Shown: positions 1-64,000 of the stretch, in pieces | Numbering within the stretch: the stretch's first letter is position 1 | How the letters are laid out: every line of letters starts with the position of its first letter | From: a virus | IMG/VR virus record: IMGVR_UViG_3300042691_005581 | Span: 1-64,000 of that record | Length of the DNA: 64,000 nt | Strand: one strand, 5' to 3' | Made by a program: the position numbers and the translations under genes | Notes under the pieces: model-generated | What the model saw: only the letters and a program-made list of their open reading frames with translations | What the model was told of the DNA's origin: nothing | Database searches by the model: none

Positions 1-2
1 AA

Positions 3-3000
3 GAAGAATGGGCATTTAGAATAGGAACTTTTGGAGCTTACTCATCATTAGATGAAATTGAGTTCCCGTTGCAAGAGTTTAAAATGGTTGACAATAGTCA
101 ATTGATCAATTTTGTAAATGAAGATCCTGTAATTGAATATGATTCTACAAATTATATTACCCCTGCTGATTTAACTATAACACCAATCGACTATTCTGTT
201 GATACTACATTTGATACTGTTAAAGAAGCAAATAATTTAAATCCATTTATCTTGCCTGTGGCCGGTTATATTAGGCTAGACGATGTTGATTATACTGTTA
301 AAACTAAAGAAGATTTATTTAATTTTGAACCAGGCAAAACAGTTAAACTAGGCGAAACTATTTGGGTAGGATTTGACAACAACAATGACTGGAATGCCTA
401 TAGATATGCAAGATTAAATTCAGCAGTTACTGCGGCATTTGATGTAGTTGCAGGCAAACAAATTGGCTTTTTAACAGACAAATATCACGGCCTTGCAGTT
501 GGTGATATTGTTGCCGTTACTAGATTTAATACCGAAGTTAACGGAATTTATAGAATTTCAGAAGTTCCTACGTTGGATCAATTTGTCGTTGAAACAGATA
601 AGTTTGCACCATCTGATACAAATATGTTCGGTGTGTTGTTTAAATTTTTACCTGCAAGATTTAATAAATTTGATGACCTTGCAGAACAACCATTTATTGC
701 AGATTTTAAAATTGGTAAGAAAATTTGGATTGACGAGAACGCTGACGGATTTTGGGAAGTTTATGAAAAGATTGACAACTATAATCCCTACAGAGTAACG
801 TATCCTTATATTATCGATCAGACAAAATTTGGATTTAAGATTGTATCTAAGGAAGAATCAGACATATTATTGACGTCTGCTCCGGCAGATTCTCAAGACG
901 CTAACAATGATGGTAGAATATATGTATATACTCATCGCAATGGCGTTATTAGAAAATTAGGAGATTATGCAGTCAACGCCGCCGCAAATCAGTACTATGA
1001 CAATGTAACCAATAGTGCAGAAATTGGCCGAAGTTTAGACTTTGACGGCATTAATCAAGTTATTGCAATTGGTGCTCCTTTTGCTAATGATGTTCGAGCA
1101 CCAATCGGGTCTTTGACTACTTATATTTCGGATACAGTTCCGGGAAGAAGTATGCCTAATGAGGGTTTAGTAATAATTTCAACAGCTAGTGAAGAAAAGG
1201 GAATTCAACATCATGTTAGACTAGCATGTCAAGAACCTGAAGCTGGTTTGAATTTTGGCTATGGCATATTTTTAGCAACAACTTCATCTACTAAAACATT
1301 GTTAGTCGGTGCCCCTGGCAAAGATGCAAATGCCGGTGCTGTATATTCTTATGATGTTGCGTATTCTGTGTCATTTGATGGTGCAACAACTCAGGTGGCT
1401 GCAACTGCTACAACTCAAATTAAATTACCTACAGACGGTATAGAATCTGGTTATCGATTCGGCGAAATTATTGCAGGCGACAAAACAGGTGCTCGGATAG
1501 CAGTAACTGCACCAGGATATGACAACAGTAAAGGTGCAGTTTACGTCTACAAAAACACTAGTACTTCGGTAGTAAATTATGTCAAGGTCCAAGAATTAAA
1601 ATGGAATGATGCAGCATTAGGCGGCAAAATATTAGATGACGGACAGTTTGGTTATGATATTGACATGGATGATTCTGGTAACTGGTTGTTTATTTCTGCA
1701 TATAATGCCAAAGACAGAGTTTTAGAAACAGGTAAAGTGGCAATATATAAATGGACAGGCGAAGAATTTGAGTTTACTCAAATATTAGATAATCCTTCTT
1801 CTGCTCCTGGCATGAAGTTCGGCCACAGTATTGAAACAGATGCCAGCGGTAACATTTTAACAATTTCTTCCTTGGGATCTAATTATTTTGATGCATTAAC
1901 TTTTGACGAAGCAACTACTACTTTTGATTCAGAATCTACTAAATTAGGAACACTGATAAGAAATTCTGGATCAGCTTACGTTTATAATAGATACGGTGAC
2001 AAATTTATTTTTGCTGACGAGTTGTTTAATTCTGATGTTAAAGAAAACAGTGACTACGGATATGCAGTATCGGTCAATAGGAACTCTATATATGTCAGCG
2101 CTCCTACTTATAGATTAGGCAACGAAACTATACAACGTGGAAACATTCATGTGTGGGATACAATTGATCCATCTATTAACAGTTGGAAATTATTGAGATC
2201 TCAAGAAGCACTAGTTGACATATCTAAATTTAAACAGATTAAAACAATAGACACGTTTAACCAATCAGTGATTGATTATCTCGAAATTATAGATCCTGTT
2301 AAGGGAAGGATTCCTCAGTTAGCTGATCAAGAAATTCGATATAAAACACCTTTCGATCCTGCGGTATATAATACAGGGACGAATGAAACTACAAATATTG
2401 AACCTATCAGTGCATGGTTTGACAACAATGTTGGCGAACTATGGTGGGATTTATCTTCTGTAAAATATGTATGGTATGAACAGGGCGAAGACGATTACAA
2501 AAAAAATGCATGGGGAACTTTGTTCCCGGGATGCACAATAGATGTATATGAATGGGTAAAATCTGAATACCTACCTGATAGATGGTCAATTGAAGCAGAC
2601 ACCACGGCCGGCCTTGCAGCAGGAATTAGTGGACAGCCAAAATATATTGATAACAGTGCATACAGTACTAGACTGATATATTCATCAGTTAGTGATTTAT
2701 TCACTAATGTTTATTATTTCTGGGTCAAAAATACTGTTATTATTCCAAACAGACAAGGTAGAATCATGTCAGCATATGATGTGTCTCTATTGATATCCGA
2801 TCCAAAATTATATGGATTAAAATATATACAACCATTGTCTAATAAATCTTTGTCTGTAGTTAACGTTAAAGAAAACTTAATTAATAATAGGGTGTCGTTA
2901 AACATACAAATAGATGAAATTGATAATCAAAGGAACAAACATACAGAATGGTTGTTATTAGAAGAAGGTTCTCATAGAAGTCTTCCTAACTTCATGCTAG

Positions 3001-6000
3001 AAAAGAAAATGATAGACAGTTTATTGGGACGCGATTCTCTAGGAAATGTAGTTCCTGATCCTAATCTTTCAGATCGATTAAAATATGGAATTGAGATTAG
3101 ACCGCGTCAGTCTATGTTTAAAAATAGAATAGCGGCCTTGCGAAATTTCATTGAATTTACAAATAATGTTTTTAAAGAAAATTTAATTATTGATTATTTC
3201 AGTTTAAAAACGTTAAACTCTAAGGAAGAAATTCCTAATATTACATTAGCAGAATACGATATTGTAGTAGACGACTTAGACCAATTAAACGAATTGGTTA
3301 CAACTTTTAAAAAGACTGCTCAGCTCGATTGTGAAATAACAGCTGGTAAGATTTCTAACGTAATAATTTTAGATTCTGGATTTGGTTATGGCAAGTTGGA
3401 ACCTAAACAGTACAATGCAGACGGTGAAGTTATTACATGGAGAGGCCCAAAAGTTGAAATACTTGGTGAGTCTAATACTGGATTAATTGAAACAGAAATT
3501 AACAACACAGGTGAAATAATTGCCGCTAATATAGTAGACGGGGGCAATAGTTATATTACTGTTCCTGAACTAACAGTTAGACCCTACTCTGTTCTGGTTA
3601 AATCAGATATAGAATCTAGAGGTCTTTGGTCTAAATATATATTAGTAGAAAATGAATTTATTAAGGTCCAAACACAGAGTTATAATACTTCCTTGTATTG
3701 GGATGTAGTAGATTGGGTATCACCTGAGTATAATCAATTTAGAAAAATAACAGCTACATATGAGCTGCCGTATGAAATATCTGAACTAGAACTTTCACCG
3801 GGCGACTATGTAAAAATTAATAATAATGGTCGCGGCCGATTCTTAATTTTAAAGAAATTAGCTCCTGGAGAAGTGGGCAAGTTTAACGAAAACTTTGATA
3901 TTGTTTATAGCGAAAAGGGCACTATTAAGATAAAGGACACTATTTGGAAGATTGATCAATCGCAGTTTGGATGGGATCAAACAGCACCGTATGACAACAC
4001 TTTCTGGGACCAAACACCGGATGTTGAAATTTCTAAAATTATTGAAGCACTGAAGAATGATATATTTGTTGGCAATCTAAAAATCTATTGGAACAAAACA
4101 TTTTTTGCCTGTGTAAAATATGCATTGACTGAACAAAAATTTGTTGATTGGGCATTTAAGACTAGTTTTATTTCTGTAGAAAATAAAGCAGGAGGATTAA
4201 CTCAACGTCCTGTTTACAAATTTCAAGATACACAATGGTATGAATCTTACTTAAAAGAGATAAAACCTTATCATACAAACATAAGAAATTATGTATTAAA
4301 TTACACAGTAGACGAACCTACTAGAACATTTACAACTGATTTTGATTTACCAGCAGTATATAACAGCACAACTGACTCATACGATCCGTTGACAGAGACT
4401 AATCCGTTAGTACTTCAATATCCTTATAGAGGATGGTATGACAATAGAAAATTATTTGTTGAAAAAATAGTCATTGATCATCCTGGATTAGAATATGTAG
4501 AACAGCCTATAGTTCAAATTATTGCAGCACCTGAAGATACAATTGTTCGTCCTGCAACGGCCGTTGCCTATGTATCTGCAGGCGGAATATATGCAGTTGA
4601 AGTAACTGATCCTGGTGAAGGTTATTCTGTAAACCCAACAGTAATTTTAACTGGCGGAGTATCAGAATCTGGCACACCTGCCAAACTTACCGCTCATATG
4701 TCTAATAAAAAAGTTAGGTCCAATCTTGTTGGAATTAAATTTGATAGAATTTCTTCTTCAAAAGAAATTGGAAATATGACAGCAACTGATACATTTGTCT
4801 CGTCTGGAGCAGTAACTGAATTTGAACTTTCGTGGCCTGCTAACCCTGATAAGAATGATGTCGACTTAACCATTGCTGGTATTAGTGTACCGTTTTCTGA
4901 CTATGATTTAGAAGACTTTGTCAAGGGCGAAGAGTATAAAAAAACATATACGAAATTAATTTTAAGAAATTCTCCAGCTGCTGATGTTATTATAAAAATA
5001 ACTTATAAAAAGAGTTTTGATATATACTCAGCATATGATAGAATTGAAGATTATTTTTCAACAGTACCTAAAGACTCTCCAGGAAAAAATAATCAAGAAA
5101 ATCATGCTCAATTGATGACAGGAATGGAATATCCTGGTACAACAATTTTAACAGAACCATTACAATCAAATTATACTTGGGATGCTGTGCCGTTTGATTC
5201 TATTTCTTGGAACAAATTGAACTTTGGCATTGACGATTTAGATGCATTGATTGATGGTGGAAATTTAACAACAGCAACAACTGGTCGATTTGCTACAGCG
5301 GCTGGAATAGATCCGGCAGATATTATTTTAGATGGCGACACATTTATATCTCCGTATAGAAGTTACGGCCCGGAAGAATTAGTACCCGGTGAAGTAAAAG
5401 AAACTTTGGGTATCAGCGTATTTGCTAGAGAATCTTCTGGCAGTCCTATGATATATACTCAATTTTCTAAAGCAGTTGCTGGAATAGAAACTACAATTCC
5501 TTTGAAAATTACTCCACCGTCGGTAGGATCTGTTCGACTAACATATAATCAAACAGTGTTAAAAGGTGTCACAGGGGACGAGTACTTAATTGCTGACAAT
5601 GTTTACAGAATAGATTTTGACGAAAAAACAATTTATGTAAAAGCACAAACTGCCGACGGTGACATTGCAGTTACATATATGGATGTGGGCGGCAGTAATT
5701 TTATTAGTATGAATCATTCATATAGTGAAGGATCTACTACCGCTGCGGTATTAGGTGATTGCCAACTTGATCAAGTTGGTAGTGTTTATGTTACTCTTGA
5801 TGGTAAAAGAGTTACAGCAACTGTAAGCACCAATACCTTCTATTACCAGTTAACTGAATCAGTTCCTGGTGTTGATAGACGTGCAAAAGTAACAATTTAT
5901 GGGTTAGGTGTAACAGGTAAGAAGACACTAACTGCGGCATTTTTTGTAGCTGCTTATAAAGGATTTAGTGAAGTTTATGAACAACTGCTTGATAATGTAT

Positions 6001-7523
6001 TTGCAGGATTTCGTTTAATTACTCTAACACAGCCGCCCGGCTCACTAGGTCCTATTACTGCCAATTCTATAGTAGAAGTAAATGGACAGCGAATTATACC
6101 TCCAAATACTACATATTACGAAATTACCAATGTAAATCAATTGTCGTTTGATATCAGTACAAAAGAAGTATATCCTTCTAATACTTTTGACAAAACAAGA
6201 ATTGAAGTTTACAAGAACGGAGAGTTAATTATTCCTGTTGATTATTATCTTGACGATAACAATAACAAGATAATGTTTCCTGCAGGGTTCTTTGAAGTGG
6301 GCGATGTATTAGCTATTACTGCATTCATTGATTGCGATTATTTTATTAGAGGAAATATTTTAGAAATTACTGAACGAATTCCGCTAACATTCCCTAACTA
6401 TGTTAGAATTTTAACGTTCACTAATCATGATGCAAGTTTCATTAGAACAGAAGTGTTTAATGCAACTAGTACAAAATTATATAAAATTTCTAGAAAAATT
6501 ATAAATGATAATTTTGTTTGGGTAACAGTTGGTAATAAAACATTAACTAGCGGAATTGATTTTAAAATTACAGATGATGGATTTACAGTTCAATTGGATT
6601 CTACCATTCCTTACATTGAAGGCGAGGATGTTATAATTACTTCTTTCGGTGATAGACAAGCAGGCCGCACAGTGGGATACAGAATTTTTAAAGATCCATT
6701 AAACAGACAACATTTTAAAAGATTGGCAAAACCGTTTACTACCTATTTGACCCAACCGTTGATGTTAACTGATACTGAAATTCATGTTGCAAATGCAGCA
6801 GTACTACCAGATCCTGATCTACGATTTAACGTTCCTGGGATAATTTTAATTGCAGGCGAGAGAGTAGAATATCTTGAAAAGAATAATAATGTTCTTTCTA
6901 AAATAAAGCGTGCAACATTGGGTACAGGTGCCAAAGAATATCTTGCACAAGGTACTTGGGTAATTGATCAGGGAAAGAAACAAACAGTTCCTTTTAAAGA
7001 AACTATTGCTGTTCAAACAATTAATACAAGCACATTTTCTACAACAATTAACACATCTACAATTAAATTTAGTACATTAGCAGCAATGCATGACCAGATT
7101 GAAGTATATTATGGTGGTAAACTTTTAGAAAAACCTACAGCTGAAGGCGTATTTAGATATGTTCATGATGCAACTTCGTACTACGATCCTGTAAATATGA
7201 CAGTGAAGAATCCAGAATTCATTGTTACAGGCACCATAGTTACTGCAACGTTAGTATTATCATTTACGCCTAACAAAGACGTAAGTATTTCAATAGTACA
7301 ACGTCGAACTACAAACTGGTATGACGGATCTTCTTCTACACTATTTGAATCTAAACCTGATGAATCGGTATTGCTGATTACAACTACACCGCCGGTTATG
7401 TTTATTAAACAAACTGAAGCAGTTAGTGTTGATCAATTATACTACGGTGGAGATACAACATTGCGATTAGACGACGGAACAGCTCTACTATTAGACGATG
7501 GAAGAGAAATTAAAGGATATTAA
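3..7523 (+). CDS. Very large virion structural protein (baseplate wedge/hub-like) with FG-GAP-like beta-propeller repeats; 5' end lies outside the window
   Basis: Frame is open from position 3 (EEWAFRIG...), so the TTG at 69 is probably not the true start. Repeated FG..[IV]..GAP motifs (IAIGAPF, LLVGAPG, AVTAPG, YVSAPT) and repeated I.I.D.G.GY...P.V modules typical of phage baseplate proteins; heads a tail gene block. Confidence 0.7.
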   Translation, partial: EEWAFRIGTFGAYSSLDEIEFPLQEFKMVDNSQLINFVNEDPVIEYDSTNYITPADLTITPIDYSVDTTFDTVKEANNLNPFILPVAGYIRLDDVDYTVKTKEDLFNFEPGKTVKLGETIWVGFDNNNDWNAYRYARLNSAVTAAFDVVAGKQIGFLTDKYHGLAVGDIVAVTRFNTEVNGIYRISEVPTLDQFVVETDKFAPSDTNMFGVLFKFLPARFNKFDDLAEQPFIADFKIGKKIWIDENADGFWEVYEKIDNYNPYRVTYPYIIDQTKFGFKIVSKEESDILLTSAPADSQDANNDGRIYVYTHRNGVIRKLGDYAVNAAANQYYDNVTNSAEIGRSLDFDGINQVIAIGAPFANDVRAPIGSLTTYISDTVPGRSMPNEGLVIISTASEEKGIQHHVRLACQEPEAGLNFGYGIFLATTSSTKTLLVGAPGKDANAGAVYSYDVAYSVSFDGATTQVAATATTQIKLPTDGIESGYRFGEIIAGDKTGARIAVTAPGYDNSKGAVYVYKNTSTSVVNYVKVQELKWNDAALGGKILDDGQFGYDIDMDDSGNWLFISAYNAKDRVLETGKVAIYKWTGEEFEFTQILDNPSSAPGMKFGHSIETDASGNILTISSLGSNYFDALTFDEATTTFDSESTKLGTLIRNSGSAYVYNRYGDKFIFADELFNSDVKENSDYGYAVSVNRNSIYVSAPTYRLGNETIQRGNIHVWDTIDPSINSWKLLRSQEALVDISKFKQIKTIDTFNQSVIDYLEIIDPVKGRIPQLADQEIRYKTPFDPAVYNTGTNETTNIEPISAWFDNNVGELWWDLSSVKYVWYEQGEDDYKKNAWGTLFPGCTIDVYEWVKSEYLPDRWSIEADTTAGLAAGISGQPKYIDNSAYSTRLIYSSVSDLFTNVYYFWVKNTVIIPNRQGRIMSAYDVSLLISDPKLYGLKYIQPLSNKSLSVVNVKENLINNRVSLNIQIDEIDNQRNKHTEWLLLEEGSHRSLPNFMLEKKMIDSLLGRDSLGNVVPDPNLSDRLKYGIEIRPRQSMFKNRIAALRNFIEFTNNVFKENLIIDYFSLKTLNSKEEIPNITLAEYDIVVDDLDQLNELVTTFKKTAQLDCEITAGKISNVIILDSGFGYGKLEPKQYNADGEVITWRGPKVEILGESNTGLIETEINNTGEIIAANIVDGGNSYITVPELTVRPYSVLVKSDIESRGLWSKYILVENEFIKVQTQSYNTSLYWDVVDWVSPEYNQFRKITATYELPYEISELELSPGDYVKINNNGRGRFLILKKLAPGEVGKFNENFDIVYSEKGTIKIKDTIWKIDQSQFGWDQTAPYDNTFWDQTPDVEISKIIEALKNDIFVGNLKIYWNKTFFACVKYALTEQKFVDWAFKTSFISVENKAGGLTQRPVYKFQDTQWYESYLKEIKPYHTNIRNYVLNYTVDEPTRTFTTDFDLPAVYNSTTDSYDPLTETNPLVLQYPYRGWYDNRKLFVEKIVIDHPGLEYVEQPIVQIIAAPEDTIVRPATAVAYVSAGGIYAVEVTDPGEGYSVNPTVILTGGVSESGTPAKLTAHMSNKKVRSNLVGIKFDRISSSKEIGNMTATDTFVSSGAVTEFELSWPANPDKNDVDLTIAGISVPFSDYDLEDFVKGEEYKKTYTKLILRNSPAADVIIKITYKKSFDIYSAYDRIEDYFSTVPKDSPGKNNQENHAQLMTGMEYPGTTILTEPLQSNYTWDAVPFDSISWNKLNFGIDDLDALIDGGNLTTATTGRFATAAGIDPADIILDGDTFISPYRSYGPEELVPGEVKETLGISVFARESSGSPMIYTQFSKAVAGIETTIPLKITPPSVGSVRLTYNQTVLKGVTGDEYLIADNVYRIDFDEKTIYVKAQTADGDIAVTYMDVGGSNFISMNHSYSEGSTTAAVLGDCQLDQVGSVYVTLDGKRVTATVSTNTFYYQLTESVPGVDRRAKVTIYGLGVTGKKTLTAAFFVAAYKGFSEVYEQLLDNVFAGFRLITLTQPPGSLGPITANSIVEVNGQRIIPPNTTYYEITNVNQLSFDISTKEVYPSNTFDKTRIEVYKNGELIIPVDYYLDDNNNKIMFPAGFFEVGDVLAITAFIDCDYFIRGNILEITERIPLTFPNYVRILTFTNHDASFIRTEVFNATSTKLYKISRKIINDNFVWVTVGNKTLTSGIDFKITDDGFTVQLDSTIPYIEGEDVIITSFGDRQAGRTVGYRIFKDPLNRQHFKRLAKPFTTYLTQPLMLTDTEIHVANAAVLPDPDLRFNVPGIILIAGERVEYLEKNNNVLSKIKRATLGTGAKEYLAQGTWVIDQGKKQTVPFKETIAVQTINTSTFSTTINTSTIKFSTLAAMHDQIEVYYGGKLLEKPTAEGVFRYVHDATSYYDPVNMTVKNPEFIVTGTIVTATLVLSFTPNKDVSISIVQRRTTNWYDGSSSTLFESKPDESVLLITTTPPVMFIKQTEAVSVDQLYYGGDTTLRLDDGTALLLDDGREIKGY

Positions 7524-7534
7524 AAGGAATAAAA

Positions 7535-8551
7535 ATGACAACAATTTCAAATTTACCAAGAGTTACGAGTATAGGAAGTAATAGTTTATTTCTTGTTGTC
7601 GAAAACGGCATCTCTAAAGTAGTAACCTGGTCTTTTATAGAAAATAATATTAAGGGAGCTCAGGGTTTTAGAGGATCTTCGGGTTTCCAAGGCAGTCGCG
7701 GACCAATCGGTTTTACGGGAAGCTCTTCGGGATTTGTCGGTAGTCGAGGCGAAAAGGGCGATATAGGAAGTCCTGGGGGATTTATAGGTAGTCGTGGTTA
7801 TACAGGCAGTCAAGGTTTTACAGGTAGTCGAGGCGTTGTAGGCAGTCAAGGTTTTACAGGTAGTCAGGGAGCTGGATTTGTAGGTAGTCAAGGGCTAGGG
7901 GCAACTGGATTTGTCGGCAGTGTAGGATTTGTTGGTAGTGTTGGTGTTGGATTTGTTGGTAGTCGAGGCGAAAAAGGTGATCCAGGAAATCCTGGAGGTT
8001 ATACTGGTAGTTCTGGCTCAGTAGCAGCACAAGGTTATACTGGTAGCAGTGGCTCTGGTTCTGGTTCTGGATTCTTAGGTAGCCGAGGTTTTGTGGGCAG
8101 CGTAGGTTTTGCGGGCAGCGGAGGAATTGTTGGATTTACTGGCAGTTCTGGTACAGGAGGAGGCTCGGGACTAAGCACTAGAATTGCAGCATCATCTACT
8201 ACAGGATCTTTGACTGCAAATCAGTCTGCAAATTTAACTATTACAGGTTATAAATCGTATGCATTATTAAAAGTGCAAACCAGCAGTGCAGCATGGGTGA
8301 GAATTTATACAAACGCTGCATACCGAACTGCTGACGCCAGTAGAACACAAGGAACCGACCCTGCCCCAGGAAGCGGAGTTATAGCTGAAATTATCACAAT
8401 TGGTGCTACTACTCAAATAATTACACCGGGTGCTATAGGATGGAATGATGATTCTCCTGCATCCTCGTCAGTGTATGTTGCCGTGACAAACTTGAGTGGA
8501 GTTACTCAAACTATAACAGTTACATTAACAATGTTGCAGTTGGAGGTATAA
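7535..8551 (+). CDS. Collagen-like (Gly-X-Y) fibre protein
   Basis: About 170 aa of G-F/Y-x-G-S-x repeats plus GEKGD triplets; N-terminal TISNLP motif; AAGGA RBS. Confidence 0.8.
   Translation: MTTISNLPRVTSIGSNSLFLVVENGISKVVTWSFIENNIKGAQGFRGSSGFQGSRGPIGFTGSSSGFVGSRGEKGDIGSPGGFIGSRGYTGSQGFTGSRGVVGSQGFTGSQGAGFVGSQGLGATGFVGSVGFVGSVGVGFVGSRGEKGDPGNPGGYTGSSGSVAAQGYTGSSGSGSGSGFLGSRGFVGSVGFAGSGGIVGFTGSSGTGGGSGLSTRIAASSTTGSLTANQSANLTITGYKSYALLKVQTSSAAWVRIYTNAAYRTADASRTQGTDPAPGSGVIAEIITIGATTQIITPGAIGWNDDSPASSSVYVAVTNLSGVTQTITVTLTMLQLEV
7660..8150 (+). repeat. Imperfect coding tandem repeats (GFTGSQ/GFVGSR units)
   Basis: e.g. ggcagtcaaggttttacaggtagtc at 7805 and 7841; ggtagtcgaggcgaaaa occurs twice. 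Confidence 0.8.
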
Positions 8552-8553
8552 TC

Positions 8554-10218
8554 ATGTCTATTAAAGAGTATGTAGTAACATTGAAAAATCATAGCGATTT
8601 AGAAAATTTTTATATCGATATGGAAACTGAGGGCGGCAACCTCTTTATTCCTAACAGGCCAGTATCAGTTGCAAATCGACGGCCTGTAAGTCGAAACACG
8701 CACTACATGCTTACTGACGAGGAAGCGGCAATATTGAGAAATGATCCTAGGGTACTTGGAGTAGAACTAACTCCGGAGGAGTTAGGAATTGAGCCGGTGC
8801 CGCTATATACACAATCTTCAGTTACCTGGAATAGAAGCAGCACGACTAGTGTAAATTCTCATAGAAATTGGGGATTATATAGATGCACACTAGCCTCTAA
8901 TGTTCCCAATTGGGGTGATCGGAAATCTGCCACTGACTCAACTCCTGCTACACAATCAGCATCAGGATCTATCAATATTACAGCCAGCGGAAAACACGTT
9001 GACGTAATAATTGTAGATGGACACATGGATCCAACACATCCTGAATATGCCGTTAATCCAGACGGCACTGGCGGATCAAGAGTGCAGCAATACAATTGGT
9101 TTACGCACAATCCTGATGTAACAGGGGGTGCAGTATCCACTTATGCATATCCTCCATATGTTGACGAAAACGACCCTCAAAGAACTAATGATAATGATCA
9201 TGGTGCTCACGTTGCAGGAACCGCTTGCGGTAATAGTCAGGGATGGGCAAGAGATTGTAACATATACAATATTAGTCCGTATAGTACCAATGTTAACCCA
9301 CTTAGTAGTTTGAATCTTTTTGACTACATAAAGATATTTCATAGAAACAAACCAGTCAACCCACTAACTGGTAGAAAAAATCCTACAGTAGTTAACAACA
9401 GTTGGGGGTATAGAACGTCCATTATTGTATCAGACATTACTTTGATATTTTATAGGGGTCAACAATACAACGGTCCTTTTACGTCTACCCAATTATTATC
9501 AGACTACGGAATTCGAAGCAGTGGTGGTAGAGCAATCATACCTTATAGATATCTTGCATTAGAAGCTGATATTCAAGATTGTATAAATGAGGGAATAATT
9601 TTTATAGGCGCGGCTGGTAATGATTCTTACAAAATTGACTCAGTTAACGGCACCGACTACGAAAATTATTTAAGAACAAGTTCAAATTACTACTATCATA
9701 GGGGAATGAGTCCAGCTAGTGACTCTACGTCCTTGTGTGTAGGTGCAGTAAATGCCAATGCAAGTGAAGAAAAGGCTAGTTTTAGTAATTGTGGTCCTCG
9801 AATCGATGTTTATGCTCCTGGTTCTTTTATCATGAGTTCAGTTAACAGTGCATATGGAACATACGATTTTAGAGATGAATTTAAATATATTGATAAATTT
9901 AGCGGAACCAGTATGGCCAGTCCGCAAGTTTGTGGTATTGTTGCATGTCTTTTAGAAATATATCCAAATTGGAATCAACTAAATGTCAATAGCTACATAC
10001 ATCAAATTTCAAAAGTTGGGAAATTAACAGATACTTTTGGAGGTTATGCTGACTTATTCTCGTTACAAGGTTCGACAAATAGATTTTTATTTTATAAAAA
10101 CGAAAGACCGATTGAAGGGCAAATTTTACCAAAAGCAGCAGTTGGCTTACGGGCAACTTCGGGTCAAGTATATCCGAGACCCCGAATATACTCTTATGGA
10201 CTACAGGTAGCAAACTGA
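8554..10218 (+). CDS. Subtilisin-like serine protease (S8) with N-terminal propeptide
   Basis: Catalytic motifs VIIVDG, HGAHVAGT, oxyanion AAGND and FSGTSMASPQV. Confidence 0.9.
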   Translation: MSIKEYVVTLKNHSDLENFYIDMETEGGNLFIPNRPVSVANRRPVSRNTHYMLTDEEAAILRNDPRVLGVELTPEELGIEPVPLYTQSSVTWNRSSTTSVNSHRNWGLYRCTLASNVPNWGDRKSATDSTPATQSASGSINITASGKHVDVIIVDGHMDPTHPEYAVNPDGTGGSRVQQYNWFTHNPDVTGGAVSTYAYPPYVDENDPQRTNDNDHGAHVAGTACGNSQGWARDCNIYNISPYSTNVNPLSSLNLFDYIKIFHRNKPVNPLTGRKNPTVVNNSWGYRTSIIVSDITLIFYRGQQYNGPFTSTQLLSDYGIRSSGGRAIIPYRYLALEADIQDCINEGIIFIGAAGNDSYKIDSVNGTDYENYLRTSSNYYYHRGMSPASDSTSLCVGAVNANASEEKASFSNCGPRIDVYAPGSFIMSSVNSAYGTYDFRDEFKYIDKFSGTSMASPQVCGIVACLLEIYPNWNQLNVNSYIHQISKVGKLTDTFGGYADLFSLQGSTNRFLFYKNERPIEGQILPKAAVGLRATSGQVYPRPRIYSYGLQVAN

Positions 10219-10237
10219 GCTAAGGATAAATATCACT

Positions 10238-10891
10238 ATGGACAATAAAGAAACTGAAAATATGCAAAATCAGCAACCACAATCACAGCCTAACGAAAAT
10301 GGTCAAATTCGCCTGCAAGGCCACATTAAAATTTTTGATCCCAAAACAAATGAAGTATTTGTTGACAAAAGAAATGCAATTCATTACGAGAATTTCTCTA
10401 TTGCATTAGCTAGCGGTGTGAGCAATCAAGAAACTGGTGTTATTGCAGAAATGGTATTTGGCAATGGTGGTAGTAGAATCGATCCTACAGGTATTATCAC
10501 ATACTTAACTCCAAATACATCAGGTGGCGCAGCATCGTTGTACAACCAAACGTACTATAAAACAGTTGACGGTAGGAATCCTAATTCTAAAGATCCTACA
10601 AGAAATTACATGGAAGTAAGGCACATTACTGGAACTTATTATAGTGATATATTGATCAGTTGCTTACTTGACTACGGCGAGCCATCTGGGCAATCTGCAT
10701 TTGACACCGCAAGTGATCAAAACAGTCAATTCGTATTTGATGAATTAGGACTAAAAAGTTATAGTACAGATGGGCCTAATGCAGGTCTATTATTAACTCA
10801 TGTAATTTTTCACCCTGTTCAAAAATCTTTAAACAGACTAATTCAGGTAGATTATACCATCAGAGTGCAGAGTCTAACTAGTGGAATTTAA
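10238..10891 (+). CDS. Conserved virion structural protein
   Basis: Lies in the tail block, preceded by ATAAATA; FDELGL and IQVDYTIRV-type motifs seen in tail/baseplate proteins. Confidence 0.55.
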   Translation: MDNKETENMQNQQPQSQPNENGQIRLQGHIKIFDPKTNEVFVDKRNAIHYENFSIALASGVSNQETGVIAEMVFGNGGSRIDPTGIITYLTPNTSGGAASLYNQTYYKTVDGRNPNSKDPTRNYMEVRHITGTYYSDILISCLLDYGEPSGQSAFDTASDQNSQFVFDELGLKSYSTDGPNAGLLLTHVIFHPVQKSLNRLIQVDYTIRVQSLTSGI

Positions 10892-10893
10892 CA

Positions 10894-12222
10894 ATGTCTA
10901 ATTATTCTGTTCCGTTTTCAAATTCATCTAAGCTGCCGCTAACGATCACTGATAACACTATTAATCAGAGTACTAGTCTTAAATTGGTTGGACGATTTAT
11001 TTCTAATTATTCTCAGCCCATATCAGAAAATTTTGTCAAACTTCTTGAAAATTTTTCAAATACTACATCACCTGCAAATCCAGTTGAAGGACAACTTTGG
11101 TATAATACCAATGCATCGACTGCAAAAAGTTTAAAAATTTATGACGGTTCTTCCTGGGTACCTACAAATAATTTACACAAAGTAGTAGGCGGCCTAAGCG
11201 GCCCACCATTTGTTCCTAATTTTGCATTAGCCGGTGATATTCTAGTAACAACACAAACAGGACAATTGTGGATATTTAATGGGACTACTACAATTTTAGT
11301 TGGCCCAGCAACGGCTACTACTGCATTAAGAAACGGTGTTTACGTTGAACCTATCAAAGATGATACTGATGCATTCCATTCAGTTGTGCAAACATATGTA
11401 GATGGCGAAGTTATATCTATATACTCAAAAGATAGATTTTTTCCAAATCCTGTGATTGCTGGATTTACCGAAATTAGACCTGGACTAAATGTTACTACTA
11501 GGTCTTTTGGCGACGAAGAATCTTTTATTGAAGGAAATTCTAGGGTTGCACTTTCTTTAAAACTATCTAATATCAGTTTTCCTATACCTGCTGATAATTT
11601 TTTAAGAAACGACGAATCTGGAACTATTCAAGGTTCCCTCAGCATCAATAGCAACTCTGGACTGCGAATTGGATCACCTAATCAATCAGTATATTTGGAA
11701 AGATTAGGCAACACAGCTTTGTTGTCAAACAGAACAAACGGCGGCGATATAGGGTTATCCGTTATTAAAAATAATGTGTTAAATCAGATAGTAACAGTTG
11801 ATGGTGACAATTTAAGAGTGGGTATAAACAATGTCAATCCGGCAGCAAACCTTCATGTAGTCGGAACTTCAATTTTTACAGGTAAAGTAACATTAGGCAC
11901 AACATTATCTACCGGTGCTGTTATAGAACCTGCTGCATTTAATGCAGTTGATATTGGATCAATAGGAAAACCTTTCAAAACAGTTTTTGCAGAACAATTC
12001 AGTTTTACTTCTACCACAACAAATTATTCACATGTTGCTACTGGTGGCATAATATTACATGCGGCTGCAACACCGCCGGATGGTTGGTTGGAATGTAACG
12101 GTGCAACACTTGATAAAGTTGCAAATCCTGAATATGCAAAATTATTCGATCTATTAGTTGGTGCACCATTACCGACCTTGGCTGGCCCGGCAGCTGGGCT
12201 AATTTATATTATAAAGTACTAA
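10894..12222 (+). CDS. Tail/baseplate fibre protein, paralog 1, with degenerate C-terminal tail-collar domain
   Basis: N-terminal LVG...ENFVKLLENFS...P..GQLWY domain; C-terminal PPDGWLECNGA collar motif. Confidence 0.7.
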   Translation: MSNYSVPFSNSSKLPLTITDNTINQSTSLKLVGRFISNYSQPISENFVKLLENFSNTTSPANPVEGQLWYNTNASTAKSLKIYDGSSWVPTNNLHKVVGGLSGPPFVPNFALAGDILVTTQTGQLWIFNGTTTILVGPATATTALRNGVYVEPIKDDTDAFHSVVQTYVDGEVISIYSKDRFFPNPVIAGFTEIRPGLNVTTRSFGDEESFIEGNSRVALSLKLSNISFPIPADNFLRNDESGTIQGSLSINSNSGLRIGSPNQSVYLERLGNTALLSNRTNGGDIGLSVIKNNVLNQIVTVDGDNLRVGINNVNPAANLHVVGTSIFTGKVTLGTTLSTGAVIEPAAFNAVDIGSIGKPFKTVFAEQFSFTSTTTNYSHVATGGIILHAAATPPDGWLECNGATLDKVANPEYAKLFDLLVGAPLPTLAGPAAGLIYIIKY

Positions 12223-12226
12223 CACT

Positions 12227-14413
12227 ATGGCGTATACAATAAGAAATGCAGATGGGACAGTTTTAGTTAATATTGTAGATGGTACTATAGATACTAGAAC
12301 TACAAGTATAAGTCTTGTCGGAAAAAACAAAGAAGATTACGGTACAGCATTAAACACTAATCTTGTCAATATCCTTCAAAATTTTGCCAGTAATAGTCAA
12401 CCAAGGTCACCTTTGGTAGGACAATTATGGTACAGCAGAACTGATGGTAGATTAAAAGTTTTCACCGTTGAAGGTGTGTTCAGTAACGTGTCGGCAGCTT
12501 TGTTGTCTGATACAAAACCTTTAATTTTAAAACAAGGTGATCTTTGGATTGATTCTGCAAACAACCAACTCTATTTTACAAAAGACGGAACTAACACTGT
12601 ATTAGCCGGTCCTATATATTCAGAAAACAATGGAAAATCTGGATTTTTATCTGAGTACCTATTAGATGATGAGGGCAATAGTAGGCCTGTTACTAAAATG
12701 TTTAGTAACGGTACAATGTTAGGAATCCTTAGCACCTGTTCGTTTAGGGTTGCTCCAGCCTCTGCAATATTACAAGATAACCAGGGTATGTTTGAAATTG
12801 CTCCTGGGTTGAATTTAAATAATTCAATACCAGATGTAAAATTTGTAGGTCTCGCTACTACTGCTACTAATATCGGCGCCGGATTTACTCTAACAAATAT
12901 ATTTTTAAAACTTGACAATGGCAATGTTAACCAATCAATTACTGGCACAGGGGCATTAATTCTAGAAACAGATTCTGGTATTTCATTAGGAACATACACT
13001 GATGCAACGTTGTATATAGAAGGTGGAATTTCTGCTAGACGCACTATATTAAGAAATAATATTGCAGATGGTAGGACTGAATTAGTATCTAAAACTACAT
13101 TAATTTCTCCACCTGATAACGAAAAAACAATATTAACAGCCTATAGAGATAGAGTGGGAATAAACTTAGGACCTTCTCTTCCAACGCATAATTTTCACGT
13201 TGAGGGTAATTCATTTTTTAACGGCAATGCAACAATTACAGGTAATTTAACTGTAGAAGGAACACAAACTGTTATATCGACAGTGATATTGCAAATAGAA
13301 GATAAAAATATTGAGTTAGCAACTAGCGGAACTTGGTATACAGATGCTCTCATAGATGGGGGTGGCCTCACACTGCACGGCACAACTGACAAAACATTAA
13401 CTTATAACAACTCTGCTACAGCATGGACTTCAAACATCAATTATAATATTGCTGGTACCGGAACTTATAAAATTAATGCCGTTAATGTGTTGTCGTCGAG
13501 TACATTAGGCACCGGAGTTACTCAAACATCAATTACTAGAGTAGGAGTTCTAGAAGAACTAACAGTTACTAATGTATTGATTAAAGGCAATGCTATTTCT
13601 AGCACACGGGCACAATATGCTATTACTTCAATTGGTGCTACTACTGCAACCAGTATAACTACTGGATCGTCAATTACTGTAAATGTAAGTGGAGTAATAC
13701 CGTTCTTGAGTACAGGCTCTACAATTACAGTTGATGGTATTATTCAAACTGAATTTAATCAAGTATATCTAGTTAATACAGTTACTAATGTAACAGCTTC
13801 GACTACTCAATTTACAGTTAGTGCAACAACAAATCTAACAACATCGTCTACAGCCAATCTTGGTGCAAATCCTATTGTTATTATGGATGATTTGATGTTA
13901 CATGCAAGGACTGGCGCAGATATAGATGTAACTGGGCAACGAGTTAAAAATCTAGCGTATTCTTTAGTACCTTCAGATGCGGCTACTGTACAATTAGTCT
14001 ATGACACTCAGGCCATTAACTTATTAAAAGGATTTTCTGTCACGTTGGACATTACTTATATGACCAACCCGGATAACATAGAAATTCCTAACATATTAGA
14101 AAAATTGTTACCACCTACAAATGCAAACATTGCTCCTTATTCTAACGAATCGGCATACGATTTAGCATTAGGAACCCGAGCAAGAGTATTGTGTGTAACT
14201 AATCAAGTAACGGTAAGAAATGTTCCTATTAACGTAGTCACTACTTCTACTACAGTTTCAGATTGGCCTGCTGGTGCACCAACAGATGTATTGCAATATA
14301 TTTCAGTAACATCGGGTGTATTAACAACTGCTACTGTTTCAACTTATACAGTAAAAGAATTTAGAGTAACTGGTAGTCCCAAAATATGGACTTGGTTTAG
14401 AAATATACCCTAA
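12227..14413 (+). CDS. Tail/baseplate fibre protein, paralog 2
   Basis: Same N-terminal domain (LVGKN..YG..LNTNLVNILQNFA..P.SPLVGQLWY); Thr-rich beta fibre. Confidence 0.7.
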   Translation: MAYTIRNADGTVLVNIVDGTIDTRTTSISLVGKNKEDYGTALNTNLVNILQNFASNSQPRSPLVGQLWYSRTDGRLKVFTVEGVFSNVSAALLSDTKPLILKQGDLWIDSANNQLYFTKDGTNTVLAGPIYSENNGKSGFLSEYLLDDEGNSRPVTKMFSNGTMLGILSTCSFRVAPASAILQDNQGMFEIAPGLNLNNSIPDVKFVGLATTATNIGAGFTLTNIFLKLDNGNVNQSITGTGALILETDSGISLGTYTDATLYIEGGISARRTILRNNIADGRTELVSKTTLISPPDNEKTILTAYRDRVGINLGPSLPTHNFHVEGNSFFNGNATITGNLTVEGTQTVISTVILQIEDKNIELATSGTWYTDALIDGGGLTLHGTTDKTLTYNNSATAWTSNINYNIAGTGTYKINAVNVLSSSTLGTGVTQTSITRVGVLEELTVTNVLIKGNAISSTRAQYAITSIGATTATSITTGSSITVNVSGVIPFLSTGSTITVDGIIQTEFNQVYLVNTVTNVTASTTQFTVSATTNLTTSSTANLGANPIVIMDDLMLHARTGADIDVTGQRVKNLAYSLVPSDAATVQLVYDTQAINLLKGFSVTLDITYMTNPDNIEIPNILEKLLPPTNANIAPYSNESAYDLALGTRARVLCVTNQVTVRNVPINVVTTSTTVSDWPAGAPTDVLQYISVTSGVLTTATVSTYTVKEFRVTGSPKIWTWFRNIP

Positions 14414-14426
14414 TTAAGGATTTAGA

Positions 14427-15341
14427 ATGACATATCAAATTAGAAAAACTGACGGAACTTTGGTGTTATCTCTAGCGCCTGGCCTAACCGATAAAACTAA
14501 AACAAGTATTGCTCTAATTGGAAAAAATGTTCCCGAATTTGGTAAGGATCAAAATGAAAATTTTGTAAAACTCCTTGAAAATTTTTCAAATAATTCGGAA
14601 CCAGGTAATTCTATAAAGGGTCAATTGTGGTTCAACACTGCACAAGATCAAATTTATGTTAAAACTTCAACAGGATTTAAATCTATTGGACCTTTTGCAG
14701 ATATTTCCACACCTAATTTAACTAATATAGGTGAAACTCCGGCTACTACTGCATATGTTCATAGTGTGTTGCCTAAAGGTTCTATAATAATGTGGAGCGG
14801 CATATTAGAGACTATCCCTGCTGGATGGGCATTATGCGATGGTAATTCGGGGGCGTCTATAAATGGTCAACCTATACCCGATTTACGAGACAGATTTGTT
14901 ATGGGTGCAGGAAACACCTACGACGTATTGATAGCAGGAGGCACTAGGACGCTAACTGAAATACCATTACACTCTCATGGAATTTCTGGATCAACAACAG
15001 CTAACGATAGAGGACATACTCACGGCGGCATCACTACCAATGCAGGACTTCATCATCATGTGTTTCCTGGAGATGATCAATTGTTTAATGCAGATAACCA
15101 AGGTGGATGGACTGCTATTCCTGTTGCTCCTTTTAATTATGATGCTAGATCTGTATTAGGTGGCGGTGGCCAAATTTGGCAGACGTCCCAGGCTGGTACG
15201 CACAATCATACATTTACCACAGCCGGAGAATCAACTAATCATATACATTCTTTTACTGGGAATACTTCTAATGCAGGTAGTAGTTCTGTAGATATTACAA
15301 ATCCATATGTTGCATTGGCCTTCATCATAAAAGTAATCTAA
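14427..15341 (+). CDS. Short tail fibre-like protein, paralog 3, with tail-collar domain and His-rich tip
   Basis: Shared N-terminal domain; GSIIMWSG..IPAGWALCDG..PDLRDRFVMGAG collar; HxH repeats like the T4 gp12 metal-binding tip. Confidence 0.8.
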   Translation: MTYQIRKTDGTLVLSLAPGLTDKTKTSIALIGKNVPEFGKDQNENFVKLLENFSNNSEPGNSIKGQLWFNTAQDQIYVKTSTGFKSIGPFADISTPNLTNIGETPATTAYVHSVLPKGSIIMWSGILETIPAGWALCDGNSGASINGQPIPDLRDRFVMGAGNTYDVLIAGGTRTLTEIPLHSHGISGSTTANDRGHTHGGITTNAGLHHHVFPGDDQLFNADNQGGWTAIPVAPFNYDARSVLGGGGQIWQTSQAGTHNHTFTTAGESTNHIHSFTGNTSNAGSSSVDITNPYVALAFIIKVI

Positions 15342-15373
15342 TCAGTAAATATTTTAAAATTTGGGGAACATGA

Positions 15374-16579
15374 ATGCCATATACAATATATAAAACAAAC
15401 GGTGTGCGATTAACTACTATTGAAGATGGTAAATTAAATTTAGCAACCGATTTACAATTAGTAGGTAAAAACTATGCTGGATATGGACAGATAGTAAATG
15501 ATAACTTAGTTAAGTTGTTAGAAAATTTTGCTAATGGAACTGCACCCTCAAAGGCATTGACTGGTCAAATATGGTATGATACTCTTAACAAAAAATTAAA
15601 AGTTTATAACGGATCTAAATGGAGTCAAGTTTTACCTACCACTATTTCGGCAATTCGTCCAGTTGATTTATCTGATAATGAATTTTGGTTTGATTCTGTA
15701 AACTTTAAATTATATTTAAAACATGGTGATACTTTTAGATTAATAGGTCCTAGCACTACAACGTCTGGCCCAGGCTCGGGATCTACACTAACTACTACAG
15801 AAGTAGTATCTAGCACAGAAGTTACTTACGACATTATTAAATTAGTAATTGGTGAAGCAACAGTTGCAATTATTTCTGATCAAACTTTTGATGTTAAAAC
15901 AACTGATCCTACTTATGCAGAAACTACTAAAATAGTTAAGGGGATAACGTTAATAGGAGCAGATCCGTTAACTGGAGTTTCTTCAGACAGCGAATCATTT
16001 TTTTGGGGAACTGCTGCCGATTCTGAAAAGTTAGCCGGGCGCCCCTCTACTGATTTTTTATTAGCTTCTGCAATTAACGATATTGCAAGTGAGATCACTC
16101 AACTAACTGATATTACATTTATAAGTTCGGGATCACCTTCTACACCTGGCATTATTGAAGGTGCTTGGTCATTAAGTTCTGGATCTACATTAAACGCAAC
16201 CTATGCCGACTTGGCAGAAAGATACGAAGCAGATGCAGTATACGAACCTGGCACTGTTTTGGTATTAGGTGGCAATAAGGAAGTAACAATTAGTCAATCT
16301 TTAGGTGATACTGCTGTTGCTGGAGTTGTTAGCACTGCACCTGCATTCAAACTGAATTCTTCTGCAGGCAATGACGAAACGCATCCCTATATTGCATTGA
16401 CTGGTAGAATACCTTGTAAGGTAATCGGCGAAATTAAAAAGGGAGACCTGCTTATTACCAGTAATACTCCGGGAGTTGCTACATCAGGTAAGAAGCAGGC
16501 TGATCCAAACTCTGTAATTGGAAGAGCAATGCAAGATTACTCATCCAATGAAATTGGACTAATAGAAATTAAAGTTTAA
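15374..16579 (+). CDS. Tail fibre protein, paralog 4, with C-terminal intramolecular chaperone (peptidase G2-like)
   Basis: Shared N-terminal domain; YADLAERY...PGTV...VAGVVST.PA...IALTGRIPCKV.G.IKKGDLL. Confidence 0.75.
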   Translation: MPYTIYKTNGVRLTTIEDGKLNLATDLQLVGKNYAGYGQIVNDNLVKLLENFANGTAPSKALTGQIWYDTLNKKLKVYNGSKWSQVLPTTISAIRPVDLSDNEFWFDSVNFKLYLKHGDTFRLIGPSTTTSGPGSGSTLTTTEVVSSTEVTYDIIKLVIGEATVAIISDQTFDVKTTDPTYAETTKIVKGITLIGADPLTGVSSDSESFFWGTAADSEKLAGRPSTDFLLASAINDIASEITQLTDITFISSGSPSTPGIIEGAWSLSSGSTLNATYADLAERYEADAVYEPGTVLVLGGNKEVTISQSLGDTAVAGVVSTAPAFKLNSSAGNDETHPYIALTGRIPCKVIGEIKKGDLLITSNTPGVATSGKKQADPNSVIGRAMQDYSSNEIGLIEIKV

Positions 16580-17460
16580 ACAGCCATGTCTGCCTTAATT
16601 GGCTCGTGACTTTGATAATTTTCTAATGTAATATCGGACATTTCGAAGTGTGTGATAACATCGATATCGTCAGTTAATTTAAGTTCGGCCAACGGCAAGG
16701 GCTTTCTAGATAGTTGCTCTTTTACTTGCTCTACGTGATTTTCGTAGATGTGCGCATCTCCAACAGCAATAATTAATTCACCAACTTCTAAATTGCATAC
16801 TTGTGCAACCATATGAGTGAATAATGCATAAGATGCAATATTAAAAGGCATGCCAAGAAACATATCTGCACTACGCTGATACATTTGGCAACTTAGTTTA
16901 CCGTTGCTAACATAAAATTGAGCCATCATATGACAGGGCGGCAAAGCCATCATGTCTAGTTCTCCGGGATTCCATGCTGAAATAATATGTCTTCGGCTGT
17001 AAGGATCTTCCTTAATTCCGTTAATTAATTCAATCAACTGATCGTGATTTTGTAATACAACTTTGTTAATACGTACCAAAGGTTTACGCCATTTGCGCCA
17101 TTGAACTCCATAAATTCTACCTAGATCGCCGGCGTGTCGCTGAAGTCGTTTTTCTACCCAATAAGGTGCAGTTGCATTGTCTGACCAAATTGTTTTCTTG
17201 TCAGTGTAACGTTCACCGTGTAAAATTTCTCTCAAACGATTCTCATCACCACTGCCTTCGATGAACCAAAGTAATTCAGATACTACTGCCTTCCATGCGA
17301 GTTTTTTAGTAGTAACGGCCGGAAATCCAGCCGCTAAATCAAAACGCATTTGCACTCCAAATTTACTGATAGTTCCTACACCTGTACGATCTGGCCGGTG
17401 CTCTCCGGATTCTAAAATATCTTTTAGTGCATTTAGATAAGCGTGTTCTGGATGTTTCAT
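16576..17460 (-). CDS. thyA: Thymidylate synthase
   Basis: DRTGVGT, ELLWF, MALPPCH, YQRSADMFLGMPFNIASY, GDAHIYENH. Confidence 0.97.
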   Translation of the reverse strand: MKHPEHAYLNALKDILESGEHRPDRTGVGTISKFGVQMRFDLAAGFPAVTTKKLAWKAVVSELLWFIEGSGDENRLREILHGERYTDKKTIWSDNATAPYWVEKRLQRHAGDLGRIYGVQWRKWRKPLVRINKVVLQNHDQLIELINGIKEDPYSRRHIISAWNPGELDMMALPPCHMMAQFYVSNGKLSCQMYQRSADMFLGMPFNIASYALFTHMVAQVCNLEVGELIIAVGDAHIYENHVEQVKEQLSRKPLPLAELKLTDDIDVITHFEMSDITLENYQSHEPIKADMAV

Positions 17461-17933
17461 ATGTTATATTCTTTCATTGTATATCTTACTGGATCAGTAA
17501 CTGTAGCATGTTCTTTGACTTTTGTAAAGTTTTCTTTTACATAAGAAAGATCAAAAAACTTATCACACTCATAGTCGGCATCAATTTCTGTTACATAAAA
17601 TCTATCAATAATATCTAAGTATTGCTGATAAACGGCACTTCCGCCAATGATGAATATATCCTTATCGGGGTACTCTACTGAACAAAAATCTAATGCTTCT
17701 CCGCAGTCGCTAAACGTATGATCGCCTAATTCACGTTTTCTACTGATTACTACGTTGACACGATTGGGTAACGATTTACCTAAACTGTCATATGTAGTTG
17801 ATCCCATGATAACAACATTACCAGTAGTTAGTTGTCTAAACCATTGCATATCACCTTTAAGGTGAGGCCAGGGCATTTGACCATTAAATCCAATACCCTG
17901 ACTACGCTCTACTGCCACAATACAGTTGATCAT
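17457..17933 (-). CDS. folA: Dihydrofolate reductase
   Basis: GIGFNGQMPW, DMQWF, VIMGSTT, LPNRVNVV, IIGG; overlaps thyA. Confidence 0.95.
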   Translation of the reverse strand: MINCIVAVERSQGIGFNGQMPWPHLKGDMQWFRQLTTGNVVIMGSTTYDSLGKSLPNRVNVVISRKRELGDHTFSDCGEALDFCSVEYPDKDIFIIGGSAVYQQYLDIIDRFYVTEIDADYECDKFFDLSYVKENFTKVKEHATVTDPVRYTMKEYNI

Positions 17934-18523
17934 TCTGCAACGACTTTTTCTACTTTCTCTTTTTTCTTGGGAGGATCGATTTCGTCTGCTTTCTTTCGAA
18001 GTTGTTGAGCTTGCTTAAACAATGCATCAGCCTTACTTCTCAATTCTGCGGGACTTAGGTCTAGACTCTGACCAGTATCGTCTGTAATAACAATAGAGGA
18101 CTCTTCTTTAGCAACAGATTTCTTTTCTGCTTTTTTCTGAGCACCATCTGACACTGCAAGATCTTCTAGAGAAATTCCTTTTTGATCTGCAATGATTGCA
18201 TTTAGCTCGTCTAACGGAATTTGTGTTTGTGCATCCGGAGTCATCATCACCATACTTGTTTTTACTTTAATAAGGTGCTTGTTCGAGTGAAGATAACCTA
18301 ACATGTTAGATCCATCTGGAAATCTTCTAGCCGAAAGAATATCGGCTAATTCGTTTGCTTGTTGCCCGCTGTCGCCTTCGATTACATTCATCAACGTATC
18401 GTGATAACTGTCGCCGAGTCCGTGAGTTCCTACAACAAGACAACTAGTATGATCTCCAGGTAGTGTTCTGTACACTACTGCAACTCTTGCAGAGTTATTT
18501 TTCATTTTACCAACATGTTTCAT
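17930..18523 (-). CDS. Conserved hypothetical phage protein
   Basis: AAGGA RBS, coupled ORF; no recognisable motif. Confidence 0.6.
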   Translation of the reverse strand: MKHVGKMKNNSARVAVVYRTLPGDHTSCLVVGTHGLGDSYHDTLMNVIEGDSGQQANELADILSARRFPDGSNMLGYLHSNKHLIKVKTSMVMMTPDAQTQIPLDELNAIIADQKGISLEDLAVSDGAQKKAEKKSVAKEESSIVITDDTGQSLDLSPAELRSKADALFKQAQQLRKKADEIDPPKKKEKVEKVVAE

Positions 18524-18540
18524 GTTATTTCCTTTTTAAT

Positions 18541-18750
18541 TTATTCTGTAGGTGCTTGTTCAGCCGGTGCCACAGCATTTAAAAATGCATCTAGACGATT
18601 GAACGTATTACCCACAGCGGCCATTTCACCGGCATTAAAAGCACCACGACGACTTGCGGCGTCAATAATAGCTCTAATATTTTGAAGATCTGTAATTGTA
18701 AGATCTGGGCCTTGCGGCTGTTGGGTTTCTTGAGTTTCTTGATTTTCCAT
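18541..18750 (-). CDS. Small hypothetical protein
   Basis: AAGGAG RBS; tight packing. Confidence 0.65.
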   Translation of the reverse strand: MENQETQETQQPQGPDLTITDLQNIRAIIDAASRRGAFNAGEMAAVGNTFNRLDAFLNAVAPAEQAPTE

Positions 18751-18759
18751 AATATCTCC

Positions 18760-19041
18760 TTAATTTTTATATAGGAACGGGCATCCTAAACTTAACATAG
18801 TAAGCTCTTTAGGATCCTCGACCCCAATTTCGCATACTTCTGCTATTTTACTATTTTTATCTAACATATGAGATTTTTTGACACAGTATCGACTGTTTAA
18901 ATTAACATAAATCCATTGGTCGATCTCTGCCATATATCTCGTATTTTCGGTATACGTTTTTGCAAAATGAAAAGGTATGTGCGTAACAATACGCACCCCT
19001 AGAACATTTAACGGATTAACTGTTCCTCTTATTAATGCCAT
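18760..19041 (-). CDS. Hypothetical protein
   Basis: ORF packing; TATAAATA upstream at 19066-19073. Confidence 0.6.
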   Translation of the reverse strand: MALIRGTVNPLNVLGVRIVTHIPFHFAKTYTENTRYMAEIDQWIYVNLNSRYCVKKSHMLDKNSKIAEVCEIGVEDPKELTMLSLGCPFLYKN

Positions 19042-19064
19042 AATATACCTACTTTATACGTCTT

Positions 19065-20321
19065 TTATTTATAGTGCGCGGTCTGGCCGAATGGTGCAAT
19101 TATGGAATCATTTCCGTGAATAATGAACAATGATTCGCAATAATTTTCGTCACCCCAACTGCCGCAAGGATACCCGTCTGTAAACATAATAAAACGTTTT
19201 GGTTCAATGCCTTCATGTTTCATAAAATCGTAGTTGGCATCAAAATCTGTTCCACCGCCACCTTTGCATTCGTATTCCATAATTTCATCGGCAGTGTCGC
19301 CTGTGAACTGTTTATATCCGTACACTTCTGTATCGAAGCACCAAAGATCTAGTTTAAAATCTTGATACTCATCCATAATACCTTTGACTTCGCTCAAGAA
19401 ATCCATAGCCTGTTGATTTGAGATAGACCCTGACATGTCAATTGCTACAGATACATCGATAGTTTCTTCATTCATCATGCCTGGCAAGATGGCTCCGCAA
19501 TGTTGGCTCTTGCGGTTAGGACGACTGAAGCTAAAATTGCTCTTCATAATACTTTGAATATTCATTCGAAGCATCTGTCTCCAGTCCATTTTAGGTTCTG
19601 TAAAATCTGTAATAAGTCTTTGAAGGGAAGCAGGTACTCGGCCAGCGCCTGCACTTTGTGCCGCCGCAATCATAGCCTCTTTGATCTCGTCACGGATCTG
19701 TTTCTTTTCTTCGGCAGTCAATGTAGGACGACCCTTGCCTTGTTTATCTCCATCTTCTCCTTCGCTATCACCATCGCCTTCACCGTCCAGGTGCTCGTCG
19801 AGCAATTCGCCAAGTTGACTCAAATCAATCTTTTCAGCTTTTTCGTACAGCTCATTATAAATCTGTTCGTAGCTCCAGCCTCGGTATTTGTTGTCTTGAT
19901 AGATCTTGATGAAATTAGGCACTTCGCCAATCTTCTCATCTTTAAGAATTTGGTTAGCCGCATAGTCAGCCGCAATATTAGACAGTTGGGGATCACGGCC
20001 TTCGCGGCGTCCCATGTGATCAAACACATTGTGAAGAACTTCGTGTGCAAAGCCAAACTCTGCTTCTTTGGGTTTGAGTTTGTCAACAAATTCGTTGTTG
20101 TAATAAAAATTGCGACCATCTGTAGCCAGTGTTGAGCACCAGTCAGATGCATCAATCAGTTGCATTCGAGTGGCAAGATTGCCAAAGAAAGGATGACGCA
20201 ACAGCAGACCTACTCGTGCTGTAATTAGCTTATCCAGAATTTTATTTTTTTCTGCTGGAGAAAATTCTTTTGGCGCGGCAGACTTTTTAACTTTTTCCTG
20301 TTTCATTACAGTGTTAGACAT
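19065..20321 (-). CDS. Metallopeptidase-like (HExxH) plus vWA domain protein (DUF2201-type), MoxR partner
   Basis: AHEVLH; MIDAS motif IDMSGS; GGGTDF; FTDGY. Confidence 0.85.
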   Translation of the reverse strand: MSNTVMKQEKVKKSAAPKEFSPAEKNKILDKLITARVGLLLRHPFFGNLATRMQLIDASDWCSTLATDGRNFYYNNEFVDKLKPKEAEFGFAHEVLHNVFDHMGRREGRDPQLSNIAADYAANQILKDEKIGEVPNFIKIYQDNKYRGWSYEQIYNELYEKAEKIDLSQLGELLDEHLDGEGDGDSEGEDGDKQGKGRPTLTAEEKKQIRDEIKEAMIAAAQSAGAGRVPASLQRLITDFTEPKMDWRQMLRMNIQSIMKSNFSFSRPNRKSQHCGAILPGMMNEETIDVSVAIDMSGSISNQQAMDFLSEVKGIMDEYQDFKLDLWCFDTEVYGYKQFTGDTADEIMEYECKGGGGTDFDANYDFMKHEGIEPKRFIMFTDGYPCGSWGDENYCESLFIIHGNDSIIAPFGQTAHYK

Positions 20322-20348
20322 GATATATTCCTTTACAAAGCAATAACA

Positions 20349-20377
20349 ATTATATACTCAAAATGAAAAAATAGCAA
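20349..20377 (-). promoter_or_regulatory. Sigma70-type promoter for the vWA gene
   Basis: Minus strand TTGCTA-17 nt-TATAAT directly after the terminator U-tract. Confidence 0.7.
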
Positions 20378-20379
20378 GT

Positions 20380-20400
20380 AAAAAGGGCCCCGAAGGGCCC
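20380..20400 (-). terminator. Intrinsic terminator after moxR
   Basis: Minus strand GGGCCC-TTCG-GGGCCC followed by TTTTT. Confidence 0.85.
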
Positions 20401-20404
20401 AATT

Positions 20405-21487
20405 TTATCCTTCCATTGCTTGGATAATGTATTTTCCATACTTGTCATGGAACTTATCAAAATGCTTCAACTTTGAGGCATCAAATGGCAAGTTGTAATT
20501 AGTCAATGCAACCTTAGCACCCATAACAACCAATTCAGTTGGGAAATTATCCATCATGAATTTGAAGAAGCAGTCTGCCATTTCGTCCCAGTTCTTGGCC
20601 TTCTTGCGGTCAGCCTCTTGAAGCTCGTAGCACAGACTAATGGTCAAAGAGTACATTGCAGAGATTTCTTTGATATCGCATTTGGCTACCTTACCCGACA
20701 AAATGTCTTCGGGCTTAGGCATTTGTTTAGCAACCTTACGGTGAGCCATAAACTTAACAGCAAGGCCCTCACCGATAGCACCAGCTACTAGATCTGTCAA
20801 TGTGCCTTCATCTAGATCGTCATCTGTCAACAACTCGCTAACAAATGACCAGCTACGTGGAGTGGCAAATGCACGGCTTGAACTCTTTGGATCAAAGTCG
20901 TAAAGATCTTGTTTTGCAAAACCAACATAACCAACAACCTGTTCGTGAACACGATTGTTAGTAGCCCATTGCATCCAATCTTCGTAATCAGTTTTAAGTT
21001 CCAAGTGGACGAAACGATTAGCCAACGGAGCAGGCATACGATAAGTTACACCCTTGTCAGTTTCACGGTTACCTGCGGCAACAATTGCAACACCTTTGGG
21101 CAGTACATAAGTACCTACACGACGATTAAGCACCAACTGGAATGCCGCCGCCTGTGTAGCAGGAGCCGCAGAATTTAACTCGTCCAAGAACAAGATTGCA
21201 GTAGATTCCGGATCAGTGGGCAGTTCTGCTGGAGGGGCCCAAGTCATTGTATTAGAATTGGAATTGTAATATGGAATACCTTTGATATCGGTAGGTTCCC
21301 ACAATGACAGTCGAACGTCAATAACTTCGCGATCAGATTCGTCACCGATTTGTTTAACAATATCAGACTTACCGATACCTGGGGGACCCCACATAAACAC
21401 GGGACGTTGGATTTTAACACATTTACGAAGACTACGTTTTGCTTCGTTTGGGGTAACGGTGCGATTAGCACTCATTTTTTCAGCCAT
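20405..21487 (-). CDS. MoxR-like AAA+ ATPase
   Basis: Walker A GPPGIGKS, Walker B LFLDE, AAGNR, PLANRF. Confidence 0.9.
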   Translation of the reverse strand: MAEKMSANRTVTPNEAKRSLRKCVKIQRPVFMWGPPGIGKSDIVKQIGDESDREVIDVRLSLWEPTDIKGIPYYNSNSNTMTWAPPAELPTDPESTAILFLDELNSAAPATQAAAFQLVLNRRVGTYVLPKGVAIVAAGNRETDKGVTYRMPAPLANRFVHLELKTDYEDWMQWATNNRVHEQVVGYVGFAKQDLYDFDPKSSSRAFATPRSWSFVSELLTDDDLDEGTLTDLVAGAIGEGLAVKFMAHRKVAKQMPKPEDILSGKVAKCDIKEISAMYSLTISLCYELQEADRKKAKNWDEMADCFFKFMMDNFPTELVVMGAKVALTNYNLPFDASKLKHFDKFHDKYGKYIIQAMEG

Positions 21488-21539
21488 TTTATACCTTTCA
21501 AAAATTAAACAGCGGACGGAAACTTGTTAAGTTGTTACT

Positions 21540-21568
21540 ATTGTAGCTGAAATATTGAAAGTTGTCAA
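21540..21568 (-). promoter_or_regulatory. Sigma70-type promoter for moxR
   Basis: Minus strand TTGACA-17-TACAAT. Confidence 0.75.
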
Positions 21569-21963
21569 GAGTTAGAACTGTTGTTTTTTTGCGACATTGT
21601 TTTAGCTAGTGTGTACTTTTGGAGATCTCCGCTAAAAAGTACCAATTGGATAGCCATTTTTTCCGTAAACACTTTGATATAATTTCTGGAAACAAAATAC
21701 GGACCGTCTATAAATCTTTCTAGATCTAAAATAAATTGATTTGTAACAGTTTCTAAAGGTGTTGGGAATATAATTTTATATGTTTTTAATTTTAATTTCT
21801 CTTCAAAATCCTCACACCCTCTATCAGTTAGGCGCATACTTTGAAAATTATTAGGCCTTGGGTTTACCCACCAAAGTCTGTACCAATCTTTTAATGATTT
21901 TTGGTCAGTTGAAATCTCTAGTTGTTCAAGAAGAGTCTTAGTTAATTGAGTCTTTTGATCCAT
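21565..21963 (-). CDS. Hypothetical protein
   Basis: Coupled ORF; no motif recognised. Confidence 0.6.
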   Translation of the reverse strand: MDQKTQLTKTLLEQLEISTDQKSLKDWYRLWWVNPRPNNFQSMRLTDRGCEDFEEKLKLKTYKIIFPTPLETVTNQFILDLERFIDGPYFVSRNYIKVFTEKMAIQLVLFSGDLQKYTLAKTMSQKNNSSNS

Positions 21964-22249
21964 TTAAATCTACCTGTTCTCCGGTAGTCAACTTAACCAC
22001 TGCAAAGTCTTTGCAATTGAATAATTTATTAAGTTTTTCAGCAAGATTAAATGCATGTCCGCTATTTGAAAAACTTACTTTTTTATATTTAGGACCCAAT
22101 TGTTGGGCAATAATACTGGTTGTTTTTAAGTTTACAGGTTTTAGTTTATAGAATACAGCCCAGATAGCATCAGCCTCTAAAACCTGTTCTGTTTTATAGG
22201 TTTTTTTATTTGTAACTTCTAATAATACCTTTGGCTTAGGCCTAGACAT
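21938..22249 (-). CDS. Basic conserved hypothetical protein
   Basis: GGAG RBS within a hairpin; ATAAATA upstream. Confidence 0.65.
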   Translation of the reverse strand: MSRPKPKVLLEVTNKKTYKTEQVLEADAIWAVFYKLKPVNLKTTSIIAQQLGPKYKKVSFSNSGHAFNLAEKLNKLFNCKDFAVVKLTTGEQVDLNGSKDSIN

Positions 22250-22283
22250 ATGCGTATCTCCGATTTTATACGCATATATTTAT
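22248..22283 (-). promoter_or_regulatory. Late-type promoter overlapping an RBS/start-occluding hairpin
   Basis: 10-bp inverted repeat 22248-22257/22268-22277; loop holds GGAG; ATAAATA at 22277-22283. Confidence 0.65.
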
Positions 22284-22294
22284 TAGAAGTTTGA

Positions 22295-22519
22295 TTAAAG
22301 TTGACCGCCGTCCATTTTAATAGAAATGTTTCCGTCAATTTGTTGTACAGTTTGTCCAATTTGGCTAGTATTGGCTAACCGTGTCATAGTTACCGCAAGA
22401 CAATCATACAATGCTTCTACATCTTTTATGTCTAAATTTAGACTCTTTTGATTAGTTTTTAAGGCAATTCTGGCCTTTTCTAAAAAGATTTCTATTGGAA
22501 ATGTGTTTAAATTATTCAT
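22295..22519 (-). CDS. Hypothetical protein
   Basis: ATGA overlap with upstream gene. Confidence 0.6.
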   Translation of the reverse strand: MNNLNTFPIEIFLEKARIALKTNQKSLNLDIKDVEALYDCLAVTMTRLANTSQIGQTVQQIDGNISIKMDGGQL

Positions 22520-23004
22520 TTATCTTTGCTCAACTGCACTAGTGCTTGTTTCATATCTTCTTCTGTTTTAAAAGGGCCTTTAAATGCATACCGTTCTAAT
22601 GTAATCAGTTTAGGACAGAAACTTTTAACCCAACCTTTTCGAAACTGTATAACATAATATCCTGCACAATATAAACTTTTACTTTTGCCGCTCTTAGAAT
22701 AGATTGGAAGTTTTTTCTTAATATTATATACAGGATTATGTGGTTTGCTACTACATAAAAATTCGTAAACACTATTTTCGGTAGTAGTTTTAGTCTTAGA
22801 TACTTTGACGATTTTTTCAACTTCCTTAGTTACATCGTCACCAAATTGATTTTTAATATCTTCTTTTGATACTAGATCTATCTTTTCTCCGCGTCGATAA
22901 AAACTAAAACCTTTCTTTTCTTTATTCAAAGTTCCTAGTTTCTTTCCACCGTCTTCGACTATCCAAATTTTATTTGGGACTAATACTTTAGCAACTGCAT
23001 TCAT
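22516..23004 (-). CDS. Hypothetical protein
   Basis: ATGA overlap; basic protein. Confidence 0.6.
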   Translation of the reverse strand: MNAVAKVLVPNKIWIVEDGGKKLGTLNKEKKGFSFYRRGEKIDLVSKEDIKNQFGDDVTKEVEKIVKVSKTKTTTENSVYEFLCSSKPHNPVYNIKKKLPIYSKSGKSKSLYCAGYYVIQFRKGWVKSFCPKLITLERYAFKGPFKTEEDMKQALVQLSKDK

Positions 23005-23987
23005 TTTGTATACCTTGCATTTAGTGCATCTGCATATGCCTGCACATTATCACTAACTCGTTGTAAATCATATTCTGCACAAAATTTTAACAATCTAATT
23101 CCTACTTGTGAGATATTTTTCTCTTTGTTTAATTCTGTAGTGATAGTTTCGTTAATAATTTTTCGAATTTCTTCGGGCTGTGCAGCCAAATCGCACAGCA
23201 ATTTATTGCGTTCGTAGCACTCTTTAACTCGCTGTTCGACACCTTCGTGGTCAGTCCAACGTTGTAACATCATGTTGTTCCAATTGTAGCCTTTGTTGTC
23301 ACGATCGGAAAATGCTTCGCGCAAACCTATTTTATTCTTTGTGCCCTTTTCTCTTACACCTGGGTATGCACTAAAGATGTTGTCGCTTGTATCACCGCGC
23401 ATACACTTCTCAAAAAGCATCCATTCTGGTTCAGGAGCAGGCTTAACTGTTTTAGTTTTTTTGTCAATAACAGGTTTATTTTTTTCGTCAAAATATCCTT
23501 CGTGTGTTATTGTGACACCCGATACTCCGTTATATTGTTTCACATTAGGAGCAATTAGTTGTGCAAAATCTCCGTCTGTTGAAATAATTACATGATTGTC
23601 ATTCGGGTGACTTTGAATAAAACCTGCAATGAGATCGTCTGCTTCTAGTTGTGCATGTCTAAGAACTGTGCAATTAGTTTTAGTTTCAATGAAGTCTTTA
23701 AATTGATCAAATGTTTCCCAAAACAGTTTTTCTTCTTCTGCTTCTCTAGGGCTGTGTGCTGCTCTAGCTTCGGCTCGTTGTCTTTTGTAAGGTGCATAGT
23801 GATCCTTTCGCCAGCTACGCCCCTCCAATGCAAAGATAACATGAGTTCCGTTAAAGTCCTTCCATGCTTTCTTAACCGAGTTAAGAATAATATGCATAGC
23901 CATGCCGACTTTTTCGTCGGCATTGCCTCGAACTACGTGTCTTGCACGAAAGAATGTATTTGCTGTATCTACTAGAATATATGTCAT
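23001..23987 (-). CDS. rnh: T4 RNase H-like 5'-3' exonuclease / flap endonuclease
   Basis: ILVD..N, SWRK..Y..YK..R, LEADDLIA, ISTDGDFAQL, GDTSDNI..PGV. Confidence 0.9.
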   Translation of the reverse strand: MTYILVDTANTFFRARHVVRGNADEKVGMAMHIILNSVKKAWKDFNGTHVIFALEGRSWRKDHYAPYKRQRAEARAAHSPREAEEEKLFWETFDQFKDFIETKTNCTVLRHAQLEADDLIAGFIQSHPNDNHVIISTDGDFAQLIAPNVKQYNGVSGVTITHEGYFDEKNKPVIDKKTKTVKPAPEPEWMLFEKCMRGDTSDNIFSAYPGVREKGTKNKIGLREAFSDRDNKGYNWNNMMLQRWTDHEGVEQRVKECYERNKLLCDLAAQPEEIRKIINETITTELNKEKNISQVGIRLLKFCAEYDLQRVSDNVQAYADALNARYTK

Positions 23988-24436
23988 TAGCTGATCTCTG
24001 ATTTGCCTTGGCCTAAGTTGTTAACATTGATATAGCCCGAACCTCTCCGGTCCATATCAACTCCTGATTCAGCTCCGATATTCCGGCACAAATCTTGAAA
24101 CCATTTGTCGACAATTTCTTCATCTGTTTCACCGTAATAACCTGCTAGTCTTAATTCTACTATAAAAAGCTCGTTCCAGTCAAGTTCAAAAAATCCATTC
24201 TTAACATTGTCCTTATTGACTTTGGTATCCAATACAGCAATATAAGATTCATTGCGTTCGGTTGCTAACTCTTTTGGACTCAGTTTAGATAATCTTTCTG
24301 CTTCTGCGGCATCTGCAATTACTTTGGCAGCTCTTTCAGTAGCTTCCTGAAGTTTTTTTTCTGCTTCGACAGTAGCCTGCTCTAGTTTATCAATTCCGAA
24401 TATTTTTTTAATAAATTTTTTCATCATGTACCCCAC
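23987..24436 (-). CDS. Hypothetical protein
   Basis: Coupled ORF; true start may be 24427 or 24424. Confidence 0.6.
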   Translation of the reverse strand: MGYMMKKFIKKIFGIDKLEQATVEAEKKLQEATERAAKVIADAAEAERLSKLSPKELATERNESYIAVLDTKVNKDNVKNGFFELDWNELFIVELRLAGYYGETDEEIVDKWFQDLCRNIGAESGVDMDRRGSGYINVNNLGQGKSEIS

Positions 24437-25284
24437 TCATTCTTAAACAATGGAACTTGTAAACGATCACTATATCGCAAGCCTGCTCGCATGGCCAAAT
24501 CTGCCACACGTCGATTGTTTAGGGAATAGACACTTTCTACTCCACCAACTGGCATTAGATATACATGACCTTTGAATCCGGCAGCACGATACGCACCGAT
24601 AGCACATTCAGCATCTGCAAAGTCTTGTTCAGTAGCAATAACAAATTTTAGATATACAGTGCCTACAGTTTCATAATTGCAAACAACATCTGGTTTGATA
24701 GCATCGTCCCACGGTTCTCCGGAACATGGAAGTTTGGCACTAACTGAGAATGTAACTTCTCTTTCTAGCTTATGGTCTTGATTTTGCCACATACCTAAAT
24801 ATGTTTTAAATTCTTTTGTTAGACGCATAGTGCCGTTGGTTTCAAATGTAATCTCTTTGAGACCTGCCATCTTTGGATTATTCAGAAGTTCTGGATAGGC
24901 TTTTTGCCAACCTAACAATGGCTCACCTCCAGTGATAACCAAGTGCTCATCCTTCCACTCACCGTGCGGAATAATTTCCATAATACGATCTGCAATAGCA
25001 TCAGTAGTCAGCATAGGACTTAGATCTTTAAATTCGGGCATCCAGCTGGCGTAGCTGTCACAACCTGTACTAACTAGTGGTAACATCTTGTAGTCTGCAT
25101 AGGGTGTAATCTTGTGAGCTTTTGCAATGTCTTCGGCTTCTGCACTCAATTCTCCGCGAGACATGCCAAACCCTTGACATTTAAAGTTACATCCAAATGT
25201 ACGTAAGAAGACGGAAGGTACTCCCATGTACCTTCCTTCACCTTGAATACTGTAAAAAAGTTCTGATATTTTAATTTTATTCAT
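24424..25284 (-). CDS. queE: 7-carboxy-7-deazaguanine synthase (radical SAM)
   Basis: ELFYSIQGEG..G.PSVFLR..GCNFKC...CDS (third Cys after an insertion), ITGGEPL, ETNGT, RLQVPLF. Confidence 0.9.
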   Translation of the reverse strand: MNKIKISELFYSIQGEGRYMGVPSVFLRTFGCNFKCQGFGMSRGELSAEAEDIAKAHKITPYADYKMLPLVSTGCDSYASWMPEFKDLSPMLTTDAIADRIMEIIPHGEWKDEHLVITGGEPLLGWQKAYPELLNNPKMAGLKEITFETNGTMRLTKEFKTYLGMWQNQDHKLEREVTFSVSAKLPCSGEPWDDAIKPDVVCNYETVGTVYLKFVIATEQDFADAECAIGAYRAAGFKGHVYLMPVGGVESVYSLNNRRVADLAMRAGLRYSDRLQVPLFKNEWGT

Positions 25285-25549
25285 AAATTCCTGACCATTG
25301 TTTTAATTTTTCGATCTTAGCCTGCTTGGCAGTGTTAAGACCTTCTTCTGTTATAATACTATAAGATTTTAACAGATCTACCATAGCAAGTACATCCCCA
25401 ATTTCACCTTCTAAGTGCTGTGCATTAGTCAACGGCTTACCGGGTTTAAAATTGTTTAAACCAAATCGGTGACATTTACTTACTGCTTGAATTACTTCTG
25501 CACATTCCTCACTGAGGATGTTCATTACTTCGTGTAGTTTATTATCCAT
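25277..25549 (-). CDS. MazG-like NTP pyrophosphohydrolase
   Basis: EECAEVIQAVSK and EGEIGDVL motifs. Confidence 0.8.
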   Translation of the reverse strand: MDNKLHEVMNILSEECAEVIQAVSKCHRFGLNNFKPGKPLTNAQHLEGEIGDVLAMVDLLKSYSIITEEGLNTAKQAKIEKLKQWSGIYE

Positions 25550-26003
25550 TATTTGCTCTTTCTGTTAGGTACGTTTCATTGTGTACCCATTTGTTGTTTA
25601 CTAGGAAACCCCATTCTCTACGTTGTGGACCAGGCATGAACATTGTCCAGCAGTCTGTTCCTTCTTTAAGCTCAACACGGTGATAGCTATTAGCAGGGCA
25701 AATACGGAAGTGCCCAGGACCACGCCAATGCCGTGTTTCACTGATCTTGGCACCTTGTGAATCAAAGTTAGGAGTCCATTCATAATAACCACCTTTAAGT
25801 ATTAGAGTAGCGTAAGGCCATGGATGATCATGTACATCATCTGGATCTGACTTAAGAAACTTGTGTAAGAATACATTGAATGGAAATCGCTTCCTATCTT
25901 TAAGAAAGAGATAGTAACGTTCTAAGTAAGGTTCGCTGTTCACACGATCCATTACAATACGTTTCCGATCTAGCAGTTCTAGAAGTTTAAGCAGAACCTT
26001 CAT
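25542..26003 (-). CDS. Cupin-fold protein
   Basis: LH.F..SD.D..HDHPW, GGYYE, YHRVEL metal-binding cupin pattern. Confidence 0.7.
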   Translation of the reverse strand: MKVLLKLLELLDRKRIVMDRVNSEPYLERYYLFLKDRKRFPFNVFLHKFLKSDPDDVHDHPWPYATLILKGGYYEWTPNFDSQGAKISETRHWRGPGHFRICPANSYHRVELKEGTDCWTMFMPGPQRREWGFLVNNKWVHNETYLTERANNG

Positions 26004-26250
26004 CTTTGATTGCTTTCTTTTTACGAGTGGTAGTTTTTGCGGGAATTGCGCTTTCCGCTTTTAGTATAGCAGCTCTGACGTCTCTTGTCAATGCTTCGTC
26101 GTCCCATTCTAATTCAGTGCGACCGTCCGGGTATGTAGTCACAGTTAAATGACTGCCCTTTTCCACTTTGGGCAGAATAATTTTAGCAGAACCTGTAGTT
26201 CCGGGCATGTCCAAAATTGCACTGTCTGATTTCTTTTTACGTGTTGCCAT
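25987..26250 (-). CDS. Small basic hypothetical protein
   Basis: AAGGA RBS; TRKKK at both ends. Confidence 0.6.
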   Translation of the reverse strand: MATRKKKSDSAILDMPGTTGSAKIILPKVEKGSHLTVTTYPDGRTELEWDDEALTRDVRAAILKAESAIPAKTTTRKKKAIKDEGSA

Positions 26251-26262
26251 TATTTTTCCTTT

Positions 26263-26766
26263 TTAAAAAGGCCATTGATTGCTAGGAGCAGGCCTTGATT
26301 TTAATTTAACATTTTCTTCGATTACAGTACCGTCGTCCTCACATAGATCTACTTGATACGGAGCATCGATTACTAGATATTCATCTTCGAGTTGCCAATC
26401 GTGCTCTGCATCAAATAACCAGGCAGCACCTGATCGTTCAAATTCTTCATTACCATCGCCTTCTAAATAACACCGCTTAATTTCTTCTTGTTCTTCTTCG
26501 CTAATGTCATCACTAAAATCGAACCAACAAGCATGTTGGTCATCTAATTCTGCACCCCAGCCGCAATCTGTTTTAGCATGGGCCTGCTCGTCTCCCTCGT
26601 AAGGCAAATTGCAGTCAAGTTCTTCTTCAACAAAGCCTTGTCCCCAACGATAGTGATCATCAATGTTAAACCAACTGATACTACCGTCCGCATTTTCGCG
26701 GAACATTTCAATGTGCCAGCAAATGCTTTTCTTATGTAACGGTTTAATTAGATAAACTTTAGACAT
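26263..26766 (-). CDS. Acidic hypothetical protein (paralog of the next gene)
   Basis: D/E-rich; shares KKS, YR[WF], CW and DW.LED motifs with 26766-27269. Confidence 0.65.
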   Translation of the reverse strand: MSKVYLIKPLHKKSICWHIEMFRENADGSISWFNIDDHYRWGQGFVEEELDCNLPYEGDEQAHAKTDCGWGAELDDQHACWFDFSDDISEEEQEEIKRCYLEGDGNEEFERSGAAWLFDAEHDWQLEDEYLVIDAPYQVDLCEDDGTVIEENVKLKSRPAPSNQWPF

Positions 26767-27269
26767 TAGTCTTCCTTGAAATCACTTACATTGCCATCTT
26801 CGTCTGCAATGATAATACGAATATTAGTTTCGTCGTCTTCGTTGGTAACTTCAATTGGGCCCCAGATATAAACTTCGGTATCTTCCAAGTACCAATCACC
26901 TTCATCTTCTAACGCATAAGCACCGTTTTCGTCAATAAATTCTTGTAACTCTTCAATTTCGTTGTCATCTTCGATGCCTTCAATTTCTGTATCACCCCAG
27001 CAACCGCCATCGAACATATCGATCATTTCGGAACTGATAATGTTGTTAGCTTCGCATGAATACATATCTAAGCTGTCAGTTTTACCATCGCCGCCGGGTA
27101 CTTGAACAAACTCAAACTCTGGAAAATTATCGTCTTCAGTTTCTACTCTGAAAGTACAAAAACGGTATCCGTCTTTAACCGTAATTCGCCCTGTGCCGTT
27201 GCGTTGAACATAGTGTTCATGCTGTTCGCATGATTTTTTATAGTGTGTTTTAACAATCCAAAATGCCAT
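26766..27269 (-). CDS. Acidic hypothetical protein
   Basis: Probable start MAFWIV at 27269 (GAGG RBS) rather than 27353. Confidence 0.65.
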   Translation of the reverse strand: MAFWIVKTHYKKSCEQHEHYVQRNGTGRITVKDGYRFCTFRVETEDDNFPEFEFVQVPGGDGKTDSLDMYSCEANNIISSEMIDMFDGGCWGDTEIEGIEDDNEIEELQEFIDENGAYALEDEGDWYLEDTEVYIWGPIEVTNEDDETNIRIIIADEDGNVSDFKED

Positions 27270-27273
27270 AATA

Positions 27274-27972
27274 TTACCTCGGAGCAAAGTCTTGTTGCAA
27301 TTTAATGTTATCAAAGAATTCTTTCTTTGTACTTTGATCGTCTTTAAATGCACCTTTTAACACAGTAGTCTGTGTCAATGAACTATGTGCCATGATGCCG
27401 CGATTCTCACAGCATCCATGAACAGCCTGTACATAAACGCCTACGTCTGTTGCGTCTGTTGCTTTTTGGATTTCCCTAGCAATATCATTACAAAGTTCCT
27501 CCTGGAGAGTCCCTCGTCTTGCACACCACTGGGCGATTCGTGTGTACTTTGATAATCCAATAAGTTTGTTAGCAGCCAAAATGCCAATATAAGCAACGCC
27601 ACTAACGGGTTGGTGATGATGACTACACATACTGCGAAGCTCACTACGAACAACCAGCATACCTTCGTAGCGGTCCTGCGAATCATTTGGAAATGCTGTT
27701 GCGTCTGGTGCTTGTTCATATCTACCTGCCATTATTTCGTTGAAATACATTTTAGCCAACCGGCGTGCTGTACCTTTTGAGTTAGGATCATTTTCACGAT
27801 CAATTAGCAATGTATCTAGCACTTGTTCAAATGCCGCAGTTGCTTCGTCAATTAGTTCTGGCAACACATTGTCATCAACATATTCGCTAATGTTGTCTCC
27901 TGCCCAGAAACGTTTGTTATCGCTACGCATTCTATTACGAATTACCTGCGATAGGTTCTTACTTGTATCCAT
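27274..27972 (-). CDS. folE: GTP cyclohydrolase I
   Basis: SMCSHHHQP, IGLSKYTRI, ARR..LQE, HGCCENRG. Confidence 0.95.
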   Translation of the reverse strand: MDTSKNLSQVIRNRMRSDNKRFWAGDNISEYVDDNVLPELIDEATAAFEQVLDTLLIDRENDPNSKGTARRLAKMYFNEIMAGRYEQAPDATAFPNDSQDRYEGMLVVRSELRSMCSHHHQPVSGVAYIGILAANKLIGLSKYTRIAQWCARRGTLQEELCNDIAREIQKATDATDVGVYVQAVHGCCENRGIMAHSSLTQTTVLKGAFKDDQSTKKEFFDNIKLQQDFAPR

Positions 27973-28012
27973 TATAATTTCTCCGAGTTATTGTCGTGGA
28001 TGACTTTTGTAC

Positions 28013-28042
28013 ATTGTAACTTTATTTAGGCAAGTTGGTCAA
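28013..28042 (-). promoter_or_regulatory. Possible composite promoter for folE
   Basis: TTGACC-18-TACAAT with CTAAATA inside the spacer. Confidence 0.45.
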
Positions 28043-28828
28043 CCTCAGCAGTAAATTCTTTTTTACTGCGGAGTCTATTACGTTGAGATTTGCATCATGA
28101 CATTCTGCATATCTTATTAATGCAGACGTGTCTTTAGGAAAACACATACCGCCAAATCCTAATGCGCCATCTGGACCTGGGACTCTAAAATGGCTATTTC
28201 CTAGTCGAGGATCTAATTGCACTAATTCTGCAATTTTATTATAATCTTCTCCTGTGTTTTTGCACAATTGAAATATCTCATTCATAAACACAACTTTGGT
28301 AGCTAAGAAACAGTTAATTGTATATTTGGCAAAACTTGCCTGTGCCGGTGTGCAATATTTTATATCTGTTAATAGTTTTTGTCCCATTCTAATAAGACGT
28401 TCTGCTTCTCTAATCCAAGCAGGAATTGAACCACCGATGATGGCAAATTTGCCATGTGCATAATCTCTACTGGCATTTGCAGCCGTTAAAAATTCCGGAG
28501 CATGAACTAAATTTTTATGTTTTATTGATAAACGTTCGTATACGTTTGGAGGTGCAGTAGTTTTACTAATGATGACACCTGCAAAGTCTTTCAATTCTTC
28601 TAATACTGATTCGAGAATAGTAGTGTCGCAGCTTCCGTCATCTTTTGATGGGCTGGGTACACATACAAATACTCCCTCACAATCTTCTAAATCTTTATAG
28701 GTATTAGGCAGTCCTTTTGGAGGATCAACTAATACCAATTCGCAAAATAAATCATCTAAACTGTCACGAACAGCAGTACCTACAAATCCTAATCCTACGA
28801 TTCCTATTTTTGTTTTTTCTTTAAACAT
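28022..28828 (-). CDS. UDP-glucose/GDP-mannose dehydrogenase family protein (short form, no C-terminal domain)
   Basis: GIVGLGFVG, FVCVPSP, PEFL, AKY..N.FLATKV.FMNE, GFGGMCFPKD (catalytic Cys). Confidence 0.9.
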   Translation of the reverse strand: MFKEKTKIGIVGLGFVGTAVRDSLDDLFCELVLVDPPKGLPNTYKDLEDCEGVFVCVPSPSKDDGSCDTTILESVLEELKDFAGVIISKTTAPPNVYERLSIKHKNLVHAPEFLTAANASRDYAHGKFAIIGGSIPAWIREAERLIRMGQKLLTDIKYCTPAQASFAKYTINCFLATKVVFMNEIFQLCKNTGEDYNKIAELVQLDPRLGNSHFRVPGPDGALGFGGMCFPKDTSALIRYAECHDANLNVIDSAVKKNLLLRLTNLPK

Positions 28829-29904
28829 TATTTTAAATTCTCCAATAATTTATTTGCACTAAAGAATCGTTCAGTTAGATCGGCAACTTGTTTGCGAATA
28901 GTAGGAACCCTGCTATGATAATTGTCCATGTGTTGCATAATAGCAAAACATAGATTAGGCCTATGTTCTTCATATGCTGCAAACGATTCAGTCCATTTAC
29001 TAGGATACTTAAAAGTATCATAATACATTTCAGTATAACTTAGTCTGTCCGGCACCATAGGAATAGCATCTACTAACGCACCTTCGTAGCAACTAATGCC
29101 CAAAGTTTCTTGTAGATTAGCACTAAACACTAACTTAGCTTCGCCTAGCAAATTATGATATTCATTTTTAGTCAGTTGTTGATCCTGACAAACAACAAAT
29201 TCATACTGTGGCAAATGTTCTTTTAGATTGCGGAAGATCTCAACTTGTTTCTCTGGAGCAATACGATGCGGGAACAGAATAAGATCACGCTTAGGCATGT
29301 TCTTGTATGCTGTCAAAGTATTGTCCATATACTCCATAGGCCATCCTGTTCGTACAATATCACCATTAGCCATATAGCGAATACGACCTGTTCGAGCATC
29401 GACTTTTAATAAATTTTCTAGAAACAAATTGATATGAAAGTCTGTAGCAAAGTAGTTGTGATCAATAGCATGGAAGAAGCTAGCCTCGGCATTACGTACC
29501 CAAGGAGCATCCCCGATAAGACGTCCTAGGAAGTCTTGGGGATCATAACTGCCAGCATGCCAAAGAGCGTGGATAGTTACAGGAATTCCGAGAAGCCCGG
29601 CCATGTATTTGAGATTGATGATACCAGGGTGCCAAGCATCAGTGAATACAAAATGATCACCTGGGCAAACGGCTCCGTTGCAAAATAGCCTACCCATGTG
29701 TTCAACCTGTGCTGCCTTATATATGTTGGTACCGCCAAAATTAAGGAAAGCACCAGGCGTAGTGGCAGCAGGAATATCTGTAGGGCCAGAGATAATTTGA
29801 ACATTGTGTCCTGCCTTTTTAAGTAGAGAAGGAACGTGAAGTTTCCACTCACCTGTATAGCGAGTGGAAACAGCCTCTAAATCAATTAGAAAAACGTTCG
29901 CCAT
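28828..29904 (-). CDS. GT-B (GT4-like) glycosyltransferase resembling the GTDC1/QTMAN-DUF3524 family
   Basis: ILFPHRIAPEKQ and EY..LL.EA..VFSA..QETLGIS.YEG...AIP.VPDRLSY.E; probable start MANVFL at 29904. Confidence 0.8.
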   Translation of the reverse strand: MANVFLIDLEAVSTRYTGEWKLHVPSLLKKAGHNVQIISGPTDIPAATTPGAFLNFGGTNIYKAAQVEHMGRLFCNGAVCPGDHFVFTDAWHPGIINLKYMAGLLGIPVTIHALWHAGSYDPQDFLGRLIGDAPWVRNAEASFFHAIDHNYFATDFHINLFLENLLKVDARTGRIRYMANGDIVRTGWPMEYMDNTLTAYKNMPKRDLILFPHRIAPEKQVEIFRNLKEHLPQYEFVVCQDQQLTKNEYHNLLGEAKLVFSANLQETLGISCYEGALVDAIPMVPDRLSYTEMYYDTFKYPSKWTESFAAYEEHRPNLCFAIMQHMDNYHSRVPTIRKQVADLTERFFSANKLLENLK

Positions 29905-30124
29905 TGTTTCGATTTTCGTAGCGTGGGTTCTTACCCTTGTATCCTTCACGCGGCTTACCACGATTTGAAAAATACCGATACTCTTGAGAGCGATATAAGT
30001 CTGCAGGATTAAAATCTAATAGATTAAATCGGCAGTGGTCGAGCCATGCTTCTAAGTCGTCGAAGATTTTAGATACTTCGGGTTTCATGCGGAGAGTTTT
30101 TTGAATATAGGCAGGTTGTGCCAT
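29882..30124 (-). CDS. Small hypothetical protein
   Basis: AAGGA RBS. Confidence 0.6.
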   Translation of the reverse strand: MAQPAYIQKTLRMKPEVSKIFDDLEAWLDHCRFNLLDFNPADLYRSQEYRYFSNRGKPREGYKGKNPRYENRNNGERFSN

Positions 30125-30133
30125 GTTTTTTCC

Positions 30134-30508
30134 TTAATTGGAAGTTGTTGATAAAGTTGGAATATACTCTACAATACCATCTGATTCGCCGTCTTCGGAG
30201 ACTACAATCTCGTAAGATCGATTAGTTCCGTATGAGGGAATTAAATGGTTCTGCAAAATATCTGTTGCTATCATTTCGCAGGATTTATGATTTTGATTAC
30301 CTGCTTTGATAAAATCTTGTAATGCCCACTTGACAAGGAAGAATTCTAATTCTCTATCAAGATGAGTGACTGAAATTTTTACTTCAACTTTGAACATGTG
30401 ACGATGTTCGTTTTCTAAAAACTGAATACGAGGATCAATTGATCCTGCGTTCGGATAAAAGTGAAATCCTTGAAATTCAGTACGAATTTTAATATATGTA
30501 TTTGTCAT
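30134..30508 (-). CDS. QueD-like T-fold protein with LxxxHRHxF motif (DpdL-like)
   Basis: F.GFH, LENEHRHMF, SCEMIA, VSEDGE; lacks the CxxxHGH motif of canonical QueD. Confidence 0.7.
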   Translation of the reverse strand: MTNTYIKIRTEFQGFHFYPNAGSIDPRIQFLENEHRHMFKVEVKISVTHLDRELEFFLVKWALQDFIKAGNQNHKSCEMIATDILQNHLIPSYGTNRSYEIVVSEDGESDGIVEYIPTLSTTSN

Positions 30509-31023
30509 TTGATAATCTTATCGTTTTTATATTGTGACCAGTCTGTAAAATTTTTACGATCCATTAGTGTGTGCAAACTGTGACTCCACACACCAGGGTT
30601 AGTTGCATTAAAATCTTTGTCGTCAATTTTAATCATCGTATTATAATTCCAAAGTTTTACATATGGAATAGGCACACGAATTTGAGGAATAAAATTTGAA
30701 TGTTCGTTTAGACTGCCATCGTGAAATTCTTCCACTGCACTTAGTGGAATGTCAAGACTGCATAGATAACCTTTTTCTAGGAAGAATTCGATCATATCTT
30801 CCCAGGCCTTCCAACCGTCGTAATCATTGAAGGCAGGATTGAAGCTGTGATTTGCACCAAAGAAAATATGCTCGCAACCTTGCAAGTTTATAGCAATAGT
30901 TTCTACAGGTTGAACACCTACTACAAACAGAGTTTTGAGTCCGTATGCAGGAGTATGTTCAATTTCGGTGCCAGTAAAGAATATCACTTCTTCTTTAATA
31001 CCAGTATCATAATCTCGTTTCAT
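30505..31023 (-). CDS. Conserved hypothetical protein of the deazaguanine cluster
   Basis: Lies between the dpdA-like and QueD-like genes; has its own promoter. Confidence 0.65.
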   Translation of the reverse strand: MKRDYDTGIKEEVIFFTGTEIEHTPAYGLKTLFVVGVQPVETIAINLQGCEHIFFGANHSFNPAFNDYDGWKAWEDMIEFFLEKGYLCSLDIPLSAVEEFHDGSLNEHSNFIPQIRVPIPYVKLWNYNTMIKIDDKDFNATNPGVWSHSLHTLMDRKNFTDWSQYKNDKIIK

Positions 31024-31029
31024 ATGTTA

Positions 31030-31058
31030 ACTATAGCAGACTTTATATTAGATGTCAA
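31030..31058 (-). promoter_or_regulatory. Sigma70-type promoter, predicted leaderless transcript
   Basis: TTGACA-17-TATAGT; the A of the ATG is 7 nt downstream (31023); no RBS. Confidence 0.65.
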
Positions 31059-32679
31059 TACTTTTTTCTAATGCACGTAGCTCGTCATCGTCCGGATTTT
31101 CTAAATCGATTTCTGCAGATTTGGTAACCGTTTCGATTTCAAACAGTCCATTGAAAGTATTTTGGGCAGGTCCACCTTGCAAACGAGATCCTTCCAAACT
31201 GCGTAAAAATGGGCCAGCATCGTCGATAATGGCAAATGCTTCTTCTTTGGATTTAGTATTAAATAGATCTTCGATAAAAGAACTAAAATACAAAATGTTA
31301 CGTGGAACCCAATCACTGTACTCGTCGCTCATATCGCTAGCTTTGACCTTCTTCCAATGTTTCCAAGTTAACTTATCTTTAGTCTTTGCAATTTCAATGT
31401 CCATTAACTGTTGAGCACGTTGTACAGCAACAATATGACATTCTACATTGTGACCCATCATTAATGCATAGGCAAAACTATCCCAAGATGTTTTATTAGG
31501 AATCTTACCTAGTTTATTAAGTCTAGGCACAACATGATAGTGTTCTGTATTCAAGTGATCAAACTTAGCACCATTTAACTCTGCATCAGTTTTGCGTTTG
31601 CCTAAATCATAATAGGCAATGTCTGCCATTGTTAAGCGTCTGCCGATTGACGATTCGAATGGGAATGGAATGTCGCTTCCTGCAAGTGCTTTGTTGTCTG
31701 GGGCCTTGTCCATAATAACACTCCACCTTTTTGGCGTGTGGACTGCGTTTGTGTAGACAAGTCCGTGCGCTGTTGCGATGAACGGTGAGGCGCAGTCAAA
31801 AGATATGGTAAGCTCTTCATTGATATGTTTCCTAATTTGTCTTTGAATTAACGTTAAGTAACAACTCCAGTCAAGTTGCGCTGTACCCAAGAAGTGGATC
31901 CAGTTTTTGCCCTTCAGCAAACCATCTTCTCTAAGCGTCATCATACGCTTGAGAGTAATATCCATCTTGCACATGTTAGCACCACCAAAGGCCCAACCTT
32001 CTGCTTCACGCCCTGCATACTTGCCTTTAGGGTCGCTAAATTCTTTTACACCTGCATACCACTTTTCAGCAGTGTCCCAATCACCGCCTTGAAGAACGTT
32101 AAGCCATTTAGTATGACCTAAACGATTCATTAGGAAGTAATCGTTATTGAATCGTGTCTTGTCTAGACAGTCTTCAAATGTTTTCAATCCAGTCTTAGGA
32201 CTGTGAATGTGATCACATGCCCAAGTAGGCACGTCTAGCATCATTGACCAATCAGCAGTTAGTTCTAACCACTCAAGAATCTTTTGACGAGTTTTAGTAG
32301 CTTCTTTGCCTTCAAAGTCGAGCCAGTCAAACTTAAGAACGCCCTTACCAATTTGGTATCCGCCGGAGTCTCCCAGAATCATTGTATTCCCGCGATCACG
32401 TTGTTGGATCATTGACTCCTGCGTCATACTCTTTTGTAAGTCTAACTGTGCGTGACCCGCAGAGTACAGACCATACTTATATGTGAAATATCCTTCTTCA
32501 GGATTTAGAAAGTTCATACCTTCAATGCCACGATCAAATCCTGCTGGAATTCGATCGTCAGAAATAAACTTTTCAAGCCTTTGTTTAGCGATGTATGTAC
32601 TATAGAAACTACTAATTGCTGGCAAATACACAGCATAGTCTTTCTGTAGTGGTGTTAGGTTAAGTTGTTGTTTGCTCAT
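31048..32679 (-). CDS. dpdA: DpdA/TGT-family 7-deazaguanine transglycosylase, probably DNA-acting
   Basis: TGT barrel motifs GDSGGYQ, MMLDVP, NVLQG, GWAFGG, HFLG, SFDCASP; clustered with folE and queE; no CxCxxC Zn site of bacterial tRNA TGT. Confidence 0.8.
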   Translation of the reverse strand: MSKQQLNLTPLQKDYAVYLPAISSFYSTYIAKQRLEKFISDDRIPAGFDRGIEGMNFLNPEEGYFTYKYGLYSAGHAQLDLQKSMTQESMIQQRDRGNTMILGDSGGYQIGKGVLKFDWLDFEGKEATKTRQKILEWLELTADWSMMLDVPTWACDHIHSPKTGLKTFEDCLDKTRFNNDYFLMNRLGHTKWLNVLQGGDWDTAEKWYAGVKEFSDPKGKYAGREAEGWAFGGANMCKMDITLKRMMTLREDGLLKGKNWIHFLGTAQLDWSCYLTLIQRQIRKHINEELTISFDCASPFIATAHGLVYTNAVHTPKRWSVIMDKAPDNKALAGSDIPFPFESSIGRRLTMADIAYYDLGKRKTDAELNGAKFDHLNTEHYHVVPRLNKLGKIPNKTSWDSFAYALMMGHNVECHIVAVQRAQQLMDIEIAKTKDKLTWKHWKKVKASDMSDEYSDWVPRNILYFSSFIEDLFNTKSKEEAFAIIDDAGPFLRSLEGSRLQGGPAQNTFNGLFEIETVTKSAEIDLENPDDDELRALEKSIDI

Positions 32680-33025
32680 CTTTACTCAATATTATTGTTG
32701 CTTTTAATTGTTCAGCGGCCCGTTTCATATTTTCATATGCTGCCTTAACAGCAGGATGACTTTCTGACAATTTTTCCAATGCCGCTTCTTCAGATATTTT
32801 ATTCATTGCCCATGATATTGCAGATTGGGCACTGCTGCTTAGACTTATAGTGGTATAGCTGGCAGCTATTTGCACCCAGTTACTTCCACTCCATACTTGC
32901 AAATCATTTCCATGAATACGGACCATACCCTGCATTGGATTATCTATGTTAGTAGGAATGTAAGGCATTGGTGATGTACCACCCCCTACCTCAATAAACG
33001 CACCACCGGCTATATCTTTTATCAT
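32660..33025 (-). CDS. Hypothetical protein
   Basis: Coupled ORF. Confidence 0.55.
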   Translation of the reverse strand: MIKDIAGGAFIEVGGGTSPMPYIPTNIDNPMQGMVRIHGNDLQVWSGSNWVQIAASYTTISLSSSAQSAISWAMNKISEEAALEKLSESHPAVKAAYENMKRAAEQLKATIILSKDEQTTT

Positions 33026-33756
33026 GCCTGTGCTGGAATAATATACTTGTAAGTTGCAATACCACTATCCATGGTGATCTGCATAGCACCTTCGTTTGAG
33101 AAACTAACTTTTGCATTATTAGAATCTGCAATCTTAAGGATGCTCAACACACTACTTACCGGCCATGTCCATGCTTTATTTAGGTTACCAGTAACTCCAC
33201 TTGCAAAAATAAATTCACCACCGTGTGTGCTTTGATCACCGAATACAAATTTCAAATTACCGTTATCTGTCTTGGCAAGGAATGTAGTGTGCTCATTATT
33301 TGCACTGGCTTGAAAGTTAAACCGTTGAACAGATTGCAGTGTAGGCACTACTTCTACATCCCATTTAACACCTTTAAACTTGATAGTTTTAAGTTTTTCA
33401 TTGATGATGTCAGTGTTCATAAAACGATAGTCGTTTTTAAAATCGCCAGTCTTATTTTCAAAATGCAGTCCTACTGGAATAGTGTCGCCGTTTCTATCAG
33501 CAGTAATAACTTCGATAGTTGCATCTTCTTTGTATTCTGGGCAATCCAAATGATACTTTAGTTTGTTAAGTTGTGGCATGCCGAATACACCAATCATATC
33601 TGGGTTTGGATTAGTAGTCTCTGCATACATGATAACGCTACGGTCATCGGCCATTGAATCGATCGCTGTTTTCTTTTCATCACCAGTAATCTTAACAATG
33701 TTAAGAAAACCTAAATTGTGTGTATGCGATACGATATCTTGTAAAATGTCTTTCAT
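33022..33756 (-). CDS. Probable sliding clamp (gp45/PCNA-like)
   Basis: 244 aa, alpha/beta two-domain pattern, ends YKYIIPA; immediately downstream of polB. Confidence 0.6.
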   Translation of the reverse strand: MKDILQDIVSHTHNLGFLNIVKITGDEKKTAIDSMADDRSVIMYAETTNPNPDMIGVFGMPQLNKLKYHLDCPEYKEDATIEVITADRNGDTIPVGLHFENKTGDFKNDYRFMNTDIINEKLKTIKFKGVKWDVEVVPTLQSVQRFNFQASANNEHTTFLAKTDNGNLKFVFGDQSTHGGEFIFASGVTGNLNKAWTWPVSSVLSILKIADSNNAKVSFSNEGAMQITMDSGIATYKYIIPAQA

Positions 33757-33774
33757 GATTAATTCCTTTTGTTT

Positions 33775-33803
33775 AGTTTATTTAGATTTAGCAACAATGT
33801 CAA
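33775..33803 (-). promoter_or_regulatory. Composite sigma70 plus late-type promoter
   Basis: TTGACA-17-TAAACT with CTAAATA overlapping the spacer and -10. Confidence 0.6.
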
Positions 33804-33833
33804 ATATTTTTTTGCCTAAAATTGCCATTTAGA

Positions 33834-36503
33834 TTATTCGAATGTAAAAAGAGAACCGAATGTGTTGGTCTGAGTTGTGGAATCTAAATCCCATTCTAAC
33901 ACACCGATTAAATTATCAATTTTGTTATTGATAATAGTTGCCTCCATCTCTGCGTGGTTAAATGGTAATTCTTGAAACCATTTAGGCAATCGTAATTCAT
34001 CGACTGGATATGCTACTGAAGTGTATCCTAACGGATTTTCTTTTACCTTACAAACAATAACTTTCATGCCGTCGACAATACCCATCGAGTATTTGTCACC
34101 ATTCATGCGTTTTAAGGTATTCCAGTTAATAGCTGCTCGAACGTGTCCGGGCATGTTTGCTTTGCCAGCTTTTACTTCCTTGGCTTGATATTCAGCAATG
34201 TTGTTGGCACGTTTTGGACTTCCTTTTTCCCATCCTGGCCGGGCCTTAAATTCAGTTCGGAATTCGCTAATACGGTCTAGAATTTCTTTTTCTTGAGCAC
34301 CATTAAGCACCTTAGTTAGAATTTCTGTTAAGAATTCTTGCATAAATTCTGGAGTATCTGAACGCTTCAAATCTAATCCCATAGCCTTGATCTTGCCCGG
34401 TTTGCCATCTAAGTCCTGACGTTTTCCTTCCTTGTCATAGTAAAGAATTGCGTATCTTTTCTTAGTCATGTAGATACCTTTGATTGCTACAAATTCTCTA
34501 CCAGCTTTGATAACTTCTCCTCGACTTTTAGGACAGTGAAATGAGTCCAACATAAATTGAGAAAATGTTCCGTTAACTTCATTAGCGATAGAGTCATATA
34601 GTTGAACAACGGTATCTTTGGTCCAAGGAATTTCTCCCTTATCGATTTCTTTCCTTAAGGAAGTATAAGCACTAAAATATGCAGAGTCAGTGTCACCGTA
34701 GATAATAGCCTTACCTACATGATCATATTCTCCAGTAATTACTTCGTTAATTTTTGAAGCCATGTGTCTAGCAATTGCACGACCGGTAAGAGTGGTAGAT
34801 TGACCAATACGGTTATCGAAGAAGCGGCATCCTGCATTAAGAATAGCACCATACAAACTGTTCAAGTTAATTTTCTTAACTAGCTGACGTTTGTCCCAGT
34901 ATTCTTCTTCAATTTTATTACCGGCAGTAATGGCTGCTTTAAGTTTTGCCTGCATCTCTTTACGCTCAGCATACCAACGTTTCAACAATCCTGGAATAAC
35001 ACCTTCGTGTTCGTGTGTGAAAATAGTACCGTTGGCACTGAGCATCCAGGGCTTGCCGCTGTTAAAAATTAACTCAAATATTTGAGCGCCACTCATTACA
35101 TCAGTTTCGCCGTTTTCCCAATCAATAATGATGTCGTGCGTCTTGTCTTGACTCATTACAAATTCATATTCGTTGGCTCCAAATTTGCCTTCCCATGCTG
35201 CTGCAAAACTATTTCCCTTGGCAATTTTAGTTTCAATTTCTGCTTTGGTATAGTCCTGACGCAACTGTCCAACAATAGTCTCTGGACCCATATTCAATGC
35301 ACGAATAACTGAAGGATACAAACTGTTAATGTCCATTGAGCCAATCCAATCATGCAGACCTTTTTTAGGATATGCAACATATGCACCTGCGGCTTGAGTA
35401 TCAACAAGGTCGTCCCTGTTCTTACGACTAGGAACAATCATTCCACGGTGATGTGCTTCATTTACAATGGCCTGCTCTGTAACTGCTACAGCACCCATAG
35501 TGGTCTGTAACAACACTGTACATTCATGTGCTAGTGTATTTGCTAGGTCAATAAATTTTAATTTATTATCTAGTTTATTCAGCAATGCAGTATCTTGTCT
35601 GTTGTATTCGATAAACTTTTTAAAATCATTGTTATACAATTGATCCAATGTGCCTTCGTAAACAGTTTTACTTTCGCCTACTTCCATTTCTCCAATGGCA
35701 TCCAATCGGTATGTGTGGCGTTCTTCATAGGTGTATTTGCGGTACAGCTCGAGACTGTCCAGATGAACACGACCAACCAAATCATAAGTAACAGCCGCTT
35801 TTCCATATTTTTCATACTCCCTTTTCTTAGGAAATTGATCCCATAGGCAAAATCTACGAGTATCTTCTTTGCTCAACACTTTAGTAACTCGATTGACAGT
35901 ATAAGGCATATCGAATCCTTCACTGTTCCAACCGCTTAAAATATCAGCATCTTGAATTAAGTTTAGAAATGTATCTAACATGTCTGCTTCGTTATCAAAC
36001 AGAATTGTGTTAGGAAAATCTTTAATTTGTTCCTGTGCCTGTTCCATAGTTAGTGTCTTGGGCGGAACTGCAAGACATACTAATGTGTCCAACCATTGTA
36101 GATGAACGGCAATGGCAGTAATTGGCATGAAGGCATCATCGGGTGATGCATATCCACGTTCTGGATCGAAGTCTACCTCAATATCCCAAAACGCTACGTT
36201 TAGTTTTGGAGGCTCTTTGCCTAGATAGTTTTCTTCTAATGTACGAAAGACTACGTTAATATCACTTTCGAACAGTCGTTGATTACTGTGGATTCTTTGT
36301 TCTTTTTGAAATTCTTTGTGGTTTTTACATACCACTTTTGACAGGCTTTCGCCGTGAATCGATCTATATTTTCCCTTAGGGTCAGGGTAGTAAAAAATAT
36401 ATCTTGCAGGGTACTCCTGATATATTCTTCCTTTTTTTGGATCCCGTTCGACAATCTTAATGACGTCGTTGTCTTTATTCCAAATGGCGTCGACATAACT
36501 CAT
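33834..36503 (-). CDS. Family B DNA polymerase with 3'-5' exonuclease
   Basis: WDIE, GWNSEGFDMPY, YNRQD, DINSLYPS, KINLNSLYG, YGDTDS, KKRY. Confidence 0.97.
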   Translation of the reverse strand: MSYVDAIWNKDNDVIKIVERDPKKGRIYQEYPARYIFYYPDPKGKYRSIHGESLSKVVCKNHKEFQKEQRIHSNQRLFESDINVVFRTLEENYLGKEPPKLNVAFWDIEVDFDPERGYASPDDAFMPITAIAVHLQWLDTLVCLAVPPKTLTMEQAQEQIKDFPNTILFDNEADMLDTFLNLIQDADILSGWNSEGFDMPYTVNRVTKVLSKEDTRRFCLWDQFPKKREYEKYGKAAVTYDLVGRVHLDSLELYRKYTYEERHTYRLDAIGEMEVGESKTVYEGTLDQLYNNDFKKFIEYNRQDTALLNKLDNKLKFIDLANTLAHECTVLLQTTMGAVAVTEQAIVNEAHHRGMIVPSRKNRDDLVDTQAAGAYVAYPKKGLHDWIGSMDINSLYPSVIRALNMGPETIVGQLRQDYTKAEIETKIAKGNSFAAAWEGKFGANEYEFVMSQDKTHDIIIDWENGETDVMSGAQIFELIFNSGKPWMLSANGTIFTHEHEGVIPGLLKRWYAERKEMQAKLKAAITAGNKIEEEYWDKRQLVKKINLNSLYGAILNAGCRFFDNRIGQSTTLTGRAIARHMASKINEVITGEYDHVGKAIIYGDTDSAYFSAYTSLRKEIDKGEIPWTKDTVVQLYDSIANEVNGTFSQFMLDSFHCPKSRGEVIKAGREFVAIKGIYMTKKRYAILYYDKEGKRQDLDGKPGKIKAMGLDLKRSDTPEFMQEFLTEILTKVLNGAQEKEILDRISEFRTEFKARPGWEKGSPKRANNIAEYQAKEVKAGKANMPGHVRAAINWNTLKRMNGDKYSMGIVDGMKVIVCKVKENPLGYTSVAYPVDELRLPKWFQELPFNHAEMEATIINNKIDNLIGVLEWDLDSTTQTNTFGSLFTFE

Positions 36504-36510
36504 ATTTTTT

Positions 36511-36570
36511 TCTCCTTACCGTTTATGGCCGGCAAACCTTCATAATACGATTTGTGGCTCGTTAAACCTT
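36511..36570 (-). promoter_or_regulatory. Tandem structured RNA leader of polB (two hairpin/pseudoknot units with 30-nt period)
   Basis: AAGGUUU-AACGA-GCCACAAA-UCGUA and AAGGUUU-GCCG-GCCAUAAA-CGGUA, the second abutting AAGGAG. Confidence 0.6.
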
Positions 36571-36583
36571 TATTCTTATATAT

Positions 36584-36871
36584 TTACATCAACATTCGAA
36601 TTAAACCCACAGCATCGATTGTGGTAAGTAAAAGATAATTTGCGAGCATTCCGAAGGATCGACGAGTGTAAGCAGCCCAAGCGTACATAGCGCAGCCTGT
36701 AATCCAAAGAGGATATAGAATAAGTAGCGGCGGATTTGGGACTGTTGCTGCCATTGTAATTGAACAACCAATAGATATCGCCCAAGCAACCAACTCAATA
36801 GTGAAGCGAAAAGGATAAGACTTAAAGTCATCTCGAATCCAAGAAAAGATTCCTTGTAGTATATTGTTCAT
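36584..36871 (-). CDS. Small three-TM membrane protein
   Basis: Three hydrophobic segments. Confidence 0.65.
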   Translation of the reverse strand: MNNILQGIFSWIRDDFKSYPFRFTIELVAWAISIGCSITMAATVPNPPLLILYPLWITGCAMYAWAAYTRRSFGMLANYLLLTTIDAVGLIRMLM

Positions 36872-37140
36872 TAATCATCGCGTCGGTTAGCGTGACCTGC
36901 AATATCAACAATAGTTTCGAGATCGTCAAATTCGCGGAATACTTGATCCCATTGATCTTTTTGTGCGATTTTAATTGCTTTGCGAATGACACTAGGTTTT
37001 ACCTCTAGTTCTTCTGCTACTGCTTTGATAGTTTCGTTCAATCCTTCTGTAAGGTCTTGAATTTCCTGCATAACAGTCATTCCTTCCGAAACGATCTGTT
37101 TAATTTTTGCCTGCTCTGGGGCGCCGAATGCTTTGCTCAT
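36871..37140 (-). CDS. Small dsDNA-binding protein (T4 DsbA/GapR-like coiled helix)
   Basis: EIQDL.E...E.IKAVAEEL..KPSVIRKAIK pattern; strong RBS and own promoter. Confidence 0.55.
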   Translation of the reverse strand: MSKAFGAPEQAKIKQIVSEGMTVMQEIQDLTEGLNETIKAVAEELEVKPSVIRKAIKIAQKDQWDQVFREFDDLETIVDIAGHANRRDD

Positions 37141-37159
37141 AGTAGTTCTCCTTGTTACT

Positions 37160-37188
37160 ATTGTAACGTGCTACTATTTAAATGTCAA
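37160..37188 (-). promoter_or_regulatory. Sigma70-type promoter with TAAATA in the spacer
   Basis: TTGACA-17-TACAAT followed by AGTAACAA, the same as at the moxR promoter. Confidence 0.75.
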
Positions 37189-37189
37189 C

Positions 37190-37762
37190 TTATTTTATAC
37201 CTACTATCATGAAACGGTGATATTTTGTTTCAGGATCTTCCAATTGAACTGTATCTTTAAACAAAATTTCCGACATAGGAAAATCGTTTTCTAGATCGGA
37301 TAACTTTTCATGTGGTGTATTATTTGTTTCGTTTCTTGATTGTAACACAACAACAGTTCCTTTGGGGATGTTGTCCCACCAAGCAGAATCATCGATGTCC
37401 AATATACTGGTATTGATAACCATACTGTTTTGATCAATTTGTTGGTAATTTAACAAATTTACATCTTTTATCATGTGTTCTATAGGAATCTCAATGTTAG
37501 CATCGCTAACCATTTTCCTCCCTAATTCGACATGTTTTTTATTTTTGTCTACATTGATAATTTTATCAGCGGTTATGCCTAGCTTGCTTAATATAATAGA
37601 CATGTTACTGTACCAACTGCCTAAAATATATACAGTGCTGAAATTTGTCTTGTTAAGTTTTTTTAGAGTTTGAACAATCCAGATTTTACTATATAGTAGA
37701 TCGTCAGTTATACTGCCTTCTGGACTTACTGGACTGCTTTCTAACAGATCATTCACTTTCAT
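37190..37762 (-). CDS. Class I SAM-methyltransferase-like protein with capsid-targeting-like N-terminus
   Basis: VYILGSWYS, IINVD, DVN, VINTS Rossmann pattern; MKVNDLLE. Confidence 0.55.
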   Translation of the reverse strand: MKVNDLLESSPVSPEGSITDDLLYSKIWIVQTLKKLNKTNFSTVYILGSWYSNMSIILSKLGITADKIINVDKNKKHVELGRKMVSDANIEIPIEHMIKDVNLLNYQQIDQNSMVINTSILDIDDSAWWDNIPKGTVVVLQSRNETNNTPHEKLSDLENDFPMSEILFKDTVQLEDPETKYHRFMIVGIK

Positions 37763-38045
37763 GTTTGCGCTCTCCAGTAAGATAGGGCAAACTAAACCAT
37801 AGTTGGAACCATTCTGGTGTTCCCGGTCTTATGTTTTTCTCTCGCATTATTCTTGCATTTTCTGCTGCGGTGTGCGTTATATTGTTACCGACAGTTTCTT
37901 GAAGTTGGGGAGTATGACCTAGTCCCGCAAGATATTGCATTCTTGCTAATTCATATGCAGGATCGTTTGGCGGCAAAATACAATCATCATCTGAGGGTTT
38001 TATCAGATGGGATGCATTTATTTTAACTTGCCGCCATTCGCTCAT
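37749..38045 (-). CDS. Hypothetical protein (PGTPEWF motif)
   Basis: Coupled ORF. Confidence 0.6.
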   Translation of the reverse strand: MSEWRQVKINASHLIKPSDDDCILPPNDPAYELARMQYLAGLGHTPQLQETVGNNITHTAAENARIMREKNIRPGTPEWFQLWFSLPYLTGERKHESE

Positions 38046-38902
38046 TTCTTAAGAGTTTCGTTTAGCATTGTCTGCAATCTTAACTCGTACCAGTTAGATT
38101 CCATAGGCACACACTTATCTTTATAAGTACCATCGGCTTTCTTTACCTTACCGGCATAACGCTTACCTTTCCAACAAGCCTTTCCGTCCACACCTTTAAC
38201 TTTTTCTTCTGCCACACCTTGCTCTTTGTTTGATGTTGATTTCTTGACAGGGCCAAAACCATGTAAACGATTGTCAGCTTTAACTGCGCCACGAGCACGA
38301 TTTGCAATTTTTGGAGTAGTTGGTGCGTTATAGTTAGTTGCTCCAGGACTTGCTTGTACTTGGGCTCGTGCTTTATTTTTATATGAAGTTAATGTTGCCG
38401 GAGACAATTCGTTAACCTGTTTGGAGCTTTCTGACAAACTATCTTCTTCACTTTGCATATAATCCCAAACTGTAACTAACATGCTTTTAGCAACTGCAAT
38501 TTTTTCTTGACACCATTCAGGCAAATTATCGCCGGCATTGATTAATTCATCTAATCCTACTACTGCACGATGTAGAGTTTCTAAATTGTTGTCAGCCATG
38601 CCTGCTTCGTCGTTGTATTCTGCATCGTCGACGTTTTCATTTTTTTTATTGTTTGCTAATGCATTAGCTGCTATACCTCCAACAACTGCTCTACCTACTG
38701 CTCCGGCAATGGGAGCCAGTGCTGCAAATTCTGCAAGCTCTTTATTTTTATGTTTTTGCCCACGAACTTGATCAGCTGATCTCTTTTTATCCTTATGCTC
38801 GCCAGATCCTGATCCTACAGTTTGGTGAGCCTTGGCTACTGGATTTTTTGTTTTAAGAGTGTATTTTACAGCTTTTACACCTTTTTTATGTTCGTTGATC
38901 AT
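38042..38902 (-). CDS. Modular probable internal head protein
   Basis: Short modules separated by [LIV]xE sites; ACWKG.R..G...CVP module. Confidence 0.6.
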   Translation of the reverse strand: MINEHKKGVKAVKYTLKTKNPVAKAHQTVGSGSGEHKDKKRSADQVRGQKHKNKELAEFAALAPIAGAVGRAVVGGIAANALANNKKNENVDDAEYNDEAGMADNNLETLHRAVVGLDELINAGDNLPEWCQEKIAVAKSMLVTVWDYMQSEEDSLSESSKQVNELSPATLTSYKNKARAQVQASPGATNYNAPTTPKIANRARGAVKADNRLHGFGPVKKSTSNKEQGVAEEKVKGVDGKACWKGKRYAGKVKKADGTYKDKCVPMESNWYELRLQTMLNETLKK

Positions 38903-38912
38903 TTTAAATTCC

Positions 38913-39323
38913 TTAGACTATTAGATTATCTGAATTTCCTGGAGCCGATGCTACGGAACCAGAACCTGATGATCCGCCGCTTGCGCTTTCTTGAGATTTA
39001 GGTTGCCAAAATTTTCCTCGACCAAAGAACATATTTGCACGTTGATTTTCGAATGGACTATACCACTTGCCGCTTTTAGTTCTGAACAGTCCTGCTTTTT
39101 CAGCATCAGCTTCTTTCCCTGGCTGCACGTTGTAAAAATACACTCCATTGGCTGGTACTGATTTAAACTTTTTTTCAAAATTGGGTTGATCTTCGTGACC
39201 TAACTCGTGCTCCATTTCTCGACGTTTAAAATCACGTTTATTGGCGTCCATTTGATCCTGTTGATTACGTTCGTAATCTAAGGGGTTGTATCGATTTTCG
39301 CCTAATAGATCTATTATTTTCAT
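38913..39323 (-). CDS. Probable internal head protein
   Basis: MKIIDLLGE N-terminus. Confidence 0.55.
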   Translation of the reverse strand: MKIIDLLGENRYNPLDYERNQQDQMDANKRDFKRREMEHELGHEDQPNFEKKFKSVPANGVYFYNVQPGKEADAEKAGLFRTKSGKWYSPFENQRANMFFGRGKFWQPKSQESASGGSSGSGSVASAPGNSDNLIV

Positions 39324-39688
39324 TTCTTTTTCATCCAGTTTGCAACAGGGCTTGTTGTATTTGTGCTCTTTAACTCTTGACTGTTTGAGTCGCCATGATT
39401 TAAATCTTGATAATTTGCACCTGCAACCTTATATGCAATTTTTAACATGTCTTCTTCTGCTTTACTATACGGTGCTGCTAATTTAGATTTTCCTATCCAG
39501 CTTTCAGTGTCCATGTCTGGTACTATTTCCCCGTCAGTGCCTGCAACTGCAAGTCCTAATCTATATAGTGTATAATCACCGTTCCATCGATCTGCATCTG
39601 AAAATTTGTGCAGGCCGCGAGTTGGCTGCTGTTGGCGACTAGTAAGTGTGCCCTTCTTGCCTTCATCGATGAATTCTTTTGCTCTCAT
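39320..39688 (-). CDS. Probable internal head protein
   Basis: MRAKEFIDE, close to the T4 capsid-targeting sequence MKTYQEFIAE. Confidence 0.6.
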   Translation of the reverse strand: MRAKEFIDEGKKGTLTSRQQQPTRGLHKFSDADRWNGDYTLYRLGLAVAGTDGEIVPDMDTESWIGKSKLAAPYSKAEEDMLKIAYKVAGANYQDLNHGDSNSQELKSTNTTSPVANWMKKK

Positions 39689-40128
39689 TATACGCCCTTA
39701 CTGCTGGCTTTTAACATCCATCCATGCTTTCGATGTGCATCAATTCTGCTGGCTAGAAAATCGCTAAAACCTGCTTCCTTATATTTTTCAGATAATTCAA
39801 AGATAAGTTTGTAAATGTTAACTAGTTTTTCATTGTCTTCGATTAATTCCGCTAGCATTCTTTCTTTTGGTGCTACTTCGACTGCATCGTCAATTTGGCT
39901 CAACATGTTAAATCGTGAAAGACTACCCGGAACATATGTATCTAATGCTCTAATTTGTTCAGCATATACGTCGATACTTTCAAATACTTCTTCGTAGATG
40001 CCGCCGAATAAATCGTGATACTGCTTAAAATCACTGCCTTCTACGTTCCAGTGAAAGTAATGCGCCTTTAAGTAAAAACTAAAAGAACTAGCGAATCCTA
40101 CTTTAGCAGCTTGTTTTAAATCTTCCAT
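39688..40128 (-). CDS. dps: Dps-family ferritin-like protein
   Basis: KAHYFHWNVEG.DF...H.LF..IYEE...D..AEQIRAL; H.KH.WML; probable ATG at 40128. Confidence 0.92.
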   Translation of the reverse strand: MEDLKQAAKVGFASSFSFYLKAHYFHWNVEGSDFKQYHDLFGGIYEEVFESIDVYAEQIRALDTYVPGSLSRFNMLSQIDDAVEVAPKERMLAELIEDNEKLVNIYKLIFELSEKYKEAGFSDFLASRIDAHRKHGWMLKASSKGV

Positions 40129-40146
40129 TTTATAATCCAATGTAGT

Positions 40147-42297
40147 TTATTTATTTTCTAAACGTTTAATAAGATTTTCCATTTGCGATTCTATAGATTC
40201 ATTTAATGGTAAAAATTTTGATTCGTTTAATGATACAATGGGTACTCTCTTAATCATAAACTTCTCAAGTAGATCAAAGTATTCATATCTTTTGTGTTCT
40301 GCAACAATTCTTTTATCCGGAGAAACTCCGCTAGATCGTTTAAACGCGGTTTTGTCTTTGTTGATCAATGCTTGTTTTAACTCTTTGTCATGTCTATAGT
40401 AAGGTGTTGCAACTTTTGTAACTTTATCAAAATTAAAATATCCGTGCTTACCGTCATGCCCGTTATTTTTAAGTATTTCTTTAAAAATGTGATCATGTCT
40501 TGTGCAAACTACTAGTTCTATATCTCCGTATTTCTTATAAGCCTTAACAGCCAACGCTAACCAATCATCTACTATTTCTAAATGTTCTTTTACCCTAGGC
40601 ATAGCAGTTTCAAGACATACTAATTTAACTTCGTGCGGTAGTGGATTCTTAGGATCTTTTTTGACTTTGTTAGTGCCAACCATCCAGTATTTTGTTTTTG
40701 CAGCAACTTTCCATCCATCTATACTGTCCTTATCAGGAGGATTGTATTTGTCGAATACAATAGATACTTTTGGATCTACACTTTCCGATATAGGCTGCAC
40801 TGCTGTTGGTAATCCAGGCTTAGGTGCAGAGTTAGTTTTTGCTGATGGTAAAAACTTTTTAATAGATTTTTTAGTTAATGGTCCGAGATAGCCATCGATG
40901 TCTAAATTAGCACCAAATTTATCGTTCAACATCTGTTGAATTTGTCGAACTATAGGATCGTTGGGTTTGTTGCGTTCTTCTACTTTATCGTGTATCTCAG
41001 GCTGTTCATGACCCCCACCGATCTCTTTATATCGCATTTTCAATCTATCTAATTTCTGCTTCAGCCCTATTAGTTCTTTCTTATCGTATGGAATTATTAC
41101 CATATCACTGTCACCTTGACCGTACTCATGTGGATCATCGGTGCCTAGTGTAGGATAATGCTGTCCTAACTTGTACCAATCTAAATCACCCGGGGTATCA
41201 ATGACTAATGAATTCTTAGGAGTTGTCAGTAGATCTTTCTGATATCCTTTTGGATCTGGCTCTACTGCTCTGCCTTCTGCTATCTTTTTTTCATCGTTAG
41301 CAAACTGCTTCTTAGTTGCCTTAATAATACCTGAAAATCGTTTATTACCTCGAGCATAGTCGCCTTCTGCATCTGCCTTCCTGGCATCGGCCCCTGCTGC
41401 TTTTTTATATCTTGCTAGTGTATCGTTAGACAACTCTGCAAGGTTAAATGCTTTTAGATTTTTTTCTACTTGTCCTGGTCGTACATCTTTAGTCAGGCTT
41501 GTGCTATAACGAGGATCCTTTGCTTGCTTTTTACTGGCAATAACACCAACACCGGCAGCCTCTTCACCTACGGCAGATTTCTTGCCTTTACTTGCAGGCA
41601 CAGCAGCCATACGTTGTTTAGCTTTAAGCATGAGGTCTTTAACTTCCTCATCACTTAAATTATCAGGCATATCTCTACGCCATACTGCAAATTGTTCTTC
41701 TTCACTCTTGCTAGGATCTAGCAACACTTGGCGCATCGGAGTAGCTCTAGGACCTTCTTGATATTCCGGCCCACCCTTTACACTGCTAGGTTCTGTTGTA
41801 TCTTGTCTAGAAATAATTTCTAAATCTGTTAATCCTGCTCGCTGATATGGAGGAACACCGGACTTATCAGGTCTAGTTAAAAAGCTAAAAGATGCCTTTT
41901 CTTGTTCTCCTACAATTAGGATAACCTTACTAAACCCTTCTCCAGCAATTTTAGCCAACACTTTATCTAATGTACTAGCATCTGGAGTGGCCACACTAAA
42001 CACTTCTGCATTTTGAGGAAATACCTTACGATATGTTGCTAGTTTTTCTTCGGGCGATAACGGATCATCTTTAGTCTTTGTAAATGTAGGTTTGTCGGTC
42101 CATGGTTGACCTGTTGCAGGATCTACAAGACTAGTCCTTGATACTACAAAAAACGGTTTAGCATTTTGTTGTTGTGCATGGTGTATGACAGCCTTAGCTA
42201 ATAACATATGACCTTTATGTCCCATCCCACGGCCCCATCCTAACACTGCGGTTTTACCGTTGACTGATATTTCTTCAAATAAATTCTTTAATAGCAT
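40147..42297 (-). CDS. Multidomain protein: HxGH nucleotidyltransferase (cytidylyltransferase/NMNAT-like) plus short modules plus a peptidoglycan-binding domain
   Basis: GWGRGMGHKGH, RATPMR; VRQIQQML...LDIDGYLGPLTKKSIKKF (PG_binding_1-like); probable start MLLKNLFEE at 42297 with AGGA RBS. Confidence 0.7.
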   Translation of the reverse strand: MLLKNLFEEISVNGKTAVLGWGRGMGHKGHMLLAKAVIHHAQQQNAKPFFVVSRTSLVDPATGQPWTDKPTFTKTKDDPLSPEEKLATYRKVFPQNAEVFSVATPDASTLDKVLAKIAGEGFSKVILIVGEQEKASFSFLTRPDKSGVPPYQRAGLTDLEIISRQDTTEPSSVKGGPEYQEGPRATPMRQVLLDPSKSEEEQFAVWRRDMPDNLSDEEVKDLMLKAKQRMAAVPASKGKKSAVGEEAAGVGVIASKKQAKDPRYSTSLTKDVRPGQVEKNLKAFNLAELSNDTLARYKKAAGADARKADAEGDYARGNKRFSGIIKATKKQFANDEKKIAEGRAVEPDPKGYQKDLLTTPKNSLVIDTPGDLDWYKLGQHYPTLGTDDPHEYGQGDSDMVIIPYDKKELIGLKQKLDRLKMRYKEIGGGHEQPEIHDKVEERNKPNDPIVRQIQQMLNDKFGANLDIDGYLGPLTKKSIKKFLPSAKTNSAPKPGLPTAVQPISESVDPKVSIVFDKYNPPDKDSIDGWKVAAKTKYWMVGTNKVKKDPKNPLPHEVKLVCLETAMPRVKEHLEIVDDWLALAVKAYKKYGDIELVVCTRHDHIFKEILKNNGHDGKHGYFNFDKVTKVATPYYRHDKELKQALINKDKTAFKRSSGVSPDKRIVAEHKRYEYFDLLEKFMIKRVPIVSLNESKFLPLNESIESQMENLIKRLENK

Positions 42298-42298
42298 G

Positions 42299-43435
42299 TT
42301 AGTCTTTCCTCGGTGCCCATGTTCCTTGATCAATTGCTTTTACAAATTGACCTGGCAAATCTTTCTTAAACTGCCCACCTGGATGTGCTTGCACATAACC
42401 TTCAGGTTTTGTTTGTCTAATACCACCGTGCGTTCCTGCACTTAATCGTTTAATCAGGTCACTCTTAGCTAAACTTAATTTTTCTACAGAAGTTAATATA
42501 GTGTCTAATGCAGGGTCGTTGATAATCTTAGCTGCTTGCCCGCTAGATAAATTTTGTGCTGCCCAATCTTTAAACTTTTCTTTAACTCCTGCAACTCTTA
42601 AGTTCTGATTAAAAAATTTGTAGAGAACATCGCCCGGCTTACTTAATCCTGGTTTAGGAGATAGAAAGTTATCAATTGCAGCAGCATTAGTTTCTATGTA
42701 TCCTTGTGCGTCGTCGATCAATCGATCATCGATTCCTGGTGCTTCACTTACGTGTGTAGTTCCCTGCACAATAACATCCGGAGTGCTGAGACTTTCAGCA
42801 TTAGGGTATCGACCTTCTTCACTACTGCCTAGTGTATCATAATAGCCTGTAACAGCTACCATTACTTTGGCCTTTGATATCTGTGTTCCTAATTCTGATT
42901 TTCTAGGTATGTGAAAACTAGTAATGTTTGGAGTGAAATCGTATTCACCTGTCTTTGGGTTTAATACTGCGGGTTTACTAGGATAAAATAATAATCCGCC
43001 TTCTACATATCCCTTACGAGGACTTACTTTTTCAAAATAGGGCCATAAATCCATCAGTTCCTGAGCATACGCTGTTCTTTGTGCAGCTTGCTCATCACTA
43101 CCTGGTTTACCTGTGCCTAAGATAAAGTTTTTAATATCTTCGGGACTATACATAACAGTCTTAACGCCGTTGTCTAATTCTGTTTTGCCTCGCTTGAGAT
43201 ATTCCCATGCATTCTTTGGAAACATACTGAATCGGCCCTGCTGATCTCGCCCCCAGTATACAACTGGACTTCCGTCCCATTTTAATTCAATAGTTCCGCC
43301 CTGTCCGGCCATACTTCGTAACCTCTCAGCGGCATGAACACCACCGTCACTACCATTAGTAAACACCAAGTCTTCGATATGCTGATACTTTCGACCTACT
43401 GCGGCTGCTTCTGATAATAGTTCACGTATTTTCAT
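42299..43435 (-). CDS. RNA/DNA ligase-fold (KxDG) nucleotidyltransferase
   Basis: Motif I LKWDGSP, III VEGGLLF, IV PEGYV, V FVKAID; MKIRELLSE N-terminus. Confidence 0.65.
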   Translation of the reverse strand: MKIRELLSEAAAVGRKYQHIEDLVFTNGSDGGVHAAERLRSMAGQGGTIELKWDGSPVVYWGRDQQGRFSMFPKNAWEYLKRGKTELDNGVKTVMYSPEDIKNFILGTGKPGSDEQAAQRTAYAQELMDLWPYFEKVSPRKGYVEGGLLFYPSKPAVLNPKTGEYDFTPNITSFHIPRKSELGTQISKAKVMVAVTGYYDTLGSSEEGRYPNAESLSTPDVIVQGTTHVSEAPGIDDRLIDDAQGYIETNAAAIDNFLSPKPGLSKPGDVLYKFFNQNLRVAGVKEKFKDWAAQNLSSGQAAKIINDPALDTILTSVEKLSLAKSDLIKRLSAGTHGGIRQTKPEGYVQAHPGGQFKKDLPGQFVKAIDQGTWAPRKD

Positions 43436-44307
43436 TTAACTTGATCCATCATTTGTCTAAACCATTCACGTGAACCGGGTGTGTAACTTTCTTTTAGTCT
43501 ATACTGAGTTTTATATTTTACTAAACCGTCGTTGACTTTGGCAACAACATCATTGTACTTGTCGGGATGTGATTGTTTGAACTTAGCTAATATTGCATTG
43601 ATGTTGTCTAGATCAGATGCGCTTGCTTTACCGCCAAACAATGCTTTACTGATAGCATCTGGATCTTGCGGATTGCTATCCGGTATAACTGCTCCACCTG
43701 TACTTCTGCTTACCAATCCTGCTTTGTAACTCCACATCCAATCTGGATTGATAGCCTTTGCAATTTCAGTTTTTAGAATGTGTCTATACGCACCTTTGGC
43801 TCTTGCATCTTTAGGCATACCGGGTTCGTTTGGTTCTCCGCGCTTACTCCACTGAGTAAATTTGCCCTTACCTGGTTCCGCAATATCTAAATCAATTTGG
43901 AACCATTCTTCGCCGCCGGGTATTTGCACACATGCAGTTAGACCGTCACCGGATATTTTATAATATTTGTTAGGTTGCGATACAAATGATTTTTTAGGTA
44001 ACTCTTGATAACCTGCTTTTTGTAATTTTTGTGCTAGCCATGCACGTAATTGATTTTGTACTTCTTTGGGATCTTGTACTCTATTATCAACTTTGAGATA
44101 ATCAGTGGGATCCAATATAGTATCACCATCTCCAGTTTCTGCATTAGGATATATTGCAGATCCTGCAAGATGCTTCATAAGATCTATTCCTAATTCTCTG
44201 CCCAACGCTTGAACAGCAGATTGTACATCATCAGTAGATGCATTTTGTTTAGTAGCATTAGTACCATCTTGGTACTTAAATTCGTTGCCGCCTTCTAACA
44301 GTATCAT
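43432..44307 (-). CDS. Pol-beta-superfamily nucleotidyltransferase
   Basis: LAGS-x8-GDGDT plus distal FQIDLD; MILLE N-terminus. Confidence 0.6.
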   Translation of the reverse strand: MILLEGGNEFKYQDGTNATKQNASTDDVQSAVQALGRELGIDLMKHLAGSAIYPNAETGDGDTILDPTDYLKVDNRVQDPKEVQNQLRAWLAQKLQKAGYQELPKKSFVSQPNKYYKISGDGLTACVQIPGGEEWFQIDLDIAEPGKGKFTQWSKRGEPNEPGMPKDARAKGAYRHILKTEIAKAINPDWMWSYKAGLVSRSTGGAVIPDSNPQDPDAISKALFGGKASASDLDNINAILAKFKQSHPDKYNDVVAKVNDGLVKYKTQYRLKESYTPGSREWFRQMMDQVK

Positions 44308-44699
44308 ACCTTGTATTCCCCTACTTGATAGATGTTTTCTTGAAATTCTTCTATAAATTTGTCAGAAATTTGCTGGCACAGACCGTCTTTTAATTCTTGA
44401 TCAAATAACGATTTGGGATTATCTTTTAATTTTTCTTTTTTATGATATAAACTGCATCCTTTGGCTACCATAGGTGCCCACATTTTAGAAAATCTTTCTT
44501 TGTTAAAATCTGCAGATGTTATAGTATCTTTTAATTGCGCCACAAAAGGAAGAACAAATTCTTTGTGTAATGCATCATTGTCTAATATAAACCAAAATAC
44601 TTCGTCTGAAAGTTTTTGTTTATCAATATTAGACGTGCCTATTTTCTTAGGTTTGTTGTTTTTGTCTATAGGTACGTTAAAAAATTCAAATAGTTTCAT
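44304..44699 (-). CDS. Hypothetical protein
   Basis: MKLFE N-terminus; coupled to the NTase gene. Confidence 0.6.
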   Translation of the reverse strand: MKLFEFFNVPIDKNNKPKKIGTSNIDKQKLSDEVFWFILDNDALHKEFVLPFVAQLKDTITSADFNKERFSKMWAPMVAKGCSLYHKKEKLKDNPKSLFDQELKDGLCQQISDKFIEEFQENIYQVGEYKV

Positions 44700-44714
44700 A
44701 GTATTACCAGGCGT

Positions 44715-44795
44715 TTATGACAAATATTTTGCCTTCAAATCCAATGTAACTCTGTAATAAATGTTTTTGTTATTCAACAGATCGTGGATCTTCAT
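44715..44795 (-). CDS. 26-aa ORF MKIHDLLNNKNIYYRVTLDLKAKYLS (not in ORF track; possibly a gene remnant)
   Basis: Strong GGAGAG RBS, late promoter upstream, capsid-targeting-like start. Confidence 0.45.
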   Translation of the reverse strand: MKIHDLLNNKNIYYRVTLDLKAKYLS

Positions 44796-44797
44796 AA

Positions 44798-44821
44798 AAA
44801 TACTCTCCATGGAGTATTTAT
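44798..44821 (-). promoter_or_regulatory. Late-type promoter inside an RBS-sequestering hairpin
   Basis: AAATACTC/GAGTATTT 8-bp stem; ATAAATA at 44815-44821 forms part of the 5' arm; GGAGAG spans the loop and 3' arm. Confidence 0.65.
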
Positions 44822-44842
44822 GTAGTTTTAATCAATTGATAA

Positions 44843-45262
44843 TTATCGGTTATAGTTGATAACCAGCACTACACCGTTTTGACCTATAGTAGGTCTTTCA
44901 ACAACAGCTCTAACCCATACAAAATTCCCCGTAAAATTTGCATAGCTGTTTATTGGTGTAGAAAGCAATTGTGAATAAGTGGCTGTAGTATTGACTATAT
45001 TAAACCAATCTTCACTGGTGGGTGTTGTTGCAAGACTGCCCTGCATATAAATTGAACCGGAAAAATTTTGGTCCACTGAATAGGTAACAGTATGAATGCC
45101 GTCTCCACTTCCGAAATATCCATCGCCCTTTTGTGGCAGACTGAGAAATACACCAGACGGAATAGGTCCAGTATTGGCAGTAGCGGTACTGGGAATTGAA
45201 ACACTGGTGCTAACAGTACCAGTGTTGATCACAAATAGAAATTGTTGGCTTAGATTGGGCAT
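44843..45262 (-). CDS. Beta-rich probable virion protein
   Basis: ATAAATA 4 nt before the ATG; F.G.I..QGSLA..P...DWF.I and NFTGNFVWVRA motifs. Confidence 0.55.
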   Translation of the reverse strand: MPNLSQQFLFVINTGTVSTSVSIPSTATANTGPIPSGVFLSLPQKGDGYFGSGDGIHTVTYSVDQNFSGSIYMQGSLATTPTSEDWFNIVNTTATYSQLLSTPINSYANFTGNFVWVRAVVERPTIGQNGVVLVINYNR

Positions 45263-45933
45263 GAAGTATTTATCTTAGATCTAGGAATAAATTCTTCTAC
45301 TTTGCTAACATTGTTGCCTAAATATAAACCGCACATGCTAAGACTATGCTGATCTTTTGCATAAAAAAACGGATCTTGAATCCAATGTTTTTCGTGTTTT
45401 AACCATTTACTTGTATTATTTGCAATATCGTACCGGTCTCCGTACCTTAACAACCATTCTAAAAATCTCACACGATTGTCTATACTCATCTTGGTTTTAA
45501 GATAAACTTTGTATTGATACTGCCCTTTGGGTAACTGATTACAAATTACTTTCTTGTTATGACTAACTAGAAATTCTAATTCTTCTGTACTACTAGGCTC
45601 AGTAACAATAGTCACCCATTTTTTCATAGACTTAATGATCTTTTCAGAAAGTGCAGCATCTTTAACAAATATATTGAAGTGAGAACCTTCTCCTCTTACT
45701 CGAATTTCTTGATTTTCATAAGGTTGAAAAGCTAATGCAAATTCACCAATGTCAGATTTGTTAGCATCTCGCCAATACCAAGCGTTCCAACTTTTGTTAG
45801 ATTTGTCATCAGCCCATGCAAGAGTTTCGTTAACTCCTACTCTTGCAATGGACCCAGACTTTTTAAGAACACATTCTATTTTAATAGGCCATTTATTGTA
45901 AAATAGCTTACGTGTTTTCTGTCGCTGCATCAT
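45250..45933 (-). CDS. Hypothetical protein
   Basis: Coupled to clpA. Confidence 0.6.
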   Translation of the reverse strand: MMQRQKTRKLFYNKWPIKIECVLKKSGSIARVGVNETLAWADDKSNKSWNAWYWRDANKSDIGEFALAFQPYENQEIRVRGEGSHFNIFVKDAALSEKIIKSMKKWVTIVTEPSSTEELEFLVSHNKKVICNQLPKGQYQYKVYLKTKMSIDNRVRFLEWLLRYGDRYDIANNTSKWLKHEKHWIQDPFFYAKDQHSLSMCGLYLGNNVSKVEEFIPRSKINTSCPI

Positions 45934-48175
45934 TAATCTCTTTGATTGGCAATACTTCTATGTAGTTGAGTTTGAGGTTATTATTTTCCACAGTGATCTC
46001 AACTACTCCGCCATTGACTAATTTACCAAATAAGATTTCTTTACTGAGAGGTTTCTTAATATGTTCGTCAATGGTACGTTGCAACGGGCGAGCACCCATT
46101 TTCTTATCAAATCCTTTGGAAATTAAAAATTCAACAGCTTCGACAGATGGTTTAACTGCAACATTTTTATCTTTGAGAAGGCCGTTAAGTTCATCCACAA
46201 ATTTCTTAACAATTTTAATCATTGTCTGTTGATCAAGTTTTCCAAATCTAACAATGCCGTCCAAGCGATTGCGGAACTCAGGAGCAAAGAACTTGTTAAC
46301 AGCATCTTTAGGATCACCATCACGTTCCAAACTACCAAAACCTACACCATTCTTTTCAGCATCGGCGGCACCTAAGTTACTGGTCATGATGACAATAGCG
46401 TTACGACCGTCAGCTTTTTTACCATTGCTGCCAGTTACAAATCCATTGTCCATTAGCTGAAGCATCACGGTGAGCACACTAGGATGCGCTTTTTCTACTT
46501 CGTCTAACAATAGAACACAGTTAGGATGTTCTTGCAATTTAGTAATAAGTTGTCCAGCATTGTCGTCGAATCCCACATATCCTGGAGGACTTCCTAACAA
46601 TTTTGATACACTGTGCTGTTCTTGATATTCGCTCATATCAAATCTTACAAGCTCAACACTTAGTCCTACTGCAAGTTGTTTAGCAACTTCAGTTTTACCT
46701 ACACCAGTAGGTCCTACAAATAAGAAATTACCAATTGGTCTATTCAAAGATTTTAATCCTGCCTGTGCAATGAATATCTTATCAAGCAGCATTTCGATAG
46801 CATTTTCTTGACCATAAACTTTGCTTCTCAAATTCTTGTCTAAATCTTTTAAATTTTTACTTTCTTTTGATGCAATCTGATCTAATGGCAATCCTGTTGC
46901 TTTGCTAACTTCGAATAAAATTTCATCGTGGTCAACAATGCCGTTTTCCTCGTCTTTAATTTTAAAACGAGCACTTGCACAATCAATAAGATCGATTGCT
47001 TTGTCGGGCAATTTTTTATCAGTCATGTATTTGACACTGTATTTTACAGCATCTACTACAGCCTGCTTGGTGATTTTAACACCGTGATGTTTTTCGTAAT
47101 ATTTCTTTAGACCCATTAGGATTTTAATGGAAGTAGCTTCGTCTGGTTCTCCTATAACCACACGTTGGAATCGACGCATCAATGCGCGATCTTTTTCAAA
47201 GTGTTTGCGGAATTCTTCCCAGGTAGTTGATGCAATAACTTTAATAGTGCCCTTGCCTAACGCTGGCTTCAACATGTTACTCATGTCATTACTGCCGCCA
47301 CCTACTGCACCTGCACCACTCATCATATGAGCTTCATCGATGAATAAGATACAATTCTTTTTCTTTTCAAGAGCACTAACAACCATTTTTAGTCGCTCTT
47401 CAAAGTCTCCTCGATATTTACTACCGGCTAGCATAGCACTGATATCGAGATTGTAAACTGTATGCCCTTGAATAAATTTAGGCACATTGCCTTCTTCAAT
47501 TTTTCTAGCAATGCCTTCGGCGATAGCAGTTTTACCTACGCCCGGATCACCGATCAACATAACATTCGATTTGGTACGGCGAGCCAATACCAATGAGATA
47601 TCTTCAATTTCTTTTTCACGCCCAATAACTGGATCAATTTTCTTTGCCTTAACTTTTGCATTCAAGTTAGTGCAATATTGAACAATAATTTTCTCCAACT
47701 GTCGATTGACTACTTCGTCGGACTCTGCTTCGTCGATTGTATTTTCTTCTTTCGACAAGAAGTCTAAAAATTTATCTCTATCAATTTTGTGTTTTCTCAG
47801 GAAGTAAAATGCATAACTCTTTTTTTCACTAAACATACTGACAAAACAGTCTAACGGTTCAATCTTTGTACGTCCACTAAACAGCACCTGTGTAAATGCT
47901 CTGTTTAGCATACGCTCCATTGCGTGAGTTTTTTTAGGTTTATCTTCGAGATCTGGATTAATAATGTCGAGTAACTCGGTATCAATAAATTGCTTAACTT
48001 CTTTTTTTAGTGTCGACAAGTCGGTACCAAAGCTCTTTAAAATTTCTGAGAATTTTTCATCGTCCAACAAACTGTGAAGAAAGTGCTCTAGCGTTAAGTA
48101 TTCGTGATTTCGATCGGCAGCAGCCAACACAGCTTTTTCAAAAATAGCAGCTAGGCTCTTATCTGGTTCCAACAT
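45908..48175 (-). CDS. clpA: ATP-dependent Clp protease ATP-binding subunit ClpA
   Basis: HEYLTLEH N-domain, GDPGVGKT, LFIDEAH, GPTGVGKT, RFDMSEY, LLLDEVEKAH, GVGF ClpP-binding loop, MGARPL. Confidence 0.92.
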   Translation of the reverse strand: MLEPDKSLAAIFEKAVLAAADRNHEYLTLEHFLHSLLDDEKFSEILKSFGTDLSTLKKEVKQFIDTELLDIINPDLEDKPKKTHAMERMLNRAFTQVLFSGRTKIEPLDCFVSMFSEKKSYAFYFLRKHKIDRDKFLDFLSKEENTIDEAESDEVVNRQLEKIIVQYCTNLNAKVKAKKIDPVIGREKEIEDISLVLARRTKSNVMLIGDPGVGKTAIAEGIARKIEEGNVPKFIQGHTVYNLDISAMLAGSKYRGDFEERLKMVVSALEKKKNCILFIDEAHMMSGAGAVGGGSNDMSNMLKPALGKGTIKVIASTTWEEFRKHFEKDRALMRRFQRVVIGEPDEATSIKILMGLKKYYEKHHGVKITKQAVVDAVKYSVKYMTDKKLPDKAIDLIDCASARFKIKDEENGIVDHDEILFEVSKATGLPLDQIASKESKNLKDLDKNLRSKVYGQENAIEMLLDKIFIAQAGLKSLNRPIGNFLFVGPTGVGKTEVAKQLAVGLSVELVRFDMSEYQEQHSVSKLLGSPPGYVGFDDNAGQLITKLQEHPNCVLLLDEVEKAHPSVLTVMLQLMDNGFVTGSNGKKADGRNAIVIMTSNLGAADAEKNGVGFGSLERDGDPKDAVNKFFAPEFRNRLDGIVRFGKLDQQTMIKIVKKFVDELNGLLKDKNVAVKPSVEAVEFLISKGFDKKMGARPLQRTIDEHIKKPLSKEILFGKLVNGGVVEITVENNNLKLNYIEVLPIKEINDAATENT

Positions 48176-48666
48176 TAAAATTTCCTTTTTAGTTTATTTG
48201 ACTTTTTGACGGCCAGGGCCCATTTTAACGGACTTGTTCTATCTTGATAAACTATTCCTTCTAAATGATCTAATTCGTGTAGAAAGCATCTAGCAGTAAG
48301 TCCGTCAAATTCGGCACGTTCCCATTCTCCACTACTGTTTTGCCATCTTGCACTAACAGTAGTAGGTCTCTTAATTTTAGCATAGATTCCAGGAAAACTC
48401 AAGCATCCTTCTTCATCTTCTGTAAAATTTTTAGCCTCTTCAACAACGGGATTAAAAATTCCTATAGCATGACCTGCTTTACCCATAACAAACATTCTGG
48501 CTTTTACGCCGACTTGGTTGGCAGATAATCCAATTCCGTTGTTATTGACCATAACATCGATCATGTCTTGCTCTAATTGTTTTGGATCCACTACAGGATT
48601 GCCGAAATCAAATTCTGGCATTTGTTCTCTAAGGATAGTATTGGGAAATTTTGTAATAGATAACAT
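48175..48666 (-). CDS. def: Peptide deformylase
   Basis: GIGLSANQVG, EGCLSFP, HELDHLEG. Confidence 0.95.
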   Translation of the reverse strand: MLSITKFPNTILREQMPEFDFGNPVVDPKQLEQDMIDVMVNNNGIGLSANQVGVKARMFVMGKAGHAIGIFNPVVEEAKNFTEDEEGCLSFPGIYAKIKRPTTVSARWQNSSGEWERAEFDGLTARCFLHELDHLEGIVYQDRTSPLKWALAVKKSNKLKRKF

Positions 48667-48669
48667 AGT

Positions 48670-49497
48670 TTAATTTTGATTAAAATTTAATAAAATATTT
48701 TTTTGATGTTCTGTAAGATTTGTTGGAATTGAAATTTTTATAGGCATTAACATTCTTCCACGAAATCGTTGATCGTGTATGTTAGGCATACCGTAGCCTA
48801 CAGCACTTAAAATTTGATCATGCTGGATGCCTGGCGGGATGTTTACTTCTAAACTTTTCCCGTCAATAGATGCTATTGTTTTTTTGCAACCTAGCATAGC
48901 ATCGACACAACTTAGTGTTATTTCTTTTATAAGATCATCACCTTGTCTGCCAAATTCTGGGTGAGGTTTAATGGAAACTGTGACGTTTAAATCTCCTCTT
49001 TGTGAGTTTGGAATTGTATCGTCGCCGAGACCTGCTAACCTAAGAGTGGTACCATCATTAATTCCTGCTGGTATTTTTACGTTAACAGTTTGAGGCCTGC
49101 CACTAGGTAGAGAAATATTAAACATCATTTCTTTGCCATAGAATGCATCTTCTAACGACACTTCTATATGCATGTTCAAAGTTTTATTTCTCTGTTGTCT
49201 ATTATGGGAAAATGGATCAAACGGATTCCTGCCCCCAAAAAATTGTCCAAATATATCGTTCATATCTACTGGACCGTGTCCGCTATGAAAAAACGACTCT
49301 GTTTGGGGATGATCGTATTGATTCTTTTTTTGAGGATCACTGAGGGTATCGTATGCTAGCTGAACTTCTTTGAACTTTTCTGCATCCCCGCCTCGATCAG
49401 GATGATGTTTTGCAGCCAATTTTCGATATGCTTGTTTTACCTCTTCGGGCGATGCGTTTCTTTGAACGCCGAGGGTTTGATAATGATCTGTATTCAT
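48670..49497 (-). CDS. dnaJ: DnaJ/CbpA-type co-chaperone without zinc finger
   Basis: J-domain with HPD, G/F region, DnaJ C-terminal domains. Confidence 0.9.
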
Positions 49498-49502
49498 AAA
49501 TT

Positions 49503-49553
49503 AAAAAAAGGTATAGTACTTATATAATACTATACCTTTCGGATACTTGTCAA
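49503..49553 (-). terminator. 12-bp inverted repeat (terminator of the lysis block) overlapping a sigma70 promoter for dnaJ-def-clpA
   Basis: AAAGGTATAGTA-N9-TACTATACCTTT then a T-run on the minus strand; TTGACA(49548-53)-18-TATTAT. Confidence 0.6.
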
Positions 49554-49557
49554 GAAT

Positions 49558-49788
49558 TTATTTCTTTTCTGGAACTTTATCACCTTCTACTTTTTTACGG
49601 ACTTTAATTTTCTTACACTCTTGCACAGGTTTACCGTCTTTGCCGTTTACTACTTTACCAGCTTTGTCTTTCTTGTCTGTGCATACTTCTTTCATTTCCC
49701 CTTTTCCTGGGCCTTCTTTATCATCGGCAGCATATACATTACCCATAAGTGCTAATGCAAGTCCTGCTACAAAAATAATATTCTTCAT
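49558..49788 (-). CDS. Small secreted Lys-rich protein
   Basis: Signal peptide ending VYA/AD; two Cys. Confidence 0.65.
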   Translation of the reverse strand: MKNIIFVAGLALALMGNVYAADDKEGPGKGEMKEVCTDKKDKAGKVVNGKDGKPVQECKKIKVRKKVEGDKVPEKK

Positions 49789-49799
49789 TTTAATTTCCT

Positions 49800-50204
49800 T
49801 TAAATTAATGGTTGCGATTCTTGTGGTACTATTAATTTACCACTTGTGGTTGTTGCATACGGAGATGCACTGGTACTGCCTGTCGAAGGTACGCCAAATG
49901 TTGGAGACCTGCTAGATAGTATGTCGGTTGTTGAGTTGCCATTTATAACTCCTCCTAATTTTTCCTGTCCTCTGCTCCATGCAGTAACTCCCACTATAGC
50001 ACCCATTGCCATATGAAATAGTCCTGCGCCTTGTAGCGTTAGGGGTTGCCATTGAGATGTTACACTGCCATGGTTTACTGCTTGTAACATACTCCATAAA
50101 ATTGGAAATATGATAAAATCAGTTACGCACACTAACATATACATCCATCCCATAGCTGGACGCCATTTACTATTCATCCAATTTTCTTTGCTATGGGTTG
50201 TCAT
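49800..50204 (-). CDS. Holin-like membrane protein
   Basis: WRPAMGW.Y...C..DF, two TM segments, R.QEK; lies in the lysis cassette. Confidence 0.6.
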   Translation of the reverse strand: MTTHSKENWMNSKWRPAMGWMYMLVCVTDFIIFPILWSMLQAVNHGSVTSQWQPLTLQGAGLFHMAMGAIVGVTAWSRGQEKLGGVINGNSTTDILSSRSPTFGVPSTGSTSASPYATTTSGKLIVPQESQPLI

Positions 50205-50210
50205 AATATA

Positions 50211-50765
50211 TTATAGTTCAGGTTGTGGCTCTTCCGGTACGATCTTCTTACCACTTGCAGTCATTGCAAATGTTTGATTGAATCCAGTGGGTGCTCCAAA
50301 GCCTGTTGATACATTATTTCCAAAACTGCTAGATGGTGTTGCTCCGAACGCTGGCCCTGCTCCGAATCCAGATGATACAGATCCAAATCCACCGGTGTTT
50401 GTTGAAGAAATAGTCTGAGCACCGAACGGTCCACTAATTGTTGTCGATGAACTTTTTGGTGCTCTATCCCATCCAGAATTTGCCGCCTTTAATGCTTCTT
50501 TCTGTGCTTCTTTGTCACCCGGACTGGCTAACATGATACCACTTAGTGTACCCGTCAAGAATGTAGCAATTGGGATGATCAGTTCAAAGAACTTTTGATC
50601 AATTGGACTAATGGCGTTAAGTGGTTGTGTAACAAATATTAAAGAATATAGTACAACAAATACAATACCAAATAATGTTAACGATAGACAAATGCCGATG
50701 AAAAATTTCAATCGGGCCATTAATTCTTCTTCAGTATAAATGTGTTCAGGTTGGTTATTTTCCAC
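50211..50765 (-). CDS. Two-TM membrane protein with Gly/Ser/Phe-rich tail
   Basis: Probable GTG start at 50765 with AAGGAG RBS. Confidence 0.6.
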   Translation of the reverse strand: MENNQPEHIYTEEELMARLKFFIGICLSLTLFGIVFVVLYSLIFVTQPLNAISPIDQKFFELIIPIATFLTGTLSGIMLASPGDKEAQKEALKAANSGWDRAPKSSSTTISGPFGAQTISSTNTGGFGSVSSGFGAGPAFGATPSSSFGNNVSTGFGAPTGFNQTFAMTASGKKIVPEEPQPEL

Positions 50766-51045
50766 AACTAACTCCTTGTGTGTTGGGCGCCCCAGCAGCC
50801 GGAGCAGAAATTGTTTTAGTCGGTTCATCTTTTGGTGGTCCTAATCTCGGGTCACGTTGACCTTTAAAAATATGTTCGGGACATGTGCGAGTTACGTCAC
50901 ACGTTGGTAACTTGCATATTTGCTTATCCCAGTTTTCTGGATTTTGACAAGGGTAACGAAAACTGTCACCATTGCTAAAATATGCTAACGCAAGAGGTGC
51001 TAATAGTAATACAAACACCCACTTGAGTAATTTTTTATCTTGCAT
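50755..51045 (-). CDS. Exported Cys-rich small protein
   Basis: N-terminal hydrophobic segment; RYPCQ.P.NW...C..P.C...TCP. Confidence 0.6.
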   Translation of the reverse strand: MQDKKLLKWVFVLLLAPLALAYFSNGDSFRYPCQNPENWDKQICKLPTCDVTRTCPEHIFKGQRDPRLGPPKDEPTKTISAPAAGAPNTQGVSCGK

Positions 51046-51067
51046 TACTCGGCTCCTTTATATACTA

Positions 51068-51340
51068 TTATTTAACGCTTTCAAAGATTTTTCTTTGCTT
51101 GTCATACCACTCGTTCCAGCCATCTACTTTATTAGCACACTCGTAGTATGCGCCATAGTTCTTAACTACGGTTTTAAGCAAGTCAGTAATAGACACTGCG
51201 TTACCAGTATTTTCTATTAGAGATAATTCTGGGCACTTTTCCTGTAGAGCAGGAACAGCATCCGGAAAGTTTCTTTTAACTGGAGCAGTTATTGAACAAC
51301 CCGCTAATAATGCAGCAAACGCTAGAATGATTATTTTCAT
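51068..51340 (-). CDS. o-spanin (Rz1-like lipoprotein)
   Basis: Lipobox LLAGC; P..L...CP.L and Y.ECA.K motifs. Confidence 0.8.
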   Translation of the reverse strand: MKIIILAFAALLAGCSITAPVKRNFPDAVPALQEKCPELSLIENTGNAVSITDLLKTVVKNYGAYYECANKVDGWNEWYDKQRKIFESVK

Positions 51341-51870
51341 TTTCTAGGATCCTTTGCTGCTTTGTTTAGTATTGCAGCGTCATTGTGTACATTGATTAAT
51401 TCTTTAGGAACTGGACAACTTTCAATATACTTTATAACTTCTTCTATGCGAACTCTTTCGGGCCCCTGTACTTCTTTGATAACTTCTTTGGTTTCTAATT
51501 TGTCAATATACTTTGTTATATATTCTGTTTTGCCTTTGATAAACTCTTTTTGTTTTACAATTTTTTCTTGTATAACAACGTTTTCTTTCTTAGACTCAGC
51601 TTCTGCTGCTGCTACTTTGGCTTCTAATTCTTTGACTCGATCACGCCACATCATTTCTGTAGTGTAGCCACCCTTGAAATAAATTCCTGCAGTTAGCAAT
51701 ACAGCGCTGACAATTTGAATTATCGTTACATATTTTGACAGACTAGGAATTTTGTTTAAGATTTTGTGCAGTACAAAAAATGCCAAGATGAAACTAATAA
51801 TCCCTGCAAATAACACTATGTTGACAATGTACATCAACAAGGTATCAGGTAAGAATGACAGAAGCCACAT
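51337..51870 (-). CDS. i-spanin (Rz-like)
   Basis: N-terminal TM segments, coiled coil, C-terminal CPVP; lies between endolysin and o-spanin. Confidence 0.75.
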   Translation of the reverse strand: MWLLSFLPDTLLMYIVNIVLFAGIISFILAFFVLHKILNKIPSLSKYVTIIQIVSAVLLTAGIYFKGGYTTEMMWRDRVKELEAKVAAAEAESKKENVVIQEKIVKQKEFIKGKTEYITKYIDKLETKEVIKEVQGPERVRIEEVIKYIESCPVPKELINVHNDAAILNKAAKDPRK

Positions 51871-51871
51871 A

Positions 51872-52507
51872 TTAATGACCTAGAACGTGTAATGCGTGAT
51901 TATAATGTTTGATACGATCTTCCAACCCAATTGTACCACCATTGATACGCTTAGTTAGTGTAAGGATGTCGCCCTTGTCTGCCCATTGATTTAAGTTGTT
52001 AGCTTCCCAGAACCATGCGGCACTTTGTACACAACCTTCAAACGTTGTTAGATGTTCACCAGCTTCTTCGACTGAGATTTCTAAACTTTGTGCATATCGT
52101 GTATAGTTGTCTTTTCCAGTTAGCTGGATAAGACCACGACCGCAATATCGAAAACCGTCTCCCGACGCTTCTGGACCATTGCCCATACGTCCACCGTAGA
52201 CCTTATTGGCAATCATTTCTGGCTTGCCTGCATATTGGGCAGCAATAGCATCGTCGGGAAAATACTTAGGAAAAATCTTGCGTAATGTTACGGCACGATA
52301 GTTTAAGTTTTCTTTAATAGCACGATAACCACCTGACTCGTGTGCAGTCTGTGCTAAAAATGCAGCAACACGTGGTGCTGTTTCGATATCGTAATCTGGA
52401 AGAATTTGGCATATTGCCTCATACCAGTGTTCTGCGTGTGGAGGATTTCCGCCCACACACTCTTTAAACTTTGCCAATGTAAATTCAAATTTAAATCCGT
52501 TACTCAT
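51872..52507 (-). CDS. Glycoside hydrolase family 19 endolysin
   Basis: AAFLAQTAHESG, GRGLIQLTGKDNY, SAAWFW, TKRINGGTIGLEDR. Confidence 0.93.
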   Translation of the reverse strand: MSNGFKFEFTLAKFKECVGGNPPHAEHWYEAICQILPDYDIETAPRVAAFLAQTAHESGGYRAIKENLNYRAVTLRKIFPKYFPDDAIAAQYAGKPEMIANKVYGGRMGNGPEASGDGFRYCGRGLIQLTGKDNYTRYAQSLEISVEEAGEHLTTFEGCVQSAAWFWEANNLNQWADKGDILTLTKRINGGTIGLEDRIKHYNHALHVLGH

Positions 52508-52529
52508 TTTTTATCCTTTTTAAATTTTT

Positions 52530-53306
52530 TTACCAACTGTCTTTTTCTATAATGATAGCAGTATCCCCGTTTCTAATTAAAAACTTATCTGCTATTTTTT
52601 CAATATCATAATTTCCCAAAAATTTAGTTAAGAACACTACCTGACTTTGGCTAGTTTCATCTAAACTTATTTTTCCCTTGACCTTGTTTTTTATTTCTTC
52701 GTACGGTCCGATGGCTAATAATTTTGCATCAATTGGTCCAGAATAAGGTCTTGTAAACGTTAACATATTGCTTTCGCTAATAGCTACATCTACAGATCCT
52801 TGATCAAAGAAATTTGTAACTTTGTCTTGTTTTAGTGTTTGCATTTTACTAGTATACAATTGTTCGTCTAATGGAATAAATTGCGATAAATTTTCTACAG
52901 TAGTTTCATACAAGTTAGAATCTTTAAAATATCTAAAACTCCAATCTTTACAATTAGCTAACTGTCCAATGCCGCTTAACATTTCTAAAATCTGTTTAGG
53001 AACTTCTGAAGTTCTTTCAAGTTCAACAAATACGCTGTATCGGCCATCTCGTTCTTCGCCGGTACTCATGTCAGCATCAAGAACAAACTTGTAGCCCTTT
53101 TCAATGAATTCCATTAAATCGATAGCAGGCATTTTTTCTTTTGTTTTGAATGACACTACTACAACGTTTTTATCTTCACCCATCTTACTTTTAAATTGAT
53201 CGATGGAGAGGATAGGGGAAATCATGTCCTGCAGATCTCCGGCCCGTAGTCCTTCAAATAATTTAGGCTTGTGGCGGTGTTGCTGGTTGTTCTGCTGCGA
53301 CTTCAT
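52530..53306 (-). CDS. Conserved hypothetical protein
   Basis: Long ORF; start uncertain (53306 or 53339). Confidence 0.6.
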   Translation of the reverse strand: MKSQQNNQQHRHKPKLFEGLRAGDLQDMISPILSIDQFKSKMGEDKNVVVVSFKTKEKMPAIDLMEFIEKGYKFVLDADMSTGEERDGRYSVFVELERTSEVPKQILEMLSGIGQLANCKDWSFRYFKDSNLYETTVENLSQFIPLDEQLYTSKMQTLKQDKVTNFFDQGSVDVAISESNMLTFTRPYSGPIDAKLLAIGPYEEIKNKVKGKISLDETSQSQVVFLTKFLGNYDIEKIADKFLIRNGDTAIIIEKDSW

Positions 53307-53811
53307 CTGTCGGAATCTCCTGTGCTGCTGAATTTTCATCTAATCCCGTGTTGAGATTATATCTCATCAAATCGGCGTTAGCTGCATTTTCTTTGTCAAT
53401 ATATCCTTGATAGATATCTTGCATTAATTTTTTAGGCATTGCTACGGTTACAATCCATACTGGATGTGCGTCAATTTTACCCTTTTTAGTACCTGGTCTA
53501 AAATCATCAGGCGAATATATTTTTCTAGGAATTAACACATGATCTTTTTTGTAACCAATTTTACATCCGTAATCAGTTAATCTTGCGCCACCTTCCGGAT
53601 CTGGCATGTTTTCATAAGGCCACATAAATTTACAGGTTACTGTGTATCTGTCTACATCGGGACCTGTAACTAGTTCGCCGTCTTCCCAATTTTTAAAAAC
53701 ATAGACGTCTAGTTCGTCGATTACACGTTCAAAGTCTTTTAATACTTTAAACGCACTATCGTTACTAGTTAAAGTTTCTAAATTTTTAATAACGTCGATA
53801 ATGTCGTGCAT
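53263..53811 (-). CDS. Conserved hypothetical protein, probably late
   Basis: ATAAATA at 53832-53838; GAGAG RBS. Confidence 0.6.
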   Translation of the reverse strand: MHDIIDVIKNLETLTSNDSAFKVLKDFERVIDELDVYVFKNWEDGELVTGPDVDRYTVTCKFMWPYENMPDPEGGARLTDYGCKIGYKKDHVLIPRKIYSPDDFRPGTKKGKIDAHPVWIVTVAMPKKLMQDIYQGYIDKENAANADLMRYNLNTGLDENSAAQEIPTDEVAAEQPATPPQA

Positions 53812-53944
53812 GGTTTTCTCTCTACTGCTATTATTTATGTCCTGTTAACACACTCTGCCCTAACTAAAAATACCGCATTTCAAGCCCGTTTTTTAGTCTC
53901 GGTCTTAAATATCTATGCAGGTCGTTCTATAAAGGGGTTAAAAA

Positions 53945-54700
53945 TTGCCTAGAGCACGACGAAAAGAACGTGAACAACGTACAGAACGCGATCCGCGTTT
54001 CCAATCAACTGGAGCCAACTTGATCGAAATTAAACAATTTCAAAAAAGAAAGCCGCAAGTCCAGATAGTTCCGAGAAATCTCGCACAAGAGACGTATCTT
54101 GAACTACTTAAAAATCCTAAAAAGTTTATTATATTTGCCATCGGTCCAGCCGGCACGGGTAAAACCATGCTGGGCGTACAAATGGCCATTAAACTTTATC
54201 AAGAGGGAGTTATTAATAAAATTATTGTAACTCGACCGGCTGTGTCAGTTGATGAAGAACACGGATTTTTACCAGGAGATTTGAATGCCAAAATGGCGCC
54301 TTGGACAAGGCCAATTATGGATGTATTTGAAGAATATTATCATCCGAAAGATATTACTGCCATGTTAGAAGATGGAGTGATAGAAATATCACCATTAGCT
54401 TATATGCGCGGCCGTACTTTTAAAAATGCTTTCATCGTTGCAGATGAAATGCAAAACACTACACCCTCACAGATGAAAATGCTGTTGACACGTATCGGCA
54501 ATGGTAGCCGAATGGTTGTTACAGGAGACCTTAATCAAGCCGATCGCCCTGATGCGAACGGCCTGCTAGAATTTTGCAATTTATACGGCCAAGGAGGTGA
54601 GTATCGTATGATCGCTATGGCACATTTTGAGTCTCGAGACATTGAACGTCATCCAGTTGTTAAAGAAATTTTAAGTATCTACAAGGAGAGCGATGATTAA
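53945..54700 (+). CDS. phoH: PhoH-family ATPase
   Basis: GPAGTGKT, TRPAV, GFLPGDL, PLAYMRGRTF, DEMQN, LTRIG, GDLNQ.D, RHPVV. Confidence 0.95.
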   Translation: MPRARRKEREQRTERDPRFQSTGANLIEIKQFQKRKPQVQIVPRNLAQETYLELLKNPKKFIIFAIGPAGTGKTMLGVQMAIKLYQEGVINKIIVTRPAVSVDEEHGFLPGDLNAKMAPWTRPIMDVFEEYYHPKDITAMLEDGVIEISPLAYMRGRTFKNAFIVADEMQNTTPSQMKMLLTRIGNGSRMVVTGDLNQADRPDANGLLEFCNLYGQGGEYRMIAMAHFESRDIERHPVVKEILSIYKESDD

Positions 54701-54724
54701 CTAGTATAGATAACTAACTCGTAG

Positions 54725-54773
54725 AAAACCGCGTAACAATCCCGACCTGCATCTGAAATTGTTACGCGGTTTT
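54725..54773. terminator. Bidirectional terminator-like hairpin between convergent phoH and clamp loader
   Basis: Perfect 16-bp inverted repeat AAAACCGCGTAACAAT/ATTGTTACGCGGTTTT with a 17-nt loop. Confidence 0.8.
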
Positions 54774-54783
54774 AGTTTGAGTG

Positions 54784-55707
54784 TTAATTTTGCAGCCTAG
54801 CCAGTTTGACTAAGGTTGCAGCCAGATTAATTTCTGGATCAGCAATTAACGAATGATCGACTAGACCTTGCTTGATAATGAGCAATGCGCTGTCTTTCTT
54901 TTCTTCAGTATCACCAAACAAATTTAAATTGTCGTAGCACCAACGATAGATACTTTCCATTTCGTCTGGCCTTGCTTTTCCGCATAACAATTTACGTGCT
55001 GCCTGAATATTACCTTGTTTAAAAAGCTCAACCATTTCGATCTTATAATCACTAACACCACTGTCTTCCATGCGCGGATCATTTAACACACCGTTAATAC
55101 TGTTAGATTGCAACATTTTGATGCAACTACGCAAATCTGGATAGGCTACCTTAACATATGTATCGAGGCGATCTAAATCAAAATCGATACCCTCTTCAAC
55201 TAAAATAGTTGCAGCTCGGGCAGTAAATTCAGTTTGATCAACACTGGCAAAATGCATCTGTTGCAATCGACTATGTAATGGCGGCAACACTCTGCTTGGT
55301 GTATTACAAGTTAGAATAAATCTAGCATATGCAGAATACTCTTCAATAATGCCTTTTAGCGAATCTTGAGCCTGCTGACTCAACCGATCTGCTTCGTCTA
55401 GAATAACAACCTTAAAAGGACCAAACGGTATCATTGAGATAAACGGAACAATCTTATCACGAATGAAATCAATACCTGTTTCACGACTGGCGTTGACTTC
55501 TAAAACATCATAATCGGAAATTTCCAATTCGTTTACTAAAATCTTTGCCAGCGTAGTTTTACCAATACCCGGAGCACCGCTTAACAGCAGATGAGGAATA
55601 GTTCCTTCTTTAACCCATGCATTGATTTGTTTTCGATGAGCGTCATCTTTAAAAACATAACCGTCTACTGTTTTAGGACGATATTTTTCTACCCATAATT
55701 CTTTCAT
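54784..55707 (-). CDS. Clamp loader ATPase subunit (gp44/RFC-small-like)
   Basis: LWVEKYRP, GAPGIGKT, NAS, ILDEAD, FILTCN, SR, PDLR. Confidence 0.93.
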   Translation of the reverse strand: MKELWVEKYRPKTVDGYVFKDDAHRKQINAWVKEGTIPHLLLSGAPGIGKTTLAKILVNELEISDYDVLEVNASRETGIDFIRDKIVPFISMIPFGPFKVVILDEADRLSQQAQDSLKGIIEEYSAYARFILTCNTPSRVLPPLHSRLQQMHFASVDQTEFTARAATILVEEGIDFDLDRLDTYVKVAYPDLRSCIKMLQSNSINGVLNDPRMEDSGVSDYKIEMVELFKQGNIQAARKLLCGKARPDEMESIYRWCYDNLNLFGDTEEKKDSALLIIKQGLVDHSLIADPEINLAATLVKLARLQN

Positions 55708-55955
55708 TTGTTAACCCTGCATATTTTCTTAATTTCAAAATGATTGTACAGTTGATCTGATGCCTTTTCTATTGTGCATTTTACTGTACCTAAATCGTGA
55801 GTTGTAAATGCGCAATGTGTTGGAGTTGATTCTACAACGTCAATGCATTCCCTAACTACTCTTTCAACTAAATTTTCTAAGTTATCGATACCCACCCATT
55901 TTCCGCTAATGTCTGTCTTAGTTGACTGTATTAGGTTGTTAATTTTTTCATTCAC
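55704..55955 (-). CDS. Hypothetical protein
   Basis: Coupled ORF. Confidence 0.55.
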   Translation of the reverse strand: MNEKINNLIQSTKTDISGKWVGIDNLENLVERVVRECIDVVESTPTHCAFTTHDLGTVKCTIEKASDQLYNHFEIKKICRVNK

Positions 55956-56359
55956 TTTAACGCTTCCATTGTTATAATTTTATCAATTTCTTTACCAAAA
56001 TCTTGATCATTGGTAATAACATAAAGACCGGTACTGCTTCGATCCTTGTGGCGATCGTATCGTCTAGTTTCTACAACTCTGCCACCATTAGCAACATAGA
56101 CTGTAAATTGTAAGGCACGTTCTGGTTGATCAATGCTCGGAGGACCAACACTTAAAGAACTAGATAACCGATTTATCGATATTGCTGTGTCCCGTTCTTT
56201 GTCTTGTCGTCTTGCATCTTCCCATACTTCACGACTCATTTTTGCAAACCAGCGTTTAATAAATCCTGGTTTCTTAACTTTCTTCTTTTGTAGTGCAGAT
56301 TCAATTCTGTGTTCTACAGTTGACTCTTCTACTGCATATGCTTGTCCATAATTATTCAT
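55952..56359 (-). CDS. Hypothetical protein
   Basis: Coupled ORF. Confidence 0.6.
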   Translation of the reverse strand: MNNYGQAYAVEESTVEHRIESALQKKKVKKPGFIKRWFAKMSREVWEDARRQDKERDTAISINRLSSSLSVGPPSIDQPERALQFTVYVANGGRVVETRRYDRHKDRSSTGLYVITNDQDFGKEIDKIITMEALK

Positions 56360-56820
56360 TTTTTATTCCTTTCTGCTTCCGCTACACGTTTGCGTAGGCT
56401 TGACGAACTAAATGAATGATCTCGTCCGTTAAAGATAAGTTCAATTCCTCGCTTCTTGCAAATTTCTTTGCCTGTAAATTCTTTATCTGCGTACTCTACA
56501 CCTAATATTCTAACATCAACAGGAAGAATAAGCAATAGATCCTCGAGGTCTTTTTCGGTTTGATATACAACAACTTCGTCCACATTACGATTTGTACTGA
56601 CTTGAATTTGGCGTTCAACAATACTTTGAATAGGAGGATTTTTTGTATCCGGTCGATCAATCGTTGGATCAGTTTGAATGGCTGCAATTAGATAATCACA
56701 ATGATTCTTTGCTTCGGCTAACATTGCAATATGCCCTGCGTGTAACAGATCAAACGTGCTAAATGTTATACCTACTTTTAGTCCGTCTTCTTTAAGTTGT
56801 TTAATCTTGTTGAAGATCAT
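56356..56820 (-). CDS. TagD-like cytidylyltransferase
   Basis: TFDLLHAGH, ER..Q, VDEVVVY, R.HSFSSS.LR. Confidence 0.88.
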   Translation of the reverse strand: MIFNKIKQLKEDGLKVGITFSTFDLLHAGHIAMLAEAKNHCDYLIAAIQTDPTIDRPDTKNPPIQSIVERQIQVSTNRNVDEVVVYQTEKDLEDLLLILPVDVRILGVEYADKEFTGKEICKKRGIELIFNGRDHSFSSSSLRKRVAEAERNKK

Positions 56821-56990
56821 ACCAGTTCCTCAACAATGCCTAGAATTTCTGCTAGAATAAGCAAAGCACCGCACACAACTAATGAACCCATAATAAGTGA
56901 GGCACCGGCGGCAATGCGAATAGCACTCTTAGCAAGGCTAACATAAAAATGTCCCTTGCTTGTATCTTTTGGTTGTACTTCAATTTCCAC
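56817..56990 (-). CDS. 57-aa membrane protein (not in ORF track)
   Basis: GTG start with AAAGGA upstream; MEIEVQPKDTSKGHFYVSLAKSAIRIAAG...LAEILGIVEELV; ATGA overlap with the next gene. Confidence 0.65.
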   Translation of the reverse strand: MEIEVQPKDTSKGHFYVSLAKSAIRIAAGASLIMGSLVVCGALLILAEILGIVEELV

Positions 56991-57132
56991 GTTTGAAAAA
57001 TCCTTTTATTGTTTGAAATAGATTATAAAATCTAAAATGATAATTTGTCAGCATAGGAGGATGCATCGGGCATCGACCTTGTTTATAGTCACATTCTGTA
57101 CTGTATTCTTTATTACATGTATTACATTTCAT
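56980..57132 (-). CDS. 50-aa Cys/His-rich protein (not in ORF track)
   Basis: MKCNTCNKEYSTECDYKQGRCPMHPP...; ATGA overlap with upstream gene. Confidence 0.55.
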   Translation of the reverse strand: MKCNTCNKEYSTECDYKQGRCPMHPPMLTNYHFRFYNLFQTIKGFFKRGN

Positions 57133-57401
57133 TCTTCATTCTCCGGTAGTATTAATTCCACAATAACATCCTCTCCTGGAAACGTTGTCACGTGATATTC
57201 TGTTTCGCCTATCATATAGTACTCTGTAAAACTGTGCTGATTGTTAGTGGCCTTAAATGGTTCCATTAATGCTAACAGCAGCAGAACATGCTCTCTTTCT
57301 TTACCCTCCAGCTTTTTAGTAGGAGGACCCATAACACTTCTTAGGAATGCCTTAAGTCGCACTGGATCTTGCTGCAATTCTTCTAAAAAATCTTTATTCA
57401 T
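57129..57401 (-). CDS. Hypothetical protein
   Basis: Coupled ORF. Confidence 0.55.
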   Translation of the reverse strand: MNKDFLEELQQDPVRLKAFLRSVMGPPTKKLEGKEREHVLLLLALMEPFKATNNQHSFTEYYMIGETEYHVTTFPGEDVIVELILPENEE

Positions 57402-57633
57402 CCTTAAGGTATCTTAAAATCTTTTTTTGCTCTTGTTCTTTAAGCCACTCAGCTTCGGGGCTAAAAGTCGGGCAATCTTTAAGTAAATCGTCGAGCATCC
57501 ATTTGACTTGATATAGGTCTTGCTTTATGCCCCATGCAACAAATCCGTCAGTCCGGCTATTGCCGCATTCGTAAGCTGCTGCTCGAATTTCGTTTAATGC
57601 TCGAACTATGTCGTATGAATAATTATATCCCAT
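57394..57633 (-). CDS. Hypothetical protein, predicted leaderless
   Basis: Directly follows a consensus promoter. Confidence 0.6.
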   Translation of the reverse strand: MGYNYSYDIVRALNEIRAAAYECGNSRTDGFVAWGIKQDLYQVKWMLDDLLKDCPTFSPEAEWLKEQEQKKILRYLKDE

Positions 57634-57638
57634 AGTAT

Positions 57639-57676
57639 ATTATAGTCGTAAAAAAAGGGTCTGTCAAGACCCTTTT
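57639..57676 (-). terminator. Terminator with an embedded perfect sigma70 promoter
   Basis: AAAAGGGTCT/AGACCCTTTT stem; TTGACA (57662-67) is the loop; 17 nt later TATAAT (57639-44). Confidence 0.8.
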
Positions 57677-57693
57677 GTAGCAAGTGAATAATA

Positions 57694-58380
57694 TTAATCT
57701 TTCTTTTCGCCGAACAATTGCAATAGGCTTAAGAACAAATTAATGAAGTTTAGATACAGACTCAATGCTCCGCGAACTTCAGCAACACCATCATTTTCAA
57801 TCGAAACTTCTTGTCTAATTCTTTGTGTATCATAAGCAGTTAGGCCAAGGAATACTAAGATAGCAATGGCTGAAATTACCATTTGAAATACTGTGCTACC
57901 AACAAAAATATTGATAACGCTGGCAATGATAATTGCAATTAATCCTACCAACAAGAGTGATCCAAATTCACTTAGGTCCTTCTTTGTGAAGTATCCGTAG
58001 CCACTCATTACACCAAACAATACTGCTCCGCCCATAAACGCCGATACAATACTGCCCATGTTGTAAATTACAAAGATTGTAGCAAAGCTCAATCCCATTA
58101 GTGCTGAAAAGATATACAAAAATACCTGAGAACCTGTTTTACCAAACTTTTCGCTGGCAACACTAAATGCCAAGATTAACAAAAGAGGTGCAAAAATTAC
58201 AACCCATTTCATAATGCCAGTAAAAAAGAAAGCCATCAGTGCTGCATTAGCACCAACTTGATAGCTAGTAAACATCGATATTAACACTGCAAGAGCCATA
58301 TGTCCGTAGACTCGACCCATTGCAGAATTAACCTGCTCTGCGGTTCTATAGAAACTATTTTCATAAGTTGTTGTATTCAT
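57694..58380 (-). CDS. Bax inhibitor-1/YccA family membrane protein
   Basis: Seven TM segments, MGRVYGHM, TKKDLS, TAYDTQRI, GALSLYLNFINLF; probable start MNTTTY at 58380 (AAGGAG). Confidence 0.88.
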   Translation of the reverse strand: MNTTTYENSFYRTAEQVNSAMGRVYGHMALAVLISMFTSYQVGANAALMAFFFTGIMKWVVIFAPLLLILAFSVASEKFGKTGSQVFLYIFSALMGLSFATIFVIYNMGSIVSAFMGGAVLFGVMSGYGYFTKKDLSEFGSLLLVGLIAIIIASVINIFVGSTVFQMVISAIAILVFLGLTAYDTQRIRQEVSIENDGVAEVRGALSLYLNFINLFLSLLQLFGEKKD

Positions 58381-58384
58381 AATA

Positions 58385-58777
58385 TTACTCCTTAACAAAT
58401 GGTTTGAGATCAGGCGGTGTCCAGCCCACAGGCTTGAGTACTTTGCCATCTTCACGCTTGCGTACCTTGCCTGTTTCTTTGTCGATCTTGGCAAAGTTAG
58501 TACGCATGACTTCTTTCCAGGCACCTTCTGCATCGTAGCCTGCTGAATGAATAGCACCGATTGTGACCACAATGATATCAATTAGTGCATCGAGTGTTTC
58601 AACTGGATCTGCTTCTTTTACGCGGTTGTGATTGTCGTCGAGCCCTTGTGCTACTAACAACTCCTTATATTCTTCCCTAATTAGGTCTAAATACATATCA
58701 AATTGTTTTTCGTCACCGGCGACACTCTGATCGCAAGCCCGCATAAATTTTTCTTGATCACGAAATGGATTTGTCAT
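58385..58777 (-). CDS. MazG/PRA-PH-like NTP pyrophosphohydrolase
   Basis: LIREEYKEL, DALIDI, EV.RTNFAK, REDGKVLKP.GW.PPDL. Confidence 0.85.
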   Translation of the reverse strand: MTNPFRDQEKFMRACDQSVAGDEKQFDMYLDLIREEYKELLVAQGLDDNHNRVKEADPVETLDALIDIIVVTIGAIHSAGYDAEGAWKEVMRTNFAKIDKETGKVRKREDGKVLKPVGWTPPDLKPFVKE

Positions 58778-58778
58778 A

Positions 58779-59156
58779 TTAAGTTGGTGTTTGATTAGGC
58801 ACGTTGAGATTAAATGTTCCGGGTGTTACTCGCATAGCATCATTGGGTTCATCGTCACTGACTAACAGTATAGCATCTAAATCTGCAAGCCGTATATCAA
58901 ACGTTTCACCATTTTCGGATTCGTATTTGTGCCCGCGACTCCATCTACCGTGCTCTAATAAAATCCACTGTCCTACATTTACTTCTCTTTGTTCGGGACC
59001 TGTGGCAAATACTTTGCCCCATCTGGGATGTATACCTGAACTTTTTGCGTCATCACTAGGTAAAACAATTCCACCAGCAGTCTTTTCCATACCGAAATTC
59101 ATATGTGATATCAGTACTTTATTACCCAATGGGGTCAATTTACCTTTTACGGTCAT
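58779..59156 (-). CDS. groES: GroES-like co-chaperonin
   Basis: LTPLGNKVLI, KTAGGIVLP, G.V.ATGP, V.VG; longer than bacterial GroES. Confidence 0.85.
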   Translation of the reverse strand: MTVKGKLTPLGNKVLISHMNFGMEKTAGGIVLPSDDAKSSGIHPRWGKVFATGPEQREVNVGQWILLEHGRWSRGHKYESENGETFDIRLADLDAILLVSDDEPNDAMRVTPGTFNLNVPNQTPT

Positions 59157-59458
59157 TTTGAATCCTTGATTTTTGGTTTGGTAACGTTTGTTGGAACTTC
59201 TTCTTGTTCCTTTAGTTGACGTCTTGAAGAAATTTTTACTTTGCCTAAAACTTCTTCATCAACAATAGGATTTGGCGAAGTGTCGTAATATTCAGACAAT
59301 ACTGATTCGCGTGTTCTGATAATTCGTCCATCCGGACCTAACTCGTCGCCTCTTGCGTTAACTCTAACGTTACCTACAGCAGGCATAGTCTCATTTTGTT
59401 GGAGCAATCGATCCATGTCGATTTGTTTTCCTTGAAATGTTGTGTAAATTCTTCCCAT
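59153..59458 (-). CDS. Conserved hypothetical protein
   Basis: AVGN..VNARGDELGP.G motif; RBS. Confidence 0.6.
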   Translation of the reverse strand: MGRIYTTFQGKQIDMDRLLQQNETMPAVGNVRVNARGDELGPDGRIIRTRESVLSEYYDTSPNPIVDEEVLGKVKISSRRQLKEQEEVPTNVTKPKIKDSK

Positions 59459-59459
59459 A

Positions 59460-59987
59460 TTATTCTTCCCCTTTGAGAAACTCTCGTATATCTAAATTGT
59501 ATTTTAGACTGTTTATTTTGTGTATACCAATGAGATACAGCGCATAGCTGGCTACAGAACTTCCTCGTCCTACACCCCAAACTATTTTGTTTGCTCTCAT
59601 TGTGTCTACTAAGTATTTAAGATAAAACAATACATCAAACGCTCCATGCTGGATAAAAAGCGTTAGTTCTTGATCTATTCTATTCTTTTCCTCTATAGTG
59701 TTACATTGGTCATACAACCAATCAACTATGGGAAATTCTTGATATTCTTTGGGCATAAACCAACTGCATCGATTGGCTTCGTCAAATAAATCTAAATCTT
59801 CGTCATTTACATATTCGGGCAACAATGCCATGTTATCAGCATTTGATTTTACTGACATATTGAACTGATCTACCTCTTGAGTATTTTCTAAAAATACACA
59901 AGATAGATCTTTGATTTTACCAGAATACAATGCAGCAACTGCATCATCTTCGGAAACAATCACTCTACCAAAATTATCAATTTTCAT
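59460..59987 (-). CDS. Stand-alone fragment of DNA polymerase III alpha (DnaE palm, N-terminal part)
   Basis: RI.QEL......G..D.L...YLVD.MR...I.WGVGRGSSVAS..LY.IGI..I..LKY.L...FL; ends before the catalytic PDxDxD. Confidence 0.8.
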   Translation of the reverse strand: MKIDNFGRVIVSEDDAVAALYSGKIKDLSCVFLENTQEVDQFNMSVKSNADNMALLPEYVNDEDLDLFDEANRCSWFMPKEYQEFPIVDWLYDQCNTIEEKNRIDQELTLFIQHGAFDVLFYLKYLVDTMRANKIVWGVGRGSSVASYALYLIGIHKINSLKYNLDIREFLKGEE

Positions 59988-59993
59988 TAAGTA

Positions 59994-60022
59994 ATTTTAA
60001 TATCAGCAGATTGTAAAGTCAA
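59994..60022 (-). promoter_or_regulatory. Sigma70-type promoter, predicted leaderless
   Basis: TTGACT-17-TAAAAT; the A of the ATG is 7 nt downstream (59987). Confidence 0.65.
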
Positions 60023-60261
60023 CTCACTTTGATTAGATCATCTAAATTTTTATCTTGACTGCTTTGAGTCTTTTTCAACATTTCTCTGCCTCTTCGAAGT
60101 TGTTCGTCCTTCAAAGATTCTAGTATGGTAACAATTTGACTGCATACTGCTCCTTGACCCATTCTTGCAGCAATGTGATATTTTTTAGTTAAATCTAAAA
60201 TTTTATTTTCTAAATCTGCATCTTTTAGACTTAGAGGATTTTCTAATAACGGGTTGTACAT
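60019..60261 (-). CDS. Hypothetical protein
   Basis: Coupled ORF. Confidence 0.6.
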   Translation of the reverse strand: MYNPLLENPLSLKDADLENKILDLTKKYHIAARMGQGAVCSQIVTILESLKDEQLRRGREMLKKTQSSQDKNLDDLIKVS

Positions 60262-61604
60262 TATAATCCTAAATGTGCCTTAATAATAGATATTTCTTGT
60301 CTTAACTTGTCGTTTTCATCAGCAAGCTCGTGTATACTCTTAATTAACGGACTTATAAATTCTGTATAAATTAAGTGCAATTTTCCGTCATCGGCGACTA
60401 CTAATCCTCCAAATGCAGCATTAAATTCATTTAACACAGACTGTACTTGTTGAGAAATTAATCCCCAATGATTTCTGGACCCAGATTTTAAATCATAAGA
60501 TACTGGTTCTAATTTTCTAACAAAATCTAGACCTAACGCTAATGGTTTAATGTTTTCTTTTAATGTAATATCAGAAGTTTGAATAGTACCGCTGTTTGCA
60601 AATACTGCCGACCACGGATGACCAGAACCCCCTAACGCTAAAACACCACTAGCACCACCTGGTCTAAGTGCTGTTGCAGTTGCTACAACTACGTCACCAG
60701 TCAAATAGGATCCGATTATTACCTGCTCAGTTGCAACAAAAGCTGCTACAGGATTTTCGGCCAAAACTCCATAATAAGTTCCTGGGCTTGTTCCTCCAAG
60801 AGTAATTTGTCCAACTCCTAATTTAATATTGGCTGTATCAAATTCGGTTTGATCAATTGCACCGATCCATACCGTTGAATCAGCGAATCTAATATTTTTT
60901 CCCGTACCAAGTATAATATTATCATTAAATGTCGATGTTCCTGCATGGTGTATCGAATTGTTGTAGTATTTTACAGTTCCGACATTGGTAACTGAACCGC
61001 CAGTTCCAATTTCGTATTGAATAAAACTATAATTTTCACCGGCAGCATTACCGCCATGCGAATTTCTCAATTTAATAGCAGTTGTTTGTGATAACGATCC
61101 TACAAAATGTCCAGCAGTTTGATTAGTTGCTGTGGTTGTTACATATAGGTGAGTGCTGGTAGATCCCGATGCCTGTGCGATAGAAATTTTTCCAGTAAAC
61201 AAATGATCGTTTGCAATAGTAGGAGCTATGGTATATATAGGAGCACCAAATGTGCCGGTAACAATTACTTCAGTATTAGTTGAATTAACAACAGTTGAAG
61301 TAGTAATGCCACTACTTCCTCCTACATTTAATTGACCACCGACAAACAAGTCTTTTCCTATACCGACCCCACCGGCTACTACTATTGCACCTGTTTGGGT
61401 GGTAGTTGCTGGAGTAGAATTGCTAAAAAAGTTTTGTGTTATGAGATCGGCTTTTTGAGCCTGTAACAAACTGATTTCCCCGGCGGCAGTTTCGAGACCA
61501 GTTTTAATGGCTCCAAAATTTGTACGGAATGCCTGGCTGTCGTTGTCACGGCCCGGAATTGGAAAAGCAGCATTGATATTGGTGGTCGAAATAGCACTAG
61601 TCAT
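60261..61604 (-). CDS. Tail fibre protein with C-terminal peptidase S74 chaperone
   Basis: TSDITLKENIKPL, L.PVSY, WGLISQQV, terminal coiled coil; GAIVVAGGVGIGKDL fibre repeat. Confidence 0.85.
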   Translation of the reverse strand: MTSAISTTNINAAFPIPGRDNDSQAFRTNFGAIKTGLETAAGEISLLQAQKADLITQNFFSNSTPATTTQTGAIVVAGGVGIGKDLFVGGQLNVGGSSGITTSTVVNSTNTEVIVTGTFGAPIYTIAPTIANDHLFTGKISIAQASGSTSTHLYVTTTATNQTAGHFVGSLSQTTAIKLRNSHGGNAAGENYSFIQYEIGTGGSVTNVGTVKYYNNSIHHAGTSTFNDNIILGTGKNIRFADSTVWIGAIDQTEFDTANIKLGVGQITLGGTSPGTYYGVLAENPVAAFVATEQVIIGSYLTGDVVVATATALRPGGASGVLALGGSGHPWSAVFANSGTIQTSDITLKENIKPLALGLDFVRKLEPVSYDLKSGSRNHWGLISQQVQSVLNEFNAAFGGLVVADDGKLHLIYTEFISPLIKSIHELADENDKLRQEISIIKAHLGL

Positions 61605-61609
61605 TTAGG

Positions 61610-64000
61610 TTAAACCTCTCGTTTGGGGAACAGTAAATATTTAGCAGTGCTGTCATCCAGAGTACTTTGAACAATCAGTCTGTCTATATCAAAATGTATT
61701 TTCTTAAAATCAAACTCTGACGAATTTATCTTGTTAATAACTGATTTACTCATTCCTGGTAAACAGTAGCACAGTGGCATGCATAAAATTCTACCTAATG
61801 TAATACCTGACGAATCTTGTACAGTTTTCATAAATTTAGGTTGTAAATAATTATTTGTTTTAAATTTAGATGCAAGTACAGCTCGCATGTTGTCTATACT
61901 GTTGGGATACATTGTTCCTTCAGGAGTATCTATAGTAAAACTGACAGATTTTCCTGTTTCTAAATTAACAAGATTGTCTATTAATTCCACATAGATTACT
62001 TCGTATAATTTGTTATGATTTTCGTCTAGTGCAAACGCAGATTTTACATCACCAAATTGTAGTTTTTTTCTGTAAAAATAATTTTGCATTTCGTTGACAT
62101 ATTCCGCAACAAACTTTTCTTCAATTGCATGTTCCAACACAAATTCAACATTTTTTCTAATATTAAATTCGGGGTCCAAAGATCTATACATTATTGTAGA
62201 ATCGAATATATTTTGATTGCTAATAAAATTATCAAATAACTGTCTTGTTTCTAATGACAACAATGGTTTCATTAATATCTTTGTAAACTGTTTGCCTTCG
62301 TATGGATTAATTGCAATTTGAAAATTTCCTAGTACACTAGTTAGTGCTGAATCGGTTGCTCTAATTACACAGTTATAATTTACAATACTAGTTTGTATAG
62401 AATTGTAATCGACTTGACCTTGTATTGCGCCGTCGGATGCTAACGATAATCCTGGAGGTAAATTGCCAGATTGTAGTGAATACACAATATTTGAAGTACT
62501 GTCCTTTTGTACAGCAAGAACTTGTAATTCACTTTGTTCTCCTTGATACAACGTTCCTAATAGATAATTTGATTCAAATGTAATACCGCTACGTACTGTG
62601 CCTAACACTGTTAAATTGAATGTTCTTTCTCTAAATTTTAATGTATCTGTTATAATGTTATTTTTATAAACACGAATTTTAAAAGAATATGTTGTAGTGT
62701 GTACAGGTGTATACCCTATATTACCGTGTATTATACCAGTAGTTAAATCTAGTGTCAAGCCTGGTGGCAACACTCTAGTGTCTCCACCGTTAGCATCAGA
62801 CCAGTCATATGTAACATCACCTCCGCCCTGATCACAATCGTATGTTTCTAAATTATAGATAAAAGATGAATTTGAAATTACAGTTCCTAAATTACCAGAA
62901 CTGATCCATTGCGGAGGAACAGGATATTGATCGGTATCAACTAAAGATGCAGGATCTCTAACATCTATAACATATTCAACTTTTCTTGAAGCTGGGCCAT
63001 TAGATGCACTTAAGAAAAATCTATAAGTTTTATTAATGTATCTTCCTCTGATGCCAAATTCTTGTTGACTGTCATGTTCGTATGGTGCAGTATTATAATT
63101 TTCAGAATCATATCTTCCGTCACTTCCAGCTTGGTAGGGCAATGCTAAGTCGTCTAACACTTGACCATATAATCTTCCATTGGCCGTTAATGTAAGTCCT
63201 GGAGGTAAAATTCCATCATTGTCTTCTATATAAAAGAAAACACTTCGGCCTTCTGGAACTATGTCTGCAAATGCAGTAAATTGAAAATCTACATATTGAC
63301 CATTTACAATATAATTTTCTCCACTTGGACCTATAGTAAATCGTGGACCAGGCGTAACAATGACAGGTGGTGTTGCACCTCTTACATCAATTCTAAAAGT
63401 TCTATCAGTAACGCCATATTGATTCTGTGCTCTTACTACAAATTCAGATTCTGTAGTTTGCCAAACTAAACTAGGAGTACCTGACACGATACCAGTGCTG
63501 GTATTCAATCGCAAACCTTCTGGCAAATCACCACTGATTAATTTATAAGACACTGATGGACCAATTGCCAACAGACTTCTCGAAAATGCTATGTTTTCTG
63601 TAGCAGTAGTTATAAATCCTGCATTAGTAGTCCATCTTGGTATAGCCTTGACACCAGGCAATTCATTTGACAGTGCTCCATAGAACGAATTGCCTATAAT
63701 ATAGGGATATGTCTCAGTGGCAATTCCTGTTGCAAAATATGCATAAGTGCCAAACGGATATTCAGGAGTAACGCAATATCTTCCGTTGTGTCGATCTAAT
63801 GTTGCTGTTTTTGACACATCATAAAAGTTGTCTTCAATAAATGCACCTGGAGGATATACTGCAACTAGATTGTATGCAAACGGACCTAAAGATACTGGTT
63901 GATTTAATGTTATATAAAAATCAGTAGTGCTGACAGATTTTACAATATAGTTAGTTAACGTGCTAAGAGCCTCGCCTCTAATATGCATTCCTACTTTGAC
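61610..64000 (-). CDS. Large structural protein with YHYH-like domain and Ig-like (He_PIG/cadherin-like) repeats; 5' end probably outside the window
   Basis: LDRHNGRYCVTPEYP.GTYAYF; repeated G.LPPGL.L...G.I.G; frame open to position 64000. Confidence 0.75.
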   Translation of the reverse strand, partial: VKVGMHIRGEALSTLTNYIVKSVSTTDFYITLNQPVSLGPFAYNLVAVYPPGAFIEDNFYDVSKTATLDRHNGRYCVTPEYPFGTYAYFATGIATETYPYIIGNSFYGALSNELPGVKAIPRWTTNAGFITTATENIAFSRSLLAIGPSVSYKLISGDLPEGLRLNTSTGIVSGTPSLVWQTTESEFVVRAQNQYGVTDRTFRIDVRGATPPVIVTPGPRFTIGPSGENYIVNGQYVDFQFTAFADIVPEGRSVFFYIEDNDGILPPGLTLTANGRLYGQVLDDLALPYQAGSDGRYDSENYNTAPYEHDSQQEFGIRGRYINKTYRFFLSASNGPASRKVEYVIDVRDPASLVDTDQYPVPPQWISSGNLGTVISNSSFIYNLETYDCDQGGGDVTYDWSDANGGDTRVLPPGLTLDLTTGIIHGNIGYTPVHTTTYSFKIRVYKNNIITDTLKFRERTFNLTVLGTVRSGITFESNYLLGTLYQGEQSELQVLAVQKDSTSNIVYSLQSGNLPPGLSLASDGAIQGQVDYNSIQTSIVNYNCVIRATDSALTSVLGNFQIAINPYEGKQFTKILMKPLLSLETRQLFDNFISNQNIFDSTIMYRSLDPEFNIRKNVEFVLEHAIEEKFVAEYVNEMQNYFYRKKLQFGDVKSAFALDENHNKLYEVIYVELIDNLVNLETGKSVSFTIDTPEGTMYPNSIDNMRAVLASKFKTNNYLQPKFMKTVQDSSGITLGRILCMPLCYCLPGMSKSVINKINSSEFDFKKIHFDIDRLIVQSTLDDSTAKYLLFPKREV

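Follow-up and report, generated by a model that had tools for sequence, protein, structure and literature searches.

What is a glycosyltransferase (GT) gene doing among genes with which a phage would make 7-deazaguanine and place it in its own DNA? The question is raised by a 64,000-nucleotide stretch (the window; positions 1 to 64,000 of IMG/VR record IMGVR_UViG_3300042691_005581) of an uncultured freshwater giant phage. The record is a fragment of 77 kb, or ~17% of the genome, and the absence of a gene from it is therefore weak evidence. The original prediction described a co-oriented run of deazaguanine genes beside a clamp and a polymerase, and every listed gene was found in its place, co-oriented and tightly packed on the minus strand (Table 1). 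FolE, QueE, the cupin and MazG were each recovered by Pfam or PHROG matches (several NCBIfam QueE models also match the QueE-like protein, with scores below their cut-offs), and the polymerase and clamp-like genes lie directly upstream, the former also in 59 of 80 related loci. The predicted lack of queC, queF and an amidotransferase extends to the whole 77-kb record, in which no QueC, QueF or GATase_7 match was detected. Two conserved genes of the run, p172 and the 80-aa ORF, have no family match in Pfam, PHROG or profile searches (nor, for p172, in the PDB), and p172 is similar to the product of the 132-aa gene that precedes dpdA in phage ACP17 (E 3e-10). A strong predicted promoter (TTGACA-17-TATAGT plus extended TG, 11/12 matches to consensus) precedes p172.

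Table 1. Features of the deazaguanine module and its upstream context (window coordinates)
Feature	Coordinates	Strand	Basis or remark
Family B DNA polymerase (PolB)	33834..36503	-	PF00136 + PF03104; context, upstream border of module
Sliding-clamp-like protein, 244 aa	33022..33756	-	phrog_12062; Phosso homologue annotated sliding clamp; context
DpdA-like DNA guanine transglycosylase, 543 aa	31048..32679	-	TGT fold
Sigma-70-like promoter match	31030..31058	-	Consensus match only; directly upstream of 172-aa gene
p172, conserved protein, 172 aa	30505..31023	-	38/38 complete loci
DpdL-type T-fold protein (QueD paralogue, proposed CDG decarboxylase), 124 aa	30134..30508	-	LENEHRHMF
Small conserved ORF, 80 aa	29882..30124	-	tblastn matches in 76/80 related and 36/38 complete loci
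GT4-type (GT-B) glycosyltransferase, 358 aa	28828..29904	-	Family PF00534, EX7E
Truncated NDP-sugar 6-dehydrogenase homologue, 268 aa	28022..28828	-	PF03721 + PF00984 only
GTP cyclohydrolase I (FolE)	27274..27972	-	PF01227 E 5e-40; phrog_2197
Cupin, 153 aa	25542..26003	-	HDHP...H motif; phrog_4786 'cysteine dioxygenase' E 6e-41
MazG-type nucleoside triphosphate pyrophosphohydrolase, 90 aa	25277..25549	-	PF03819, phrog_4856
QueE-like radical SAM enzyme (CDG synthase)	24424..25284	-	phrog_2076 E 1e-50

The T-fold gene, which had been taken as QueD-like, turned out to be a DpdL-type paralogue rather than QueD. Its motif is the DpdL signature LxxxHRHxF (described in PMC10516641), which is present in nearly all of ~150 neighbouring copies, and the protein shares 40% identity with DpdL of ACP17 and 30% with CGPG_00067 of Cellulophaga phage phiST. 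A canonical PTPS/QueD is encoded at 75584-75922 of the record, past the end of the window. Therefore, the cluster belongs to the known phiST-type pathway, in which a DpdL/DpdA3 system yields 2'-deoxy-7-deazaguanosine (dDG), measured in phiST DNA (Cui, Hutinet et al. 2023, PMC10516641).

The dpdA/TGT-like call was upheld by structure and by conserved catalytic motifs, although sequence searches of the 543-aa protein gave no Pfam, PHROG or PDB match. Its AlphaFold model (pLDDT 88.9) shows a TGT-fold barrel over approximately residues 9-400, followed by a C-terminal helical extension; the best 50 Foldseek matches are all tRNA-guanine transglycosylases (probability 1.0), VIA-align superposes the model on Thermotoga maritima TGT with Z 18.3 over 305 residues, and D104 (in GDSGGYQ) and D295 are invariant. 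The protein also aligns with ACP17 DpdA (hhalign 96%), and a homologue in Vibrio phage 2.275.O adjoins QueF and FolE.

The record thus resembles phiST in several respects: (i) both carry FolE, QueD, QueE and a DpdL paralogue with the signature motif, (ii) both have a divergent TGT-fold DpdA that is detectable only with profile or structure methods, and (iii) both have a MazG/dUTPase-type gene, lack QueC and place the module next to a DNA polymerase. They differ in that phiST DpdA3 has 259 aa and is weakly related to the protein described here (hhalign 59%), that phiST has no p172 homologue (profile comparison with CGPG_00066), and that neither the cupin nor the dehydrogenase found a match when the window proteins were compared by BLAST with a selection of proteins from the phiST cluster. 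Above all, a profile search of the whole genomes of phiST and three other DpdL phages found no GT, which marks the GT-bearing modules as a class distinct from the phiST-type DpdL phages.

That this gene encodes a GT-B glycosyltransferase, as originally predicted, was borne out at the level of its family. The window protein on its own falls below every Pfam threshold, and its fold model is poor (pLDDT 51); among 40 family members, 30 match PF00534 and 13 match PF20706, and the family profile matches the PDB glucosyltransferase 8xsg at 2e-7 with the R/K and EX7E regions aligned, which identifies a GT4-type enzyme. The GT keeps its nucleotide-sugar-binding residues, with R233, K238 and E285-x7-E293 (EX7E) invariant. 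Its reading frame is open from GTG 29961, which would give 377 aa, the likely true start being ATG 29904. Homologues occur in more than 8000 metagenome clusters at ~80% identity.

The survey across genomes ties this GT firmly to DpdA, so that the prediction of a GT working in deazaguanine DNA modification holds to the extent that synteny makes the GT a functional part of the module. Each of the 38 complete loci of the window's phage group carries the full set of GT, DpdL and DpdA. Among 80 more divergent viral loci (GT 35-49% identical to that of ACP17), DpdL is adjacent in 77 and DpdA likewise; four of the six missing calls lie at contig ends, and L149 and L151 showed no DpdA in the downstream region. 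The DpdA-GT-DpdL core is common to six cultured-phage lineages: PA5oct (Wroclawvirus), ACP17, Phosso, BUDD, BCSR5 and BUCT-ZZ01. GT identity is 36-51% for the first three and 24-28% for BUDD and BCSR5, and the GT of BUCT-ZZ01 is found by profile only (hhalign 99.6%). PA5oct and Phosso also have PolB, clamp and FEN nuclease in the same order as here, whereas the order within the module differs: 132aa-DpdA-GT-DpdL-QueE in ACP17, DpdA-GT-DpdL in PA5oct, DpdL-GT-x-FolE in Phosso (where a DpdA homologue lies elsewhere in the genome, beside primase and helicase), GT-DpdA-DpdL-QueE in BUDD and DpdA-DpdL-GT in BUCT-ZZ01. In bacterial genomes, the GT adjoins DpdA in most of 28 loci. Some of these pairs have neither DpdL nor synthesis genes nearby and occur in hosts without QueC; therefore, the GT may not be specific for 7-deazaguanine as its acceptor.

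This distribution bears on whether the GT has anything to do with deazaguanine. GT4 enzymes act mostly on envelope glycans, many homologues carry the automatic JGI name 'glycosyltransferase involved in cell wall biosynthesis', and the window GT has the lack of a significant Pfam match already mentioned, all of which would suit an enzyme that rides in an early replication operon while acting on something else, such as a glycan of the host envelope or a protein of the phage. However, more than 150 loci, drawn from bacterial islands as well as from at least six phage lineages that diverged deeply, have the GT beside or near DpdA/DpdL in spite of shuffled gene order, and no family member was seen outside this context save on truncated contigs and in one 29%-identical Paenibacillus match. 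We consider an unrelated target quite improbable.

From the gene identities, folds, family membership and co-occurrence, we infer the following route. FolE, QueD (43 kb away in the same record) and QueE would convert GTP to 7-carboxy-7-deazaguanine (CDG), the carboxyl of which would most likely be removed by the DpdL paralogue to give 7-deazaguanine. The TGT-fold DpdA would swap this base for guanine in phage DNA, and the GT4-type enzyme would add a sugar from an NDP-sugar, with either the base flipped out of the DNA or the not yet inserted free base as acceptor. The end product would be a bulky sugar-bearing purine, with the DNA shielded from nucleases. That the locus is a phiST-type DNA-replacement module with an integral sugar transferase, leading to sugar-decorated 7-deazaguanine in DNA, is a reading to which we give roughly even credence. 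No account of a glycosylated deazaguanine in DNA emerged from our literature search, and the sugar-bearing purine that a GT among DpdA/DpdL genes predicts would be novel to that literature.

Because the pathway is of the phiST dDG type, the base would leave it with no obvious hydroxyl for a sugar, and an N- or C-glycoside, or an unrecognized hydroxylation, would therefore be needed. By analogy, the exocyclic N2 may be one precedented acceptor position, as HuiG glycosylates N2 of the 7-deazaguanine base in huimycin/dapiramicin biosynthesis (PMC7439116). The likeness is that of a FolE-QueD-QueE-type pathway joined to a GT that adds a sugar at N2, and clusters related to that of huimycin encode GT4-type N-terminal domains (PF13439). 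In contrast to the phage module, huimycin biosynthesis yields a soluble metabolite in actinomycetes, builds on preQ0 with QueC present, includes O6-methylation and involves neither DpdA nor DNA.

The gene neighborhood alone fits a DNA-borne sugar and a soluble intermediate alike. The phage DNA might hold plain dDG as in phiST, the GT glycosylating a soluble deazapurine, perhaps a metabolite akin to huimycin, perhaps a short-lived intermediate in protected or activated form, so that the sugar never stays in DNA. The huimycin GT does work on a free base, purine phosphoribosyltransferases in several clusters (L134, L019 and BUCT-ZZ01) place base- or nucleotide-level chemistry nearby, and heterologous DpdA plus DpdL alone in Escherichia coli gave no dDG, for which the authors suspected missing enzymes (PMC10516641). 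However, phiST reaches complete dDG without a GT, which is thus not needed for dDG, and the GT is tied to the DNA-acting DpdA, including at loci that lack DpdL and the synthesis genes. Moreover, the DNA of PA5oct, reported to contain a hypermodified G of unidentified structure, resists five restriction enzymes in vitro (PMC12191111), a broad nuclease resistance that seems to go beyond what we would expect of plain deazaguanine. We found nothing published on the PA5oct GT. On this evidence, plain dDG with a soluble GT target appears unlikely, and a sugar borne by deazaguanine in DNA is the reading we prefer.

A GT4-class enzyme acting on a 7-deazaguanine derivative in nucleic acid has a counterpart in the queuosine-tRNA mannosyltransferase QTMAN/GTDC1. 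That enzyme differs in that it modifies the cyclopentenediol which queuosine carries in tRNA, and without QueC, QueF and QueA no queuosine can be produced here. PF12038, the QTMAN N-terminal family, matched none of the 40 phage GT family members.

Phage GT-B enzymes that decorate a non-canonical base with a sugar from an NDP-sugar are represented by the alpha- and beta-glucosyltransferases of T4, which modify hydroxymethylcytosine in DNA as armor against restriction. The T4 enzymes add the sugar to a hydroxymethyl group that the pyrimidine has received ahead of replication, whereas no hydroxymethylase was seen in the record and its GT is GT4-like with EX7E. To our knowledge, phage GT-B enzymes have no established route to DNA decoration other than through hydroxymethylated pyrimidines, and this GT could in principle act likewise, in T-even style, as a chance neighbor of the deazaguanine genes. 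We hold this to be extremely unlikely: the one member of the thymidylate synthase family encoded in the record passes the NCBI equivalog cut-offs for true thymidylate synthase and is paired with DHFR, and it is DpdA, rather than a pyrimidine pathway, that the GT accompanies.

As to the nature of the sugar, the original prediction was that the neighboring NDP-sugar dehydrogenase would make a UDP-uronic acid for the GT to attach to deazaguanine. The enzyme assignment stood in part. The NAD and central catalytic domains are present, with GxGxxG, the K/N pair and the cysteine of GGxCxxKD (in GFGGMCFPKD) retained, but the C-terminal UDP-sugar-binding domain is missing, and TIGR03026 is covered over positions 70-293 of 413. 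The domain is likewise missing from all of the ~31 copies found (657-816 nt). The retained catalytic residues, and the abutting of GT and dehydrogenase in the window (stop and start share base 28828), would fit the uronic-acid route, and a variant in which the truncated enzyme oxidizes a sugar already on DNA is imaginable. However, co-occurrence with the GT fails for this gene: among 38 complete loci it is present in 17 and absent from 21, lying between PolB and the clamp in 11 and next to the GT in just 3, and none was found at the examined GT/DpdA/DpdL loci of PA5oct, Phosso and ACP17. The dehydrogenase is optional and mobile, and uronic acid as the attached sugar is very unlikely.

Three genes, those for the truncated dehydrogenase, cupin and MazG, lie outside the core as accessories of particular lineages. 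The cupin, possibly a metal-dependent oxygenase, occurs in 36 of the 38 complete loci, and the loci of PA5oct, Phosso and ACP17 gave no match to it; MazG occurs in 8 of the 38. In the close relative L019, the module has no dehydrogenase and contains Gfo/Idh/MocA and Zn-ADH oxidoreductases; sugar tailoring varies around a constant GT.

Every gene between 36.5 and 23 kb lies on the minus strand, which bears out the co-oriented run described in the original prediction. Read from the 36.5-kb end, this run encodes a family B DNA polymerase (PolB), a clamp-like 244-aa protein, a 121-aa ORF, a 543-aa protein (DpdA), the 172-aa protein p172, a 124-aa protein (DpdL), an 80-aa ORF, a 377-aa protein (GT), a 268-aa dehydrogenase, FolE, three acidic or unknown ORFs, a cupin, MazG, QueE, a 149-aa protein, and a FEN/RNase H nuclease. 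Sigma-70-like near-consensus promoter matches (11 of 12, extended TG) before the cupin gene and before p172 suggest at least two transcription units inside the module. QueC, QueF, and class-II amidotransferase genes, already reported missing from the window, were not found in the whole 77,359-bp record, the completeness of which is estimated at 17%. A 20-sequence profile of p172 had no match in the PDB, and direct comparison showed p172 to be unrelated to CGPG_00066 of the Cellulophaga phage phiST and to a 143-aa protein of the Xanthomonas phage BUDD; its one lead from a language-model look-up (Atlas), to a saccharopine-dehydrogenase C-terminus, was weak (0.91, 141 features).

Positions of features in the window, in the wider record, and in related loci (L-numbers are locus handles, followed by positions within the locus)
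Feature	Position	Strand	Remark
DpdA	31048..32679	minus	
p172	30505..31023	minus	
DpdL	30134..30508	minus	
GT	28828-29961	minus	likeliest start ATG 29904; 358 aa, matching the database copy
Dehydrogenase	28022..28828	minus	
Promoter match before cupin	26063-26091		
Promoter match before p172	31030-31058		
Two very acidic proteins between FolE and cupin	26263-27353	minus	167 and 195 aa; no family match
Thymidylate synthase beside dihydrofolate reductase	16576-17933		
Canonical PTPS/QueD	record 75584-75922		beyond the window
QueD region	record 74254-75970 (L084:171-1887)		QueD of 175 aa, PTPS match
DpdL-domain protein, Vibrio phage Bakedbeans	L171:7218-8369		
DpdL-domain protein, Chryseobacterium phage MA9V-3	L172:7458-8339		
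Purine-type phosphoribosyltransferase	L134:4583-5089		
Purine-type phosphoribosyltransferase	L019:12122-12703		
Purine-type phosphoribosyltransferase	L169:3456-3917		
GT-DpdA pair, Pelagibacterium mangrovi	L186:3039-9032		

The 543-aa protein, originally called DpdA- or TGT-like, proved to be just that by its fold, its catalytic motifs, and its profile links to the DpdA proteins of the Acidovorax phage ACP17 and the T4-like cyanophage BUCT-ZZ01. It had no match in Pfam, PHROGs, NCBIfam, or the PDB, alone or as a 47-sequence profile, and PF01702 matched neither the protein, nor its 47 homologues, nor anything else in the record; the published DpdA3 and DpdA4 were likewise detected by HHpred only (PMC10516641). 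The first TGT lead came from Atlas, and the identity was settled by this lead and structure only. An AlphaFold model on the homologue alignment (pLDDT 88.9) has the TIM-barrel fold of the TGTs: the best 50 Foldseek matches were all tRNA-guanine transglycosylases (probability 1.0), and VIA-align against 2ash gave a Z of 18.3 and an rmsd of 4.5 Å over 305 residues. A search of 1.8 billion representative proteins returned 869 relatives. D104-S105-G106-G107, within the motif GDSGGYQ, and D295 are invariant in the 47 homologues, down to 28% identity, and both motifs line up with those of ACP17 and BUCT-ZZ01 DpdA; judging from them, D104 and D295 would correspond to Asp102 and Asp280 of TGT. Profile comparison linked the family to ACP17 DpdA at 96% and to BUCT-ZZ01 DpdA at 92%, and weakly (59%) to phiST DpdA3. 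In Vibrio phage 2.275.O, a homologue with 30% identity has QueF, FolE, and a queuosine biosynthesis gene as its neighbors. Base exchange in DNA by the window protein is predicted from its association with FolE, QueD, QueE, and DpdL.

The 124-aa protein had been described as QueD-like; its signature and its homology to phiST and ACP17 proteins identify it as DpdL instead. It carries FLENEHRHMF, fitting the LxxxHRHxF that marks DpdL in place of the CxxxHGH of QueD (Cui, Hutinet and colleagues, PMC10516641), and in a search of the whole phage collection, with which blastp agrees, it was 40% identical to ACP17 DpdL (E 1e-12) and 30% identical to phiST CGPG_00067 (E 3e-7). DpdL is the proposed 7-carboxy-7-deazaguanine (CDG) decarboxylase of phiST, in whose DNA every G is 2'-deoxy-7-deazaguanosine (dDG); this activity remains putative, and a published reconstitution failed (PMC10516641). 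Because the 124-aa protein is DpdL, QueD lies outside the window, and QueC, QueF, and an amidotransferase are missing, we assign the cluster by its gene content to the known phiST-type pathway (FolE, QueD, QueE, DpdL, and DpdA, with no QueC). In the canonical QueD beyond the window, CAMLHGY stands in the place of CxxxHGH, and immediately after this gene comes an FAD-dependent oxidoreductase (408 aa, D-amino-acid-oxidase type).

The GT on its own falls below every Pfam threshold, with a weak match to PF04577 only, and its glycosyltransferase identity comes from its family. An ACP17 protein, whose relatives carry PF00534, shares 36% identity with it, and among 40 family members (30-85% identity), 30 match PF00534 (Glycos_transf_1; best 5.5e-9), 16 match PF13524 (Glyco_trans_1_2), and 13 match PF20706 ("GT4 in conflict systems"); PF00534 membership thus applies to the family and not to the window protein taken alone. 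The family profile also matches the glucosyltransferase 8xsg (2e-7) across the conserved Arg/Lys and EX7E region. Since this match is joined by the invariance of R233, K238, E285, and E293 (donor-binding R/K and EX7E) in all 40 sequences, the GT looks like a working NDP-sugar transferase, and the glycosyltransferase call of the original prediction is upheld as a GT4-like family. A structural model from a shallow alignment (15 close homologues; pLDDT 50.9) is Rossmann-like in its N-terminal half only and is too poor for a fold search. A specific kinship with QTMAN/GTDC1, the queuosine-tRNA mannosyltransferase, found no support: at E <= 0.1, not one of the 40 sequences matched the QTMAN_N/DUF3524 domain (PF12038). 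Two other candidate relatives, the 370-aa DpdA neighbour in Vibrio phage 2.275.O and phiST CGPG_00072, were unrelated on comparison, and no fused GT forms were found among proteins of 714-2035 aa, which is weak evidence.

A synteny survey, proposed with the original prediction, was clearly positive for the GT. In 80 IMG/VR loci whose GT is 71-81% identical to that of the window, the order PolB, clamp, DpdA, p172, DpdL, 80-aa ORF, GT, further genes, FolE, cupin, QueE, and FEN recurs. Among the 38 of these that are complete, spanning PolB to QueE, the GT, DpdL, p172, and DpdA occur in 38 each, the cupin in 36, and FolE in 35. In a second scan, of 80 loci in the ACP17 branch (GT 35-49% identical to that of ACP17), 77 have DpdL next to the GT, and 77 have DpdA there. 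Of the six missing calls, four fall at contig ends, and at L149 and L151 no DpdA was detected downstream. Cultured phages carry the association in rearranged order: 132aa-DpdA-GT-DpdL-QueE in ACP17, DpdA-GT-DpdL in PA5oct and ten relatives, DpdL-GT-x-FolE in the 469-kb Sinorhizobium phage Phosso, and GT-DpdA-DpdL-QueE in BUDD. The module is also present in the Burkholderia phage BCSR5, and in BUCT-ZZ01 the GT is detectable by profile only (hhalign 99.6%). In a rival reading, the GT may serve an unrelated target. The module is a genuine variant of the phiST-type deazaguanine system, very widely distributed but unpublished, in which a sugar transferase is an integral part.

A profile search found the GT family absent from the whole genomes of four DpdL phages, phiST included, which is the only one of the four with measured chemistry. 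Since these four do without the GT, DpdL systems form, by gene content, two classes, with the GT marking the class to which phiST does not belong. In two GT-less phages, Bakedbeans and MA9V-3, DpdL forms the C-terminal domain of a longer protein (293-383 aa). Where the GT is present, one locus holds either of two DpdL subtypes (about 37% identical to each other) in phages that are otherwise close relatives, while the GT there stays 71-81% identical, which argues against an obligate GT-DpdL protein pair. In DpdL subtype, the window, L013, L079, and L121 stand against most of the related loci L004-L083; the window's subtype is 65% identical to that of BUCT-ZZ01, and the majority subtype resembles that of ACP17.

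In bacterial assemblies, the GT adjoins a DpdA homologue, in seven Magnetospirillum-type loci together with DpdL and QueD, and GT-DpdA neighbors were also found in Methylobacterium, Pelagibacterium, Devosia, Sulfitobacter, and others. No DpdL, FolE, QueD, or QueE lies near the Pelagibacterium, Devosia, and Sulfitobacter pairs, and a true QueC was not found in three hosts of such DpdL-less pairs. For these reasons the GT seems to go with the transglycosylase and not with DpdL, and to recognise some common feature of either the exchanged base or the resulting DNA. In an alternative reading, the GT may work on a soluble intermediate or metabolite, and the DNA would keep plain dDG. The DpdL-less pair may itself be a mobile two-gene DNA-modification cassette; that of Pelagibacterium mangrovi is beside a serine recombinase. 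Pairs lacking DpdL and synthesis genes were also observed in the alphaproteobacterial chromosomes of L185, L187, L190, L192, L193, and L201.

FolE, QueD, and QueE produce CDG, and DpdA enzymes swap guanine in DNA for a 7-deazaguanine. In the proposed pathway, DpdL would yield 7-deazaguanine, DpdA would insert it into DNA, and the GT would add a sugar. This scheme is weakest at the acceptor, as 7-deazaguanine has no hydroxyl; one precedent is the huimycin/dapiramicin family, in which a glycosyltransferase attaches a sugar to the exocyclic N2 of a 7-deazaguanine base (PMC7439116). The cluster is best read as a route to a deazaguanine that bears a sugar in DNA, and we hold this to be about evenly balanced between right and wrong. 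The GT may instead glycosylate a hydroxymethyl pyrimidine; however, the sole thymidylate-synthase-family gene is a true ThyA, above the NCBI equivalog cut-offs and paired with dihydrofolate reductase, which indicates ordinary dTMP synthesis, and no pyrimidine hydroxymethylase that would supply a T-even type acceptor was identified in the incomplete record. The 7-deazaguanine bases known from DNA, eight in number, are all small. To our knowledge, the known glycosylated DNA bases are all pyrimidines, and a glycosylated purine would be the first in any DNA.

If the deazapurine does carry a sugar, DNA bases would gain a new chemical class, and enzymologists a purine-directed DNA or base glycosyltransferase. 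Because this phage group alone holds >8000 GT protein clusters (at about 80% identity), lakes and oceans could harbor the base widely. Two observations on the therapeutic jumbo phage PA5oct would find an explanation as well: its "hypermodified G" and its unusually broad resistance to restriction and CRISPR nucleases. For PA5oct, a modified G has been inferred and QueE and PTPS genes noted, with the base left unnamed (PMC12191111), and a 2026 preprint reports high resistance in vivo to all CRISPR and restriction systems tested. Neither of these two PA5oct reports nor two key deazaguanine papers mention the GT, and our literature searches found no report of a glycosylated deazaguanine in DNA.

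The original assignment of the 268-aa protein to the NDP-sugar dehydrogenases stands for the NAD-binding and central domains (PF03721 and PF00984), with a Rossmann GxGxxG, ATKxxxxNE, GFGGMCFPKD, and the Lys, Asn, and Cys that are catalytic in UDP-glucose dehydrogenases, but not for the C-terminal UDP-sugar-binding domain, which is missing: of the 413 positions of the family model, the protein reaches only as far as 293, with folE within 50 nt, and all copies in related loci are equally short. In the survey, it occurred in 17 of the 38 complete loci, between PolB and the clamp in 11 and adjacent to the GT in only three, and no homologue was found at the PA5oct, Phosso, and ACP17 loci. On these grounds it is a poor fit as a supplier of UDP-uronate to the GT, and the uronic-acid detail of the original prediction is unlikely, though some modified form of it may apply: the truncated enzyme might oxidize the sugar after attachment. 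A second truncated version, 36-43% identical to that of the window, occupies the slot between PolB and the clamp in L008, L018, L028, L048, L049, L052, L059, L066, L071, L072, L074, and L078.

In place of the dehydrogenase, the close relative L019 has Gfo/Idh/MocA and Zn-ADH-type oxidoreductases, a phosphoribosyltransferase, a HIT protein, and a 2OG oxygenase, and L134, a T4-like representative, has a Zn-ADH and a phosphoribosyltransferase. Such a constant GT amid swappable sugar or redox enzymes would be expected if the sugar were diversified under selection. We entertain, somewhat short of an even chance, the broader possibility that many lineages, including very abundant freshwater and marine phages, carry in their DNA a sugar-bearing 7-deazaguanine made by a dedicated GT4-family enzyme and DpdA, and that close relatives vary the sugar by exchanging tailoring enzymes (in the window the truncated Ugd-like dehydrogenase, in relatives Gfo/Idh/MocA and Zn-ADH). 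The sugars on hmC differ among T-even phages, which such diversification would resemble. The purine-type phosphoribosyltransferases of L134, L019, and L169 might serve either (i) the salvage of guanine released by DpdA or (ii) deazaguanine nucleotide synthesis. The two acidic proteins between FolE and the cupin are mobile or missing in relatives, occurring in 9 and 5 of the 38 complete loci.

What the first reader, a model, noticed from the sequence alone, without database searches (positions are those of the whole stretch)
28828..29904. The cluster's glycosyltransferase resembles the queuosine-tRNA mannosyltransferase (GTDC1/QTMAN, DUF3524) family
Seen: FPHRIAPEKQ and EYHNLLGEAKLVFSANLQETLGISCYEG...PMVPDRLSYTEM. 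From memory, GTDC1 and its bacterial DUF3524 relatives carry WPHRWEHDK.P and EY...L..AD.V.STA.HEFFG...LEA...G..P..P..L.YPE. GTDC1 mannosylates queuosine, a 7-deazaguanine, in animal tRNA. Inference: a phage homologue inside a deazaguanine operon independently supports a deazaguanine acceptor and may point to the origin of eukaryotic Q-glycosylation. The alignment is by eye and recollection only.
Basis: partly seen in the sequence, partly recalled or inferred. Interest (0 to 1): 0.85.

Follow-up and report, generated by a model that had tools for sequence, protein, structure and literature searches.

The report
Phage deazaguanine-cluster glycosyltransferase, sister of QTMAN
A jumbo-phage gene encodes a sugar-adding enzyme whose nearest cellular relatives are the enzymes that put mannose on the tRNA base queuosine; it always sits among the genes that put 7-deazaguanine into phage DNA, so it probably makes a sugar-bearing deazaguanine not yet described in DNA.

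Summary
The minus-strand ORF 28828-29904 (358 aa) carries the quoted motifs, and the recalled GTDC1 motifs are real in Pfam-verified QTMAN proteins.

The kinship is real. The phage family's profile scores 36-97 bits on bacterial and animal QTMAN proteins. It scores at most 34 bits on any other glycosyltransferase in about 450 bacterial genomes, and at most 25 bits on any solved structure. In 77 of 77 genomes that have QTMAN_N, the family's profile hits at QTMAN-level scores.

Two limits apply. The specific likeness lies in the C-terminal (donor-binding) half; the N-terminal QTMAN_N signature is not met. The family is therefore a phage sister family, not a member, and kinship alone says little about the acceptor. 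The tree also places the phage clade beside all QTMANs, so a phage origin of the animal enzyme is neither supported nor rejected (AU p 0.13).

The deazaguanine link rests on synteny. In six divergent phage lineages the gene lies beside DpdL-, FolE- and QueE-type genes; in five of them a TGT-fold DpdA-type gene is also nearby (Phosso's lies far off).

Most likely it glycosylates a 7-deazaguanine-derived base of phage DNA. The chemistry is unproven.

The scan reached the same reading before on another genome (e1-6023019).

The parts
28828..29904 (-). GT-B glycosyltransferase, 358 aa (P0001); phage sister family of QTMAN/DUF3524
   Evidence: The AF2 model has pLDDT 96.8. Fold matches are GT4/GT5 enzymes at Z 20-26. 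hhalign to the QTMAN family gives E 4.8e-26. An EX7E motif lies at E266/E274, with R214 and K219 conserved.
28022..28828 (-). Short UDP-glucose/GDP-mannose dehydrogenase-family protein, 268 aa. It has the NAD-binding and central domains and the catalytic-Cys motif GGMCFPKD, but no C-terminal nucleotide-sugar-binding domain. Its start overlaps the GT stop (TAATG).
   Evidence: It hits PF03721 and PF00984 only. It aligns to residues ~80-301 of ~445-aa UGDH structures. The junction was read. It occurs in only 27/80 close loci and 1/8 divergent loci, so it is accessory.
29882..30124 (-). 80-aa ORF of unknown function between the DpdL-like gene and the GT; it overlaps the GT start by 23 nt
   Evidence: It is present in 80/80 close loci and not detected in divergent ones. 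It has no family hit.
30134..30508 (-). DpdL-type T-fold protein (QueD paralogue), 124 aa, with motif LENEHRHMF
   Evidence: The motif LxxxHRHxF defines DpdL in PMC10516641. It is 40% identical to the ACP17 127-aa protein next to that phage's GT. It lies beside the GT in nearly all loci.
30505..31023 (-). 172-aa protein of unknown function; homologue of the ACP17 132-aa ORF that precedes DpdA3
   Evidence: phmmer E 4.8e-15 to ACP17; present in 68/80 close loci. It has no Pfam or PHROG hit.
31048..32679 (-). TGT-fold, DpdA-like guanine transglycosylase, 543 aa, with DSGGYQ and SFDCASP motifs
   Evidence: The AF2 model has pLDDT 80.5. All top 50 Foldseek hits are tRNA-guanine transglycosylases. 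hhalign to the ACP17/BUDD DpdA3-type set gives probability 96%, E 2.4e-9. It is 42% identical to the PA5oct protein directly upstream of that phage's GT.
27274..27972 (-). FolE, GTP cyclohydrolase I
   Evidence: PF01227 E 4.9e-40.
24424..25284 (-). QueE-like radical-SAM 7-carboxy-7-deazaguanine synthase
   Evidence: Radical_SAM and Fer4_12 hits are weak. It is homologous to the annotated QueE of PA5oct, ACP17, BUDD and BCSR5.
25277..26003 (-). MazG-like NTP pyrophosphohydrolase (25277-25549) and cupin (25542-26003); lineage-specific accessories
   Evidence: PHROG 4856 and 4786. The cupin is in 71/80 close loci but 0/8 divergent loci and not in PA5oct or ACP17.

Best explanation
The gene encodes an active-looking GT-B glycosyltransferase of the GT4 type. 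It belongs to a large phage-only family that is the sister group of the QTMAN/GTDC1/DUF3524 family, the enzymes that mannosylate queuosine (a 7-deazaguanine) in tRNA.

It is a core part of a phage 7-deazaguanine DNA-modification module. The proposed pathway is as follows.
- FolE, QueD (outside the window, at 75.6 kb of the contig) and QueE make 7-carboxy-7-deazaguanine.
- The DpdL-type T-fold enzyme alters that product. The literature proposes, without proof, a decarboxylation to 7-deazaguanine.
- The TGT-fold DpdA-like enzyme swaps the base into phage DNA in place of guanine.
- The glycosyltransferase then moves a sugar from a nucleotide-sugar onto that base, most likely on DNA by flipping the base into the inter-domain cleft.

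In this lineage, the neighbouring truncated dehydrogenase may turn the hexose into a uronic acid.

Shown here: the fold, catalytic motifs, kinship, synteny, and the TGT fold of the partner. Inferred: the acceptor, DNA as the substrate form, the donor, and the order of steps. The acceptor atom is unknown. Candidates are the 7-carboxylate, a ring carbon, or a side chain not yet recognised.
For: Fold and motifs. The model has pLDDT 96.8 and two Rossmann domains. It matches sucrose-phosphate synthase (Z 26.1), BshA (25.1), glycogen synthase, PimB' and PglA. E266-x7-E274, R214 and K219 are conserved across 60 diverse members, as are many N-domain residues.

Kinship.
- hhalign of the phage family against the QTMAN family gives probability 99.7%, E 4.8e-26.
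- The phage HMM scores 36-95 bits on 35/35 metagenomic QTMAN-family proteins.
- It scores a median of 78.6 bits on 120 eukaryote-type proteins, many named tRNA-queuosine alpha-mannosyltransferase.
- In 301 genomes of one phylum, all 77 genomes with QTMAN_N are hit at 38-77 bits. The 19 best cellular loci are all QTMAN genes (333-498 bits with the QTMAN HMM).
- The best other GTs score 19.6-34.4 bits, and 205 genomes give no hit.
- In a second phylum, 146 of 149 genomes gave no hit and the best non-phage hit was 32.6 bits.
- Shared derived motifs are [FW][PN]HR....K.P and P.[VL]P.RL[SA]Y.E, where ordinary GT4 enzymes have a GG loop.

Synteny. The GT lies next to a DpdA-type gene in PA5oct, ACP17 (order DpdA3-GT-DpdL-QueE), Xanthomonas BUDD and Burkholderia BCSR5. 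It lies next to DpdL, FolE and QueE in Phosso. The pattern repeats in 7 of 8 divergent viral contigs.

Partner. The 543-aa protein has a TGT fold.

Biology. PA5oct DNA resists enzymes that cut at G and is sensed as G-modified; the adduct is unidentified (PMC12191111). ACP17 DpdA plus DpdL alone gave no dDG in E. coli, and the authors suggested that other enzymes are needed. The GT lies between those two genes (PMC10516641).
Against: The QTMAN-specific similarity is confined to the donor-binding C-terminal half. The N-terminal half alone gives hhalign probability 12%, and 0/60 members hit PF12038. The acceptor site is therefore not demonstrably QTMAN-like.

If DpdL really yields unsubstituted 7-deazaguanine, no hydroxyl is available as an acceptor. 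Cellulophaga phage phiST has DpdL and dDG but no homologue of this GT.

No modified nucleoside bearing a sugar has been reported for any of these phages.

The protein is mildly acidic (pI 6.2), which is not typical of DNA binders.

A language-model search put a generic actinobacterial GT cluster, not a QTMAN cluster, as the nearest cellular named cluster. Actinomycetota and Pseudomonadota genomes could not be sampled.
Confidence: 0.55

Rival explanations
1. The enzyme glycosylates a free small molecule of the pathway before DpdA inserts it, or makes a soluble end product. Candidate acceptors are the 7-deazaguanine base, CDG, or a pterin intermediate, by analogy with cyanobacterial tetrahydrobiopterin glucosyltransferases.
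For: FolE and a PTPS-like T-fold protein are also the first steps of pterin synthesis. The pterin glucosyltransferase 5zer is a fold match at Z 20.5. The protein is not basic. The N-domain is not QTMAN_N-like.
Against: The pterin GT ranks 21st, no better than many GT4 enzymes, and is not found by sequence profile. QueE and a TGT-fold enzyme are always present, and a pterin product would not need them. TGT-family base pockets are tight, so inserting a sugar-bearing base would require a much enlarged pocket (established knowledge of TGT; not tested here).
Confidence: 0.17
2. The module modifies tRNA rather than DNA. The GT would work like QTMAN, on a deazaguanine at the wobble position of host or phage tRNAs.
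For: Its nearest relatives act on tRNA. The partner has a tRNA-guanine transglycosylase fold.
Against: There are no tRNA genes in the window. PA5oct, which carries the same gene pair, has G-modified DNA. DpdA3/DpdL-type clusters replace G in DNA in phiST. The tRNA-binding QTMAN_N signature is not met.
Confidence: 0.07
3. It is an ordinary GT4 enzyme for a cell-envelope or protein target. On this view the QTMAN likeness is only superfamily-level and the gene neighbourhood is incidental.
For: Some sources label relatives 'glycosyltransferase involved in cell wall biosynthesis'. All top fold matches are generic GT4/GT5 enzymes. A distant homologue in Xanthomonas phage PhiXhv-15 sits with GlmS and a deacetylase instead of deazaguanine genes.
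Against: The scores on QTMAN are 2-4 times those on any other GT in about 450 genomes. The adjacency to DpdA/DpdL/QueE is kept in lineages whose GTs share only 25-50% identity. No QTMAN structure matched in the PDB sequence copy, so fold ranking could not favour it.
Confidence: 0.05

Closest known systems
QTMAN / GTDC1 (tRNA-queuosine alpha-mannosyltransferase) and bacterial DUF3524 proteins (Pfam PF12038 QTMAN_N + PF00534)
   Same: Both have the GT-B fold and similar length (~360 aa). QTMAN is the best cellular match in both directions by profile. The two share C-domain motifs ([FW][PN]HR....K.P; E/D-x7-E; P.[LV]P.RL[SA]Y.E). Both are linked to 7-deazaguanine chemistry.
   Different: The N-terminal domain does not meet the QTMAN_N model. 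In the tree the family is a separate phage clade, sister to all QTMANs. The genomic context is a DNA-modification module rather than tRNA. Donor and acceptor are unknown.
Phage DpdA3/DpdL 7-deazaguanine pathway (Cellulophaga phage phiST, dDG; PMC10516641)
   Same: FolE, QueD, QueE, a DpdL-type T-fold protein (LxxxHRHxF) and a distant TGT-family DpdA are present; QueC is absent.
   Different: phiST has no homologue of this glycosyltransferase, and its end product is plain dDG. Here, and in PA5oct, ACP17, BUDD, BCSR5 and Phosso, a GT is embedded in the module. The published analysis does not mention glycosylation.
Phage DNA glycosyltransferases acting on 5-hydroxymethylpyrimidines (T4 alpha-glucosyltransferase, PDB 1y6f)
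   Same: It is a GT-B enzyme encoded by a phage next to base-modification genes. The expected logic is a post-replicative sugar transfer to a flipped-out modified base.
   Different: It is only a mid-rank fold match (Z 18.4, rank 37) with no detectable sequence similarity. The target here would be a purine analogue, not hydroxymethylcytosine.
Generic retaining GT4/GT5 enzymes (BshA, sucrose-phosphate synthase, glycogen synthase, PimB', PglA)
   Same: They give the best structural superpositions (Z 22-26) and share the EX7E motif and the Arg/Lys pair.
   Different: Sequence profiles barely connect them (24.6 bits at best against the PDB). The GG loop of GT4 is replaced by RL[SA]Y.

Membership tests
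QTMAN / GTDC1 / DUF3524 (PF12038 + PF00534) | N-terminal QTMAN_N domain (PF12038, cut-off 25 bits) | tested here: not met
   There is no match in the 77-kb contig at E<=10. None of 60 family members hits at E<=1. N-domain-only hhalign gives probability 12%, E 0.0024. True members score 134-225 bits.
QTMAN / GTDC1 / DUF3524 (PF12038 + PF00534) | C-terminal catalytic half specifically QTMAN-like (closest family in both directions) | tested here: met
   C-domain hhalign gives probability 99.8%, E 6.4e-28. All 77 QTMAN_N-bearing genomes are hit at QTMAN-level scores (38-77 bits). The 19 best loci were confirmed as QTMAN genes, and other GTs score 34 bits or less.
QTMAN / GTDC1 / DUF3524 (PF12038 + PF00534) | Signature W[NP]HRWE[YH]DK.P at the start of the C-domain | tested here: inconclusive
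   The phage family has I.FPHR.APEKQP. The H, R, K and P positions and their spacing are kept; the Trp, Glu and Asp positions are not.
QTMAN / GTDC1 / DUF3524 (PF12038 + PF00534) | P-L-L-P-x-R-L-A-Y-P-E segment in place of the GT4 GG loop | tested here: met
   P0001 has PMVPDRLSYTEM at residues 282-293. L288, S289, Y290 and E292 are 90-100% conserved.
QTMAN / GTDC1 / DUF3524 (PF12038 + PF00534) | Transfers mannose from GDP-mannose to queuosine-34 of tRNA-Asp | not testable with these tools
   This needs an enzyme assay.
GT-B fold, GT4-type (retaining) glycosyltransferases | Two Rossmann-like domains with an inter-domain cleft | tested here: met
   The AF2 model has pLDDT 96.8, pTM 0.93. The best VIA match is Z 26.1, rmsd 3.2 over 317 residues to 6kih. 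413 Foldseek matches have E<=0.001, and all those listed are GT-B enzymes.
GT-B fold, GT4-type (retaining) glycosyltransferases | EX7E motif and the Arg/Lys pair that hold the donor diphosphate | tested here: met
   E266 and E274 (invariant), R214 and K219 are all at least 90% conserved in 60 members.
GT-B fold, GT4-type (retaining) glycosyltransferases | Pfam Glycos_transf_1 (PF00534) above its gathering score | tested here: inconclusive
   P0001 itself gives no hit. 41 of 60 relatives hit weakly, best E 1.6e-6.
Phage 7-deazaguanine DNA-modification module (DpdA type) | A TGT-superfamily DpdA encoded with FolE, QueD and QueE | tested here: met
   The 543-aa protein has a TGT fold and is homologous to the DpdA3 type. 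FolE and QueE are in the window. A PTPS/QueD gene lies at contig 75584-75922. No QueC is in the 77 kb.
Phage 7-deazaguanine DNA-modification module (DpdA type) | A 7-deazaguanine derivative actually present in virion DNA | not testable with these tools
   There is only indirect evidence, from a relative: PA5oct DNA behaves as G-modified (PMC12191111).

The most novel reading that the evidence does not exclude
These phages carry a sugar-bearing (in this lineage perhaps uronic-acid-bearing) 7-deazaguanine in their DNA. To my knowledge this would be the first glycosylated purine-type base in any DNA. The enzyme that makes it shares a direct ancestor with the animal and bacterial queuosine mannosyltransferases. 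If so, glycosylating a deazaguanine within a nucleic acid would be one ancient enzymatic invention, used on tRNA by cells and on DNA by viruses. If DpdL does give plain 7-deazaguanine, the linkage could even be a C-glycoside.
Probability: 0.45. Interest if true: 0.85.

Novelty: new variant of a known kind. Interest (0 to 1): 0.74.

Why it matters
It gives a concrete, testable candidate for the unidentified guanine modification of PA5oct-like jumbo phages, which are used in Pseudomonas work, and of ACP17, Phosso and a very abundant environmental phage group (more than 8,000 near relatives in metagenomes).

It may explain why DpdA plus DpdL alone failed to reconstitute a modification: the gene lying between them was left out.

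It extends the known glycosylated DNA bases, so far all pyrimidines, to a purine analogue. That bears on restriction evasion, on sensing by modification-dependent nucleases, and on sequencing artefacts.

It also gives the newly named QTMAN family a sister group. And it draws attention to widespread bacterial QTMAN homologues of unknown function, present in a quarter of the sampled genomes of one phylum and often as two paralogues.

Tried and rejected
- Single-sequence searches of P0001 against Pfam, NCBIfam, PHROGs and PDB sequences gave nothing usable.
- Fold searches cannot speak to QTMAN. The QTMAN profile found no QTMAN chain in the PDB sequence copy; its best hit was a generic GT, 5i45. 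Its absence from the Foldseek and VIA lists therefore says nothing either way.
- The protein-atlas searches returned almost only the phage family itself. The nearest cellular named cluster was a generic actinobacterial GT (score 0.97, 169 shared features), not QTMAN. This could not be followed up, because no Actinomycetota or Pseudomonadota genome handle could be obtained.
Contexts of distant members were taken from GenBank phages and viral contigs instead.
- Neighbours of bacterial QTMAN homologues showed no common theme: an aminotransferase, TetR, GGDEF and a Gly-zipper protein.
- MAG assignments of three related contigs (Crocinitomicaceae, Fischerella, Erysipelotrichaceae) disagree, so they were not used as host evidence.
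- The longer GTG start at 29961 was rejected.
- Literature searches found no paper linking a phage glycosyltransferase to QTMAN or reporting a glycosylated deazaguanine in DNA. The 2024 MMBR review was not held.
Full report
**The gene**

The finding's coordinates hold a minus-strand ORF. Its ATG is at 29904 and its TAA stop at 28830-28828, giving 358 aa (P0001).

The stop overlaps the start of the next gene (TAATG), and the start is overlapped by the end of an 80-aa ORF. The gene therefore sits in a tightly packed, co-oriented run.

The window is part of a 77-kb IMG/VR viral contig, estimated 17% complete. Its DNA polymerase is closest to those of Sinorhizobium phage Phosso and Agrobacterium phage Atu_ph07, at 46-50% identity. 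This points to a jumbo-type phage.

**First pass**

On its own, the protein hits nothing in Pfam, NCBIfam, PHROGs or PDB sequences. It is nevertheless far from an orphan. More than 8,000 metagenomic proteins were scored as relatives; the best 120 listed are 78-89% identical. At 50% clustering, 1,079 cluster representatives match at E<=0.001.

A 60-member alignment (A1, 28-85% identity to the query) shows invariant or near-invariant residues in both halves. These include R214, K219 and E266-x7-E274, the usual donor-binding and catalytic positions of GT4-type enzymes. Forty-one of the 60 members hit Pfam Glycos_transf_1 weakly. None hits PF12038, which Pfam now calls QTMAN_N.

**Structure**

AlphaFold2 with A1 gave a very confident model (pLDDT 96.8, pTM 0.93) with two Rossmann-like domains.

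| Search | Best matches |
|---|---|
| Foldseek | BshA, archaeal glycogen synthase, MshA and other GT4/GT5 enzymes |
| Exhaustive VIA search | Sucrose-phosphate synthase 6kih (Z 26.1, rmsd 3.2, 317 aligned), BshA (25.1), glycogen synthase (22.9), PimB' (22.5), PglA (22.3) |
| Lower VIA ranks | Phage HY126 GT (19.4), T4 alpha-glucosyltransferase (18.4) |

No QTMAN entry appeared. That is not evidence against kinship, because a profile of true QTMAN proteins found no QTMAN chain in the PDB sequence copy.

**Getting real QTMAN sequences**

No tool gave them directly. I back-translated the recalled motif W[NP]HRWE[YH]DK and scanned metagenome contigs. This found more than 120 genes, where about one was expected by chance. 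The ORFs are mostly ~320-390 aa with the motif near residue 190. Six sampled ones hit PF12038 at E 1e-49 to 1e-60, plus PF00534.

Thirty-five complete ones form alignment A2. One of them, L141, is of eukaryote type. Its relatives include many animal proteins named tRNA-queuosine alpha-mannosyltransferase or GTDC1.

**The decisive comparison**

- Profile-profile alignment of A1 with A2 gives probability 99.7%, E 4.8e-26 over 276 columns.
- With a common database size, the phage HMM scores 36-95 bits on all 35 A2 proteins, and the QTMAN HMM scores 33-76 bits on all 60 phage-family proteins.
- The phage HMM scores a median of 78.6 bits (up to 96.7) on 120 eukaryote-type QTMANs.
- Its best score against every solved structure is 24.6 bits.

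I then searched whole genomes, each of which carries many ordinary GT4 genes.

- In 301 genomes of the phylum of a Crocinitomicaceae MAG, 96 had a hit.
- Seventy-seven of the same genomes have QTMAN_N, and all 77 are among the 96.
- The 19 best cellular loci all score 333-498 bits with the QTMAN HMM.
- In genomes without QTMAN_N, the best hits are 19.6-34.4 bits, apart from one 45-bit hit on a truncated 147-aa frame (G299, not examined). 205 genomes give no hit at all.
- In 149 genomes of a second phylum (that of an Erysipelotrichaceae MAG), only three non-phage hits appeared, the best at 32.6 bits.

**Where the similarity lies**

Splitting both alignments at the domain border changes the picture.

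| Comparison | hhalign result |
|---|---|
| C-terminal halves | Probability 99.8%, E 6.4e-28 |
| N-terminal halves | Probability 12%, E 0.0024 |
| Mismatched halves (control) | E about 0.2 |

The shared derived features are all in the C-terminal half. They are [FW][PN]HR....K.P, and P.[VL]P.RL[SA]Y.E at the place where GT4 enzymes have a Gly-Gly loop.

In GT-B enzymes, the C-terminal domain mainly holds the nucleotide-sugar and the N-terminal domain holds the acceptor (established knowledge). Kinship is therefore solid, but it says more about the donor side than about the acceptor. The protein also fails the defining N-terminal model of the QTMAN family. I file it as a sister family, not a member.

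**Tree**

A 54-row maximum-likelihood tree (quick search) combined 16 phage proteins, 9 eukaryotic proteins, 19 metagenomic or genomic QTMAN-family proteins presumed bacterial, and 10 next-best GT4 proteins as outgroup.

- It groups phage plus QTMAN proteins apart from 9 of the 10 outgroup rows (SH-aLRT 90).
- The phage clade has support 84 and is sister to a clade of all QTMANs (90).
- The eukaryotes are monophyletic (100) inside the QTMAN clade.
- One very long outgroup row attaches to the phage clade, probably an artefact.
- Forcing phage plus eukaryotes together costs 11.8 log-likelihood units but is not rejected (p-AU 0.13).

A phage source for the animal enzyme is thus neither supported nor excluded.

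**Context**

The neighbouring genes were checked individually.

- The 543-aa protein upstream has DSGGYQ and SFDCASP motifs. It aligns to the ACP17/BUDD DpdA3-type proteins (probability 96%, E 2.4e-9). It folds as a tRNA-guanine transglycosylase: all top 50 Foldseek hits are TGTs.
- The 124-aa protein carries LENEHRHMF. This is the LxxxHRHxF signature by which Cui et al. defined DpdL, their proposed and unproven CDG decarboxylase (PMC10516641). It is 40% identical to the ACP17 homologue.
- FolE and QueE are in the window.
- A PTPS/QueD gene lies at 75.6 kb of the contig.
- No QueC and no tRNA genes were found.

**Synteny**

Homologues of the GT occur in Phosso (51% identity), PA5oct and its relatives (41%), Acidovorax phage ACP17 (36%), Xanthomonas phages BUDD and X1 (27%) and Burkholderia phage BCSR5 (24.5%).

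| Phage | Arrangement around the GT |
|---|---|
| PA5oct | The GT directly follows the 540-aa DpdA-like gene, and is followed by a DpdL-like gene and QueE |
| ACP17 | QueD, FolE, 132-aa ORF, DpdA3, GT, DpdL, QueE |
| BUDD | FolE ... GT, 'queuine tRNA-ribosyltransferase', DpdL-like, QueE |
| BCSR5 | Similar to BUDD |
| Phosso | DpdL-like, GT, FolE, QueE |

Among 80 close viral contigs, 73 keep DpdL and 67 keep the DpdA-like gene within 8 kb; many of these contigs are truncated. Among 8 divergent contigs, 7 keep DpdL and FolE, and all 8 keep a DpdA-type gene.

The only exception is a marginal homologue in Xanthomonas phage PhiXhv-15, which sits with GlmS and a deacetylase. The dehydrogenase, the cupin and the MazG-like gene are lineage-specific accessories.

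**Link to experiments**

PA5oct DNA resists several enzymes that cut at G-containing sites. It is also targeted by nucleases that sense modified G. Its adduct has not been identified (PMC12191111).

Cui et al. expressed ACP17 DpdA and DpdL in E. coli and saw no dDG. They suggested that other enzymes may be needed. The GT lies between those two genes, and their paper does not mention glycosylation.

phiST, which makes plain dDG, has no homologue of this GT.

**Mechanism proposed**

CDG is made by FolE, QueD and QueE and is processed by DpdL. The TGT-fold enzyme installs it in DNA. The GT then adds a sugar.

The truncated dehydrogenase keeps its catalytic Cys motif but lacks the nucleotide-sugar-binding domain. 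It may make a uronic-acid form, either on the donor or, speculatively, on the sugar already attached.

The acceptor atom is the weak point. Plain 7-deazaguanine offers no hydroxyl, so the link would have to be an ester on the carboxylate, a C-glycoside, or a bond to a side chain made by an unrecognised step.

**Literature and earlier notes**

No paper in the searchable library links a phage GT with QTMAN, or reports a glycosylated deazaguanine in DNA.

I saw that note only after my own tests were done. A first-reader note on this window gave me the DpdL lead (e1-6085292), which I then checked against the paper.

**Verdict**

Kinship with QTMAN is real but confined to the catalytic C-terminal half. 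Family membership is not met, so this is a sister family. A role in deazaguanine DNA modification is strongly indicated by synteny. The product is unknown and is directly testable in cultured phages.

Noticed in passing
window 28022-28828 (-): This UDP-glucose/GDP-mannose dehydrogenase-family protein has only 268 aa. It keeps the NAD-binding and central domains and the catalytic Cys motif, but lacks the whole C-terminal nucleotide-sugar-binding domain. It is translationally coupled to the GT (TAATG). It might act on a sugar already attached to DNA rather than on an NDP-sugar.
   Followed up: partly
window 30505-31023 (-) and L003:7236-7718: This 172-aa protein has no family hit. It is homologous (E 5e-15) to the 132-aa ORF that directly precedes DpdA3 in Acidovorax phage ACP17, and it is present in 68 of 80 close contigs. 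It is a possible further pathway component.
   Followed up: partly
G000 contig 75584-75922 (-), outside the window (L248): The canonical PTPS/QueD gene (43.9 bits to PF01242) lies about 45 kb from the rest of the deazaguanine genes. No QueC is present in the 77 kb.
   Followed up: partly
Genomes G006-G303: QTMAN_N proteins are found in 77 of 301 sampled genomes of one bacterial phylum, often as two paralogues per genome. No glycosylated queuosine is known in bacteria to my knowledge, and the neighbouring genes show no common theme.
   Followed up: partly
L087, L088, L089, L210, L249: Contigs of this phage group are binned into MAGs labelled Crocinitomicaceae, Fischerella and Erysipelotrichaceae. 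The assignments disagree, so this looks like binning contamination rather than host evidence.
   Followed up: no
window 26263-27353 (-): Two adjacent, very acidic proteins (167 and 195 aa, rich in D/E with conserved Trp/Cys) lie between the cupin and FolE. They have no family hit and are present in only 7-24 of 80 close contigs.
   Followed up: no
L086 (Xanthomonas phage PhiXhv-15, 6800-7903): A marginal homologue of the GT (25% identity over 65% of its length) sits with GlmS and a BshB-like deacetylase instead of deazaguanine genes. This suggests a different sugar pathway in that phage group.
   Followed up: no
L004-L083: In the close contigs the GT is 76-82% identical to the query, while the neighbouring DpdA-like protein ranges from about 90% down to about 40% identity. 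The transglycosylase therefore evolves, or is exchanged, much faster than the GT.
   Followed up: no

Follow-up and report, generated by a model that had tools for sequence, protein, structure and literature searches.

In an uncultured giant freshwater phage of a T4-related lineage, three adjacent genes encode enzymes that may form a fill-and-seal module for nucleic-acid repair, at least partly packaged in the phage head; the chances that this reading is right seem evenly balanced. The proteins are a polymerase-like nucleotidyltransferase (NTase291), a polynucleotide-ligase-like enzyme (Lig378) and a multidomain HxGH nucleotidyltransferase (CT716). The window, i.e. the whole 64,000-nucleotide stretch of DNA that was analysed, is a 17%-complete fragment of the phage genome.

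Organization and conservation of the locus

All three ORFs named in the preliminary description were found side by side on the minus strand (Table 1), and they carry all the motifs quoted there. Their translational coupling is borne out by overlapping ATGA sequences (44304-44307, 43432-43435) and by a 1-nt gap (42298) at the Lig378/CT716 junction. The ORF of the third gene can be read from a TTG codon (40147-42333, 728 aa), but the more likely start is the ATG at 42297, which follows the ligase stop codon as TAA-C-ATG, is preceded by an AGGAAAG Shine-Dalgarno sequence and makes the protein open with MLLKNLFEE. A ClpA/DnaJ block neighbours the trio. A sigma-70-like promoter candidate lies near 49.5 kb and, judging from the sequence, might serve to transcribe the entire block, with read-through of a weak hairpin.

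Table 1. Features of the trio and its surroundings (window coordinates)
Feature	Coordinates	Strand	Leader	Description
Putative late promoter, CATAAATA	44815..44822	minus		7/8 sequence match to the T4 late-promoter box TATAAATA; small hairpin and T run follow
Mini-ORF	44715..44795	minus	MKIHDLLNN	26 codons, read from sequence; same leader type
g131	44304..44699	minus	MKLFEFF	No assigned function; coupled to NTase gene; kept upstream of NTase in relatives
NTase291	43432..44307	minus	MILLE	291 aa; minimal family-X-polymerase-like nucleotidyltransferase: palm, thumb, 50-aa helical tail
Lig378	42299..43435	minus	MKIRELLSE	378 aa; DUF6267; divergent covalent nucleotidyltransferase, polynucleotide-ligase-like
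CT716	40147..42297	minus	MLLKNLFEE	716 aa from ATG; multidomain; variable C-terminal extension
CT716, cytidylyltransferase-like (HxGH)/NMNAT-like domain	41548..42297	minus		N-terminal; GHKGH ... RATPMR; phrog_395 'cytidyltransferase', E 5.5e-7
CT716, peptidoglycan-binding-like repeat	40852..40959	minus		In C-terminal extension; weak: PF01471 E 0.0036, below Pfam cut-off; phrog_2649 endolysin E 0.0016
CT716, C-terminal domain	40150..40791	minus		Fold unassigned; residues 523-586 weakly match HxGH region of DSL-LC02 enzyme (BLAST E 0.07)
Dps/ferritin-like DNA-binding protein	39688..40140	minus		No leader; directly downstream of CT716; PF00210 E 3e-15; phrog_3636 E 6e-26
g122	39320..39688	minus	MRAKEFIDE	No assigned function
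g136	38913..39323	minus	MKIIDLLGE	No assigned function
g190	37190..37762	minus	MKVNDLLES	Last gene of leader-rich block; no assigned function

The strongest new evidence that the trio is one unit is gene fusion. In 16 distant loci NTase and Lig are merged into one ORF, and among 150 DUF6267 cluster representatives 48 are joined with one partner domain or with both (24 NTase-Lig, 13 Lig-CT, 6 NTase-Lig-CT and 5 Lig-NTase). Two further NTase-Lig-CT fusions were recognised by Pfam, and the order in protein P0245 is CT-NTase-Lig. All 14 close loci, with NTases of 54-94% identity, preserve the gene order ClpA...g131-NTase-Lig-CT...Dps...DNA polymerase. Thus the earlier proposal of a functional unit is upheld by synteny in every close relative and by fusion in all combinations elsewhere. 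Lig also adjoins CT in the cyanophages DSL-LC02, Syn1, S-CAM1 and S-SZBM1; the PolX-like partner was not found in the cyanophages examined. In HTVC008M an AAA_33/Zeta P-loop kinase is located between Lig and CT, and P0233 carries a DUF2608 domain, which we take to be HAD-like. The kinase and DUF2608 may be examples of end-healing partners elsewhere.

Predicted folds of the three enzymes

NTase291 is recognised by no curated model in Pfam, PHROG or NCBIfam. Its AF2 model (pLDDT 91) finds exclusively Pol beta, lambda and mu among the top Foldseek matches, and the best 10 rows of a VIA search are all PolX (Z 7.0-10.1), including African swine fever virus (ASFV) PolX (5hr9; Z 9.7, 165/176 residues aligned). 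RNA-specific nucleotidyltransferases reach Z <=6.8, with the catalytic domain alone aligned, and CD-NTases are found among the weaker matches (Z 5-6.6). Residues G49, S50, D60, D62 and D141 are invariant in homologues, and the GS-x8-GDxD...D spacing is presumably that of Pol beta. The first enzyme, described earlier as a Pol-beta-type nucleotidyltransferase from its GS-x8-GDGD...D motif, resembles in its predicted fold a minimal family-X DNA polymerase, with ASFV Pol X as the nearest structure. As the resemblance is specifically to PolX, gap filling is favoured over nucleotide signalling.

Lig378 matches PF19782 (DUF6267; E 2e-16), and its AF2 model has a pLDDT of 92.8 (below 50 for residues 1-11). 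The best 11 VIA rows are all RNA or DNA ligases, although their Z scores of 4.9-6.2 fall under the VIA 'trust' range. The highest are the RNA ligases NgrRnl (6.2), TbREL1 (5.7) and Trl1 (5.4), with DNA ligases within 1 Z unit; the weak Foldseek matches are mostly ligases, the top three being Trl1. Over 45 sequences H19, D22, K52, D54, G55, K324, E345, G346 and K366 are invariant, and among these are the ligase motifs K52-W-D54-G55, E345-G346 and K366, on which the ligase-fold assignment had been based. A helical insert separates motifs IIIa and IV, and no OB domain is evident in the model. The low structural scores together with the motifs point to a divergent polynucleotide ligase.

The third enzyme had been read as an HxGH nucleotidyltransferase, and both motifs are present in CT716 (G29-H30 in GHKGH; A185 to R189, ATPMR), their catalytic residues being invariant in homologues. 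CT716 itself falls under the Pfam threshold for PF01467. This family is found in 27/30 nearest clusters of the Atlas (score 0.94) and on 3/9 aligned CT homologues, and five fused relatives (P0221, P0289, P0304, P0262 and P0245) score above its Pfam cut-off. CT relatives are 234 to 921 aa long, and the C-terminal extension is missing or different in them. An Atlas search with the C-terminal domain yielded no usable match; it may be a second Rossmann-like domain, degenerate and devoid of HxGH. Two confident AF2 models with fold searches, and family evidence for the third protein, agree with the earlier view that the three folds are unrelated.

Leaders and possible virion association

The leader pattern is present in 6 of the 10 genes at 37190-44699 and in none of the 63 in the rest of the window (p = 1e-6 by Fisher's test, for a pattern chosen post hoc), an excess that appears to be beyond chance. 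As in T4 (IPI-III, Alt and gp24), otherwise unrelated proteins have in common a leader of 9-10 residues, M-[KR]-x-x-[QEDN]-[EL]-[FL]-[ILF]-x-E. The leaders of Lig378, CT716, g122 and g136 come close to the propeptides in the T4 genome, MKTYQEFIAE (IPII/IPIII), MELITELFDE (Alt) and MAKINELLRE (gp24), the first of which is comparable to the leader of g122. The leaders are disordered in the models of both NTase291 and Lig378, and they also occur on unrelated neighbours, including members of PHROG families that carry the annotation 'virion structural protein'. A gp21-type prohead protease, absent from the window fragment, is present in the sister contig G002 (Peptidase_S77, 93 bits) together with a T4-order head module. 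The N-termini can be called capsid-targeting-like. The putative cargo would consist of nucleic-acid enzymes, whereas that of T4 comprises anti-restriction proteins and an ADP-ribosyltransferase. Invariant GGNEFK directly follows the MILLE leader of NTase291, and each of the three domains has an excess of [LIVMF]xE at its N-boundary, inside fusions too (68% against a background of 11%, 65% against 21%, and 100% against 2%), which speaks for packaging. The [hydrophobic]-x-E beside GGNxFK could nevertheless be a structural or catalytic element and not a cleavage site.

Homologues of the HxGH enzyme were identified using mass spectrometry in purified cyanophage virions: S-SZBM1_140, S-SCSM1 ORF91 and S-CREM2 ORF154 (PMC9146016, PMC9602691, PMC10665884). 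All three belong to a cyanomyovirus 'cytitidyltransferase'/NMNAT-like virion protein group (T4-GC 190). The last is taken from the literature; the first two carry the same type of leader, and their homology to the HxGH domain of CT716 was confirmed (E 7e-7 with phmmer, 1e-41 to 1e-51 with an iterated HMM). The cyanomyovirus CT proteins differ from CT716 in their length, 189-409 aa, and in lacking its repeat and extra domain. Cyanophage DUF6267 proteins are leaderless, and one of them, S-SZBM1_141, is absent from the 30 proteins listed in the S-SZBM1 virion proteome; the trio enzymes are therefore not inherently virion proteins. By analogy, the leaders suggest that at least some of the three proteins travel in the phage head. 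The earlier idea of an injected enzyme kit is thus strengthened for CT by the three virions, but not for the leaderless DUF6267 homologue.

Proposed mechanism and its alternatives

In the fill-and-seal reading, the PolX-like enzyme would extend a 3'-OH by a single nucleotide or a few, so as to fill a gap or make an end whole again. ATP-dependent ligases undergo self-adenylylation and then seal nicks; the DUF6267 enzyme would likewise self-adenylylate on Lys52 and close the resulting nick. To our knowledge no repair pathway requires an HxGH nucleotidyltransferase, so that the role of CT716 is a guess: most likely it would make or regenerate an adenylylated cofactor, NMN + ATP -> NAD+ being the closest family chemistry, or alternatively handle adenylylated ends. 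The leaders, ending in [LIF]-x-E, would direct loading into the prohead, gp21-type trimming and delivery together with the DNA. The third enzyme at the least, and probably the whole trio, would be part of the cargo.

ASFV offers a parallel, since its Pol X (174 aa) is, like NTase291, a miniature palm-plus-thumb family-X fold devoid of the 8-kDa and fingers domains and is paired with a dedicated ligase in a large DNA virus, the two forming a minimal viral set for base-excision repair. Both ASFV enzymes are carried in the virion. The phage system, from a bacterial host, differs in that sequence homology between the polymerases is undetectable, DUF6267 stands in place of a canonical, OB-domain-bearing ATP-dependent DNA ligase, the HxGH enzyme is an obligate third partner, and the block shows no AP endonuclease. 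The earlier statement that no characterised system has such a composition thus holds for the trio, but not for the pairing of nucleotidyltransferase and ligase, which is known from ASFV and from the RlaP operons discussed below.

It is somewhat unlikely that the proteins are ordinary cytoplasmic replication enzymes, never injected, with DUF6267 as the missing Okazaki-fragment ligase, the PolX-like enzyme filling the gaps left by primer removal, and the leaders serving as docking helices, translation-initiation context or a ClpA-related tag. Such a role would suit the location of the genes in a replication module (in Kyanoviridae the DUF6267 gene lies within the uvsX-gp41-...-gp61 block), the sigma-70-like promoter upstream with the adjoining ClpA/DnaJ genes, and the leaderless cyanophage proteins. 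The DUF6267-bearing Kyanoviridae have no canonical ligase. Four complete DUF6267-bearing genomes contain no PF01068/PF01653 ligase, the T4 control being positive, in agreement with the report that g30 homologues were not found in cyanomyoviruses (PMC2984593). Against it stand the closeness of the leaders to T4 propeptides with their terminal protease motif, the same leaders on unrelated neighbours, and leader-bearing CT homologues in virions in three studies. The replication role is compatible with the same chemistry and disputes the delivery alone.

A tRNA repair kit directed against host anticodon nucleases such as RloC and PrrC is unlikely. The nucleotidyltransferase would restore nucleotides as RlaP does, DUF6267 would be an RNA ligase, and the HxGH enzyme would supply NAD+ or an ATP-derived cofactor for end processing. 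Comparative genomics has established that polymerase-beta-fold nucleotidyltransferases associate with RNA ligases (PMC7824862). RlaP and RNA ligases share RNA-repair operons of bacteria and phages, T4 NrdC.11 included. In vitro RlaP extends damaged RNA by 1-2 NMP (bioRxiv 10.64898/2025.12.29.696909), and it is proposed in both studies to restore lost nucleotides ahead of sealing. Lig378 finds its best structural matches among RNA ligases, and kinase and HAD-like partners would suit Pnkp-type healing. However, DNA ligases practically tie with the RNA ligases, NTase291 fits PolX (Z 9-10) clearly better than the RNA-specific enzymes, its second domain resembles the PolX thumb, and a Pfam search gave no match to PF10127 (RlaP). 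The partner ligase is neither Rnl1 nor Rnl2 nor RtcB, an HxGH partner is undescribed for RlaP systems in the two studies, the cyanophage context is one of DNA replication, and no tRNA genes were found within the window.

It is quite improbable that the trio serves nucleotide-cofactor or signal metabolism, with the HxGH enzyme as an NMNAT rebuilding NAD+ against NAD-depleting defences and the others making or modifying a nucleotide-derived small molecule or protein tag: the S-SCSM1 homologue is annotated NMNAT by its authors, who remark on its recurrence in virions (PMC9602691), and CD-NTases are among the weaker matches of NTase291, but PolX matches outrank them and cover the second domain too, the KxDG/EG/K signature and ligase matches point to polynucleotide ends, and NAMPT, Nudix and PRPP-synthetase partners, looked for in the block, are not present there.

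For the fill-and-seal module, DNA is slightly favoured over RNA as the substrate, given the replication-block location of the gene in Kyanoviridae and the lack of PF01068/PF01653 ligases in the four genomes, and the DNA ligase seemingly missing from cyanomyoviruses has a candidate in DUF6267.

The locus and its phage

The window covers 64 kb of a viral contig of 77,359 bases in IMG/VR that is judged to be 17% complete. The nearest relatives of its family-B DNA polymerase are those of Sinorhizobium phage Phosso (49.7% identity) and Agrobacterium phage Atu_ph07 (45.6%), phages of 470-490 kb, and then those of Rak2-like giant phages. This affinity to giant phages marks the source as an uncultured giant T4-related myovirus.

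The preliminary description had recognized three adjacent nucleotidyltransferase genes in this DNA. That observation is confirmed: the genes lie on the minus strand at the positions listed in the table, they are translationally coupled, and all of the motifs quoted for them are present. They belong to an uninterrupted block, rich in short T4-like N-terminal peptides (leaders), whose genes are coupled through ATGA overlaps. The ATG at position 42297 lies one base past the ligase stop and has an AGGAAAG Shine-Dalgarno sequence ahead of it. Judged from this context, it is most plausibly the start of enzyme 3, giving a protein of 716 residues with the N-terminus MLLKNLFEE.

Features of the locus and of two related loci
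Feature	Location	Strand	Description
Leader-rich block	44699 to 37190	minus	uninterrupted; g131 (gene just upstream of enzyme 1), 291-aa protein, 378-aa protein, long protein, Dps/ferritin-like protein, six more small genes
Enzyme 1 gene	43432-44307	minus	291 aa
Enzyme 2 gene	42299-43435	minus	378 aa
Enzyme 3 ORF	40147-42333	minus	longest reading; ATG at 42297 favoured
ClpA-like AAA+ protein	45908-48175	minus	phrog_4871, E 1e-248
Peptide-deformylase-like protein	48175-48666	minus	163 aa
DnaJ-domain protein	48670-49497	minus	
Zeta-toxin/AAA_33-type P-loop kinase	L001 (Pelagibacter phage HTVC008M) 7703-8365		220 aa; between DUF6267 and 596-aa HxGH protein
T4-order head module	L046 (on sister contig G002) 6065-16131		portal, 88-aa core-like protein (contains MLLREFV), acidic 340-aa protein, Peptidase_S77, scaffold, 393-aa capsid

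Only one element resembles a late promoter, CATAAATA at 44822-44815. Ahead of the DnaJ-Def-ClpA genes stands a good sigma-70-type promoter (TTGACA-17-TATTAT), which, as a prediction, could feed the leader block too. The DnaJ, Def and ClpA genes make up a chaperone/protease block (45908-49497, minus strand) that adjoins the leader-rich island on its upstream side, and the synteny of ClpA with the trio extends to all close relatives. The gene g139 (44843-45262), immediately upstream of the island, matches phrog_13657 (E 5e-17) and phrog_14467, a 'virion structural protein' (E 2e-8); ATAAATAC precedes its start codon by 4 nt.

When the 'phages' collection was searched with the entire region, with enzyme 1 and with enzyme 3, no match appeared at the DNA or protein level, and the second enzyme was the only member of the trio that matched cultured phages. 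No protein of the block matched NCBIfam.

Structure and affinities of the three enzymes

Enzyme 1 (NTase291) has no sequence match in Pfam, PHROG, NCBIfam or the PDB, and its 57 metagenomic homologues are each at least 54% identical to it. An AlphaFold model built from 28 homologues is confident (pLDDT 91, pTM 0.83). The top 50 Foldseek matches of this model in the PDB are all family-X DNA polymerases (PolX), with E values from 2e-4. In VIA, an independent structural alignment of all against all, the top 10 matches are likewise all PolX (TdT, Pol beta, Pol lambda, Pol mu, Thermus and Deinococcus PolX, and African swine fever virus (ASFV) Pol X), with Z scores of 7.0-10.1 and 162-190 residues aligned at an rmsd of 3.3-5.3; ASFV Pol X gives a Z score of 9.7, and the alignment takes in 165 of its 176 residues. 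The next families are uridylyltransferases and CD-NTases, which reach Z scores of 6.8 or less and align mostly to the catalytic domain alone. The palm residues G49, S50, D60, D62 and D141 are invariant in 20 sequences, down to 27% identity, and the GS-x8-GDxD spacing agrees with what we take to be the spacing in Pol beta. The model aligns solely to residues ~139-335 of Pol beta and has no domain N-terminal of the palm. The protein thus lacks the 8-kDa lyase and the fingers (helix-hairpin-helix) domains, as does ASFV Pol X. Because of the PolX-dominated structural matches and the invariant G-S/DxD...D residues, NTase291 is, on its model, a PolX-like enzyme reduced to palm and thumb, to which a helical tail of 50 residues is added.

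A LicD-type reading, according to which a cytidylyltransferase makes a CDP-alcohol and a polymerase-beta-fold enzyme transfers it, was rejected: LicD and fukutin structures are absent from the 50 best matches, and the PolX matches span both domains of NTase291.

The only sequence model matched by enzyme 2 (Lig378) is PF19782, DUF6267. It has no match to the ligase models PF01068 and PF01653, to the RNA ligase families or to PDB sequences. A HMMER scan of 1.84 billion cluster representatives found DUF6267 in 408 clusters (50% identity) at E values up to 0.001. We found no paper naming this family, which has no assigned function. In an alignment of 45 sequences with a mean column identity of 32%, the residues H19, D22, K52, D54, G55, G62, K324, E345, G346 and K366 are invariant and W53 is nearly so. 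Among them are the counterparts of ligase motifs I (KxDG), IV (EG) and V (K). The confidently predicted model (pLDDT 92.8) places E345-G346 and K366 on strands 346-349 and 364-368. Its Foldseek matches are weak (E values of at least 0.015, TM ~0.2). RNA and DNA ligases fill the top 11 VIA rows (NgrRnl, TbREL1, Trl1, LigIII, Chlorella virus ligase, T4 DNA ligase and T4 Rnl2), yet these matches are weak as well (Z 4.9-6.2, rmsd ~5). An atypical helical insert between motifs IIIa and IV (residues 237-332 of the model) probably depresses the scores. On its motifs and predicted fold together, we read Lig378 as a divergent ligase-type covalent nucleotidyltransferase that could act on either DNA or RNA. 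No capping enzyme appears among the structural matches, in which ligases dominate, and a capping-enzyme reading of DUF6267 was dropped for this reason.

T4-like cyanophages are among the most abundant marine viruses, and no DNA ligase is recognisable in them (PMC2984593). Homologues of g30 have not been found in cyanomyoviruses, where distant ones might exist unrecognised (2010 review, PMC2984593). The four complete DUF6267-bearing genomes of the Kyanoviridae test contain no PF01068 or PF01653 ligase, and the T4 control was positive. As DUF6267 is located in the cyanophage replication module, it is a candidate for the missing DNA ligase of cyanomyoviruses, as far as gene content can tell.

The conserved part of enzyme 3 is its first 250 residues, and its relatives range from 234 to 921 residues in length. 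It matches the phrog_395 'cytidyltransferase' (E 5.5e-7), and 27 of its 30 nearest clusters in the ESM Atlas belong to PF01467. A relationship to the cyanomyovirus 'cytitidyltransferase' family emerges from iterated HMM searches, and the two align on the GRxxxxxGH and G-x-x-A-x-x-x-R motifs. The first of these, an N-terminal motif of the (H/T)xGH type, is GWGRGMGHKGH in enzyme 3 (G22, R23, G29 and H30 invariant) and GRFNPPTxGH in the cyanophages; the second, an ISxTxxR-type motif, is EGPRATPMR in enzyme 3 (G182, A185 and R189 invariant) and SGMSASK(M/L)R in the cyanophages. Enzyme 3 of the window does not itself match PF01467. Three of nine aligned homologues do so (best E 2e-4), and the 21-bit Pfam cut-off is passed by the fused relatives P0221 (32.6 bits), P0245, P0304, P0262 and P0289. 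This evidence places the N-terminal domain in the cytidylyltransferase-like HIGH superfamily, an assignment made by sequence comparison. A homologue was annotated as an NMNAT by the authors who described cyanophage S-SCSM1 (PMC9602691).

The C-terminal 450 residues of enzyme 3 contain a sub-threshold peptidoglycan-binding repeat and one further domain, for which the Atlas search gave nothing usable. PDB sequence searches with the single proteins of the trio returned chance matches only, as did an HxGH-domain profile. The Cys motif KACWKGKRYAG...KDKCVP close to the C-terminus of g286 (38042-38902) recurs at the C-terminus of an 846-aa HxGH protein in locus L003 (8141-10681). This recurrence indicates apparent shuffling of domains between the enzyme 3 extension and neighbouring leader-block genes.

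One module and its possible pathway

The order ClpA...g131-NTase-Lig-CT...Dps...DNA polymerase, where CT denotes enzyme 3, is kept in all 14 loci with an NTase 54-94% identical to NTase291, as far as each contig reaches. In 16 distant loci the NTase and DUF6267 form a single ORF of 607-634 residues, downstream of a primase and a DnaB-like helicase. When domains were mapped on the best 150 DUF6267 representatives, 102 proved to be solitary, 24 were NTase-Lig, 13 Lig-CT and five Lig-NTase; six were NTase-Lig-CT, to which Pfam adds two. In P0245 the order is CT-NTase-Lig. Among cultured phages, the DUF6267 and HxGH genes are adjacent in the Kyanoviridae DSL-LC02, Syn1, S-CAM1 and S-SZBM1. Such fusions, in a variety of permutations, argue strongly that all three activities act in a single pathway, and, as judged from these gene arrangements, the trio very probably constitutes one functional module.

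The genes upstream of DUF6267 in the cyanophages and in HTVC008M were considered as diverged NTases. They show no similarity to the NTase by BLAST or iterated HMM search, and the idea was dropped.

The loci L017, L018, L021 and L022 carry an NTase homologue 46-47% identical to NTase291, with the leader MYLREVLA and without a DUF6267 gene after it. The next gene encodes an unrelated leader-bearing protein of 485-488 residues (MLLRELIS..., MFFRDIVLSE...) that has no family match and adjoins genes with signal-peptide-like starts. This protein may be an alternative partner of the PolX-like enzyme; its matches to DUF6267 and to the HxGH family are not significant (E 0.05-0.4), and it was rejected as a diverged form of either.

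A PolX-like enzyme beside a ligase follows the logic of fill-and-seal repair. Polynucleotide repair of this kind is the most likely pathway as predicted from sequences and models, and a role of the trio in nucleic-acid repair of some sort is favoured. The closest analogue of the PolX-like and ligase-like pair is ASFV Pol X with the ASFV ligase. The RlaP idea, a polymerase-beta-fold NTase beside an RNA ligase (PMC7824862; bioRxiv 10.64898/2025.12.29.696909), offers another likeness; NTase291 has no Pfam match to the RlaP family PF10127 at E values up to 0.1, nor do 19 fused relatives at E values up to 0.01. We lean towards DNA rather than RNA as the substrate because the second domain of NTase291 is PolX-like, because the Kyanoviridae genes lie within the uvsX-gp41-...-gp61 replication block, and because PF01068 and PF01653 ligases are absent from the four genomes of the Kyanoviridae test.

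Two genes separate DUF6267 from the HxGH gene in HTVC008M, and one of them encodes the P-loop kinase listed in the table. The 596-aa HxGH protein of this phage also bears a DUF5824 domain. The metagenomic protein P0233 is a four-part fusion of 1144 residues with an HxGH-type start (PGRFQP), DUF2608 (212-319), which is presumably HAD-like, a PolX-like NTase (547-769) and DUF6267 (787-1142). The presence of kinase and phosphatase-like partners suggests end healing, for which the HTVC008M kinase is a candidate 5'-kinase by sequence.

To our knowledge, none of the known schemes of repair offers a role for the HxGH partner. The kinds of system behind the trio are familiar (viral PolX with ligase, RlaP with ligase, and the T4 internal proteins), and the trio appears to be a variant of them in which the third step is unexplained. 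Since the HxGH step is unexplained, the fusions imply a pathway beyond the textbook repair schemes. Our guess is that the HxGH enzyme supplies or regenerates the adenylyl donor; this is the weakest step of the scheme.

Leaders, possible head packaging and a proposed injected kit

The T4 leaders, read from NC_000866, are MKTYQEFIAE in both IPII and IPIII, MELITELFDE in Alt and MAKINELLRE in gp24. Genes of the block begin with MKIRELLSE, MLLKNLFEE, MRAKEFIDE, MKIIDLLGE, MKVNDLLES, MKLFEFF and MILLE, and a 26-codon ORF within it starts MKIHDLLNN. MKIRELLSE, MKIIDLLGE, MRAKEFIDE and MILLE conform to the T4-like leader of about 10 residues ending in [LI]-x-E (the IPII/IPIII/Alt/gp24 type); MLLKNLFEE ends in F-E-E, and MKVNDLLES has an internal L-L-E. 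A leader pattern defined post hoc occurs in six of the 10 block genes, compared with none of 63 elsewhere. The leader is the only disordered part in the models of both NTase291 and Lig378, and leaders of this kind also occur on homologues from other phages.

The motif [LIVMF]-x-E is enriched at the N-terminal boundary of all three domains, including boundaries internal to fusions (68% against a background of 11%, 65% against 21%, and 100% against 2%). The E that precedes GGNxFK could serve the function of the protein itself and not mark a cleavage site. No protease of the gp21 type (Peptidase_S77) was found in the 77-kb fragment, which is 17% complete. The syntenic sister contig encodes one (93 bits) amid portal, core proteins, scaffold and capsid in the T4 order. 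In most proteins of this head module an [LIV]-x-E lies among the first 10-18 residues, and a 169-aa protein starting MKISDVISE is encoded nearby.

Homologues of enzyme 3 have been detected in virions of three phages: S-SZBM1_140 (PMC9146016), S-SCSM1 ORF91 (PMC9602691) and S-CREM2 ORF154 (PMC10665884). The authors of the S-SCSM1 study remark on the frequent appearance of the NMNAT-like protein in virions (PMC9602691); N-terminal processing is reported in none of the three papers. The homology to enzyme 3 was confirmed for S-SZBM1_140 and S-SCSM1 ORF91, which start MRFRQFIIEA and MKSFLQFLKEA. The DUF6267 protein encoded next to S-SZBM1_140 has no leader and is not in the virion proteome list. 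This fits leader-dependent loading, but it also shows that being packaged is no inherent property of the enzymes. Packaging in the head is probable for at least the HxGH enzyme; for all three enzymes it is possible, although doubtful.

In the S-SCSM1 region L049 1039-6517, the NMNAT-like virion protein is flanked by four genes annotated as 'virion protein' from proteomics (ORFs 89, 90, 92 and 93), none of which is DUF6267. From this arrangement, cyanophages too seem to have low-copy head-internal proteins encoded in a cluster.

The preliminary description had interpreted the trio as a pre-made kit, injected with the DNA and active before phage gene expression. This interpretation is partly supported: the trio is one conserved, often fused three-enzyme module, which in this lineage carries T4-type leaders. 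The full process might be as follows. The trio would be synthesized either singly or as one polyprotein and loaded into the prohead by means of the T4-type leaders. The prohead protease would then cut the proteins apart at the conserved [LIVF]-x-E boundaries, and the trio would be ejected together with the genome. Nicks and gaps in the incoming 7-deazaguanine-modified DNA would be filled and sealed ahead of any phage gene expression, with the adenylyl donor produced on site by the HxGH enzyme. The DNA ligase that has long been missing from the marine cyanomyoviruses would be this same DUF6267 enzyme. We regard this joint proposal, of a capsid-carried break-repair kit acting before phage gene expression and of DUF6267 as the missing cyanomyovirus ligase, as rather unlikely. 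Alternatively, the shared N-terminal leaders might serve another purpose, namely recognition by ClpA.

To judge by the literature found, a family-X-type enzyme would be a polymerase type new to bacteriophages, and a widespread phage family, DUF6267, gains a testable function. That three nucleotidyl-transfer chemistries have repeatedly been joined in a single polypeptide is a mechanistic puzzle. If the leaders do load the enzymes into heads, the principle of the T4 internal proteins would extend from anti-restriction proteins to a repair kit, and the leaders would provide a sequence tag for finding the injected proteins of uncultured giant phages.
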